Source: Mustelus asterias
Taxonomy: Eukaryota
Direction of reading: 5' to 3'
Assembly: GCF_964213995.1 (NCBI RefSeq)
Contig: NC_135823.1
Span: forward strand, 744,001-808,000
DNA length: 64,000 nucleotides
A program made the translations under genes and the position numbers. This document shows positions 1 through 64,000 of the stretch, piece after piece. How positions within the stretch are numbered: position 1 is the first letter of the stretch; the number at the start of each line of letters is the position of its first letter. The notes below the pieces were generated by a model. That model was given only the letters and a program-made list of their open reading frames with translations, was not told the origin of the DNA and did no database searches.

Positions 1-240
1 GCGGTCTTGGACAGAGCAGGAGCCATACCAAGCCGTGATACAAACAGAAAGAATTATTTCTATGGTGCATCTGTAAAAGTTGTTGGGAGTCTTAGCTGAC
101 ATACCACATTTTCTTCGTCTTCTGAGAAAGTAGAGGCGTTGGTGCACCTTCTTAACTACAGTGTCGGCAAGGAGGGACCAGGGCAGGTTGTTGGTGATCT
201 GGACACATAAACACTTGAAGCTCTCGATCGTTTCTACTTC
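1..240 (-). mobile_element. Rex-Babar LINE fragment
   Basis: Near-collinear with 13080-13310. Confidence 0.75.
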
Positions 241-758
241 TATATTGTGCTTGGGCGAGGAACTGGAATGAAATAAGTTGCCTCTTTTATGAAATATGTC
301 TCTTGTTGCTCAATGACCCCTTCATTCCACGAAGGTAACTCTGTTTTTAGCATTGAGAGCGATTGAAAACAGGAAGCGTTGAAGATACTTGGCATTGGAA
401 ATATTTCACATTGTCCCGATTGTCAGGCAGTGACTAATGGGGTATCACAAGGATCTGTGCTGGGACCCCAACTGTTCACATTATATTAGTGACCTGTAAG
501 AGGGAATTTACTGCATCATCTCCAAGTTTGCAGATGATGCAAAGTTGGTTGGGACGTTGAGTTGCGAGGAGGATGCAGTGACGCTTCAGTGCGATTTGGA
601 TTGGCTGAGTGTATGGGCATCTGCACGGCAGGTGCCGTATAATGTGGCAAAATGTGAGGCTGCCCACTTCAGCAGGAATAATAGGAAGGCAGATTATTAT
701 TTGAATGGGTGTAAATTGAGCGAGATCTTAGTACCCTTGTGCATCAATCACTGAACAC

Positions 759-1035
759 GGGGCGGCACGGTAGCACAATGGTTAGCAGTGCTTCTTCACA
801 GAGCCAGGGACCCGGATTCAATTCGTGGCTTGGGTCATTGTCCGTGTGGAGTTTCCACGTTCTCCCCGTGTCTGCGTGGGTTTCCTCCGTTGCTCCAGTT
901 TCCTCCCACATTCTGAAAGACGTGCTGGTTTGTTCCATTGATCCGAACAGGCGCCGGAGTGTGGCGACAAGGGGAATTTCACAATAACTCCATTGCAGTG
1001 TTAATGTCAGCTTTACGGGTACAGTAGGCAATAAT
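759..1035 (+). mobile_element. tRNA-derived SINE (HE1-type head, GAACAGGCGCCGGAGTGTGG tail variant)
   Basis: Same head as 28753. The same tail variant occurs at 5931-6210(+), 10402-10665(+), 30085-30382(-), 32120-32395(-), 33698-33995(+) and 38075-38355(-). Confidence 0.85.
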
Positions 1036-2653
1036 CTCTGATATCTCTTCTTTCCATTGAACTGCTCCTACAGAAACAAATAATGAATAACTGTCATACA
1101 GCATTCTAATGGATTTTGGGATACAATTTTCAGTACTTTTTGTTCGATTTTTCATGGACTTTTTGAACCGCGTTGCTACTTTAGGCGATTTGTGAAGCTA
1201 TTCACTCGAATCCCAAATATTCCTCGAAACCATTCAGACAATAGTTTTGCAAGGAGTGATTGGGAGACTGGTGGTCTCATCAAAAAGCAGTACCTGACAC
1301 TTAATCCGTCCGGAAATCAATTTAAAATTAACATACCCACCTTGCAAGATTGTAATTTGTTATTGATGTGAGAATGTCTACTCCTGGTACGAGTGCGATC
1401 TGTAGTCCGTCTGAATCTGCAGTGAGTCTATTCCTGTCAACTGAACCCTCATAATGTCCAATGCTGGAATGGGAATATTACTGGGTGCAGTTTGCCCAAG
1501 ATTGTTTCAAAACGTGGAGATGATTTATTCCTGGGAATCGTGTGACATGGGAATGTTCAGAACATGAGGATTGTATGTTCCTGGCGAGAGAGTGGCGCAT
1601 GAATGGCGGAAATTGAAGAAGGACTAATCCTGGAAAGAGTTAGACCCTAAACCAGGAGTATGTATGTTCTCGATAATTGTGCGCAAAACTGAGATTACAG
1701 AGGGTCTATTCCTGGGAGCTACATGACCTGGAGTCTGAATGAGGCGTAACAGAATGTATTCCTTGGAAGAATGATTGCAGGGAATGTTTGAAAACCAGAG
1801 GTGATCTGTTCCCTGAGAATAGTCTGCCCTGGAAAGGTCTCACACAGTCGAGCGTCCATTCTTGGGATATGTGTATAGAGGAGGTTGTCAAAATCTAGAG
1901 AGGATCTATGCCTGCGAGATTTCTGTTCAAGAGATTGTGTTTATTTTGTGTGAATCAATTCCTTGGAAGAGCGTCCAAACAGAAGTGCTGAAAGCTTGCG
2001 TGGGTCTAGTTCTGGAAACGTTGTTCCTTCAGGAGTGTCAGAAAGTGGAGGGAGTCATATTATTTAGAAGTGTATGCCCAGGGAATGTTCCAGACACTGT
2101 GCAGACTCGAATGCACACATGATTATGAACTGTTGAGTTCCAGAAAGTGTTTGAATTGTCCATTTATCTTGGAGGGTTCCAATAATCCAGGCCTGATGTC
2201 CATCACCGTCAGCTGTCCAGACCAGTGAGTGGTCTGTCATGGGGTGTGGTTCAATCATGGGGTGGAAGTAGGGATGAAGAGCCTATTGCTAATCGCTGTT
2301 ATATTTTGCCAAGTTTATGAAACCGGGTCAGTCTGAGTTTGCACTGTACATCAGATTAAATGAGAAATATCACCTGACACAACTATATTTGAATTATCAA
2401 CTGCTGCCGTGAAACCTACAGGCCTGTAATCCACAGGTTTCATGTTCTCCCCTTATTAAACACTGGTGTTAGATTTGCTGATTTATATTCTGCAATATTT
2501 ATTCCCTCTCCCTACACCTTGCGCAGCTCCCCCACCCACACCAATTCCCTCTCCATTGGAATTATGCTGAAATTCTGTCTTGACTGTCTGGTTCCGACAT
2601 GGATAATGTTCACGCATTACTTTCCCGTTTCTTTTCCCTTCACTCTCTGACAG

Positions 2654-3554
2654 TTAATTTACTCGGAATTGTGATCCTGTGCCGGGGAAAGTGTGGACTC
2701 TCCAATTGCACCACTCGCTACCTGGTCGCCATGGCAACGGCATATCTCCTGTTCATTATCACGAACCCCATACTGACACAAATCACTGGTATTTATGTCC
2801 GATGGAGTTTACTGGACCTTACCCTTCTGTGTGGGGTAAATCTTTCCTGCTGTCTTCAGCCACAGACTGTTCTGTCTGGTTCACCATCACCTTCTCCTTG
2901 GATCAGTTTGTGGCCATTCTCTGCCAGAAACTGAAATCTTAATATTGCACCGGGAAAACTGCAGCTGTGGTCCTGGCAACAATCGGCATCCTGCTGTGTG
3001 CCAAAAACATACCCTGTTGGCTTACATGGGGACCGCGAGAGATAATCAACAACGTACCTTGCCTTTGCAAGACAAAACCAACCTATTGCATTGACCCAGG
3101 TTGGATTGGATTTGATTGGTATAAACAGATTTTAACCCCATTACTCGCATTCAGTTTAATTCTGTTGATCAACACACTGAAAGTCCAACACATTTTAGTG
3201 ACCAGTCGAGTCCGTAAGAGGCTCAGGACTCAGAGTAAGGGAGGGAATCGCAAAGACCCAGAGATGGAAAGCAGGAGGAAGTCAATGATATTACTCTTCA
3301 GTATATTTGGAACTTCCATTCTCCTGTGGTCTCCGTTTGTAATATTTTTTTTCTATGCAGATGCAAGAGGATTACTGCTCCTCAACAAGTCGGAATTTAT
3401 ATTTCAACAGATTGGATATATGCTGCTCAGTTTAAGTTGCTGCACAAATACATTTATTTATGTCGTGACTCAGTACAAATTCAGGGAGCAAATCAAGATC
3501 ACAGTGAATTATCCAGTGACATCAAAGATTCAATTAATCAATAAACGCAACTGA
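2654..3554 (+). pseudogene. GPR139/GPR142-like rhodopsin-class GPCR pseudogene (main exon)
   Basis: CTCTGACAG acceptor, then VNLLGIVILCRGKCGLSNCTTRYLVAMATA..; frameshift near 2835-2845; SVWFTITFSLDQFVAI (DRF->DQF); in-frame TAA at 2940-2942; then TM4-7 including DPEMESRRKSMILL and LSCCTNTFIYVVTQYKFREQ. Upstream first exon not identified. Confidence 0.85.
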
Positions 3555-3624
3555 TATACAACCAATCAGAGATGGGGTTTGATTGCTGACAGCCCATTCA
3601 GGCAATATGGAGCTCCAGCCGCTC

Positions 3625-3945
3625 ACTGGCACTGTGGCACAGGGTCAGTACTGCTGCCTTACAGTGCCAGGGACCCGGGTTCAATTCTGGCCTCAGGTCA
3701 CTGTGTGGAATTTGCACATTCCCCTCTTGTCTGCGTGGGTTTCCTCCGGGTGCTTTGGTTTCCTCCCGCGGTCCAATGCTGGGCGGGTTAGGTTGAAAGG
3801 CCACGCTGTATTAACCCTCGTGTCAAGGGGATTAGCAGGACAAGTATAAGGGGTTACGGAAATGGGGCCTGGATGGGATTGTTGTCGGTGCAGACTCCGT
3901 GGGCAAAATTGCATTCTTCTGCACTGTCGTGATTCTATGATTCAA
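3625..3945 (+). mobile_element. HE1-like SINE
   Basis: Collinear with the 28753 copy. Further copies at 4340-4660(-), 8680-8980(+), 20825-21123(-), 36990-37197(-), 38847-39170(+), 40660-40960(-), 41315-41530(+), 55898-56290(+), 60800-61110(-). Confidence 0.85.
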
Positions 3946-5525
3946 TGACAAATTCAGCAGCCAAGCATTAAATTCTTCCCGCTGACTGGCAGACAATTCC
4001 ACCAAGAATAACGTTCAGCCAATCAGAGAGTCTTGTTTCAGGCTGTCAGGCGCGACAGCAAATTAGGCAGCACGCCCGCTGACTAACATCAGGATGAGCC
4101 ATTCAGGTAGCTCCACTGACAGACAACGAACTGCAAAAGCCAGTCAGGGAGCTGTAGCCGACTAATTGAGTCACTTTAGCCAATGAGATGATATTCCTTC
4201 TGACTGACAGCACCGTTCGCAAATCAGATGCTCCGGCCAGTGACTGATATCTGACTGATCCAATCACGGATTTTGGACAGCGAACCTAAAGATCCTTCAG
4301 CCAATCAGGAACCCTGACTGACTTTCTGCGAAGGATTTCACAGAATCAGACAGTTCAGAAGCAGGCCATTCGGCCCATCGAGTCTGCACCGACAGCAATC
4401 CCACCCAGGCCCTATCCCCAGAACCATATGCGTTTACCCTAGCTAGTCCCTCTGACGCTAAGGGGCAATTTAGAATGGTCAATCCGCCGAACCCGCACAT
4501 TTTGGACTGAGAGGAAACCAGAGCATCCGGAGGAAACCCACGCTGACACGGGGAGAAGTTGAAAACTCCACACAGGCAGTGACCCAAGCCGGGAATTGAA
4601 CCGGGGTCCCTGACGCTGTGAGGCAGCAATGCTAACCACTGTGCCACAGTGCCGCCATCCCCCCAACTTTGCGATTGTGATTGTCTCAGTTGTACCAATT
4701 TGGGCACAAAATGCTGGCCAGAGAGATCACAACCCGTGAAAAATATCTCAAATCTAAGTTAGTGTTATGTTGTGTTTGTTCTGCAAAATGAGGCAAGTGC
4801 CAGTGCAGCTACTGATCAGAGTTGTGACGATCTGGTTTCTATTCATTGTCTCAGTAATAGTGGTCGCTCGAGTCCTTCTGAATACGGTATGGTCTTGGGT
4901 GTGAACTGAAAACAGCAATGGAAGCACAATGACATTCAGTGTGGTCGGGACAAAGTTTGAGAGGTTGTTGTGAAGTCGGACATGACCTGTCATGTCAGCA
5001 ACTGCATGGTTAATGGCAAAGGCAGAATGAGGTCCGAGTATATCAAGAGGAAAGGATATGAGTGAGTGATACAGATAGAGTCCAGCAAAGATATGACAAT
5101 TCGATTACCGAGATGCTCACATATCAGACCTGCCAGCATACAACATGTTCACAGTGGGAGACAGGGAAATCTAAACTTTAACTCAAACTGAAAAGCCATT
5201 CACATGACATCTGAAGCTGCGTGGAGCTGACGCTGCGTCAATGCCTCATAAAGTGCACAAGATACCTCTTAATATTGTTCTGGAGTACTGTCAGTCTTAT
5301 GCATGTAATTCAATAGATGGGCAAATACGGAAGGGTAAATGAAGATCGGAAATCTAACCAAGATATCAGTGATTAAACTCCATCAGCCAGCCACACACGA
5401 TATTCTAACACACTGAAATTTATGGGATGGAAATTTATTTTCTGGGACGTCATATAACATACCATCACAGGTTTCATGAATAAAAACATTTTTTGGAAAA
5501 TTAGATGAATGGCTCCATCCTCATT

Positions 5526-5654
5526 ATGTGGAGATGCCGGCGTTGGACTGGGGTAAGCACAGTAAGAAGTCTCACAACACCAGGTTAAAGTCCAACAGGT
5601 TTATTTGGATAAACCTGTTGGACTTTAACCTGGTGTTGTGAGACTTCTTACTGT
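5526..5654. mobile_element. Short hairpin insertion with TSD, probably a Penelope-like element end
   Basis: Perfect 46-bp inverted repeat (5559-5604 / 5609-5654), loop TTGG; flanked by CCATCCTCATT at 5515-5525 and 5655-5665. Confidence 0.7.
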
Positions 5655-5744
5655 CCATCCTCATTGCCAGTATATATCTGGAGTTTCTGTGTATGTCAGT
5701 GCGTGTCCCTGGATAAAGTTCACAAAGCGCTGAGACTATTGCAT

Positions 5745-6850
5745 CTCTCTCTCTCTCTCTCTCTTTCTTCTGCTCTGCTCAGTGAAGGCACATTGAAAGA
5801 TTTATCTCGTAGCCCTCCCCTGTTCCCTCTCACTCCAAATCCCCAACCTCCAGTCCCCCTCAAAATCCCTCTGACTCCCATTCCCTCTGCCCGTCTCGAA
5901 ACCCGCTAATCCATTCAAAAGCAAGCAAATGAGGCGGCACGATGGCACAGTGGTTAGCACTGCTGCCTCCCAGTGCCAGGAACGCCAGTTCGATTCCTGG
6001 CTTGGATCACAGTCTGTGTGGAGTTTGCATATTCTCCCTGTGTCTGCGTGGGTTTCCTCCGGGTGCTCCGGTTTCATCCCACAGTGTGAAAGATGTGCTG
6101 GTTCGGTGCACTGACCCGAACAGGCGACGGAATATGGTGACCAGGGGAATTTCACAGTTACTTCACTGCTGTGTTAATGTAAGCCTTACTTATGATTGAT
6201 TAAAAATATAAATCCCTTCCAGCTCCCCGTTCCTACTGCTCCCCCTCTAACTGGCACTCCCCCTACAAACCGCACCCCCCCTCCCCGCCAATCCGGTCCT
6301 TCCAATTCCCGCTCAGCCTCCAAATCCCTCTGAGTCTTCTCTCACTATAACCCTGATGCCCTTTCGAATTCCCCCTCCCCGATAAAACTGCTGCACCAAT
6401 TGCTCTAACACTATTCTCCAAACCCTGCACCCTCTCCATATCTTCTCGAAATCCCTCTGTTTATCCTCTCTCACTCCCATTCTCCCCTGGCCCATTTCCA
6501 AGTCGCACTCAATATCTCCATCTCCCCTTCCCTCTAATTCTTTCTAACACCCTTTTAAATTCCACTCCCCCTCCAAAACTCTTTCCTTCCCATTTCCCGC
6601 TCTCACTTCCGCCCCTCTCCATATCGAAATCCCTCTCTCCCTGAAAGTCACTCCCTCTATAGCCCTCTATCCCTCGGGCCCCAAGTTCGTTGTCAAATAT
6701 CTAACTGCAATGGACCTTTTCTGACAAACGGTTTCCCCGTAACAACCCTAAGCCCCTCTCCCTAACAATCTCTGTCTAACCCTCCCTATGAACACCCCCT
6801 GCCCTGACTTATTCGCCCCCTTGTGAACACCCTTGACCTGACTATATATA
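5745..6850. repeat. C/CT-rich low-complexity tract (interrupted by a SINE)
   Basis: Base composition; (CT)n at 5744-5765. Confidence 0.7.
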
Positions 6851-7019
6851 TATATCTCCATATGAACAGTCCCGACCCTGACTCCTTCCGTCTCCCTTTG
6901 AACCACACAACACTGAATAATCTCCAGCACCATGGGCACAACGCCCACACCAATTCTTTAACTGCTGCTTCCTCTGAACAGAGAACCAATTAGCGATGAG
7001 CCCCTCCAAACACAACAGC

Positions 7020-9190
7020 TTATCCACTTTGAATCACACATGGAATATAAAATGATATGTATGCCCTTCGTCCATTTCTGCCTGTTGCGACATTCACTAT
7101 GACGATGGCTGATCATCCAATTCAATGCACAAATCCCGCCTTCACTCCATATCCTTCTGTCCCTGCAGCCCCAAGTTCCAAATCAAATTCCTTCTTGAAA
7201 TCACACCACGTTTTGGCCTCAACTGCTTTCTGTCGTCGAGAACTCCACACATTCACCACTCTCTGGGTGAAGAAATGTCTCCTCACCTTAGTCCTCGAAG
7301 TATTGGTCCTTATCCTATTGCTATGAAAACTAATTCTGCACACCTCTGCCATTGGAAACATTCCTCCAGAATCTACACTGCTTAATCCTGTTAAAATTTT
7401 GGAAGTTTCGACGAGGTCCCCCTGACTCTTCTGAACTTGAGTCAATACAATCCTAACCAACACAACCTCTGCATTTATGGCACTCGCCTCATCCCAGGAA
7501 TCAGCCTGGTAAGAGTATGCTGCATTCCCTCAGTAGCAAGAACTTTCCTCCTCAGATAAGAAGATCAAAATTGATCACAATACTTCAGACGTGGCCTGAC
7601 CAATGCCCTATACAATTACAGTAAAACAAACTTAATCCTATAATTAAACCCTGTCGCTATGATGGTCCATATACAATTTGCCTTCTTTACGGCCTGCTGT
7701 ACCTTCACACTTACCTTCAGCGATTGATGCACGAGAACACCAAGGTCTGGCTGCCTATCTAACTCTCTCAATTTACACCAATTGGAGTATGAATGTATCT
7801 TCCTACTATTACTATCAAAGTGGAACACCTCACATTTATCCACAGTATACGGCATCTGTCATGCAATACGCCCACTCACTCAGCCTATCCATATCACGCT
7901 GAACCATCGCTGCATCTTCCTCACAGCTCACCCTCCCACCCACTTTATATCAGCTGCAAAGCTGGAGATAATATATCTCGTTTCTTCTTCCAAATCATTC
8001 ACATATAATGTGAGCAGTACGGGTCCTAACAAAGATCATTGTGGTACTCCACTTCTCAGTCTTCTATTTCGAAGAATTTCCAGTCATTCCGACGATTTGC
8101 TTCCTGTCTGCGAACCAGCATTCTCTCCACCTCAGGACAGGACACATAATGTTTTGCGTTTAACTTTACGGAACAATCTAATGTACGAGGCCTTGTGAAA
8201 AGCCATCTGAAAGTCTAGATCGACCATATTCACCGGTTCCCCCTCGTCAACGCTATTAGCTGCATCCTCAAATAATTCCAGTTGTTTTGTCATGCATAAT
8301 TTCCCTGATGTGAGCCCATGCTGAATTTGCTGAGTATGCGATTTCTTTCCAAATGATATGCTCGGACACCGTTGATAATTGATTCATGCAACTTCTTTAT
8401 TGCCGACGTTAGGCTCACTTGTCTATAATCTCCTGTTTTCTCCCTGCCGCTATTTTTAAATAGTGGGCTTGCATTAGTTATCCTTCAATCTACAGGATCT
8501 ATTACAGAACCCAAAGAATTTTGGAAAATGAGCACGAATGGATCTTCTGTTTCTTGGTCCATGTCTATAACTCCGCTGGTTTGAAGAGGATGAATGCATG
8601 GAGATTTGACCAATTTCAATCCCATTAATTTCCGCAAAACCATTTCACGACTAATGCTGATTTCCTTCAGCGCCTCACCGGGGGCGGCATGGTTTGCACT
8701 GTTGACTCACAGCGCCACGGACCCGAGTTCGATTCCGACCTTGGGAGACTGTCTGTGTGGAGTTTGCACGTTCTCCCTGTGTCCGCATGGGTTTCCTTTG
8801 GGTGCTCCTGTTTCCCCCAACAGCCTCAAAAAGGGTGGGTTAGGTTGATTGGCCATGCTAATTTGTCCCTAGTTTTGGGGAATCAGGGGATTAGTCGGGT
8901 AAATTTGGGGGGCAACGGGGATATGGCCAGGGTGGGATTGTTGCTGGTGAAGGCTCGATGGGCCTCCTTCTGCACTCCTTCTAAAGCTCGTGTTTCTCGG
9001 AATTCCCAGCACATCATTCATGCCTTCCTTTCTCAAGACAGAAACAAAATAGGAATTTCGTTCCTCAGTCTTATCTTTGCTCCCCGTTGTAAGTTCTCCC
9101 GTTTCTGACTGTGACTGACCTACATTTATTTTTGTCAATATTTTTCTCTCTATATGTCCAACTAAACCTTTGCAGTCAGTTTTCATGATC
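7020..9190 (-). mobile_element. CR1 LINE ORF2 fragment interrupted by a SINE
   Basis: DKCEVFHF, DLGVLVHQSLK, FFTQRVVNVW motifs. Confidence 0.8.
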
Positions 9191-12100
9191 CCCCTAACGT
9201 TAGTTCAATGCTCTCGATCGATTTGAAAACTCGACCGATTCAAATTTACCATTTAATATTTAGCAGCCTGTTTCCCTTAGCTCCGAAAAACCCCCGGTTT
9301 ATAATGCCCCCCTTCCTGTCCAATCGCAACCTGTGTCTAATTTCACCCCTCTGCCTTGCCAACTGCCCCTTACATCTGTCTAATGATGCTTCGCACTGAA
9401 CAGCCCCCCTGATTTAATATACCACCGCCTTTCTCTACAAACAACGCCGTTGGCTCATTCCCCCTCTGTCTTGTCTACTTACCTCAATCTATCTCATAAC
9501 CCCTGGTACTGAACAGCCTCCTGTTTTCAAACTCCTCTCCCTTTCAAAGTTCCCCACTTCGGCTCTGAACGTGGCCCATCGCTCTTTCTGAAAAACAAAA
9601 CACTGATATATTTCATCCCCCACAAAAGATGAAGAGAGAGAAAGAGAGAGAGAGAGAGATAGAGGGAGGGCATGGGAGGGGCGGGGGGCGGGGGGCGGTG
9701 GGGTGAAAATTGCAGTCGGAATGTGCCAAGAGGCTGCGATACAAAATAAGATGGAGCAAGTTTTATAACAGGTAACGTGGGGGATTGGAAAGTGTGAAAA
9801 TTTTGAGAGAGAGAAAGACAAAGAGAGAGATAGAGAGAATATGAGTCAGAGAAAACCAGGGAAACGGGATGAAATCTATAGTGACTGATTTAGACAGAAT
9901 GTGGGGAAAGAGTGATTTGACCAAACATGTTGAGAAACAGTGTTGAAGATGGGGGAGGTGCTCAGATGGAGCTGCAGAGAGAAATTGAGATATTGAATTC
10001 TATGGGATTATATTACAGCAGGGGGCCTCAACATGGATCACTCTGAATACCCCGTGCGTCCACACAGACCCTTAACCCCCATTTGAAAAAAACGCACAAC
10101 TCCTATCTCTGTATGAAATGAGTGAGAAAGACACATGGACATTTATTCATATTTATCGCTCCGCTTACAGCTCCTTTCTGTGGAATCATCGAGCTAAATC
10201 TATTCTCTATTCACATCGTCAAATCTTCCAAATGAATAGTCATTGGGAGAGAGAGAGAAAAATCTATGAATGCATTAGAAAGACAAAATAAAATTCAATG
10301 AAAAAGACACAGCAAAAGCCCAGGAATCTTATCACTCATCAAAACCCACAATCGTATTGGCGGGAGAATCCCGTTTTCTCAGCTTCTTCCCCATTAATGG
10401 ACGGGCACGGCGGCACAGTGGTTAGCACTGCTGCCTCACAGCAATCAGAGACCCGGCTTGGATTCCCGGCTTTGGTCAGTGTCTGTGTGGAGTTTGCACG
10501 TTGTTCCCGAGTCAGTGTGGGTTTCCTCCAGGTGCTCTGGTTCCCTCCCACATTCTGCTGGTTAGGTGTATTGATTCGAACAGGGGCCGGAGTGTGGTGC
10601 CTTGGGGGATTTCACAGTAACTTCATTGCAATGTCAATGTAACCCTTACTTATGACTAACAAAGTTTACTTTCACTTTATTAAACCCTGACAACATACAA
10701 ACAGACTCCGAATCAACTGAAGTTGGAAGCTCCTCTTGTCTGTCCGAATATTTCGACGATTAAACAAATAAACACATCAATACATGGGGGTGAGGCGAGG
10801 CTGGTGGTGCTTTACTCCAGAGAATGGTCAAGATTCATCAGTTTCATCTGTACCACTTAGTCCACTTCCCTATCCCCGACAGCATTCCCGAGTGCTAGAA
10901 TGCCTCCAACGTGTTCTGCGGTGCAACTGAATCATCGATCCAAACTGTGACTAATTGACATGAAGCACATAATGACCCATCGAGTGATACACATAACCTT
11001 GCTTCTAATTGGTAATGAGGGATTCATCGGTTTCTATGGCTGGACTTTCGGTTTTGGAGACGATGAAAACACTCTTACGCAGTTCCCTCGTGTATGTTTC
11101 CCCTCAGGGAAAAAATAGATCAGCGATGTATAAATATCTTTCAAAACCATTTCCTCATTTGCTCTAACGAAGGGTCATTTAGATTTGAAATGTTGGCTCT
11201 GTTCTCTCCCCACAGATGCTGTCAGACCCGCTGAGAATTTCCATTTTATCTGCTCTTGTTTAAGATTCCAGGACCCGCAGTGTTTTGTTTTTGCCTCAAC
11301 ATTTACTCATGGATTATTCGGGGAATGAACCTGATTTAAAGGTATTCCACGCATGTTTACTTACCTGTGTGACCCCGGATGTCTGAAAACGCAGTGTGAA
11401 AGGACACCACACACAAACGTTCGCTTGGGTCAGAGCATGGATGGAACCAGTTCGACAGTTGTAACAATCAGAACAAGCATTGAATTGTCGGCCTTCTGCC
11501 CACCAGGAAAGACATGGCTAAAGGTGGAGGACGAGGGACGCGATCAATGTTAAGGTTATGAACGAATTCGGCAGGGTAGACGGAGGCAGTTTATTTCCAT
11601 TTGTGTGGAGTTAACAGGAAGAGCCACAAAGAGTATAATAAAGTTGGCAGTAAATTTACGAGGAACCACTTTACTCAGTGGGTGGGGATAATGTAGAAGT
11701 AGTTCCCACAGTGAGCCGAACAGTGGAGTTCCATTTGATGGAGAAACTGCATGAACTCAGGAAGGAGAAATAAATAAATTGCTGGGTTAATGGCGCGGGT
11801 GGTGGTGGTGGTGGGTGTCGGGGTGGGGGTTGGTGGTGGAGGGCTTGTGGGGCCGTGGGTTGGGGGCGGTTGCGTAGATGTGGGAGAAAGTTGTTGTGAA
11901 GTACAGCGATCAGCCCGGAGTAGATGGCTCATACCCCGCTATTCAAGAGAAAGGAGAAATATACGGTGAAACTGTTGCGAAAATATTTGCATCCTTTTGA
12001 ATGTTTCTTCATCGTGTACGTGTTTGCATAAAACAGAATATAGTCGGGTGTTTGGAATTAATTCAATGCAGCACTCTGGCATTCCCTGTGCCCATTCGAA

Positions 12101-12649
12101 TGTCACAAACAGAAATGCTGCTGAATTCAGCAAGGTTGCCTTTTCTCCACATTTTGTATCAGTCTTAGCGCGTGTTTAGCACGATTTAGAAGATGTTGAA
12201 CGTTGCAGACTGAGCTATGCGTGGGTTTTAAATCAATAAACAGCAAACGCTGGGCGACAATTCAAACTGTCCTGAAGGTTCCGGTGCGCCATTTTTTAAC
12301 TGCAGCACGCAGTCTCTGCAAAACGTGTATTTTCACCATGTCTTCCGATCCCCTGTGTTACCGCAGCACACCAAGTGTGTATCGCGCTGGGTGTTGTTGC
12401 GTTTGTTTGCAGTTGATGTCTTTTTCACTCCTCCTTTAGAATAGCGCATTTGCAGGGTTAGAACCACTGAGACAGTAAGTCAAGTAGAAAATTAAGCCAA
12501 TAACTACTTTCTATAATATGGATTTCATGGTGAAAGAATGAATCATTTGCAGCTGGTCAAAAGCGATCACAGGAAACATTCACCAATACATCCGTTGGGC
12601 AGCTCTACTGCTCTGGGATGTGACTGATTCAACGGCCACCATTTAAAAA

Positions 12650-13985
12650 TATGATTTGATTTGATTTGATTTATTATTGTCACCTGTATTGCCTCAACAT
12701 ACAGTGAAAAATATTGTTTCTTGATCCCTATACAGACAAAGCATACCGTTCATCAAGAAGGAAACGAGAGAGTGCAGAATCTAATGCTGCAGCCATAGCT
12801 AGGGTCCAGAGAAGGATCAACTTAATGCAAGGTAAGTCCATTCAAAAGTCTGACAGCAGCAGGGAAGAAGCTGTTCTTGGGTCGGTTGGTACGTGACCAC
12901 ATACTTTTGTATCTTTTTCCCGATGGAGGAAGGTGGAAGAGAGAGTGTCCGGGGTGCGTGCGGTCCTTAATTGTGTTGGCTGCTCAGCCGAAGCAGCGGG
13001 AAGGGGAGACAGAGTTAATGGATGGGAGGCTGGTTGGCGTGATTGATTGGGCTACATTCACGAACTTTTGTAGTTCCTTGCGGTCTTGGGCAGGGTAGGA
13101 GCCATACCAAGCTGTGTTACAACCAGAAAGAATGCTTTCTATGGTGCATCTGGAAAGGTTTCTGAAAGTCGTAGCTGACATGCCAAACTTCTTTAGTCTT
13201 CTGAGAAATGAGAGGCGTTGGTGGACTTTCCTAACTATAGCGTCGGCATGGGGGGACCAGGACAGGTTGTAGGTGATCTGTAAATGTAAAAACGTGAAGC
13301 TCTCGACCCTTTCCAATGCGTCCCCGTTGATATAGACAGGAGAATGTTCTCCCTTGCGCTTCCTGAAGTGGATACAAATCTCCTTCGTTCTGTTGACATT
13401 GAGGGAGAGATTATTGTTGCCGCAGTAGTTCACAAGATTCGCTATCTCATTCCTAAACTCTGTCTCGTCATTGTTTGAGATCGACCCACAACGGTGCTGC
13501 CATCAGCAAATTTGAAAATCGAGTTGGAGGGAAATTTGGCCACACAGTCATAGGTGTATAAGGAGTGTAGTAAGGGGGTTGACAACACAGCCTTGTGGGG
13601 CACAGGAGTTGGGGATGATCGTGGAGGAGGTGTTGTTGCCTTTCCTTACTTACTGTGGTCTTTGATTTAGGAAGTTCAGGATCAAGTCGCAGAGAGAGTA
13701 GCCGAGGACCAGGCCACGGAGTTTCGAGATGAGTTTCGTGGCAATAATGGTGTTGAAGGCTGAGCTGTAGTCGATAAGTAGCAGTGTGACATAGGTGCCC
13801 TTTTTATCTAGGTGTTCCAGGGTTGGGTGCAGGGCCAGGGAGATGGCGTCTGCTGTGGACCATTTGCGGTGATAGGCAAACTGTCGTGGATCCATTTAGT
13901 CCGGGAGGCTGAAATTGATTCATGCCATGACTAGCATTTCGGAGCACTTCATAATGATGGATGGATGTCAGAGCCACCCGCCAAT
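12650..13985 (-). mobile_element. Rex1/Babar-clade LINE, 3' RT portion
   Basis: QFAYHRK.STADAISLALH..LEHLD..IDYSSAFNTI; NNLSLNVNRTKE..FRK..ESILSGC.TAWYG; short tandem tail (ATTTG on +) at ~12652-12672. Confidence 0.85.
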
Positions 13986-15459
13986 ATTCATTATGGCTGC
14001 TTGATTTTTCTTAGGTGCACGGTTAAATTCTCAGATTTTTTTGTTCCTATTTATATGCAGACCCCATAATCAATTTTGGAAATGTCAGCCACATGCAGGG
14101 CGGCAAGATGGAAGCACTTCATGACTTAAATGGAAGCCCTGTGGGGATTCACAGAGACTCACCAATGTCCACTCTGTGTGAGGAACTATGGAGTGGTCCC
14201 ACAGCAGAGGAACATGGTGACTCAGAGGCATTCGCTTGAGTGGCAAGTGTTAATGATTACTTGCAAACAGCAGCACGGCAGGTGGACAAATTTAAATTAA
14301 TGCAATTCGATTAAAATCTAATCTAATCCATGGCGACTTTGACCAATGTGATCGAACAGGGATTCCTTTTCTGGCAGGTAATAGACCAACTATATCTGGT
14401 CTGGCCTATATGTGACGCCAGGACTATGCCAGCAAATCACTAATTTCCAGGGGGGCAAACGAAATCCGGAATGGCAATCAATGCCACGTCATATGAAAAT
14501 TAAGTTTTGTGATTTCTGACCGGCATACCCGAATCAGGAAAATCGTTCTGTATTTCAGTCCGTGCCCATGAGGCAATTTCAGAATGGTACAGTGTGATCC
14601 AAAACATTGGAGAGGAGGGGCATATTCAGCCTCTCGAACCTCTTTCCCCTTACAGCCACATAATGGCTGATCTGTATTTTCACTTCAGCTACCTGGCTTG
14701 GTTCAGTAACTTGTACTTGTGCCCCCAATAAAAATCAGTTTCCAAATTTTCTATCTCCATCACCAATCGGATTCAACAGAAGGAGTTCCAGCTTTCTGAG
14801 GCAAAAGTGTTATTTTGCCTTTACTGTCTTACTAAGTATCTAGCTGAAGCGAACAAAAGGTCTCGAGGACTGTAATACTGAGATGTCACATCTGGCTGTG
14901 GATTGAGTAACGCTTCAGTCAATAGTTTTAAAGCTTTCCTTTCTTGCTTTTTCAAGGCACTGGTGCCAAGCTTGCAACATGACTTTGCTCACAGGCGGCG
15001 CTGTTTTCCTTCAGCGCAAATGTCCAGCCAACCCATGTCTGAACCTTGCAATGCCCTTTTCATTCACAAATGGTCAACATGAATATTGTGGATCTGATAT
15101 TAGAAGCATTGAGCGATACTAAATGGGGAATTGAGGAATCTGAACCAAACGGAAATTAGTGTTATCAACATAACCAAGTAATAGAAATGGCTGAACGTGA
15201 TGTAGAATATTAATAGTGCTTGAGAAGGAAAGTGCTTAAGATAATCGGACCCAATATCTGGAAGTGGAAATGCAATTTAACGGTACATTAAGAAGCTTTA
15301 TTGGTCCTGACGGGTTCACGAGTCACTCAGTAAGACGTTAATACAGCAAGTTCTCTGAACTCCAGCAGGAATGTTGAAATGGCGATTCTAAAAATATGAG
15401 CATTAATCCCGATTTTACTCAGTGCAGAACAGATGACATTGTTGGGAGAAAAACAGAAA

Positions 15460-16800
15460 ATTATAGGCAGTTTAGTCTAATTCCTATGGCAGGGAAACTA
15501 TAGGAAAAAAAGCTGAGGGACAGAATTAATCCCCACTTGGGGAGGCAAGCATTAATGAAGGATAGTCAGCATGGTTTTGTCAAAGGGAAATCATGCCATA
15601 CAATTTCGACAGAATTTTTCGAGGAGGTGACGAGTTGTGTGGATGCGAGCAATGCAGTTGATGTCGTCTACAGAGGCTGATGAAGAAGGTAAGAGCCGAT
15701 GGGATCCAGAGCAATTTGGCAAATTAGGTCAGAAAATAGTGGCAGGGACAGAGGGCAACGGTCGAAAGTTGTTTTTGTGACTGGAATCCTGAGTCCAGTG
15801 GTTTTCCAAAGAGATCGGTACTGGATCCCTTTTTGTTTGTACTGTATGCTATTGATGTAGACGTTAATGTAGGATGTATGGTAAGTAACTTCGCAAATGA
15901 CACAAAAATTGGCGCTGTGTAAATAGCGAGGAGCAAACCTTGAATACAGCATGATGTAGAAGGGCTCGTCAGATGTGCAGAATTGTGGCAAATGGAATTT
16001 ACGTCAGATAAGCGTGAGATGATGCATTTTGGGACAAGCAACAGGGCAGGGGATGACACAATGAACGCGTGAAATGGAGGGAGTACAAAGGATCGGAGAG
16101 ACTTTGATGTGCATGTCCATTGATCTGCGAAGACAGCAGGGCAGGTAGTGAAGCTCGTTCGGAAGGCACATGGGAGATACTTGTCTTTATTAACCGAGGC
16201 ATTGAATATAATAGCAAAGAGGTTGCGATGGAGCTGTACATAACACTGCTTAGTTCATAGCTGGAATAATGTGTGCTGTTCTGGTCACCACACAATAGGA
16301 AAGATTTGATTGCACGAGGGAAGCTGCAAAGAAGATTCACCAGGATGCTGCCTGGGTTGGGGCGTTTCAGCGTTGAAGAGGGACTGGATTGTTTTCCTTG
16401 CGGCAGAGAAGGCTGAGGGAGTGGGGGGGGGGGGGGGTGAGTGGAAGTGGCGGGGGGGGGGGGGGAGGGTTGGGGGATGATTGAGGTTGGTAAACTATGA
16501 GTGGCATTGATAGGGTGGATCGGAAATAAATTTTCCCTCAGCAAGGGAGATGTGAGGAAAAGCTTTCCGCCCAGAGGGTGGTGGGAATCAAGAACTCACT
16601 GCCTGAAAGGATGGCAGAAGTGGAAACTCACCACATTTGATAAGCATTTCGATGATCACGTGAAACACCTTAACATACAAGATAACGGGGCAGGCAAGTG
16701 CTGGAAAATGGGATGAGAATAAATGGGTGCTTGATGGCCGGTGCGGACACGATGGGCTGAATGTCCTCTTTCCGTGCTATGACACTATGATTCAATGGCT
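15460..16800 (+). mobile_element. CR1 LINE 3' fragment
   Basis: Degenerate SQHGF..GKSC, F.NDTKIG and [11 protein letters not shown] coding, plus CR1 3' tail. Confidence 0.8.
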
Positions 16801-18492
16801 ATAAATAATGAACTGAACAGTATCAAATTATGAAATTTAAGTTGTTTAGAAATATATTTTTCTTGTGGGTCCTTTCTATTTGGTTATCACCTGATGCTCT
16901 GATTCACATTAGCTGCGTGTTCCGGGTTCCAATAAATAGCGGTTTCCGATTGCTTTCTTGAGGGCGATAATATCCTACTGATCTCATTTCCTGTTGTCCT
17001 CTGATGGGCTCTCTCGTGTCAACTATTCGTGGCATCATCGCCGTTGTTATAATTTTTTGTCAATTTTATGACTTCTTCTTAAGGTGAAGGTGTTTTATGA
17101 TTTTTTGTGTCCAATCGTTTAAGAAAGGGGGAGTATGTGGTCAAAAACTCATAAATGAGTGTCCTCTCAAATTTTGCTTGCTGCTATATGTTCCTCTCTT
17201 TTCTCTCTCACACTGCAACTGAATAAATTATTGCAAAGCTGTGCAACACTAGAATTGGGAAAACAGAAATATCTCTGTGGATAAAAAGGAATAAATGCAT
17301 TGCGATTGCATCCGACTGTTGTGGTAATACGATACAATATTTATTTTTATTCATGGGAGAGGGGCATCATTTATTGTCCATCTCTTTTGCCCTTCAACTG
17401 AACAGATTGGTAGGCCATCTCAGAAGCCGGTTGAGAGTCAACCACACTGAGTAACATAGAATCATACCGTGCAGAAGAGGCACATGGAGTCAGGAGCGAC
17501 ACGCGAGAAACACCTGAACTCCCACCTCATCCCATTTTCCAGCACTTGGCCCGTAGCCATGTAGGCCAGAGCAGGTAAGGTGAGCAGATTTCTCCCCCTG
17601 AAGGGGCATTAGCGAATCGGATGGGTTTTCCAACAATCGACAATGGTCATAAGTAAATTCTTAATTCGAGATTTTTTTTTCTGGATTCAAATTGAAAACA
17701 GCCGCGGCGGCAGTTGAAGCCAAATCCACAGAACATTATTTGAGTTTCTGGATTAGTAGTCTGGCGGTAATACCACAAGGCCACCCGGTCCTCTAATAAT
17801 TTGAGTTCTATTAATCAGGACAGAACTGGTGAGGAAATGACAAGGGATGACAAGGAAATCCAAGTGACGCAGAGAGCATGAATCGAAATTAATTTCTTCT
17901 TCCTCATCCTATTGCTCTGTAATGTGCGGCTACTGATAAATACAAAGCTAAATTCACTGTGTAAAATTAGGATGATAACATTGGAAAATGCATGCATCGC
18001 TGTCTGGTCCGTCTCTAATTGCGTTCCATTTGTATAAATGATCAAAACTCTCACAGCTCAAGCAATGACGCACATCTGATTCTTGGACTGATATTGTCAG
18101 CTCCACAGAAATTTAAGCATCAGAAAGATTACACGTAATTATAAGTTTGTTATTGATCAAGATCAAGACAATTCATCGTTATTAATATCGAATAGTTAAT
18201 TGATATTCAGGCGTCGACAAATGCACAGAGAAATTGTCTAGTTCCTGTGTGTATACAATCAGCAGAACATTTTCAGAGAATCTCCGGAAATCCTCTCAGC
18301 ATTGCTCAACATTTCTTCCACAGTTGATGAACACGGTTCCAGTGGAATATCCCAAACTCCAGTGAACACTGGAGCCAATTTTTGGAGAATGCGCGGGGAA
18401 AGTTTAGCTGTTTGAAATGAGACTCCTTGGATCCATGTTTACTTCATCGATGCTGTGGGATTTTTGGGTAATCCTGTCTCCTCCAGAACTTA

Positions 18493-18579
18493 TCATTCGG
18501 ACTCCCATTTTCGACCCACCTTCTTTTTCGATCTCTTTTCCAAAGCGACCAAATCCAGGGAGGCGTAGACGGGTCCACT
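18493..18579 (-). CDS. Gene A exon 8, terminal exon with Tyr motif VYASL
   Basis: ATATTTCAG acceptor; phase 0; [28 protein letters not shown]. Confidence 0.7.
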   Translation of the reverse strand, partial: SGPVYASLDLVALEKRSKKKVGRKWESE

Positions 18580-21500
18580 CTGAAATATTCAGAAATCATA
18601 TAAACATCATAGTGAATCATAGAACCCGCCTGTGCTGAGGGAGGCCATTCGGCCCATAGATATTTAAGATTACCCTCAATGTCAAACGCGTGACATAAAA
18701 TCATGGCATGACACAAATTCGAAGGAGACTAAACGGCCCATTGAATACGTGTTGGATCTTTGAAAGAGCTATCCATTTTTAATTCATTCTTGGGACATGG
18801 GCTTCACCCATTCGGAGTTGTCCTTGTTCAGAAGGTAGCTGAGAGTCAACCACATTGCTGTCCCTCTGTAGGCCAGACCAATTAAGAATATGAACATAAT
18901 AACATAAGCAATAGGAGCAGGAGTAGGCCATCCAGCCCCTCGAGTCTGCACCGCAATTCAATACGATCATGGCTGATCTGAAGTGAATCAGTTCCACTTA
19001 CCCGCCTGCTCCCCATAACCCTTAATTCCCCTACCGATCAGAAATCCATCTGTACGTGACTTAAACATATTCAACGAGGTAGTCTCCAGCACCTCAGTGG
19101 GCAGAGAATTCCAGAGATTCACCACCCTCTGAGAGAAGAGGTTCCTCCTCAACTCTGTCCTAAACTGACCCCCCTTTATTTTGAGCCTATGCCCTCGAGT
19201 TCTGGTTTCCTTTCTAAGTGGAAAGATTCTCTCCACTTCTACCCTAACCAGCCCCTTCATTATCTTATATGCCTCTATAAGATCACCCCTCAGCCTTCTA
19301 AGCTCCAAGAGTACAAAGCTAATCTGCTCAATCTCTCCCAATAACCTACACCCCGGTATCCGGTATCAACCTGGTGAACCTTCTCTGCCCTCCCTCCAAG
19401 GCCAATATATCCTTTTGCAAGTAAGGGGACCAAAACTGCACACAGTATTCCAGCTGCGGCCTCACCAATGCCTTGTACAGATGCAGCTAGACTTCTCTGC
19501 TTTTATATTCTATCCCCCTCGCGATAAATGCCAACATCCCATTTGCCTTCTTGATCACCTGTTGTACTTACAGACTCAATTTTTGTGACTCATGCACAAG
19601 GACCCCCAGGTCCCTTTGCACAGGAGCATGTTGTAATTGTTTTCCATTTGTATAATAGTCCAATTTGCTATTATTTCTTCCAAAGTGAATAACCTCGCAT
19701 TTGCCAACGTTATTCTCCATCTGCCAGATCCTCGCCCACTCACTTAGCCTATTCAAATCTCTCTGCAGACCTTCCGCTTCCTTCACGCAATTCACTTTCC
19801 CACTTATCTTCGTGTCGTCAGCAAACGCGTTACCCTACACTCAGTCCCCTCCTCCAGATCATCTATGTAAATAGTAAACAGTTGAGGCCCCAGTACCGAT
19901 CCCTGCGGCACGCCACGAGTCACCATCTGCCAATCAGAAAAGCACCCATTTATTCCAACTCGCTGCTTCCTGTTGGATAGCCAATCCCCAATCCACGCTG
20001 ACACCCTACCCCCAACTCCGTTGAATGGCAGATTTCCTTGCCGAAAAAAGATAAGTGAACCAGATGTGTTTTTCTGACAATGGTTTCATGGTCATGAGGA
20101 GATAATTAATTCCAGATTTTGTTTCATTGAATAAAAATTCAACCATCTGGCTTGCGGGATTCAAACTCGGATCCTTGGAACATTCGCTGGGTATCTGGAT
20201 TAATAGCCTAGCGCTAAGACAACTAGACCATTGTCTCTCCTTTAGACCAACCTTCACTTTAATGCATAATGCTCAGCTCTGTTCTTTGGAAAAAGTAGTT
20301 ATCCGATTCCTTTTTGAAAGTGGCTATTAATTCTGCTTCCATTGGCCTCTGTATCAATTGGAAATCGCGTGGTTTAATGTGCCAATGGAATAGTTAGACT
20401 GTAACATAGCAAGACCTTAAGAGACTGGAGCAGAAGTAGGCCATTCAGCCCATCGAGTCTGCTCCGCCATTCCATGAGTTCATGACTGTTCTGATTTAAC
20501 AGTCGTCAACTCCACGTTCCCGCCTTATTCCCATAACCCTTTATTCCCTGACTGAATAAGAATCTGTCCATCTCAGCCTTCAAAATGCTTTACGTCCCAA
20601 CGCCTATAGGCTGAAATTGACTGAAATAATGTAGTGACAGAGAAGCAGAATTTGGAAAGCGACTTAACAAAGGCATCACTAGTATTTATTCAGAAAACTC
20701 GTCTAATGAGTCTGTCGATTCGCTTGCTGTTAAACAGACAATCCAAGTACCATGTTTCTCAGTGTGTTATGTTCAAGGTTCCCTGATCAGCGTCTCAGCA
20801 TTTATCCTCTCAAGCCCCTTCAGAATCATAGAATCCCGATAGTGCAGAATGAGACCATTCATCCCATCGAGATTGTACGGACTCTCCCCCACCCGACCCC
20901 TGTAACCCAACAGGTTTATCATGGCATTCCATCTAACCTACACACCTTGGGATACTAAGGGACCGTACAAACTACATTTGGGAGGGAACAGGAGCACCTG
21001 GAGGAAACCTACACAGACAACGTGAGAACATGCAAACTCTACACAGACACCCATCCAAGGAATTGAACTCGGGTTGCTGGCGCTGTGAAGCAGCCGTGCT
21101 AACCACTGTGCCACCGTGCCGCCTTTGATCCTTGTGTTTCGGCAAATCCATCACATGGAATCACAACAGCCACACGCAATCAAATGTGTTGGCGCCATTG
21201 AACCACAGGACAGATATGGCAGAGAAGGAGGCCATTCCCCATCATGTCTGTGCCGGCCAGAAAGCTCGCTGTCTACTCAAATCCCACTGTCCAACACCCA
21301 ATCTGTAGCCTTGAACGTTACAGCATTTTACATACAGATTCAGGTCCCTTTTATAGGTAACTAAAATTTCCACCATCAAACCAAACAGCTAATTTCAAAC
21401 ACCAGCCACTTTGCATTTACTTTGTATCGTTCTTGGTTAAACACCTCATCGTTGACCGCCACTTGTTGAAATTGTAATCATCGAATTTAATGTGATAAAT

Positions 21501-21908
21501 GTGGCAGCGCCTTTTGAAACAGTATGATCCCAGAAGGAAAATGTCATTAATGACCCAGTTAAATTGTTGCATTTTTAGATGTTTGTTGAGGGAGTAAATA
21601 CCGACCAGAACACTGCACCACAGGCACGCACTCAGAATCATTCTCCCGCCCAAGCACACAGACTCAGACACACTTACACATGCAAACACACACACACACT
21701 CTCTCTCTCTCTCTTACAAACACAGCCTCACAAACAGATAGACACACAGAGTCTCAAAGGAAGATACACATATAGCCACACACACGTTAACTCACACATG
21801 TTCTCCCTCAGACTCACAGTCTCTCGCCCTCTCTCTCAGGTACACACGAAAACATAAGCACCCTTCCACTCACACAGACACACAGGCACACACACTCACG
21901 CAAACACA

Positions 21909-21941
<33 letters not shown>

Positions 21942-24900
21942 CACACACCGACACATACTGAGAGCTGCACAGACAAATAATTTATCTCACTCACGCACAT
22001 AACCACAATCTCACACCAACACATACAGAGAGATACACAAAGAATCTCTCTCTCTCTCACACGCACACAATCTCATACCGACACATACCGAAAGAAGACA
22101 GAGAATCTCACACAGAAACAAACACACACGCATACAAATCTTTTCTATGTATTTACAAAACAAAACATCTTTTGATTTCTCGATTTAAAAACTACCATGG
22201 CTTTGGACATCGTAATTCCAGCAATTAATTCATTTCCAATTGTGCCCAGATTGGAGGAAACTGGGAGTTACGTCAGGGAGAACTGGATTCTCCGCGGAGG
22301 TAAGGAAAGTGAAAAATAACAGAAAGCTGCCAATCTGCAAATGAAACTTCGGGAAACCTGCAGAAACGTCTGACAGAGATTTTCTATCCGGAACATTAAC
22401 TCAGTCGCTGTATAATCAGTTGGAAAAGCCGCAGAGGGACATGTTATGACACCAGTGTGTGGACAAATATGATTTGAATCATAATTAGATGCTTCAGACA
22501 GTGAGCTGCTCTCTGACAGCCGCATGAAATATCCAACATGAGGCATCCTGCACCTTATTCCAAAACCCGGGAATTTTCTGCACAGTATTAAAATATTTGC
22601 AAAACACTTGCCTGAACTGCACCGTCTTGTGTTCCCATTCCATATGTTTGGCGATAGTCGTCTGTGGAACAAAGTGGAAGATTGCAATATAAATCTAATC
22701 CTGTTCCGGCTGAGCGATGATTAATCTGAGACAGTGTGGACAAATGATGCCCTGTTGCACCAATACATCAATTGGCCCAACGCCTCAATGGGTGTCAATC
22801 CAAAGAAGTCTCCCACGTACACCAGTGTTGTCCTCATACATAAAAGGTCCCTCGGTATATCAACTGTCAAGCAAGACTTCAATGGATCCCAATCCGCCAA
22901 TGGATGGACAAGGCATTTCTATCCCACTTGCTGTCTCTGGCCCTAGTAATATTTCAGTGCCAGATTTGATGGTCAACAGTTATACTTTTCTATGGGGCTA
23001 ACAGGGGATTAATATAGGAACGATTTGATGGCTGGAAGTACTCTCATTTCCTTCCATTTTAGCATTGTTTAGCACTGCTGCCTCACAGCGCCAGGGAGCC
23101 ATGTTAAATTCCACACTTCGGTGACTGTGTGGAATTTGCACTTCCTCCCTGTACCTGCGTGGGTTTCATCTGAGTGCTCCGGTCTCCTTTGAGTGCTCCG
23201 CTTTCCTCCCACTGTCAAAAGATGTGCAGATTAGGTGAATTGGCCAAGCTAAATTGCCCATGACTGTTCAAATATTAGCAGGTTAGATGAACTGGCTATG
23301 CTGAATTGTACCTTACTGTCAAAACATGTGCAGTTTAGGTGGATTGACCATGCTGAACTGCTTCTCAGTGTCCAATGATATACAAATTAGATGGATTTAT
23401 CATGCTGAATTGCTCCTTAGTATCCGAAGATGTGCAGTTTGGTTGGACTGCCATGCTGAATTGCCCCTTAGTGTCCAAAGTTGAGCAGGGTAGGTGAACT
23501 GCCCAAGCTATACAGGCTCTAAATGCCCAAACATTTGCAGGTAAGTTGGATTGGCCATGTTGAATTGCTCCGTAGTGTCCACAAATGTGCAGGTTAGGTG
23601 GATTGGCCATTCCCAATTGCCCCTTAGTGTCAAAAGATGTGTCATTTTCCCGTTAGCGTCAGGTGTTACGGGGTTAGGGGCCGGCTGGGATTGTTGTCAG
23701 TGTAGGCTCGATGGGCCGACTGGCCTCCTTCTGCACTGTAAGAATTCTATGATATGCTTGCTCAATGATATTGAATATGTGCCAACATTTGAATGCAACT
23801 TACCCGTTTGTCCGTCTGTCCGCACCCCTCTGTGTGCTGTCTCTCTCAAGCTAAAACTGAATAAGGAAATAAAAAGAATTAAGCAAATGTCACATCGGGC
23901 AAATCCTGGCTGAGAAGCCAGAAGTATTTGAAAGAAAGGATATTCAATGTTTGAAGATGGAACATTTCGCCATATAGCATTAGCATCAGTGGTGGTGTTG
24001 AACAGAGCTGAACACAACATTTAATACAGAGATAGTACTTGTGATGAATTTTGTAAATGGCTCAGTTACTCACCTTTCATTGCGGGCTCCCTCAGCTCGC
24101 TCTGCTGAAACAAGACACAATGATTAGCAGGACAAAACTATGAGGAGAATCACATTGGGTGAACAACAGTGATATTATGGTGCTGGTGGTGGATGGAACA
24201 TTTTGGTGGTGGTGGATGGAACATTTTCGGTTTGGACGCAGGTTGCTAGTGGAGTGCCACAGGGATCAGTGCTTGGTCCTCTGCTCTTTGTGATTTTTAT
24301 TAATGACTTAGAGGAGGGGGCTGAAGGGTGGATCAGTAAATTTGCTGATGACACCAAGATTGGTGGAGTAGTGGATGAGGTGGAGGGCTGTTGTCGGCTG
24401 CAAAGAGACATATATAGGATGCAAAGCTGGGCTGAAAAATGGCAAATGGAGTTAACCCTGATGAATGCGAGGTGATTCATTTTGGTAGGACAAATTTAAA
24501 TGTGGATTACAGGGTCAAAGGTAGGGTTCTGAAGACTGTGGAGGATCAGAGAGATCTTGGGGTCCATATCCACAGATCTCTAAAGGTTTCCACTCAAGTG
24601 GATAGAGCTGTGAAGAAGGCCTATAGTGTGTTAGCTTTTATTAACAGGGGGTTGGAGTTTAAGAGCCGTGGGGTTATGCTGCAACTGGACAGGACCTTGG
24701 TGAGACCACATTTGGAATATTGTGTGCAGTTCTGCTCACCTCACTATAAGAAGGATGTGAAAGCGCTGGAAAGATTGCAGAGGAGATTTACCAGGATGCT
24801 GCCTGGTTTGGAGGGTATGTCTTATGAGGAAAGGTTGAGGGAGCTAGGGCTGTTCTCTCTGGAGCGGAGGAGGCTGAGTGGAGACTTAATAGAGGTTTAT

Positions 24901-27900
24901 AAAATGAAGAAGGGGATAGATAGAGTGAACGTTCAAAGACTATTCCCTCGGGTGGATGGAGCTATTACAAGGCGGCATAACTATAGGCTTCATGGTGGGA
25001 GATATAGGAAGGATATCAGAGGTAGGTTCTTTACGCAGAGAGTGGTTGGGGTGTGGAATGGACTGCCCAGTGATAGTGGAGTCAGACACTTTAGGAACAT
25101 TTAAGCAGTTATTGGATAGGCACATGGAGCACACCAGGATGATAGGGAGTGGGATAGCTTGATCTTGGTTTCAGATAAAACTCGGCACAACATCGTGGGC
25201 CGAAGGGACTGTTCTGTGCTGTACTGTTCTATGCTCTATGTATTACCCCCCCCCCCCCTGAATATTATTGCTCACCTGCTCTGCCTTTCTTCCAAATCCA
25301 AATGGACAGAAACACCCAGAGTGGAATCGGGATCACCAGGACAGTTATGACAGTAGGATGTTCCAGATTGCAAAATCCTACAGAGGGAAAAAAAATCGAA
25401 ACTGTTGCTGAGTCAAATCATTTTTTCTGGGCTTCAAGGATGTCAAACTGAACGCAGGCAGAGTAGCCACTTGAGATTCAATGGTTTTACCATCACTGAA
25501 TCCCACACTTAAGCACGATGGCTATAAGTGCATTTTCGAGGTTGGGATTCCTGCGGTGGAACTCACCACCTGACTCCCCAAAAGCTCTCCACTGTCTGCA
25601 AAACACAATTCAGAACTGTGATGGAGTACTTCCCACTGGCCTACTTGGGTGCGCTCAAAACACTCAATAAGCTTGACTCCATCCAGGACAAAGGAGCCCG
25701 CTTGTTTGGCACCACATCCACTACCTCCACCACTCAACACTCAGAAGCAGCAGTGCGCATCATCTACTAGATGCACTGCATCAATTCACCAAAGATACTT
25801 AGACAGACCATGAGCCCACAAGAGCATAATTTCAGAAGACATGGGAGCAGAATTAGATCTCTTGTTCCATCGATTGTGCTCCGCCATTCAATCATGGCTG
25901 ATATTTTTCTCATCCCCATTCTCCTCTCTTTTTCCAATAACCACAGTTCCCCTTATTAAACAAGAACCTATCTACCTCTGTCTCAAAGACACTCAATGAC
26001 TTGGCCTCCACAGCTTTCTTCGGCAAATAGTTCCACAGATTCACCACTCTCCGGCTGAAGCAATTCCTGCTCATCTCTGTTTTAAAGGATTGCCCTTTTA
26101 GCCTGATGTTGTGCTCACTGGTTCTAGTTTTTCCTCCTAGTGGAAAGTTCCTCTCCACGTCCACTCTACCGAGGCCTCGCAGTATCCAATAAGTTTCAAT
26201 CAGATCCCCCCCTCATCCTCCTAAACTCCAATGAGTACAGACCCAGAGTCTTCAACCGTTGCTCAGACGATAAACTCTTCATTCCAGGGTCATTCTTGTT
26301 AACCTCCTCTCGACCCTTTCCAAGGCCAACACATCCTTCCTTAGATATGGGGCCCAGAACTGCTCATGATACTCCAAATGGTTTCTGACCAGAGCCTGAT
26401 ACATCCTCAGAAGTACATCCCTGCTCTTGTATTCTCGCCCTCTCGACTTGAATGCTTACATTGCATTTGCCTTCCTAGCTCCCAATGAAACGTGCACATT
26501 AACCTTAAGAGAATCTTGTCCTCTGGTACAGTCCCTGGCTTCAGTGCTACTTGAAAGATCACCACTAATGCCTCCAAAATTTCCTCAGCTATCACCTTTA
26601 GAAACCTATTGAGTAGTCCATCCGGTCCAGGTTATTCATCCACATTCTCAACTTCCTGTTTCCCCAGAACCTTCTCCTTAGTGATGGCCACGACACTCAC
26701 CTGTGCCCCTTGAGTCTCCAGGAGCTCTGACATCCCACTGATGTTTTCCACAGTGACTACTGATGCAAAATAACCATTCAGTTCCTCTGCCATTACTTTG
26801 TTTCCTATCATTACTTCTCCAGCCTCATATTCCAGTGGTCCAGTGGCTATTTTTCTCTTACCTTTTATATATTGGAAAAAAACACTCTTCCTATCTTCTT
26901 CTATATTATTAGCTAGCTTACACTCATATTTCATCCTTTCCCCTCTTATTGCTTTGTTAGTTGTCCTCTGCTCGCTTTTAAAGGCTTCCCAATCCTCTGG
27001 CTTCCCAATAATCCTTGCCACTTTGCATGCTTTTTCTTTTGCTTTTATGCTGTCGTTGACTTCCCGCGGCAGCCATGGATACTTCGGCCTCCCCTTAGCA
27101 TGTTTCCTCTTCTTTGGGATAAATTTCTGTTGTGTCTCCCGAATAACTCGCAAAAACTCTTGCCATTGCAGTTCCACTGTCTTCCCTGCTAGGCTCCTTT
27201 CCAAACTACTCTGGCCATTCCTCCCTTGTGTGTTTTTAGTTACCTTAACTTAATTGTAATACCGTTTCATCTGACTCCAGCTTCTCCCGCTCAAACTGCA
27301 GGGTAAATTCTATCATATTGTGGTCACTGCTCCCCGAGGTTTCCTTCACCTTAAGTTCCCTAATCAAGTCTGCCTCATTACGTATCACTAAATCTAGAAT
27401 TGCCTATTCCCTAGTCGGCTCTGTCACAAGCTGCTCCAAACAAAATCTCTTGGACATTCCACAAATTCATTTTCTTTGGTACACTACTTGCCTGATTTTC
27501 CCAGTCCACCTGCATATTGAAGTCCCCCATGATTATTGTAATGTTGCCCTTATTATATGCCTTCTTTATCGCCTGATTTATTTTCTGCCGCACATCCTGA
27601 CTACTGCTAGGGGGCCTGTACATAACTCCCATCAGGGTATTTTTACATTTGCGATTCCTCAAGTCTACCCTATTAGATTCCATGCTTTCTGGTCCTATAT
27701 CACTTCTTGCTATAGACTTAACTTCATTCCTTACAAACAATGCAACCTAGCCCACTTTGCCCATCGTCCTGACCTTCGAACAGGACACATATCGTTGGAT
27801 ATTTAGATACCAGCCCTGATCCCCTTGCAGCCACGCCCTTGTCCACATTGTACCAGCCAGTGCCAACGTGTGCAACAAGCCCATTTACCTTGTTCCGTAT

Positions 27901-30900
27901 ACTGCATGGATTTCGGTACAACACCCTCAGTCCTGCATTGGCCACCTCCCTTCGCATATTTGTCACAGTTTTTTGCTCTGCCTGATGTCAGATTCCTGCC
28001 ACTTTCTATACTCTCTATTCTATTACGTGGTCTGTAAAGTTTGCTACCCTCTCCTGAGCCCTCAGCTCCATTACCCTGCACTTCCACCCTGTACTTTAAC
28101 TTCGATTTTTTGATTCTCCACACAACTAAACCCTCCCCCCGCTTTATTTAGTTTAATGACCTATCTCCAGCGCTAGTTATACGAATCGCCAGGAATCTGG
28201 TCCCAGCACAATTCAGATGAAGACCATCCCATCGGAACATGTCCCCTCTTCCCCAAGACTGGTGTCAATGTCCCATGAATTCAAACCCATTGTTTCCTCT
28301 CCAATCTTTGAGCCACGCATTTACCTACTTAATGTTATCGACCCTGTGCCAATTTGCTTGTGGCTCAGGTAGTAATCCAGTGATTATTACCTTTTTGGTT
28401 CTGCTTTTAATTTCGCTCCTTGATTTTCATACTCCCTAAGCAGAAACTTTGTCCTTGTTATACCTATGCCATTGGTACCAACGTGGACAACGACAATTGG
28501 GGACTTTACCCTCCCACTCAAAGTTCTTCTGCAGCCCTGATGAGGTATCACTGACACAAGCACCAGGCAGGCAACACAACATTCCGGTTTCTCAATCCTG
28601 GTCACAGAGAACAGTGTCAATGTCCCTAACTATACAATCCAAAATTAGGACTTCATTTCTTTTTTCTCCCCCCACTTGAACGGCTCCCAGTACCACGGTG
28701 CCGTGGTGACAGCACCTTCAAAACCTACCATCACTTCGATCTAGAAGGACAAGGGGCGGCACGGTAGCACAGTGGTTGGGGCGGCACGGTAGCACAGTGG
28801 TTAGCACTGCTGCTTCACAGCTCCAGGGTCCCGGGTTCGATTCCCGGCTCGGGTCACTGTCTGTGTGGAGTTTGCACATTCTCCTCGTGTCTGCGTGGGT
28901 TTCCTCCGGGTGCTCCGGTTTCCTCCCACAGTCCAACGATGTGCGGGTTAGGTTGATTGGCCAGGTTAAAAATTGTCCCTGAGATGCGTAGTTCGAGGGA
29001 TTAGCGGGTAAATATGTGGGGGTAGGGCCTGGGTGGGATTGTGGTCGGTGCAGACTCGATGGGCCGAATGGCCTCCTTCTGCACTGTAGGGTTTCTATGA
29101 TTTCTATGATTTCTACAAGGACAGCAGATACTGGAAGCACCACCAATTGCAAGTTCCCCTCTGAGCCACTCAGTACAATTACTTCGAAGGATATTGGCCA
29201 TTTCTTCACAGTCGCTCGGTAAATATTCTCGAATTTCCTCTCTAACAGCTCTGCAGGTCAACCCACAGCACATGGACTGCAGCGTTTTATGAATACAAAT
29301 CACCACCATCTTCCCAAAGGCAATTAAGAATAGGAAATAAATGCTGGCATCGCCGCACGAATATATTTAGAAAACAGTTGAAAAATTGTAATTTTAAACT
29401 CGGGTGTGAAATGAAAATAAACAACACACGGAATAGCTAGCAACCCGTGAATGAAGAGGATGGAATGAATGACATTATTCTTGCGAGTAGGGATCAATAA
29501 TCTGACAGGCCTGACAGGATAGTACCACATTCAGAGTGTATCAAGTTGTATGATAAACGCAAGACGCCAACACTTATTTGAAAACGGAATCATATAATAA
29601 TACAGGCCCACAGCGTCCTCGCTGTGCCTTTGAAAGATCTGTTGGAATAGAGCTGCTCGACCTATTTTTCTCTCACAGCCTTGCACATTTCTCACCACCG
29701 CGTCCACATGCAATTCCAGTTGTTAAACGTATTGTTATATATGCTTCCATTGGCCTTTCAGACGTGGTACAGATCACTCGATCAAACAGCGTCAAATAAT
29801 CTAAATATCCAAATTCTGTGAAGCGATAGCTCCTGAGATTGGATTACAGGTATTAGCAATTAAAAATTAAACAGGGACCAGATGGAAACCAAGGATTGTG
29901 AAGTGAGATTCTGGGAAATTGAGCTAATGCCTCAGAAAAAAAAAACTCTTGTTTGTTTTCTGAACGCAAAGCGCATCCACGATAGGACTTACCCCAATTC
30001 AATTCCAAAATCCATTGTCTGAAAAGGGCGGTAGAAGCAGATTCAATAATAACTTTCAACAGGGAAAACAGAGAAATTTAAGTTTATTGAGTGGTATAAC
30101 AAGTAGGCTTACATTAACACGGCAATGAAATTAGTGTGATAATCCCCTAAACGCCACACTCCAGCGCCTGTTCAGGTACACTGAAGGAGAAATTAGAATA
30201 ACAAATGCAGCTGGGCAACACGTTTTTCGGACTGTTGGAAGAAGCCGGAGCACCCGGAGGAAACCTACGCAGAGTCGGGGAGAACGTGCAGACTCTGCAC
30301 TGACAGTGACCCAAGCCTGGAATTGAACTGTGGTACATGGCGCGATGAGGCAGCAGTGCTCACCTCTGTGCCACTGTGCCGACCATATTTCCTTGAAAGA
30401 TCTGTTGGAATAGAGCTGCTCGACCGATTTTTCTCTCACAGCCTTGCACATTTCTCACCACCGCGTCCACATGCAATTCCAGTTGTAAAACGTATGAAGT
30501 TTATTATTTAGTGTCACAAGAAGGCTTACATTAACACTGCAATCAAGTTACTGCGAAATTCCGCTAGATCTAGTTATGGGGTGACGTAGTTAAAATTGGA
30601 GGTTTCTACCCGTCAATTCACAAAGAAGAAAGACCAAAGAACAAAGAACAATACAGCACAGGAACAGGCCCTTCGGCCCTCCAAACCTACACCGATCATG
30701 TGTTCCTAACTAGACCATCCGTTTGTATCCCTCTATTCCTAGTCTGTTCATGTGGCTATCTAGATAAGTCTTTAATCCGAGCGTGTCTGCCTCAATCACC
30801 TTGCTTGCGAGTGCATTCCAGGCCCCCACCACCCTCGATGTAAAATACGTCCCCCGCATATCTGTATTGAACATTGCCCCCCTTAACTTGAACATGTGAC

Positions 30901-32661
30901 CCCTTGTGTTTGTCATTTCTGACCTGGGAAAAAGCTTCCAACTCTTCACCCTATCTATGCCCTTCATAATTTTATAAACTTCTATTTGGTCGCCCCTCAA
31001 CCTTCTTCTTTCCAGTGAGCACAATCCTAGTTTACTCAATCTCTCCTCATAGCTAATACACTCCATACCAGGCAACATCCTTGTAAACCTTTTCTGCACT
31101 CTCTCCAAAGCCTCCACGCCCTTCTGCTAGTGTGCCGACCAGAACTGGACGCAGTATTCCAAATGTGGCCTAACCAACGTTCTATATAACTGAACGACTT
31201 CAGTTTATTAGTTTCTGGTACTTTGTCCCAATTGATTAGGAATTGAATTCAAAACACCATTGTGGAAATTAACAACTCACCTGTCCCAGTCTCTGCTGCT
31301 GTGGAGAACGACACACTCTTTGTCAAGTATTTCCCTGGAATTCCCAGTTCAACAATGCAAGTACAGACAGCGCCACTTCTCCAAATGTCCGCCGACACCA
31401 TGACATGAGTTCTGATGCTGTGGGTCCCGTCTTCTTCCATTGTCCCGGGATCACTCGATCCCTCAGTGACCTGGCCGGAAATATTCCAGAAAATAGCAAT
31501 CTGGTTGGAAGAAACTCCACTGACCAAACACACTAAAGGCACGGTGTCATTCAAATCCAGCTCACCTGGCGGGATAAATACCAGCACCGCCGTCTTCGTG
31601 GTGGAACTGTCTGGACAGATTGGGACAAAGTTAATGATTAATTTGCTCAAAATGCTAATGCCGTGCACAATCTGAATTAAGTACGCTTGATCTCTTACCT
31701 CCAACCAGGAGTGTGTGTCCATTCCGGAATGGTGCAGTCCCAGCTATATCGAAACAGTGGTAAGAACCCGAGTCATTCGTCTGGACATTGCGAATTCTCA
31801 GAATCAATGCATTTGCTGGGTTGCCTTTTTCAGAAATATATTTGCAATCGGCCCCAATACAAGATGCAGTGTTTATTCGTATCGGGGCTTCACCCAAACG
31901 CTGTTTGTACCAAGCACAGTTAGACACCCAAAACACTTCAGAAGTCACATAATAGGACAATTCCACCTCCTGGCCCACTTCAGCTGTCATTGTGAAGGGG
32001 ATTTGAGACAGAGAGGACTCGGATTCTGTAACTAGAAAGATTATTGCTACGTTACCACCGATTTTGAAATATCTGCAGCGGTCTCTTAAAAAAAATACCT
32101 CGCCTGCATTTAAAGCTTCTAGTTTATCTATTAGTGTCACCGACAGGCTTACGTTAACACTGCAATGAAGCTATGGTGAAAATGCCCCAGTCGCCACACT
32201 TCGGTGCCTGTTCGGGCACACTGAGGGAGAATGTAGCCCGGCCAATGCACCAAACCAGCACGTCTTTCGAACTGTGGGCACCCGCGGTAAACACACGCAA
32301 ACAATGGGAGAACGCGTGGACCAGCACAGGCAGTGGCCAAGCTGGGAATTGGTACTCTGTCCCTGGTGCTGTGAGGCCACTGTTGCACCATGCCGCTCAA
32401 ATTAATTATTCTTTGTCATCATTGTTGGTTAAATGTATTCTTCAGTTTATATCTTCTTCGCTTTATGGGTGGAAGCAATAAATGAACCGATATGATCAGG
32501 TCAGATTCCTCCACCTGATCACTGGCTCACGTTTTCAGCTTAGAAAACTCTCCTTCTGGTTTATAAAAGTGATTTTGCTTAAAATTCCCTCCTGCCTCTT
32601 ACTCACAGTGAAGACATTGTAGTTGGAAAATGAGTGTCACAGATAAGGAGCCTTTCGCCAT
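18493..32661 (-). CDS. Gene A: germline-joined V(J)-C1-TM-cytoplasmic IgSF receptor (TCR/Ig-light-chain-like architecture, non-rearranging), ~344 aa, 8 coding exons
   Basis: Manually spliced exons: 32661-32607, 32031-31699, 31610-31281, 25377-25276, 24104-24074, 23850-23804, 22661-22612, 18579-18493 (sum 1035 nt). Intron phases 1,1,1,1,2,1,0 all join in frame; all introns are GT-AG except one GC-AG. Protein: [19 protein letters not shown] / [30 protein letters not shown] / C1 / [34 protein letters not shown] / ..[28 protein letters not shown]. Confidence 0.8.
18895..20020 (-). mobile_element. CR1 LINE 3' fragment
   Basis: [46 protein letters not shown]. Confidence 0.85.
21620..22140. repeat. 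(CA)n/(CT)n-rich microsatellite region
   Basis: Long CA runs, e.g. 21908-21948. Confidence 0.9.
22612..22661 (-). CDS. Gene A exon 7, cytoplasmic ([17 protein letters not shown]), GC donor
   Basis: CTTTGTTCCACAG acceptor; CAG|GCAAGT donor (GC-AG consensus); 50 nt, phase 1-0, which is the phase needed to join exons 6 and 8. Confidence 0.6.
23065..23750 (+). repeat. SINE with internal ~52-bp unit expanded to ~8 tandem copies
   Basis: Unit ~AAAGATGTGCAGGTTAGGTGGATTGGCCATGCTAAATTGCCCCTTAGTGTCC repeated at 23218-23640. Confidence 0.85.
23804..23850 (-). CDS. Gene A exon 6, cytoplasmic ([16 protein letters not shown])
   Basis: Long pyrimidine tract ..TTCAGTTTTAG acceptor (alternative in-frame start at 23856), CGG|GTAAGT donor; phase 2-1. 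Confidence 0.7.
24074..24104 (-). CDS. Gene A exon 5, cytoplasmic mini-exon ([10 protein letters not shown])
   Basis: TCTTGTTTCAG|CAG tandem acceptor, AAG|GTGAGT donor; 31 nt, phase 1-2. Confidence 0.65.
24178..25240 (+). mobile_element. CR1 LINE 3' fragment (gene A intron 4)
   Basis: [39 protein letters not shown]; tail TTCTATG; 21-nt 5' tandem duplication TGGTGGTGGATGGAACATTTT. Confidence 0.9.
25276..25377 (-). CDS. Gene A exon 4, stalk Cys + transmembrane segment
   Basis: T8CCCTCTGTAG acceptor, CAG|GTGAGC donor; 102 nt, phase 1-1. Encodes [34 protein letters not shown] with a basic stop-transfer sequence. Confidence 0.8.
25830..28710 (-). mobile_element. CR1 LINE with ORF1 esterase-like and endonuclease remnants, internally deleted (gene A intron 3)
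   Basis: [11 protein letters not shown] (ORF1), GVMYRPP..IIMGDFN (APE), [12 protein letters not shown], 3' SRRVVNLW. Confidence 0.8.
28753..29114 (+). mobile_element. Young HE1-like tRNA-derived SINE with CR1-type tail
   Basis: A/B boxes (GGTAGCACAGTGG, GGTTCGATTCC), (TTCTATGAT) tail, ACAAGG target duplication (28749, 29115), duplicated 5' head. Confidence 0.9.
30625..31195 (-). mobile_element. CR1 LINE 3' end
   Basis: [33 protein letters not shown]; tail (TGTTCTT)-like. Confidence 0.9.
31281..31610 (-). CDS. Gene A exon 3, Ig C1-set domain
   Basis: TGTCCAG acceptor, CAG|GTGAGT donor, 330 nt. Motifs [32 protein letters not shown] are typical of antigen-receptor C1 domains. Confidence 0.92.
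31699..32031 (-). CDS. Gene A exon 2, Ig V-set domain with J-like G strand in the same exon
   Basis: TCTTTCTAG acceptor, GAG|GTAAGA donor. V motifs: LSQ, G-Q-E-V-E-L-S, WYKQ, LxIxNVQxxDSGxYxC. J-like [10 protein letters not shown]. The B-strand Cys position is Tyr. Confidence 0.9.
32607..32661 (-). CDS. Gene A exon 1, signal peptide [18 protein letters not shown]
   Basis: aagATGG start context; 55-nt hydrophobic leader; phase-1 donor T|GTGAGT. Confidence 0.8.
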
Positions 32662-32900
32662 CTTGATAGAGATTTCCTTGTATTCTGTCTGACTGGTTTC
32701 CTTCTGGAGGCACAATGGCTGCAGACTGACCTGGTCTGAATCGCATTGAGTTGGGCTTTTCAGATTCGTTGGAAACTATGACGAGCTCTGCTGTGGAAAT
32801 TGTGACACCATTGTGGTGAAGTGTTCGGTTGAATACGACAGTCGTTTGACATATCTCACCGTTTGTGTGACCCAACTGGTCGTACACATAACCAATAACT
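32662..32900 (-). promoter_or_regulatory. Putative proximal promoter/5'UTR of gene A
   Basis: Non-repeat sequence directly upstream of the ATG. Contains RUNX-type TGTGGT (32812-32817), GGAAA (32771, 32795) and a TGACG half-site (32779). These motifs are short, so support is weak. Confidence 0.3.
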
Positions 32901-34054
32901 TTTCTGGAAAATAGGTCACAGTACGACTGGACGGATGTATGCTGAATCCTATTCGCGATTAAATATTTATTATTAATGGACATAACCGTGGCTCGCTAGC
33001 ATTTATTGCCATTCTTAGCTGCCCGAGGACAGTTGAGAACCAACCACATTGCTCTGGCTCTGAGGTCACATGTAGGCAATACCAGGTACGGACGGCAGAT
33101 TTCCTTCCCTAAAGGGCATCAGTGAACCAGATAGGTTCTTTATCGTCAATCGACAACGGCTTCATGAGCCATCAGGAGTAGGTTCTTAATTCCAGATTTG
33201 TTTTATTTAACTCAAATTCCATCGTCTGCCGTGGCGAGATTTGAAACCATGTCCCCAGAGTATTAGTTGCGTTTCTGGATTAATAGTCTAGCGATAATAA
33301 CACAAGGCCATCGCCTCACCATAAATCGAAAATCAGCACTGAGATGGTGCTGCTGATCCAGTTTTTGAAAATCTATTCTGTCACCTCTCAGCCTTGTGTT
33401 CTTGAGTAAAAAGAGTCCCAGCCTGTTTTACCTTTCCTGTGATTTATGACATCTCAGTCCAGCTATCCTTCTTAGAAATCCTGGTTGCACCAATTCTAGT
33501 GTCACAATTTCTCTTTGCACCATGGAAGGGCGCAGATATGGACAGTTAGTCCAACTTCGAAACCAGATCTTCCATACAAAAAACAACTTATCCGTTTTAC
33601 AGGTATATTCACCTGCAGTTGGGTTTGTATTTTTCCAGTGAATTTAAGAAGCAACTTCAACAAGAAGAGTCGTGTGTCAAAATGATTCACTGCAACAAGG
33701 CGGCACGGTGGCACAATGATTAGCACTGCTGCCTCACAGTGTCAGGGACCTGGGTTCAATTCCTGATTTTGGTCACTATCTGTGCGGAATCAGCTTGTCT
33801 TCCTGTGGCTGCGTGGATTTCCTTCCGGTGCTCCAGTTTCCCCCCACACTCCGAAAGACGCCCTAGTTCGGTGCATTGACCGTGCTAAATTCTCCGTTAG
33901 TGTACCTGAACAGGCGACAGAGTGTGTCAACTCGGAGATTTTCACAGTAACTGCATTACAGTGTTAATGCAAGGCTACTTGTGATACAAAGAAATTTTTA
34001 AAAATCTAAATGCTCATTTGCAATCACATCGATTTGTAAACTGTGCATGACTTT

Positions 34055-34410
34055 AACCTTCTAGAGGTTTAGAAAATCAGGAAGGGCAATAGGTTTTACT
34101 CAGGGTAGGAAAGTCCAAACCTAGAGGGCATAGGTTGAAGGTGAGAGGGGAACGATTCTAAACGGACCTGAGGGGGAACCTCTTCACACAGATGGCGGTG
34201 ATAATGTGGAAGGAGCTGCCAGAGAAGGTTGTAGGGGCAGGGATAGCTACAACAATTTGGACAGGGATGTGAACGGGAAAGGTTTCGAGGGACATGGGAC
34301 AAACGTAGGCAAATGCGACTAGTTCAGGTGAGGAAACCTGGTTGGCATCGAAGAGTTGGCCAAAGGGCCTGTTTGTTTGCCGTATATCTCTCTCTAATTG
34401 TATAGTGGCC
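34055..34410 (+). mobile_element. CR1 LINE 3' fragment
   Basis: Degenerate TRGHRLKVRG..LRGNLFTQ coding. Confidence 0.6.
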
Positions 34411-35006
34411 TGTTCTCTGGTTATGCCAATCCACCCCAGGCTGCAGATACTCCTCAATCTGCAGTTGAAACTGAATTCCAGTGTTTGACCGTTGCAGGCA
34501 ACTCTGTACATGAAGCGCCTCCACACTTAAAACAGGAATGGCACTGACTGCTTTTGGCTACAGCATCATTTTCCATGTGAAGCATCAGGTGATGAAGTGG
34601 TCAGAATCTTGACCAGCCATTTCCGCCCCTCAGTGCGTTTTGCAGAGCCCCGAATGGGCTGTGGGGAAGGGTGTTTTGTCACTCACAGCATGCAGCCACG
34701 GTCACAGGCAATGCACCTCTTTGCAGCCGAGCCTCGCTCTCTGCGGCTGCCTCTCCTGACTCCCTTTTTCAAGATCAAGCATTTCTGCAAAATAGACACT
34801 CGGTAAGGCTCAACGCTCTCAGTTCAATTGCGATACTATAATTGGCGCAAAGAGTATTTCGAAGAAGTTTTTTGTTCGTTGTTCTTTGAACCCATTTTGT
34901 CAGTAACACCTTCCACCAGGCACCTCACATTTAGACTAATGTAGCTCATTAATTTTGGGGGCTAATCCCTTCACCAGCGGCTCACTGGGATCGCACTGCG
35001 TAATAT

Positions 35007-35009
<3 letters not shown>

Positions 35010-35075
<66 letters not shown>
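35010..35075. repeat. (CA)n microsatellite
   Basis: Near-perfect CA run. Confidence 0.95.
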
Positions 35076-35076
<1 letters not shown>

Positions 35077-35319
35077 GGTCATAAGTTAAAAAGATTGCTA
35101 CCTTCTGGAAATAGGTGGCAGGAGCAGAGGGATCACGGGAATACCGCAACCTTCAATTGCCAACCCGGCCGCACTCCACACTGATTGTACTGCCGTGGTT
35201 AGCACTGCTGCCTCACAGCACCAGGGACAAGGGTTCGATTCCCAGCTTGGGTCACTGTCTGTGCAGAGTCTGTACGTTCTCCCTGTGTCTGCGTGGCTTT
35301 GTTCCGGGTGCTCAGGTTT

Positions 35320-36540
35320 AGAACCATAGAAAATTACAGCTCAGAAACAGGGCTTTTGGCCCTTCTTGTCTGTGCCGAACCATTTTTTGCCCAGTCCCAC
35401 TGACCTGCACTTGGACTACATCCCCCCACACCTCTCTCATCCATGAATCCGTCCAAGTTTTTCTTAAATGTTAAAAGTTTACCACTTTACCACTTTATCC
35501 GGCAGCTCATTCCAAACTCCCACCACTCTCTGCGTGAATATGCCCTCCACCTAATAGTCCCTTTAAACTTTTCTCCTTTCACCCTTAACCCATGCCCTCT
35601 TGTTTTTTCTCCCCTAGCCTCAGTGGAAAAAGCCTGCTTGCATTCACTCTATCCATACCCATCAAAATCTTATACACCTCTATCAAATCTCCCCTCATTC
35701 TTCTACACTCCAGGGAATAAAGCCCCAACCTATTCAATCTCTCTCTGTAACTCACCTCCTCAAGTCCCGGCAATTTCCTTGTGAACCTTCTGTGCACTCT
35801 TTCAAACTTATTTACATCCTTCCTGTAACTCGGTGACCAAAACCGTACACAATACTCTAAATTCGGCCTCACCAATGCCTTATATATCCTTACCATAACA
35901 CTCCAACTTTTATACTCGATACTCCGTTTTATAAAGGCCAATGTACCAAAGCCACTCTTTACAACCCTATCCACCTGTGACGTCACTTTTAGATAATTCT
36001 GTACCTGTATTCCCAGATCCCTCTGTTCATCTGCACTCTTCAGAGTCCTACCATTTACCCTGTACGTCCTACTTTGGTTTGTCCTTCCAAAGTGCAATAT
36101 CTGACACTTGTCTGCGTTAAATTCCATTTGCCATTTTTCATCCCATTTTTCTAGTTGGTCCAAATCCCTCTGCAAGCTTTGAAAACCTTCCTCACTGCTC
36201 CGTACGCCTCCAATCTTTGTATCATCAGCAAATTTGCTGATCCAATTTACCACATTATCATCCAGCTCATTGATATCGATGACAAACAACAATGGACCCA
36301 ACACTGATCCCTACGGCACACCACTAGTCACAGGCCTCCAGTCAGAGAAGCAATCCTCCACAACCACTCTCTGGCTTCTTCCATTGAGCCAGTGCCTAAT
36401 CCAATTTACTACCTCCCCATGTATACTCAGCGACTGAACCTTCTTAACCAACCTCCCATGAGGGCCCTTGTCAAAGGCCTTGCTGAAATCCAGGTAGACA
36501 ACATCCACCGCCTTCCCTTCATCCACTTTCCTGGTAACTT
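35320..36540 (-). mobile_element. CR1 LINE RT/3' fragment
   Basis: [33 protein letters not shown]. Confidence 0.9.
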
Positions 36541-37469
36541 CCCACAGTCCACAAAATGTGCAGGTTCGGTGGATTGGCCTTGCTAAATTCTTCCTGAGTG
36601 TACCCGAACAGGCGCCGGAGTGTGGCAACAACGGGATTTTCACAGTAACTTCATTGCAGAGTTAATGTAAGTCTACGTGTGACGCTAACAACTAAAAGTA
36701 AAAAACTCGCTCTCGTCTCCAGGTTTTCATTCCTGACCATTCTTCTGTAGATTTCGTGATGTGGATTTTGATGTTCTCATCTGCTTGGGCATGTTGACCC
36801 GTTTCCAGATCTGTCATGCTCATCGAATTTCTATTCTTTATCCTTATTGGATATTAGATTCCGCACAGAGGCTGGTCGGGAGAGGTTGTTCAAGTTGATT
36901 TTCTTTATGGTACCACAAGTAACTTAAATGAACATTGCAATTAATTACTTTGGAAACCCCATAGTGGCCAAAATCCGGCTCCTGTTAGGCTACAATGAGG
37001 AAGAATTTAGTATGAGCAATGAGCCGAACCAGTAAGACTTTCGAGCTGTGGGGGAAACTGGGGCACCTGGAGGAAACCTGCATAGACACGGGGAGAACAT
37101 GCAGACTCTGCACACACATTCACCCAAGGCCAGAATTGAACCCGGATCGTTTGCGCTGTGTGGCAGCAGTGCTAAACCTTGTGTCATCATGCTGCCCACA
37201 GTTCATAGCCATCGCTTTGAAATATTCAATGCAGTTTCTTGTTTCAGATATCCATGTGAAGAGATACCACAGTGGAAGGCGAGGAAGAGAAACGTTTTGT
37301 AAAACTTACTTATCGTCTCGTTGTATCTGAGACCATCTCAAAAGCTATTCATTCTCAAAGCTATTCCCATGGTACAGATCTTTCAACAATTTCCACTGTC
37401 GTTTCGGATTTATTATTCGTGCGGTTAACATTCCAACCTCATGGTTTATTTATTTGCAGTAACTAATGG

Positions 37470-37870
37470 CTGAATGTCATCGCTTTCAAGAAGCGTAGTG
37501 AAAGGCATGCCCCTGTCTGATGAAATGGAATTGGTCGAGAGCTTCAAGTTTGTTGGTCTCCACATCACCAACAACCTATCCTGGACCCTCCACACCGACG
37601 CTATAGTTGAGGCAGTCTACCAACGCCTCTAATTTCAGGAAGCTAAAAAAATTCTGCATGTCCACGACGACTGTCAGCATTTTTTACAGATGCGCCATAC
37701 AAACCCCTCTTTCTGGATGCATCACAGCTTTGTATGGCCCTGCTCTGACCAAGACGGCAAGAAACGACAAAGGGTTGTGAACATAGCCCACTATTTCACG
37801 CAAATCAACCTCCCATCTATTGACTCCGTCTATACTTCCCGTTGCCTTGGAAAAGTAGGCAGCATTAACG
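37470..37870 (+). mobile_element. Rex-Babar LINE fragment
   Basis: Reverse-complement similarity to 12990-13370. Confidence 0.7.
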
Positions 37871-40800
37871 TCCTGCTGTCCTCCTCGAGATCCTCCTCGA
37901 GATCCTCAGCCTAAATGTTCCGAAATAAAGGAGGATTGACCCTGATCCAATCAGTGCGTGAGAGAGCAGGATACAATCTTAATGTATAGGACGCTATGGC
38001 ACAAGTGTGTATTAGTGTCTAAGAAGGCGGTGAAAATTTAGAAATGTATAGAACAGGTGACATAAAGTGTATTTCTTAATGGCACAAGTAAGTTTACATT
38101 GACACTGCAACGAGTTTACTGTCCAAAGCCCCTAGCTGCCAAACTCTGGCGCCTGTTCAGGTACATTGAGGGATAATTTAGAATGGCCAGTTCCCCGAAG
38201 CAGCATGTCTGTCCGACTTTGGGACGAAACTAGAGCGCCCGGAGGAAACGCACGCAGAGGGCAGAATGTGCAGACTCCACACAGACAGTGACCCATGCCA
38301 GGAATCGAACTCAGGTTCCTGGCGGTGAGGCAGCAGTGCTAACCAAGCTGCCAACATGCATAAGATTATGTGCAAGAGATAAAGGAAAGAAAATAAAGTG
38401 ATTTGACATGTGCGAGTGTGTGCGTGTTTCAGTGAGAGAATTCCTTATTGTATAGAATACTGACCCTGACTGAGAGAAAATGGATGTATCGCATTGTTTG
38501 TGCGTGCTTCTGCGGGTATGTCTTTGTCTGTGTGTATGTCTATGTATGTGAGAGGGGGACAGGGAAATGTGTGATAGAGAATGAGAAAATTAGAATTAAT
38601 TCATTGAACAGAGACTTTTGTGATTAGGTGCGTGGGAAAAGTTATGAATGTTTATGAAATAATTAATGATTTGACCCCATTAAAAATCTGTCGAGCCACA
38701 TCCGCTTTAAATGAAAAAAACGAAACTGAATGTTTCAACAAGACCAATTAATCCGCATTTTTATAATTTCTTGTCTTTTATCAAAAATATTTTGCGCATT
38801 GTCTTACAGTGCCTCTGTTTAATCATTTTTTCCTTTGTCATAGAGCAGGGCGGCATGGTGGCACAGTGGTTAGCAGAGCTTCGTCACTGCCCCAGGGAAC
38901 TGAGTTCGAATCCCGGCTTGGGTCGTTGTCTGTGTGAATTTGCACGTACCTCCCGTGCCTGCGTGGGTGTCCTCTGAGTAGTCTGATGTCTTCCCACAAA
39001 CATGTGTAGGTTAGGTGGATTGGGCATGCTAAATTACCGCTTCGTGTGCCAATATCTGTAGGGAGTTTAGCCGGGTAAATACAAGGGGTTACAGAGTAGG
39101 ACCTGGGTAAAATGTTTATGAGAGAGTTTGTGCAAATTCGATGGGCCGAGTAGCCTCCTTCTACACCTCCGGATTATATGTATACATGCAGCACCTTGGC
39201 GCACCCTGAACAGGTTCAAGATTGTGAGGAATCACATAGAGATTGATTGATAAGTTCAGAATGCGACCGGATAAAAGTGCTTGGGAAACGCCAATTACTG
39301 CAGGTGCTGGAATTCTGAAGCCAAAAGTGCTTCGACAAAGGGTCATCTGGACTCGAATGTCAGCTCTTTTTTCTCCATACAGATGTTGCCAGACCTGCGA
39401 GATTTTCCAGCATTTTCTCTTTTGGTTTCAGAATGATACAATCGCGCCCCTGGCGGCTCCTTGAAAGAGTTTCCCTTCAGTATATTTGTTCAAAGAGACA
39501 GATCATCTTCAGAAATTAGGTGAAGATGATAAAGTATTCGCCAAAAATTCCGTGTGCTGTCCTATGCAAAATACATAAATGGTTCCAGCCCTATTTTGGA
39601 AAGCAGCCAGTCATTTTCACAGTTGGATAGAGCAATAGCGGCATATTTCCACAATGTCCAGCGTCTGGCAAAGGCCTCTATCAGGAACAAAGTCCGTGCA
39701 GAATTCTAAACGATAAGAATTTCCCTTCCCTCTCTATTCTGAAGATGCCTGACGTTGGCTATTTGATTTCAGTAAATGATTTGTCGTTATTGATCGATGT
39801 TGGACTCCCCCTCCTCCCCCCCCCCCCCCCCCCCCGCCCCCCAGCACGGGGACGTGGCCAGTGTTTGGCAAAGAAAGAGAAAAGGGAAAAGGGGGCGTGC
39901 AATATTTGACTGCGGGGGCCTCAATGATAGTGAAATGCATGAGTAGATTTAGAGCGGCACGGTGTGGTCTGAGCGAGAAATTGCAACAACCACAGAAAGT
40001 TCAACACTCTGAACAATGTTAAAGAAATACTTTATTCCTTCTCCCTCTTGCAATATCCTGACTCTACATTAGCTGCTCATTCCCTTAATTCCTCAAAAAC
40101 ATGGATCTTTGCCTTCAATGCTCTCAACGATTGAACATCTAGAACTCTCTGCGGTAGAGCATCCCAAATGCTCACAAACCTATGAATGAAGAGCTTTCCC
40201 CTAATCTCAGTCCTTATGCTGAGACGATGATCGCTGTGTTCCTGACTCACCACCAAGTGACAAGCAAGTTCTCCATATTAATCCTGAAATCCCAGCCTCA
40301 ATCTTTTCATTGAACAGTATTACGCTTCTGAACTCCAGCGAACCTCAACCAATCTAATGAATCGCTCCAGATAGGACAAACCTTTCCTGTCAGAAATCAA
40401 CAGGAATCAGAAATCCCACCTGGATAGCAAATGCAGCTTTTCTCGGCAGGAAAAAAACTAAACGACACTCAGTATTCCTGGCATAATTTCAATGACGCGC
40501 GATACGTTTGCAGTATTTATTCCCACTCTGCCTGTCTTAATACATCGAACAATCGCAGTTAACCCCAACAATGAAATTCCTTTCCAAATTGTTTGAGATA
40601 TCTGCTGGGTAATGTTCTCAGTGTCTTGCACAAGAACACCCCCTATTGGAATGATAAAATTCCGACACTGCGGAAAGAAGCCATTTGGCCCATCGAACTG
40701 CTCCTCCAGGCCCGATTCCCGTAACCTCAGATATTTACCCAGTTTTTGTCCCTGACACAGAGGGAAAATTCAGCACGGTCAACCAACCTAACGTGCACAT

Positions 40801-41879
40801 GTTTAGGCTGTGGGAGGAAACAGGAGCACCCGCGGGAACCCCATCCAGACGCGGGAAGAACGTGCAAACTGCACACAGGCAGTTAGCCAAGGCCAGAATC
40901 GAATCCAGGGCCCTGGCTGTGAGGGAGCAGTGCTAACCAACGTACCACCATGCCGCCCGTACCTGAATACCGGACTGTCCAAATCCTTCAACCTTTAAAT
41001 ATCCTGATATTCAGATATTTCCACTCAAGTGGATAGTTTCGCATTTTTGTAAAGGAATCTCTACCTGCCACTTGACTGGTTAATTGATTCGGGTGACAGT
41101 TAGAACGGAAATGGAGAGTGGTAAGCACAAGCCAGCAACAACAGATGTTATTTGAACCTAACGTAATATATAGTGTGAGAACATACTCTATGGAAATGAA
41201 CTGAGCAGAAAGAGCCAATACAGCTCCATTAAAGTGGAATCCTGCCCGATAAATATGATTGAACATTTTAAGGAAGTCACGAAGGATATAGATAGTAGAC
41301 TCTCCACGAATGCAAGGTGGCACAGTGATTCGCATTCAGATTAGTAACTGGAGTGTGTGCTCCGGTTTCGTCCCGTGCCCCAAAGGTGTGCAGGTCAGGT
41401 TGATTGGCCATCGTAAATTGTGCCTTAGTGATAGGGGGATAAGGAGGGTAAATATGTGGTGTTACGGGAATAGGGCCTGGGTGAGCTTGCAATATCGATG
41501 GGCTGAATGGCCTCCAATGGCACTGTAAATTCAGTAATAATGTGCATGGTTTTCCCACAAGATAGTCAGTAACGTACAAGATAACCGATTATTGTCCAAC
41601 TAAGCACTGCATGCAATTCGAACGTTCGGATTCTGGTTGCAAATTGACTGAGAGATTGGGGATAGAGAGTGAGGACAAAATGGTTGCTGGGAAGTGACGA
41701 CTGCCCTTCACCAGGGGTTTTTTGAGATGCCTTTGACATATCTAATAATGGTTCAGATGAAAAAATAGAGAGTTGTAATTCTGCGTTTTATATTTCTGTG
41801 GTAGGAGGGAACGTGAGCACGTAGAGGGCAGGAGCTGTCATCTCCAAGCGGACACATACAGGTTGTGAAGCAGTGGACA

Positions 41880-43300
41880 CAAGTGAGGTCCCACAGGATT
41901 GGAGGATAGCAAATGTGTTCCCGTTATTTTAGAAGGGTAGCGAGGATAACCCGGGTAATTCTAGGCCGGTGAGCTTGACGTCCATGGTAGGGAAATTGTT
42001 GGAGAAGATTCTTAAAGATAGGATATATGCGCATTTAGAACTGAAGAATCTCATTTGCGATAAACAGCATGGTCTTGTACGAGGGAGGTCATGCCTCACA
42101 AATTTGGTTGAGGTTTTTGAGGAGGTGACAAAAACGATTGTCGAGGGAAGGGCCGTGGATGTCATCTATAGGGATTTTAGTAAAATGTTTGACAAGGTCC
42201 CTCATGGCAGGCTGGTGCGGGATAAAAGCTGAGCTGGCTCGATGGGCGGAGAACTGGCTTAGCCATAGAAGACAGAGGGTAACAGTGGAGGGGTATTTTT
42301 CCGGTTGGAGGTTTGTGACTAGTGCTGTTCCGCAGGGCTCTGTACTGGGATCTCTGCAGTTTGTGATATATATAAATGATTTGGAGGAAGATGCAGCTGG
42401 TGCGATCAGTAAGTTTGCGGATGACAGAAAGATTGCTGGAGTTGCGGATAGTGATGAACATTGTCAGAGAATACAGCAGGATGTAGATAGGCTGGAACAT
42501 TGGGCAGAGAAATGTCAGCTGGAATTTAATCCAGGTAAATGTGAAGTGATGCATTTCGGTAGATCTAATGTAAGGGAGAGCTATACAATAAATTGCAGAA
42601 TCATCAGGAGCATAGACACACAGAGGGACCTGGGTGTACAAGTCCACAGATCCTTAAAGGTGGCAGGACAGTTGGAGAGGGTGGTGAAGAAGGCATATGG
42701 CATGCTTGCCTTTATTGGACGGGGCATAGAATATAACAGTTGGCATATGATGTTGCAGCTTTATAGAACGTTGGTTAGGCTACGTTTGGATTACTGCGTC
42801 CAGTTCTGGTCGCCACACTACCAGAAGGACATGGAGGCTTTGGAGAGTGTACAGAAAATATTTACCAGGATGTTGCCTGGCATGGGGGCCTGGTATGAGG
42901 AGAGATTGGGTAAACTGGGGTTGTTCTCCCTGGAAAGACGGAGGATGTGGGGCGACCTAATAGAGGTGTATAAAATTATGAAGGGCATGGATAGGGTGAA
43001 CAGTGGGAAGCTTTTTCCCAGGTCGGAGGTGACGAACAGAAGGGGTCACGGGTTCAAGGTTCAACACAGACGTCAGGGGGGCGTATTTTACACATAGGGT
43101 GGCGGGGGCCTGGAATGCACTGCCAAGCATGGTGAACGAGGCAGACACGTTGGGATCGTTTAAGACTTATCTAGATAGCCACATGAACAGACTGGGAATA
43201 GAGGGATACAAACGAATGGTCTCGTTGGGCACATGAGCGGCGCAGGCTTGGAGGGCCGAAGGGCCTGTTCCTGTGCTGTATTGTTCTTTGTTCTTTGATC
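41880..43300 (+). mobile_element. CR1 LINE RT/3' fragment
   Basis: [28 protein letters not shown]; same tail as the 30625 and 61340 copies. Confidence 0.9.
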
Positions 43301-43449
43301 ATTCGTGAGCGTTGTGATGGGTGGGACCGGGGGGGGGGGGGGGGGGGGGGGAGATAGACTTTGTACACTCCTGTTCCCATTGCCCTGGGGTAGGCAGATA
43401 AGTTTCTGATAGTGGATAATCATGTCTGTCAACTGGTCAAAGAAACATT

Positions 43450-43960
43450 GCAACAAAATAAAAACTAGAAACAGGAGTAGATCATTGAGCCCTTCTAGCC
43501 TGCTCAGACATTCATTTCGTCCGTGGCTGATCATCCAATTCAATGTCCTTTCCGCCCTTCCCCACATATCTCTTGATCCCTTTAGCCCCAAGAGCTACAT
43601 CTAATTTCTTCTTGAAATCAGACAATGCTTTGGCCTCATCTACATTCAGTGGTAATCGATGCCACACATTCGTCACCCTCTGCGTGAAGAAATTGCTCCT
43701 AATCTCAGTTCTAAAAGGTTTACCCCTTATCCTCAAACTATGAGCCCCTAGTTCAGCACTCTTCCATCTTTGAGAACATATTTGTCTGAATCTACCCTAT
43801 CTAACCCTGTTTGAATTTTTAAAGTTTCTCTGAGAACCCCACTCACTCTTCTGAACTCCAGTGAATGCAATCCTAATCGATTTAGTCTCGCCTCGTATGA
43901 CAGGCCTGCCATGCCAGAAAGCAGCCTGGCAAACTTGTGCTGTAAACCCTCTCGAGCAAC
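43450..43960 (-). mobile_element. CR1 LINE 3' fragment
   Basis: FRTEIRSNFFTQRV. Confidence 0.75.
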
Positions 43961-44024
43961 ATTGACAAATAGTGATATCACTGAGGATGTGTAGGCATGC
44001 GGTTTTTCGATGGTAGATGAGTGA

Positions 44025-44390
44025 GTAGGGGAGGCGATGTCCGAGTGGTATTTTCACTGGACTTGTAATTTACAGACTCAGCTAATGTTCTGGGGTCCCG
44101 GGTTCGAATTCTGCCACGACAGATGATGAAATCCGTATTCAATATAAGAATTCTGGAGGTAAATATCTACTGATGACCACGTAACCAACGTCAATTATTG
44201 AAAAAGAAACACCTGATTCACAACTGTCCTTTAAGGAAAGAAATCTGCTGTCCTTACTTGGTCTTGCCTGCATGTAAATCCAGAGCCACCGCAATACGGT
44301 TGAGCTTCAAATGCCCTCGGACACCTAAGGATGTGCAATAAGTGTTGGCCAGCCAGTAACATCCATGTCCCACGAATGAAGAAAAAGGTA
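44025..44390 (+). mobile_element. Second SINE family (tRNA-like head; GGAAATCTGC..CCTTACCTGG..GGCC core)
   Basis: Copies at 17340-17790(-), 20020-20240(-), 32995-33320(-), 54520-54730(+), 63375-63740(+); family name not assigned. Confidence 0.7.
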
Positions 44391-45190
44391 GGAACATATC
44401 TGGAAATTAATCAGGTCTGGTAATTATGTGAACGGTAATCATGTGGGCAAACCAGTATAATCCAGAAACTGCTACTTAAATAGGACTGTCTGCGAAATAA
44501 TTTGATGTGCTTTCTATCCAGTGCCGCACTGAAACATATTGATTGTTACTCGATTGTGACTGCTGGTCCATATTAAAGGGAAGGGTGCGGATTATCCTGA
44601 ACACAGTTACTTTTGCAGCTCTGAATTGAGAACTTTTCTGGATCTGTGTTCGATCAGTGTGTGTCACTTATGGTACACTACAAGAAGACCAACTTGGCTT
44701 TGTAATAAATACACCGAAAACTGCAAGATACCGATTAAAGCTGATTTCCCTGAAGCAGCAACAGCGTCATTATATAAAATCAATTTTATTTCACATAGCC
44801 AATCGTGAAGGTCTGGATTGCGCTCTCTGAGAATGTGATGGGAACCGATTGAATCGAGGCATTCAAATTAGAATTGGATTATTTTGTAAATGCAGGGCTT
44901 TGGGAAAAGCCAGTGGGTGGGGCGAGTGCTGTTCCAGAAAAGACAAAGGAAAGTAGGTAATCGGAACCGAGAACGGGGACGAAATTTCAAAAGGCCGAGT
45001 TGGCTCTCACATTCCGTTAGATCATGAATGATTCCCGACCTGATCCGCACTTTCTCAGAGGATCACAATTTCCTTGATGTCATTAGTCTGTAGAAATGAA
45101 GCAAATATGAACACTGTGGAGGCGATTTTACTATTTTTTCCCTCAGTGATGAGCGGACTTGAACCTGGAAGAATTTCAGATCCGGCTTTT

Positions 45191-45900
45191 GGGCGTATTT
45201 TCACCCCCACCTTCGCATTCTGTCTGCAAAGATATCAGCAAGCTGGCTGCAGAAACCCGTGGGCGGGGCTTAACGCGCCCGAAGTCCGAATGAGGGACGG
45301 AATGCGGATGCCTCTGATGCTGGACATGCGCATTAGCTGTTGCAGGGGTCTGCCTGAAAGGACAGAGCTGTCAGCCCCTGCTGCTGCAGGCAATCTGAAG
45401 AAGCTACCCCTCTGCAATCGCGGTGGCCCGCGATTCGAGATGCAATCTCGACGACATCCCCCCACTCCCCAGACCGATAGCGGATACACCGCCCTCCACT
45501 CACGGATTTCGGACCCGCTGCCCTCCGCCCACCGATCCCTGCAGAGTGACAGCGGGCCCCCGCTCCCTCCCTCTCTCCCTCCGATAGCTGCAGAGTGGTA
45601 GCGGGCCCCATTCCCCCATTAGCCCCTGTCCATTCGTCTTTCCCCCATCATCCACATCCCCTTCGGCCCCTCCCCATTAGCCACTCCCGCATTAGAACTT
45701 CCCCCATTATCCAATCCCTCATTAGACCCTCCGCCATTAGCCCCTTCCAATTAGCCTCTCTGCCAGTAGCCCCTCCTCCCATTGGCCCCTCATCCATTGA
45801 CCCCGCCCCCACTGGCCCCGCCCCCATTAGCCCCGCCTCCTGCACTGCCCAGTGAGCATTGCCCAGGACTCCAACTTCCCGTTTTACAGTTAAAATTGCC
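45191..45900. mobile_element. Putative non-autonomous DNA transposon (MITE-like) with internal CCCCATTAG minisatellite
   Basis: GC-rich island bounded by imperfect TIRs GGGCGTATTTTCAC ... GTTAAAATTGCC; repeated CCCCATT(A/G)G units at 45606-45840. Confidence 0.5.
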
Positions 45901-46039
45901 AATATCTCATTGAAGAAATAATCTGCCTTTCTGTTATTATTTGCAAAGTGAACGTAGGCATTCAGACCAATGTGTGACCGGGCATTGTGCTACTCTCTAC
46001 GCATGACGTACGATTCTAAAGAGGATCATTAACATGGCG

Positions 46040-46880
46040 AAATGGAAACATAGAAAATCGAAGCTGAAGCAGACCTTTCGACCCTTTGAGCCTGTCACCA
46101 ATTCATTTTGATTAGGCGTGATTACCGAATGCAATATCTTGATCCAGCCATATCCTTTCAACCCTTTAGCCCCAAGGGCCAGATTTAATTTCTTCTGGAA
46201 GTCACACAATGTTTGGAGCTCAACTACTTTCTGTGGTTGCGAATTCCACACATTCATCACTCTCTGGTTGAAGAAATTTCTCCTCATCTCAGTTGTGAAA
46301 GGTTTACTCTTTATCTTTAAGCCATGGCCCCTTGTTCGGGACTCCACGGACATGGGGAATATTCTTTGTGAATCTACCCGTCTAATCCTGTTAGAATTTT
46401 AAAAGTTTTCATGAGATCCCCTCTCACTCTTCTGAACGCAAGTGAATATAATCCGAACGGATTTAGTCTCTGCACGTATGACACGCCTGCCATCCAAGGA
46501 TTCAGGCTGGTAAACGTTTGTTGCACTCTGTCTATACAAGCACATCCTTCCTCAGATCAGGACACCAAAACTGCACCCAGTACTCCAGGTATGGCCTCGC
46601 TAATGCCCTGTACAATTGCCGCAAAACACTCCTATTCCTGAACTCAAATCCTCTCACTGTGCAGGCGAAGAAACAATTTGCCTTCTTTACTGCCTGCTGT
46701 ACCTGCGTGCTTACTTCGAGCTACTGATGCATGAGGACAACAAGGAATAGCTGCGTATCCACCTCTCTCAACTTACACCCATTCAAATAATAATCTGCTT
46801 GCCTATTTTTGCTACCGAAGTGGATAATCTCACGTTTATGCACATGATGCTGCATCTGCCACATATATGCCCACATTGCC
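46040..46880 (-). mobile_element. CR1 LINE 3' fragment
   Basis: SRTRGHGLKI..EMRRNFFNQRV. Confidence 0.8.
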
Positions 46881-48225
46881 AGACTCTTTGTTGTAAAGTG
46901 ATTCAGTACAACTTAATTCCAAAGTGCTTAAAGGATTGAGATGCATGTGGTCATAAGCTTCCTCAAACAGCTCCGTTTAAGGATCATCTTAAGGAGGGAG
47001 AGATGAGAAATTATTTCGGGAGAAAATTCCAGAGCTGAGGTCCGAGTCAGCTGACTACATAACAGGCAAGTTTGCAGGGCTGGAAATTGACTGATATTAA
47101 AGAGACCAAAATCGATTCCATGTCTCATTTCCAGAGTAGTTCGAGCGCCCTGGATTTCTAACTCTCAATTCTCCGTTCTTGAGAATTCGGCAGATGATCC
47201 CTGTCGTTACACTGTGCCATGCCGAAGGAGCAATGCACTGTTGCTAAGATGATGTTTTTGGGAAGGAGGTATTCAGGTGAGGCCCCGCCTGCCAATCTGG
47301 TGTATATGTAAAAGTGTAAAATGACCCTATATCAAAAGAGAGCAAGGACAGGATTCTGGACTAGTATTGATCTCTTATCAAAGAGGGGGCGATGGCCCAG
47401 TGCTTGTATCGCTAGAGTACTAATCCAGAAATTATGTTTGTGGTCTGGATACCCGGGTTCTAATCCTGCCTCGGCAGATGCTGGAATTTGCAACTGTATA
47501 AAAGTTTGGTCAGGTCGCCCTTGGATTATAGCTTTCAATTCTGGTTGCCACATAAGAAGAAGGGTGTGGAAGATTTGGAACAAGTGCAGAAGAGGTTTAT
47601 CAGGATGCTGCCTGGGGTTTAAGCTATAAGGGGGACTGTACAAGCTAGGGTTGTTTCCTCTGGAGGGGCAGGCTGAGGGGAGACCTAGAATCAAATTATG
47701 AGAAGCATAGATCGGGTTGGCAGTCAGATTTTTTCCCCAGAGTTGAAATTCACGTAACGTGAGAGGAGGGACGTTCAAAGGGGATGTGAGGGGCAGGTTT
47801 TTACACAGAGAGTGGTCGATCTCTGGACGCCCTTACAGGGGCGTTGGTGCTGGTAAATACGATCGGAGAATTTAAGCATTTAAATAATTGTAGGGGCCTG
47901 AAAAAAAAGGATCAATGAAAGAAAAATGAAACGAGTGTGTTTTCTTGAAATATGCGTACATTTAATGAAAAAAGACATTTACCATTGTTCTTTGTTTTCT
48001 TGTGAGTTTCAGTATCCTGTTTACTGGGCCAAATACCGTGAACAGATACTGTTTGTTTGAGTGATGTAAGCTAAGCCAATCCGTTTTCTAGTGAGCTGCA
48101 CTTTAAGCCAATCAGATTACTTGGGGAGGGAGGGGAAAAGAAAAACGGCGGGAGGCAGAGGAAGCTGCAGTGGGGAGACACACGTGGGGAAGAGGAACAG
48201 TTTCCCTGCGGTAAAAAATCCCAGT

Positions 48226-51200
48226 TGTAACGTCGAGGCAAATAATATTTGTTGACTAACATACTTCACAGTATGGGCACAAATATTACTGTGCAGTTAA
48301 AGCTCGTGTTTGTCGCAGTTGAGTAACTCGTTTTTTTTTCCAGTTTGAAGTGAAAGGCAGCAAGGTTTAGTCCTGCTTGTTATTTTCATTACTGTTGAGA
48401 AAAAGTGTAAAGCGCATCGTCTTGCACTCTCAAGCGTGGACGTTTCTGCTAGAAACTGCGGTTGAAGGATAGTCAGCGATAAACGCCGGGCGTAGTTTTC
48501 ACTGAGACAATGGAGAGAACTAGGATTAGCTGAAGCTAACTTGATAAGTAGGACTCCGAGGAGGACGACTTCAGCGCACTGGACCTGCGTTACTACACGG
48601 ATAGCTTGCTGCATTTTTTTTCCTGCTGCATCATCTTCTCGCTCGCAGACCCTTCTCGACTGTGTGTCGTGGTTGCTTCAGTAACTGGAGACTATATTAT
48701 CAGACACTGAATGGTGTCAGCGGTGTGTTGTTGAGGGCGTGTTTTCTTCATATGTGCACCAACGTATGGGCCCCAACGTTTATAAATCCAAGCGCTTCGT
48801 AATATTTTGAACATTTCTCAGGGTTGAAGCGGTTTAATTGAGAAATCTTTAGCTTGGGACACTTTACCTGTTTTATGAGACGCAACAATACAAGAAAATA
48901 AATGTATTTTTGTTATTCCTTTTGCATGGTTGTCCTGAACCTTTTCTTATTAAAAGGTTTACATACCATTTTAGGAGGCACCGCGCTATTATTAATAGGT
49001 CATTACTCTAGATTGCAACTGCATACACTAATCCTTTTCATTCACGCCTGTACTGACATTTATTGGTTAATAGGAAATTTAGCCTAGCTGAACACCAACC
49101 GCTAAGAACTCAGGATCCTGTGAATTGAACGTTTACATAGTAGCCCCTTATAACATCAAGCACCTCCCAGGTACAGCTTTATTTAACTCAGCTGGTCATA
49201 GCATATAGTTGTCAGCAGGGGGTTACATTTTTTGGAGGCACCGCTGGGATCTCCTATTTACCAGACAGGTCAAATATTTTTTTCTTTCTTCTTTTCGTCA
49301 GTTAGTAACAGTTAACTCAGTAATTATAGCAGCACAAAAAAAAAGTTTTTTCAGTGTTAGTAGCTCACTTAAGACAATGGATTTTTCTCAGGCTTCTATT
49401 TGGAGCCGGCAAAAGCAAATCAGTCTTTCTCGTGCCGTATTACTGAGCGATGTGCCAATAGATACTGGTGAGGGGACCATTGCTGGGGTCTTAAACACTG
49501 TGAAAGTCTTTGGTCGCACCACGATTTGTGGTTGCCGTGGGGATTCTACTGGCAATCAGTTGTTCATACTCGTGGAGACTAGCATTGATTTAACCCCTGA
49601 CACTGGCCCTCCAGATGTAGGTATTGAAGGAGAAGCTGGGCCATGAGCTGTGCATACGCTAGAAAGCCGTGTCACACAAGATGCTGTTCCTGAAGAGGAT
49701 CCGTTCCATACAAAGCTGTTGTTATTACTACAACAGGGAGGCAAGTCAATGGAGGACTTTCAGGCCATAGTATCAGAAAATCAAGCTCCCAAAGTGGATG
49801 TGAACATGGATTTCGTGACTGTTATTGGCAAACTAGTGGACAAGCACAACCAAGTGTCTACCGATGGGCCTGGCTACAGAAAGCTGAGACTGTTTTCAGA
49901 TCTGAAACCTGTACCACCAAGTGAGGAAGAATATGATGCCTGGATGGAGCAGGCTACCCAGATGATCAGTGAGTGGCAATGCACAGACGCCGCCAAGAGA
50001 CAGCACACAGTGGAGAGTTTAAAAGGGCCTGCTGCTGGCATCATCCGATTTTTGAAAGTTAGCACTCCCACTGCGACGGCAACCGATTATTTATCTGCTC
50101 TGGACACAGCTTATGGAAATCACAGAGAGTGGAGCCGACATCTTGGCCAAGTTCAGACACACATACCAGAATGAAGGTGAAAAACTCTCTGCTTTTCTAT
50201 ATCGCCTTGACAAACTTCTCCATCGTGCTCTTCTTACGCGAGGGAATTACGGCTGCAGACTTGAATCGAGCTCGGATGAAACAGCTAGTCAAGGGTGCAC
50301 TCACTCGAGACATGGTTGCTCTGCGAGTAAGGATGAGCCACACCCTGGACAAACCCCCTTCGTTTTCCCAGCTGATGCGGGAGGTAAGAGAGGAAGAAAA
50401 TTGGATTAGCGCCAGAGAAGGGGTGAAAGCTACTGTTTCCGCAGCCACCGCCACTGTACCGCAGCCCTCAGTTACGTCTGAGTTGAACAGCCTACGAAAT
50501 GAGGTAAGGGAACTGACTTTTCAGGTGACCAGGATGTTGAGCGCCGTTCCAGTTACCCCTACATCTGAAAGTACGACAGCAAGGACTGGGTCCGTACAGC
50601 AAGCACCAGAAGGTACTGTTGGGGATGCGTCGCCCCGAGTGACAATGTCCAAACCACTGCCGGCAGGAATCTTTTGCTCCAGTTGTGGGCAAGATGGGCA
50701 TACAAGGAGAGAGTGCAAAGAACCCGAGGATCTGTGGAAAGTAAATCAGAAGCTGATCAAAGTCTGCAGACAGCAGGGAAACTTCCCAGGAGCCAGGTGA
50801 AGGAACGGTGCTTGGTTCTGTGTGAAATACGTTCCACCCAATGTCCACCCCCAGCAAAGGAAGGCTCAAAACAGTTACCTGCAGGATTAGTGGGGCCCAT
50901 CTCTGATGTACCTGTGCAAATAGAAGGAGTTTATGCAAGAGCTTTGCTTTACAGTGGCTCCCAAGTAACCATTTTGTATCGCAACTTCTATGACACCTAG
51001 CCGAAACACTTTCCTCTCCAGCCACTTGAAGACCTGGAAATATGGGGTTTAAGCTCTCACCAATACCCATATGATGGCTACCTGTCCATACAACTCGAGT
51101 TCACTGATGCTGTAACCTGAGTGCCGCAGGCAGTTGACACTTTGGCCTTAGTATGTCCTAACCCTGTGAAAGATGACAACATTGCCATGCTGGTGGGGAC

Positions 51201-52096
51201 AAATACCCGGCTGGTAAGAAAGTTGGTAGAGTCCTGTAAAGAGGAGGCAGGGGACCGATTCTTGGGTACTTTGACCATACACCCCGTCCTCCGAGAAGTT
51301 ATGAGACACTCACCCAGTCTGAAACCACAGAAGGGGTAGACAAGCATGGTACTGTGTGGTTTACCCAGCACAAGCCAATCACCTTGCAACCAGGATAAGT
51401 GTTTAAAGTCACTGGCCTCCCAAAGTTTCCTGGTGATTTCACAGACCAGGTAGCACTGGTAGATCAGCCTAATGACACTTTTTCCCCTGAAGAGTTGGGG
51501 TGAGGCCTGAGGTTCATCCTGCATCAGTTGTTCATAGCAGACGCATTACTGTGACTGTGAAGAACCTGTCATCCAGAGAAATCTCCTTGAAACGTGGGAC
51601 TCAACGATCCCACGTTTTTCCAGTCGCCCCTGTTGCTCTGCCGAGGGCACCGTGTGCAGATGAAGCTTTAATCGAACTGACCCCTTCATCTTTTGATTTC
51701 AGAGCCTCTCCTATGCCAGAGGAGGCAAAAAGGCGTCTCTGTGAGAAAATGATGACGAGGAAGGAGGTCTTCTCGCAGCACGAGTGGGATGTAGGTTGTT
51801 CTAAAAGCACCAGACATGAAATAAGACTGAAGGATGCAAGGCCCTTCCGAGAGAGGTCATGTCGCTTGTCGCCTGCTGACTTTGAGGATGTGCGCCAGCA
51901 CCTACAGGAACGATGGAGCCATGGCATCATCTCTGAATCGCGTAGTCCCTACGCATCGCCAATAGTAGTCGTACGCAAGAAGTCAGGGAAGGTACGAATG
52001 TGCGTGGACTACCAAACCCTTAACCTTCGAACAATACCGGATCAGTACACTGTCCCAAGGATAGATGACGCTCTTCACTGCTTGTCTGAGAGTAAG
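48226..52096 (+). mobile_element. Ty3/Gypsy LTR retrotransposon, 5' part only (LTR, PBS, PNMA-like gag, protease, start of RT), decayed
   Basis: LTR ends ..GGTTACA at 49227 (5' start TGTAAC at 48226, or possibly TGTAG at ~47889). gag starts at ATG 49377 and includes YRKLRLFS..EEEYDAWMEQA..ESLKGPA and the zinc knuckle CSSCGQDGHTRREC. Protease ALLYSGSQVT; RT SPYASPIVVVRKKSGKVRMCVDY..DQYTVPRIDD. Several stops and frameshifts; cut off by a CR1 at ~52097. Confidence 0.9.
49233..49250 (+). promoter_or_regulatory. Primer-binding site of the Gypsy element, tRNA-Thr type
   Basis: TGGAGGCACCGCTGGGAT begins 5 nt after the LTR end. It is complementary to ATCCCAGCGGTGCCT-CCA, the 3' end of vertebrate tRNA-Thr(AGT) as I recall it. 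Confidence 0.8.
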
Positions 52097-54173
52097 TGAT
52101 TTTCAGGGAATATTTGTCTGGAGTTCTACATAGCAACGTTCCAATGAGACAGGGAAGTTATGATAGGTTACAGGAACCATGGTATACAAAGGTTGTAATG
52201 AATCGAGTCAAGAAGAAAAGAAAAGCTTACAAAAGGTTCAGGGAACTATGTAATCTTAGAGATCGAGAAGAGTGTACAGCCAATAGGAAGGATTTTAAGA
52301 AGGAAATTAGGAGAGCCAGCAGGGGTCATGAGAAAGCCTTAGCAGGCAGGATTAAGGAAAACCCTAAGGCATTCTACAAGTATGTGAAGAGCAAGAGGAT
52401 AAGACGTGAAAGATTAGGACCTATCAAGTGGGACGGTGGGAAAGTTTGTATGGAACCAGAAGAAATAGCAGAGGGACTTAATGAATACTTTACTTCAGTA
52501 TTCACTATGGAAAAGGATCTTGGTGTTGTAGTGCAGACTTGCAGCGGACTGAAAAGCTTGAGCATGTAGATATTAAGAAAGAGGATGTGTTGGAGCTTTT
52601 GAAAAGCATCAAGTTAGATAAGTCGCCGGGACTGGATGAGATGTACCCCAGGCTACTGTGAGAGGCGAGGGAGGAGATTACTGAGCCTCTGGCGATGATC
52701 TTTGCATCATCAATGGAGACGGACGAGGTTCCGGGGGATTGGAGGATCGTGGATGTTGTTCCTTTATTCAAGAAAGGGAGTAGAGGTAGCCCTGGAAAAT
52801 ATAGACCAGTGAGTCTAACCTCAGTGGTTGGTAAGTTGATGGAGAAGATCCGGAGAGGCAGAATTTATGAACATTTGGAGAGGCATAATATGATTAAGAA
52901 TAGTCAGCATGACTTTGTCAAAGGCAGATCATGCCTTACGAGGCTGATTGAATATTTGGAGGATGTGACTAAACACATTGATTAAGGAAGAGCAGTTGAT
53001 GTAGTATATAGGGACTTCAGCAAGGCATTTGATAAGGTGCCCCATGCAAGGCTTATTGAGAAAGTGAGGGGGCATGGGATCCAAGGGGTCATTGCTTTGT
53101 GGATCCAGAACTGGCTTGCCCACAGATGGCAAAGAGTGGTTATAGATGGGTCATAATCTGAATGCAGATCGGTCACCAGTGGAGTGCCCCAGGGATCGGT
53201 TCTGGGACCCTTACTCTTCGTGATTTTTATAAATGACCTGAATGAGAAAGTGGAAGGATAGGTTGGTACGTTTTATGATGACACAAAGGTTGGAGGTGTT
53301 GTGGATAGTGTGGAGGGATGTCAGAGGTTTCAGCGAGAGATTGATAGGATGCAAGACTGGGCGGAGAAGTGGCAGATGGAATTTCACCCAGATAAGTGTG
53401 AGGTGGTTCATTTTGGCAGGTCAAATAGGATGGTGGAATATAATATTAATGGTAGGACTCTTGGCAGTGTGGAAGATCAGAAAGTTCTTGGGGTCCCAGT
53501 TCATCGGACGCTCAGAGCAGCCCTGCAGGTTGAGGCTGTGGTTAAGAAGGCGTATGGTGTACTGGCCTTCATCAATCGAGGAATTGAGTTTAGGAGTCGA
53601 GAGATAATGTTGCAGTTATATAGAACCCTGGTAAGACCCCACTTAGAGTGCTCAGTTCTGGTCGCCTCATTACAGGAAGGATGTGGAAGCCATAGAAAGG
53701 GTGCAGAGGAGATTTACAAGGATGTTGCCTGGGTTGGGGTGCATGCCTTATGAGGATAGGTTGAGCGAGCTCGGCCTTTCCTCCTTGGAGAGACGAAGGA
53801 TGAAGGGTGACCTGATAGAGGTGTATAAGATGTTGAGAGGTATTGATCGAGTGGACAGTCAGAGGCTTTTTCTTAGGGCTGAAATGGTTGCCACAAGAGG
53901 ACACAGGTTTAAGGTGCTGGGGAGTAGGTACAGAGGAGATGTAAGGGTTACGTTTTTCACTCAGAGGGTGGTTGGTGCGTGGAATGCGCTGCCAGCAACG
54001 GTGGCGGAGGCGGAAAAGATAGGGTCTTTTAGGAGACTTATAGATAAGTACATGGAACTTAGTAAGATAGAGGGTTATAGGTAAGACGAGTAATCGCTAA
54101 GGTAGGGACATGTTCGGCACAACTTTTTTGGGTTGAAAGGCCTGTATTGTGCTGTAGTTTTTCTATGTTCTAT
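52097..54173 (+). mobile_element. CR1 LINE ORF2 (5'-truncated), abutting the truncated Gypsy RT
   Basis: [44 protein letters not shown]; tail TTCTATG. Confidence 0.9.
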
Positions 54174-54951
54174 CTTTGGATTGTGGAAGAAAACCGGGGG
54201 AAACCCTCACAGACACGGGGAAAACGTGCAAACTCGACACACACACTCGCCCAAAGACAGAATTGAACTCAGGGTCCGGGTTCAATGTCATTTGTCCGGG
54301 CACAAAATATGTGAGTTATCTCCATTGATAATATGGGCAATTGGAGACAGGAGATCTTTTTCAATTAGAACGTTGGACTAAATCATCAACTCTGGATAAA
54401 TGTTAAGCGCCCAAAGTTAACGGAGAAGAAGAATCTAAGTATAGATGGGAGAGAATATTCGCTGAAAGATGTTGCATTGTAGAAGTTCTTTAATTTCTTA
54501 TATTCACAAATATCTGGGATTAAGTACCTACTGATGATAATTAAACCATTCTCCATTGTCGGGAAAATCATCTGGTTTAGTAATATCTTCTAGGCAAGGA
54601 AATCTGCGCTCCATGTGACTCCACAGCTATAGCAATGTGGTTGAATCTCAACTGCCCTCCAAGGGCAACTAGGGATGGACAATAAATGCTGGCCTGCTAA
54701 CGACACCCATGCCCCATGAATGAATAATAAGAAAAAGACAGCTCCCATTCGTCCACCCGAGTGTTTCAATCAGATTGAAGGGAGTATGGATCCGGGTTCC
54801 GCCTTTATAATTTGAGCATGAAAACGTGCCAGTCCGCGCCACAATCAGTGCGATTTTAATTGAGAAAGAAAAATCCCTATCGGTGTATCTTCGTTTGTGG
54901 GGGAAACGTTCTATAACCTGACATGACACTCGTTTTATTTCTATTTCCCAG

Positions 54952-55293
54952 TTTCAGTGTCTCAGTCCATCGTGTTTCAGTCTCTGCAGGTTCAGACACT
55001 CCCGGTGGGGAGTCGTGTTAAACTCAGCTGTCATATTCAGTTCTCCGTTACTGGCTCCGTATTGTGGTCCAGACAGAGGGAGCTCAGTGACACGAAGCTG
55101 CTTTCAGATGACGAGCAAGCAGTTCCCAGCGGCCGGGAGGTTTTCCAGTGAGATTTCTGACAAAGAAGATAATTACTCACTGATCAATGTGGGACACATG
55201 GAAAAAACTATTCTGCAATGTATTACTGTGCAATGCGCAATTTCCAAACGCGCGCGCTAATCTTCGGAAACGGCTCCAAATTAGTGATTACAG
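54952..55293 (+). pseudogene. Gene B V-J exon (frameshifted)
   Basis: TTTCCCAG acceptor; SVSQSIVFQ..VGSRVKLSC..W.RQ / GRFSSEISDKEDNYSLI (shifted frame) / SAMYYCAMRNFQTRALIFGNGSKLVIT, with a TCR-like FGxG J motif. Confidence 0.85.
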
Positions 55294-55477
55294 AGACATA
55301 TTTTCATTTTTTTCCCATTGAAATGGCATATGAATATCATTTAAATGTTTTCCTACTCCAACTGTTAAAATTTAAAGTTTATTCATTAGTGTCACAAGTT
55401 GCCTACATGAGCACTGCAATAAACTTACTGTGAACATCTCCGACTTAATGGGTTCTCTTTCTTGTTGTCGGATTTAG

Positions 55478-55783
55478 CGGGTTCTCCCAGCATATTCCTC
55501 CTCACTCCGCCGCTGGATGAGTTTCCAGCCATGGAAAAGGTCCCATTGTTGTGTTTGGTCAGAGGCGTGTCTCCAGATTCCTTTCCCGTCAGCTGGAATT
55601 TTGACGGGCGGGATACCGAGGGACAGACCGATTCCTGGAAAATGGAACAGGACGGGACCGACACTGTCCGCAGTTACATCAGCCTCTCGGCGGAAGTTTG
55701 GAGCAGCGGCGCTCGCATTTCTTGCACCGTTCAGATCAACTCTGGTGATAATCCTCTGAGTGAAAGTGTCTCAGCTCAGATAG
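55478..55783 (+). CDS. Gene B C1-set exon (open)
   Basis: GATTTAG acceptor, TAG|GTAGAT donor, 306 nt; PSIFLLTPP..VPLLCLVRG..VSWN..DGT..W.SG..SCTV..ESVS. Confidence 0.9.
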
Positions 55784-56739
55784 GTAGATATTCACAGCGA
55801 CCACTCATAAATCTACTTAGTGCTAATGTGAGGATTTACTGTGGCCCACACTTGTAAATTACAAGTCCCTCGATTTCTGATTGCCTCCACGGAAATTGGC
55901 GGCACCGGGGTACAGTGGCTCGCACTGCTGCTTCACAGCGCCAGAGACCCAGGTTCAATTCCACACTGTTTGTGTGGAGTCTGCACGTTCTCCCGTGTCT
56001 TCGAGGTTTCCACCGGGTGCTCCGGTTTTCTCCCACAGCCAAATGATGTGCAGGTTAGCTGGATTGGGCATGCTAAATTGTGCCTTAGTGTCCAAAAATG
56101 TGTCGGCTGGGTGGATTGGCCATAGTAAGTTGCCCCTTAGTGTCAGAGGGGTAATGCAGGAAAAGCAGGTTAGATCTGGTGGTGTTATGAGATTATAGGG
56201 TCTTGGTGGGTTTGTTGTCGGTGCATGGTCGATGGGCTGAATGGCCTTCTTCTGCACTGTAAGGATTCTACGATTCTATGATCCTATGTGTACAATGAAT
56301 CATTATTCTATGACAGGCCTCTCAAACGTTCATTGTTTCGTTTTCTGAAAATATACCTCCTTTTTTCTGTACCCTAGCGAGTTGTGGAGGTTCAAGTCAG
56401 TGAGATCGCGTTGGATTAATGAATTGGTGGGACGGGCGGGAAGTTTGAGATTTTGTAGAAGATTAGCATGATGTTATTGCATGGCGGAGCGGCCTGCAGG
56501 GGCGGAGTGGCCTTCTGCTGCTTCTATTGATTGTGCTCTTCTGTCTGACTAGGCCACAGTTGGTGGTCAGTGACTGTTTGGCTATGCATAAAACTGAAAA
56601 GTCTGATTACCTTCCCAGAGACACTTTATACCAACGTGCCTTTGTGTAATAATTTATGTATCCCTTCATATCCCTACTTCTCTCTGACTAAGTTAAACAC
56701 TTTAATTCCCTACCTGTTTATCTTTGTGCTATTGATGAC

Positions 56740-58030
56740 CCACCCAATCCTTCTCTATATATTCTCTCTCAATCGATGTCATTCAGTCCCAGCGCAGTTT
56801 AAGCTATTTTTCTCGGTTAGAATGCCTTCTTATCTCACTCTCCATGTTTCTCTCTCTCTCCCTCTCTCTCTAATTCTGTCTTTCTCTTTCTGTCTCGCTC
56901 TTTGTCTCGCTCTCTCCTCTCGCCCCCCATCTCTTTCTCTGTCTCTGTATTTTTTAAAAACACTTTAGTAACCTCTATATCTCTGCCTCGCCCATCTCTT
57001 CCCGAGTTACATGGTTCTCCATCTAAATATCGACCGAAATCTCTTCATGTGCATCTATTGGTCTGTGATTGTTTTCTCTCTTTTTCTATATCTCTTTGAT
57101 GGTATCATTCTCTCCCGATTTGTTTCCCTATATCTATCCAGTTGTGCAATTTTCTTTCAGGACTCCTCTGTCCATCTTTCTATTCGTGTCCCTTTTAACA
57201 AATTTCAGTTCTATTAATGAATATCTCCTTATGGCAATCTGCCTCTTTATTCGTGTCCTTATTAAACGCTTCTATGTAAGATCTCCCTCTTTCGCTCTCT
57301 CTTTCTCTCTATCTCTCTCTTTTGTTCTCTTTGCCTCACTCCATATTCCTCTCTTTCTCTCTCTCACTATGCATACAATTCTGCCCTGATGCAATATAAG
57401 CCTTCTGTTCTCCACGTCTCCCTCTCTCCCTCTCATTCTCTCTCCCTTGTCTTTGCGTCACCCTCTATTCCTCTTTTTCTGTTTCTCGCTGTTCATCCAA
57501 TTCTCTCTAAATACAGTGTGATCATTCGGTTCTCTATGCCAGTCTGGCTTTACGACACACTGTCTGTGTCTCCCTCTCTCGCTCGCGCACTCACTCCCTT
57601 TCTCTCTCTTGCTGTCTATCTCTCCGCCCCTTTCTATTGTTTTCCCCAGTATCTATACCTCCCCTTTTTCTGTCTCAGGTACATGGTGCTCCATCTAAAC
57701 ATCCACCCCTGTCTCTAAATATTCCTGTGGTTCTGTCTCTCTAGTATCTTTCTCCATATCAATTTCATGCGATAATGCTCTCTCTAATTGTTTCTGTTTT
57801 TCTATCCAAGTGGAACCGATTTGTATAAGACCTGCTCCGTCAATCTCTCTACTTGTACGGTGCTTGACTGGAGTTCCACCAGGATTCCGTTATATCGATG
57901 GATCTATCCTTTTGTCAATCGATCTATTTATTTATATCTCTCCTGTTCTAAATGTTCTCTATAAGAGCTCTGTCAATTATTTCTCTCTCTCTCTCTCATC
58001 CGACCACTGCCCCCCACTACCACCCCACCC
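56740..58030. repeat. CT-rich low-complexity tract in the gene B C1-TM intron
   Basis: Degenerate (CT)n with internal duplications. Confidence 0.8.
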
Positions 58031-58207
58031 CGTGTCCTGTTGAAAAAGTGTTAACTCAGATTGCTGCTCGAATAAACGATTGTACAATAGGCAAACCCAT
58101 TCCTGATTTCGGGTCAAATCAGGCAGGTAGAGTTGACAAAATCCTCCACTTGTTTAACCATTTCCACAATTCATTATTTTAACTGAAGGTTATTTTTCCT
58201 TTTGCAG

Positions 58208-58312
58208 ATTCTCCACTCCCGACCAAATGCATTTTCCTGCTTTCCGGGGCTTTATCGGTCGTGACACTTCTCCTTCTGGGACTAGTTCTTGTGGCCGTGA
58301 ACCGGCAGAGAG
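58208..58312 (+). CDS. Gene B stalk Cys + transmembrane exon
   Basis: TTTTTCCTTTTGCAG acceptor; phase 1; DSPLPTKCIFLLSGALSVVTLLLLGLVLVAVNRQR; GT donor at 58313 or 58319 (both phase 1). Confidence 0.8.
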
Positions 58313-58446
58313 GTAGCGGTAGTTGGGAGATGCTTTACCTTTTTGCGCTCTCAATTCGTCCATTTGAACATCACTATTGTCACCTTGAGTGGTTTTAGTG
58401 CAAAATGTGGCCATTGACACTCAGTTTAAACTCGTCTTTCTAACAG

Positions 58447-58505
58447 AGACCGTGAACAGTGGCGAGGAACTGACAGGTTCCCGAGAACAGAAACAGAATC
58501 AGGAG
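58447..58505 (+). CDS. Gene B cytoplasmic exon (ETVNSGEELTGSREQKQNQE)
   Basis: TCTTTCTAACAG acceptor, GAG|GTGAAT donor; phase 1-0. Confidence 0.65.
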
Positions 58506-58649
58506 GTGAATTAATGCAATTACTATTGCCATTACAACCAGATAGTTTTTCAGAAATCTTTAATCCAAGGGTCAGAATCCATGATACAATGAGAAAATGG
58601 CGGCAAACATCAGTTTGTCCAGCAACATCTGTCGGGTTTCACGAAATCA

Positions 58650-59480
58650 GGGAATCACACTGCGCAGAAGAGGTCCTTAGGCCCATCGAGCCTGCAGCGA
58701 CACATTAGAAAAATTTAAAATCCTACCTAATTCCATCTACTAGCACTTGGCCCTTAGCCCTGAATGTTATGGTGTGTGCAGTGCCCATCCAGCCATTTTT
58801 ACATAATGTGAAGTAATCCGCATCTCCCACCCTCCCAGGCAACGCAATCCAGACAGTCACCACCTCTGAGTAAAAAAGTTTTTTTCTCACGCTCCCCTGA
58901 ACCTTCTGCCCCTCAATTTGAATCTATGTCCCCTCGTGACTGACCCTTCAACTATGGGGAACAGCTGTTCCTTATTCACTCCGTCCATGCCCCTGAGAAT
59001 CTTATACACATCTGTCAGGTCGCCCCTCAGTCTTCTCTGCTCCAAAGAAAACAAGACAGATCGACTCAACCTAACTTCACAACTTAAATGTTCCATCCCA
59101 GGCAGCATCCTGGAAAATCTCCTCTGCACCCCTTCCAGTGCAATCACATTCTTCCTATAATGTGGCAACAGAAACTGCACACAGTACTCTCGCTGTGGTG
59201 TCACCAAAGTTCTATACAAATCCAATCGATGCTTTGGGATCTTTGCCTCGATTGACTAAGGCAAGTGACCAACGTGTCTCTTTCACCACCCTGCAAACAT
59301 GCCGTTCCGCTTTCAGAAATCTGTGCACAAACAGGCCATACTCTCTTTTTTCCACAACACTTCCCAGAGCCATGCCATTCATTGAGCACCTCGCAGTCAA
59401 AGTACTCCTTCCAAACTGTATCACCTCACGATTTTTAGGGTTAAATTTCATCTGGCACGTATCTGCTATTTTGGTCATTC
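58650..59480 (-). mobile_element. CR1 LINE 3' fragment
   Basis: YRTLVTPQREYCVQF..RRLRGDL. Confidence 0.8.
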
Positions 59481-59929
59481 AAACGTCATAAATATTTTTT
59501 CAGAGCTATTTTAAAATCAAATTTTTTATTGTCTACAAAAATATGCATAGTGCTAATTGCAGCATAGTACAGACTAGGTTTGCACAATCTCCTGGATTGA
59601 AGATTTAAGTGTAATTTCATTGAGATGCTTTGGATGATTACATGAATTGATCGGACACGGATACCCAGACAATGAGGCAGAAAAGAAAAATGAAAGCGTC
59701 CAGAGATGAGGTCAAGAAGCACGTCTTCACACAAAGAGGACTGGAATTTTGGAACAATCCCCACCACAAATCTATAGGAGCAGTGGTCCATTGGAACTTT
59801 GAGAACTGAGATGGATAGATTATTGATAGGGAGTGGATTAAGGATTATAGCGCCATGGGGCGGGGGGGGGGGGGGGGGCGGTTGTCGGCTGCATGCGAGC
59901 TTAACCACCTTGCAGCCATGATCTGTGTT

Positions 59930-60750
59930 GGGCGGCACGGTGGCATAGTGGTTAGCGCTGCTGCCTAACAGCTCCTGAGACCCGGCCTTGGCTAACTGTG
60001 TGGGGTTTTAACATTCTCCCCGTGTCTCCGGGTCTTCTGGTTTCCTCCCACAATCCAAAGATGTGCGGGTTAGGTGGATGGCCCATACGAAATTGTCCCT
60101 CAGTGTGCCAAGATTGGTAGATTAGGGATCTTAGTAGGGTAAATACGTGGCACCATGGGGTTATGGTCTCTGACGGTGAGTTGGTGCAGATCTAATGAGC
60201 TGAACGTAGAGGTAATTTGGATTGGCCATGCCAAAGATGTGCAGGTTAGGTGCATTAGTCATGCTAAAATGCCTCTTCATGTCTAAAGATGCGCACTTTA
60301 GTTGGATTGGCCATGGAAAATTGTCCGTTAGGGTCCAAGGATGTGCAGTTTAGGTGGATTAGACAAGCTAAATTGCCACGTATTGTGCACAAATGTGTTC
60401 ATTAGATGGATTAGCCATGCTCTTGGCCCCTTAGTGTGATAAAATGTGTAGGTTAGATGGATTGACCATGCTATTTTCCCCTTGGCCTCTGAAGGTGTGT
60501 AGGGTAGAAACAGTAGCTATGCTATCATGACCCTTCGTGTCTAAAAGTCTGTATATTAGGTGGATAGACCATGGTAAATTGCCCCTTAGTTGCCATAGAT
60601 GCGTATGTTAGATAGATTAGCCATGATAAACAGGCGAGGAAATGGGCGTAAGGCGGGTGAGAGTGAATGGAAGTAGATTCTCCGTCACAGTCGTCGAAAA
60701 CTCGACGGACTGAATGGCCTCTTCTGCACCGTCGGGATTGTAAGGTCATA
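59930..60750 (+). repeat. SINE(s) with the same ~52-bp unit tandemly expanded
   Basis: About 8 degenerate units at 60220-60630. Confidence 0.8.
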
Positions 60751-61150
60751 TGCGTTCAACAGCCTCTCCGATCCCAATAATGATGGTGCGGATTTCATTC
60801 ATAGAATCATCGAATCCCGAGAGTGCAGAAATAGGCCATTTGGCCCATCGAGCCTGCATCGAGATCAAATCCACCAGCTCCTGACATGTCTTTACCCTGC
60901 AAATCCCGCTGACACTAAGGGTCAACTTAGCATTAGCAATCTATTTAACCGCACACCTTTGTACTGTGGGAGTAAACCGGAGCACCTGGATGAAACCCAC
61001 ACAGACACGTGGAGAACGTGCAAACTGCACACAGTCACCGAAGGCCAAAGTTAAACCCGCGTCCTTGGGGCTGTAAAGCTACTCACTGGCTAATCACTGT
61101 GCTACACAGTGCAAAGTTTAAAACACTAAAATATTACTTGACATCCACAG

Positions 61151-61180
61151 ACACTTTACGCTCCTCTGGCCTTCAACTGA
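61151..61180 (+). CDS. Gene B terminal exon (TLYAPLAFN*), ITSM/ITIM-like motif
   Basis: ATCCACAG acceptor in non-repeat sequence between a SINE and a CR1; phase 0 matches the preceding exon; TxYxxL. Confidence 0.55.
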   Translation, partial: TLYAPLAFN

Positions 61181-61339
61181 GAAGAAAGACGGAAGGCTTG
61201 CTGTGTGATTCCTGGATATCTGGTGTTTCGGAACTTTAGCTCCTGTTGCACACGCAGTTTCTAACTTCCAACTTCAGGAGGATTTCCTTCTCAATTTTTG
61301 CAATGGTGTCCGAGTGGAAACTGAATTCTCCGCTAATGT

Positions 61340-62245
61340 CAACAAAGAACAAACAAAGAACAAAGAACAGTACAGCACAGGAAACAGGCCCTTCGGCCCT
61401 CCAAGCCTGTGCCGCTCCTTAGTCCAACTAGACCAATCGTTTGTATCCCCCCATTCCCAGGCTACTCATGTGAATATCCAGGTAAGTCTTAAACGATGTC
61501 AGCGTGCCTGCCTCCACCACCCTACTTGGCAGCGCATTCCAGGCCCCCACCACCCTCTGTGTAAAAAACGTCCCTCTGATATCTGAGTTATACTTCGCCC
61601 CTCTCAGCTTGAGCCCGTGACCCCTCGTGATCGTCACCTCCGACCTGGGAAAAAGCTTCCCACTGTTCACCCTATCTATACCCTTCATAATCTTGTACAC
61701 CTCTATTAGATCTCCCCTCATTCTCCGTCTTTCCAAGGAGAACAACCCCAGTCTACCCAATCTCTCCTCATAGCTAAGACACTCCATACCAGGCATCATC
61801 CTGGTAAACCTTCTCTGCACTCTCTCTAACGCCTCCACGTCCTTCTGGTAGTGCGGCGATCAGAACTGGATGCTGTACTCCAAATGTGGCCTAACCAGCG
61901 TTCTATACAGCTGCATCATCAGACTCCAGCTTTTATACTCTATACCCCGTCCTATAAAGGCAAGCATACCGTATGCCTTCTTCACCACCTTCTCCACCTG
62001 TGTTGCCACCTTCAAGGATTTCTGGACTTGCACACCTAGGTCCCTCTGTGTTTCTATACTCCTGATGACTCTGCCATTTATTGTATAACTCCTCCCTACA
62101 TTATTTCTTCCAAAATGCATCACTTCGCATTTATCCGGATTAAACTCCATCTGCCACCTCTCCGCCCAATTTTCCAGCCTATCTATATCCTGCTGTATTG
62201 CCCGACAATGCTCTTCGCCATCCGCAAGTCCAGCCATCTTCGTGT
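61340..62245 (-). mobile_element. CR1 LINE 3' fragment
   Basis: [33 protein letters not shown]. Confidence 0.9.
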
Positions 62246-62519
62246 CAACAATTCTACAATTAAATATCGCTTGCAGTTCAACTTGAGCCTTCCTAATGTT
62301 TACTTTCTAGTTTCTGATTTCCGATATCGGCAGTTACAATTCCACACTGCATTTTATACAGTGTGTGAGCAAAGCATAATGAATTATATGAGAACAGAGT
62401 TTGAATATCAATATAAGCTGTGTGATTCCAGTTTCTTTAAGGATTCAGACTAAATGTGTTTCGGGTATTTCTTCAGCTAATTAACAAAAACAGTGAAAGG
62501 AGTGAATGTGCATGCGTTG

Positions 62520-62940
62520 AAAGTGGGATTAAGGACTGGAGTTCAGATGAATCAGGGGCGAACTTATAGAGACTGATAAAATTCTAACATGACTAGACTG
62601 GGTCGATGCAGGGAGGATGTTCCCGATGGTTGGGGAGTCCAGAGCCAGGGGTCACAGTCTGAGGATTCCGGATAGACCACTCAGGACGGAGGTGAGAAGA
62701 CATTTCTTCGTCCAAAGTGATGAGCCTGTGGAGTTCATTACCACAGGAAGTAGTTGATAACAAAACACTGAATGTATTAAAGACGCGGCTCCGTATAGCA
62801 CCTGGGGCGAATGGGGTCAAAGGTTATGGGGAAGAACCAGGATTAAGCTATAAAGTTGGACGATCACGCATGATCGTCACGAATGGCGGGGCAGGTCGAA
62901 GGGTCAAATAATCTCCTCCTGCTCCTATCTTCTATGTGCC
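62520..62940 (+). mobile_element. CR1 LINE 3' fragment
   Basis: Degenerate SRARGHSLRI..EVRRHFF coding. Confidence 0.65.
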
Positions 62941-64000
62941 TCAGTTAAACAGTTGGAGCCAAATTCAAAAACAGCCTGTTGCCTTGGCAACACTACTGTT
63001 TATCCCTTGAAACTATATTTCAGCCTGTGTATTGTATATGCACCTTCTTCTCAACTCCATGTGCAAAAAAGTGCTTTTTCAAAGGGAGCATACAATGCTT
63101 TCGCCTCTTAGCATTTTACAATTTTTAAAATTATTTACAGACACCAAATTCTCACATTCTACACAACGTCGCAACAAGATGAATTGCAATTTTGCTGGTT
63201 GGCATGATGAGAGAAGTGATGTGCCACAGGGTTTGTTCCTTAGGCCTCAACTATTGCAATCAATATTCACCATTTAGATGCTGGGATAGATCCCGCCACA
63301 GCCAAATTTACAGTTGACACGAAAATAGGTGGGAAGCATGGTTCAATGTAGAAATAAGATATTTACAGAGGAAGCTGGTGGCCCAGTCGTGTTGTCACGA
63401 GGTTATGAAGTCAGTAAACGCAGCTAACCTTGTGGGGACCTGGGTTCAAATTCCTCCACGGTACATGGTGGAATTTAAATTCAATAATAAAAACATAATT
63501 GGAATTAAGAATCTACTGCTGACCATGAAATCATTGTCCATTGTCGGAAAAAGCAATCTCGTTTACTCATGTCCTTTAGGGAAGGAAATCTGCCATCCTT
63601 ACCTGGCCTGGCCGACATGTGATGGCAAATCCAAAGCAAAGTGATTGATTCTCAAATGCCCTCCATGGTCCACTAGGGATGAGCAATGGACGTTGGGGAA
63701 CCGGCGACGCCCATGTCCCACGAATAAATAAATAAAAAAGACGGACATGGAAAGGTTAGGAGAACGGGCCAACATTTGGCAGATGGAATTTAACCTATTT
63801 CGGTGTGAAGCTATACATTCTGGACAGAGGGATAAAAGTGTAATGCATTACCTATTTGGAGAGAAACTTCAAAATGCTTTGAGGCGGAGGGATTTGTGTG
63901 TCCTTGTGCGTGAATCCGAGGAAGGTAATATGTCTGTGCCGAATGTAAGAAGGAAGGCAATTGGAATCTTGACATTCATTCCGAATGGAATAGAGTATAA

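Follow-up and report, generated by a model that had tools for sequence, protein, structure and literature searches.

A shark array of leader-VJ-C1-TM-tail receptor genes, likely germline-encoded paired receptors that never rearrange

The window analysed here is a stretch of 64,000 nucleotides of Mustelus asterias DNA, taken from contig NC_135823.1 (C23) at positions 744001-808000, and its nearest named relatives are shark proteins. Two receptor genes of the same plan, designated A and B, were delineated exon by exon. Their features are as follows, counted from the first letter of the window.

Gene A
32607..32661, - strand: leader exon, 55 nt, with a phase 1 donor
31699..32031, - strand: single VJ exon, 333 nt, with an 8-residue CDR3 equivalent and a J-like end
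31611..31698, - strand: V-C intron, 88 nt, GT-AG
31281..31610, - strand: C1 exon, with a C1-set match
25276..25377, - strand: exon with a stalk cysteine and an uncharged transmembrane segment (TM)
24074..24104, - strand: cytoplasmic exon 1
23804..23856, - strand: cytoplasmic exon 2
22612..22661, - strand: cytoplasmic exon 3, with a GC donor
18493..18579, - strand: last coding exon, with an ITIM-like PVYASL and the stop

Gene B
54952..55293, + strand: single VJ exon, broken, with an 11-residue CDR3 equivalent, an FGNG J motif and the donor AG
55478..55783, + strand: C1 exon, after a 184-nt intron
58208..58312, + strand: exon with a stalk cysteine and TM
58447..58505, + strand: cytoplasmic exon 1
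61151..61180, + strand: last exon, with a TLYAPL motif and the stop

Gene A is open over 8 exons and encodes 346 residues, with one GC donor. Its V piece matches Pfam V-set (E 2e-6), and the C1 exons downstream of V in both genes match Pfam C1-set (E 6e-9). Cys104 is encoded at 31756-31754, and the VJ exon ends at 31699, immediately followed by the donor (G/GTAAGA, - strand). The J motif is degenerate and reads FRNG, the norm of A-type genes being LxNG and not FGxG. The first V cysteine is missing, with a tyrosine at the Cys23 position, and the product may misfold; the VJ exon also encodes an extra Cys57 and a Cys76/Cys81 loop pair. The same replacement of Cys23 by tyrosine (window 31940-31970) recurs in two paralogs, L009 and L024, together with a cysteine just before the conserved Trp, and the sequences make an alternative disulfide possible in these three copies. 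In A-type V domains the C'-D region is short and contains a cysteine pair. The tail comprises 78 residues. The initial annotation described a long tyrosine tail; tail exons do exist, but gene A has only three tyrosines, of which one lies in a conserved motif (PVYASL). No RNA run was listed as carrying gene A.

Gene B reads YYC-AMRNFQTRALI-FGNGSKLVIT up to the exon end at 55293, and the 5′ part of its V piece matches Pfam V-set (E 0.026). Three one-base insertions (at about 55105, 55190 and 55202) interrupt the V, with a stop after the first, and the donor is AG where most paralogs have GT. A leader exon was searched for and not found. Contigs of two runs from one sample span 54942-55394 without a gap and carry the same lesions with 2 substitutions, so that the lesions are probably not assembly errors, with the qualification that the contig sample may be the assembly's own. 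Other features of the window are a probably broken rhodopsin-family GPCR in two frames (2584-3551; 7tm_1, E 2e-7 for the second piece) and, in the interval from gene A to gene B, gag and pol frames of LTR-retrotransposon type that look broken (49209-52096, judged by eye).

In both genes, the F-strand cysteine, the short loop and the J-like strand all lie within one exon. Reading of the exons and domain matches thus uphold the initial annotation in its claim that V and J-like segments are contiguous. It was equally correct that neither gene has a recombination signal sequence (RSS): no RSS-like site with up to 4 mismatches occurs in 31000-33000 or 54500-56000. A scan of the whole window with up to 3 mismatches returned one site, at 21110 and far from both V exons, for a mean of 1.2 in 20 shuffles.

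Genes A and B belong to a large array. C1 searches of the genome gave at least 45 loci, 24 A-type and 21 B-type, which is a lower bound. Nearly all are located on C23 between 0.08 and 1.72 Mb, with a few near 3.2 Mb and on C73, and V exons are free of stops in 16 of 23 A and 14 of 18 B loci. Synteny markers were looked for at C23 1.72-3.41 Mb, where 16 sampled stretches of 10 kb gave repeats and no marker; retrovirus-like reading frames occur at 2.4 and 2.6 Mb (L130, L132), in the repeat-rich stretch that separates the array's two parts. No proteasome gene was matched on C23, and a search of the genome for the MHC class II beta family gave no match anywhere. All 140 genome matches to MHC class I are on C8, while the array is on C23. 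C8 also carries an NCR3-like VJ exon (20.46 Mb), a UrIg-like gene (1.85 Mb) and a kappa-type cluster (50-51 Mb).

The organisation seen in the window extends to the whole family. Contiguous VJ was found in all 41 of the 45 loci that could be mapped across the junction; the other four are damaged and without an RSS-like site (an insertion in the 5′ part of V in L023, a 25-nt deletion in L028, about 3.9 kb inserted in the V-C intron in L042, and general degeneration in L044). Close paralogs with RSS-split V and J segments, for which the initial annotation had proposed a search, were sought and none was found among the 45 loci. Only 2 of the 41 V regions contain an RSS-like site, and neither site is at the junction: the first lies far upstream, the second within the J-like coding end of a gene that is a pseudogene. 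As a positive control, the split light chain (IgL) loci L071 and L077, found by C homology, both score; they are the only independent ones, the 11 kappa loci having been picked by their RSS, which makes that control circular. Genome-wide, the exact 12-RSS has 21 matches, none on C23, and among the 224 matches to the 23-RSS, the first 100 in contig order, which run past C23, include one C23 site, at 40.1 Mb. Measured from Cys104 to the end of the exon, the junction is 57 nt long in 22 of the 23 A loci that were mapped and 66 nt long in 17 of the 18 such B loci, even though the loop sequence varies. Matches of intact family V exons to the query run on into the J-like strand; those of most rearranging V segments elsewhere stop near residue 94-101. 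The V-C introns are 88-93 nt long in the 19 A loci measured and 94-187 nt in the 14 B loci measured. The same intron in IgL genes of this genome is about 2.5-4.3 kb (four lambda-type genes) or 6.9 kb (one kappa-type gene).

One locus inside this non-rearranging array is of another kind. L077 (5718-8332, C23 1.596-1.598 Mb) is a split IgL gene of sigma or sigma-2 character, comprising a V with a 12-RSS, about 300 nt, a degenerate 23-RSS with a degenerate J that has no clear donor, and a C; it may be a pseudogene. Its C domain groups weakly with sigma (81/42), outside the VJ-C1 family. Other joined VJ and C1 genes with an IgL-like terminal cysteine are found on C373 (L067) and C75 (L080/L099), and their C domains group loosely with that of C2496, outside both the VJ-C1 family and the lambda-type clade.

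Relatives with the V-C1-stalk Cys-TM-tail plan were found in many sharks, rays, a chimaera, sturgeons, paddlefish, gar and salmonids, and also in lungfish, coelacanth, a caecilian, turtles and alligator; none of the 30 proteins looked up is from a bird, and relatives in the ESM Atlas bear automatic names only. A C1 tree of 76 rows places the 36 family rows on one branch (100/99), a clade that is favoured by the use of the family profile to choose family rows and domain boundaries. Within it, an A-type subclade (98/86) unites chimaera, sharks, rays, sturgeon, paddlefish, lungfish, turtle and alligator. If the bony-vertebrate models correspond to single exons, a state read there from protein models and not from DNA, these sequences suggest that the joined state and the division into A and B types are both older than the split between cartilaginous and bony fish. 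A topology that unites 16 shark and ray family rows with 7 IgL rows fails the AU test (p-AU 1.9e-7). The family is not nested in IgL, IgH or one TCR-beta-like row, but TCR C domains are sparsely sampled in this tree and one short TCR-beta-like row was dropped, which makes it a poor test of nesting in TCR; ten stretches of C24 yielded no shark TCR C exon. When rooted on a SIRP-like row, the tree places the family on the same side as Ig, TCR-beta-like and UrIg-like C1 domains (99/85).

The absence of RSS has to be read against the joined light chains of sharks. Excerpts of PMC2193156 report that RAG joins shark IgL genes in the germline, and excerpts of PMC12227049 that shark IgL lambda is wholly germline-joined. 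The isotype labels used here rest on the character of the sequences, their RSS layout and their place in the tree. In the joined lambda-type cluster on C13, 14 of 16 loci also have no RSS-like site, the two matches lying away from the junction, so that RSS absence does not discriminate an unsplit from a joined exon. Likewise, secondary joining could equally leave a family with no split paralog in sharks, since shark lambda is wholly joined (PMC12227049, in the part available). The initial annotation had further proposed comparing CDR3-equivalent lengths across paralogs. These are near-fixed in the family, yet they discriminate weakly: joined lambda-type junctions are also mostly uniform, with four length classes over 16 loci (11 in ten, 9 in four, 8 and 5 in one each), the count leaving aside 8 of 24 lambda-region loci that have no V with a J motif. 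One V of the lambda-type region, on C13 at 61.41 Mb (L103), has no following J motif and is broken or unjoined. By themselves, then, RSS absence, a missing split paralog and uniform length cannot separate an exon that was never split from one joined long ago.

Other features do bear on the origin of the genes. An origin as IgL miniclusters joined recently in the germline, as in shark lambda or NS4, would agree with their V-C1 layout and with the automatic database names (immunoglobulin kappa or lambda light chain-like). Germline-joined shark IgL (lambda/NS3 and joined kappa/NS4; PMC2193156, excerpts) indeed shares contiguous VJ, the absence of RSS and tandem V-C units. However, its C is of the secreted type without TM, whereas genes A and B have TM and tail exons; its J-C introns are of kilobase size, against 88-187 nt here for V-C introns that reach 2.5-6.9 kb in IgL; its junction length is more varied; and its C1 domains form a clade separate from the family. 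NS4-type joined genes have close split relatives, and the parts of PMC2193156 consulted demonstrate secondary joining precisely by the nesting of joined genes among near-identical split ones; the VJ-C1 family has no such partner in 45 loci. The TM and tail exons, the C1 tree and the p-AU value rule out a recent IgL minicluster, an origin that is barely tenable. The initial annotation had argued to this effect, and its rejection of a joined IgL cluster stands, carried by the TM and tail, the short introns, the separate C1 clade and the p-AU test; the primitively unsplit exon that it favoured instead is no more than the likelier reading.

An older joining event is harder to set aside. A rearranging V-J-C-TM gene might have been joined once by RAG in a stem jawed vertebrate, then gained an ITIM tail and been duplicated into the A and B types. 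Joining by RAG in the shark germline (PMC2193156) and the joining of a whole isotype with no split shark copy left (PMC12227049), both as given in the portions available, provide precedents, and joining leaves no RSS. The B-type keeps a canonical FGxG, its best solved-structure matches are TCR alpha and antibody V domains, and a split, RSS-bearing IgL gene (L077) lies inside the array. Against this, none of the 45 loci is split, the C1 tree keeps the family outside IgL, IgH and the TCR-beta-like row (TCR being sparsely sampled), and a short V-C intron with an ITIM-like tail is unlike Ig or TCR genes. The nesting test for secondary joining gives no hold on this family because there are no split relatives to nest among. 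We consider ancient joining possible but unlikely. A primitively unsplit exon is the likelier reading because the joined state runs deep across jawed vertebrates and needs at most one very early joining event.

In the V-domain tree the family is not recovered as one clade (18/71) and the deep forks are open. A-type V domains fall weakly beside NITR-like rows (82/0) and have a degenerate J motif, as would fit a J-like end that is simply the usual G strand of V-set receptors such as SIRP, NITR or CD8, with no special tie to antigen receptors. Joined-VJ proteins include CD79, NITR, SIRP, CD8, NKp30 and PRARP (PMC11599192, excerpts). Taken alone, an exon in which V and J are fused and RSS are lacking is a common feature of V-type receptors. 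This origin nevertheless seems highly improbable, as a true C1 domain directly follows V and the SIRP-rooted C1 tree has the family on the side of Ig, TCR-beta-like and UrIg-like domains. It concerns ancestry and is compatible with a paired-receptor mechanism.

The coding sequences are indicative of such a mechanism. Both chain types exist in an ITIM-like version and in a TM-arginine version. Most family proteins have one ITIM/ITSM-like tyrosine, stalk cysteines recur, and 13 of 99 proteins with a called TM (113 examined) have a TM arginine without an ITIM/ITSM-like motif. A TM arginine without a motif in some copies and an ITIM-like tyrosine in others is the usual signature of paired activating and inhibitory receptors. 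Contigs of probable RNA runs from another species (the RNA label being a guess) pass from VJ into C1 with 88 and 184 nt skipped, the lengths of the introns, and they keep the germline junction length, as far as contigs that drop rare junction variants can tell. For the CDR3 equivalent of A-type genes the pN/pS ratio is 1.5-3.4, and for CDR1 in a set of six close B genes it is 4.2; framework gives 0.4-0.8 and C1 about 0.5-0.6. The signal of selection is weak, the A-type CDR3-equivalent intervals touching zero and only 1 of 10 CDR partitions excluding it. An A:B ectodomain model, built with horn-shark relatives and as a heterodimer only, forms a V-V, C1-C1 dimer with a score of 0.64, the best of 3 controls reaching 0.01. 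Between runs, 75% or more of the contacts are shared; the partner pLDDT is at least 78, and both stalk cysteines lie in the interface. The mark attained by this model is reached by 51 of 78 solved pairs and 2 of 108 mismatched pairs, with a prediction tool that is uncalibrated on antibodies, and the score may reflect memory of, or likeness to, Fab and TCR structures.

Altogether, the family has a single VJ exon without RSS, a near-fixed junction length and two chain types, and extends from chimaera to alligator. The best explanation, which we regard as likely, is that genes A and B are tandem leader-VJ-C1-TM-tail receptors forming part of a germline-encoded set of paired immune receptors that never rearrange, their VJ exon most likely descending from one that RAG never split. 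In this model, receptor diversity would arise from gene duplication and point changes in the loops, not from RAG. The A and B chains are predicted to pair V to V and C1 to C1, like a TCR or a Fab, with the stalk cysteines linking them. Inhibition, via SH2 phosphatases, would fall to the copies with one ITIM/ITSM-like tyrosine, and activation, via an ITAM adaptor, to those that lack the motif and have a TM arginine. The joined exon first flagged here is of a known kind, and the interest of the array lies in its expansion, its paired forms and the predicted pairing of two chains.

A bolder reading, which appears doubtful on the present evidence, is that the array is a living form of a pre-RAG two-chain antigen receptor, whose A and B chains pair as TCR chains do, with a combinatorial A/B repertoire, drawn from the V exons free of stops, in inhibitory and activating versions and no recombination. 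If it were true, the VJ-C1 family rather than UrIg would be the closest relic of the gene split by the RAG transposon. Intact VJ-C1 genes bear on the origin of Ig and TCR, and a two-domain membrane VJ-C1 protein with two chain types is closer in shape to TCR than are UrIg and UrIg2, which are multi-domain homodimers. The family has been kept from chimaera to alligator and expanded in sharks, and its pairing, cell type and ligands are testable. No description of the shark array was found in the literature searched; Fu 2019, Ohta 2019 and Flajnik 2023 may cover it.

Among known systems, the closest is probably PRARP, of which the VJ-C1 family, judged by gene plan, chain types and distribution, is probably the shark counterpart. 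A 2019 study reportedly described PRARP as a pair of non-rearranging VJ-joined genes of V-C1 organisation in non-avian vertebrates, with one ITIM/ITSM-like motif and disulfide-linked dimers; orthologs are said to occur in bony fish, amphibians and reptiles, and the proteins to be expressed at the surface of B and T cells. The shark family has this plan (a single VJ exon, one C1, TM and one ITIM/ITSM-like motif), and its relatives match the two gene types and the bony fish, amphibian and reptile orthologs. It differs in having at least 45 copies here and TM-Arg forms among its relatives, and no record labelled PRARP was met among the relatives looked up. PRARP is called a VJ gene "in the MHC" in the available part of PMC10751288, a phrase that perhaps refers to other species or to a paralogous region, whereas in this shark the array and MHC class I occupy different contigs, C23 and C8; the portions seen of PMC12227049 do not mention PRARP. 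UrIg and UrIg2 of elasmobranchs share a non-rearranging single VJ exon followed by C1, in sharks, but UrIg is secreted and has three C1 domains where the VJ-C1 family has one and is membrane-bound, and UrIg2 has nine or more and forms A/G-strand homodimers (PMC12227049, excerpts). Genes A and B have neither VJ with at least three C1 domains nor a place in the UrIg clade, and the UrIg-like genes of this genome (C8 and C16, so labelled here) fall outside the family clade. Nor do they show the RSS-flanked V, (D) and J segments, or the charged TM and short tail in every chain, of rearranging TCR genes. By the features tested, the family is therefore not IgL, TCR or UrIg. NITR has V-I domains, NKp30 V only, and SIRP V-C1-C1; the VJ-C1 family differs from all three in combining V-C1 with two chain types. 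It shares with them joined VJ, birth-and-death arrays, and inhibitory and activating forms (PMC7916673 and PMC11599192, in excerpt), and in its mode of action it likely resembles paired receptors of the NITR or SIRP type, with an antigen-receptor-like VJ-C1 frame.
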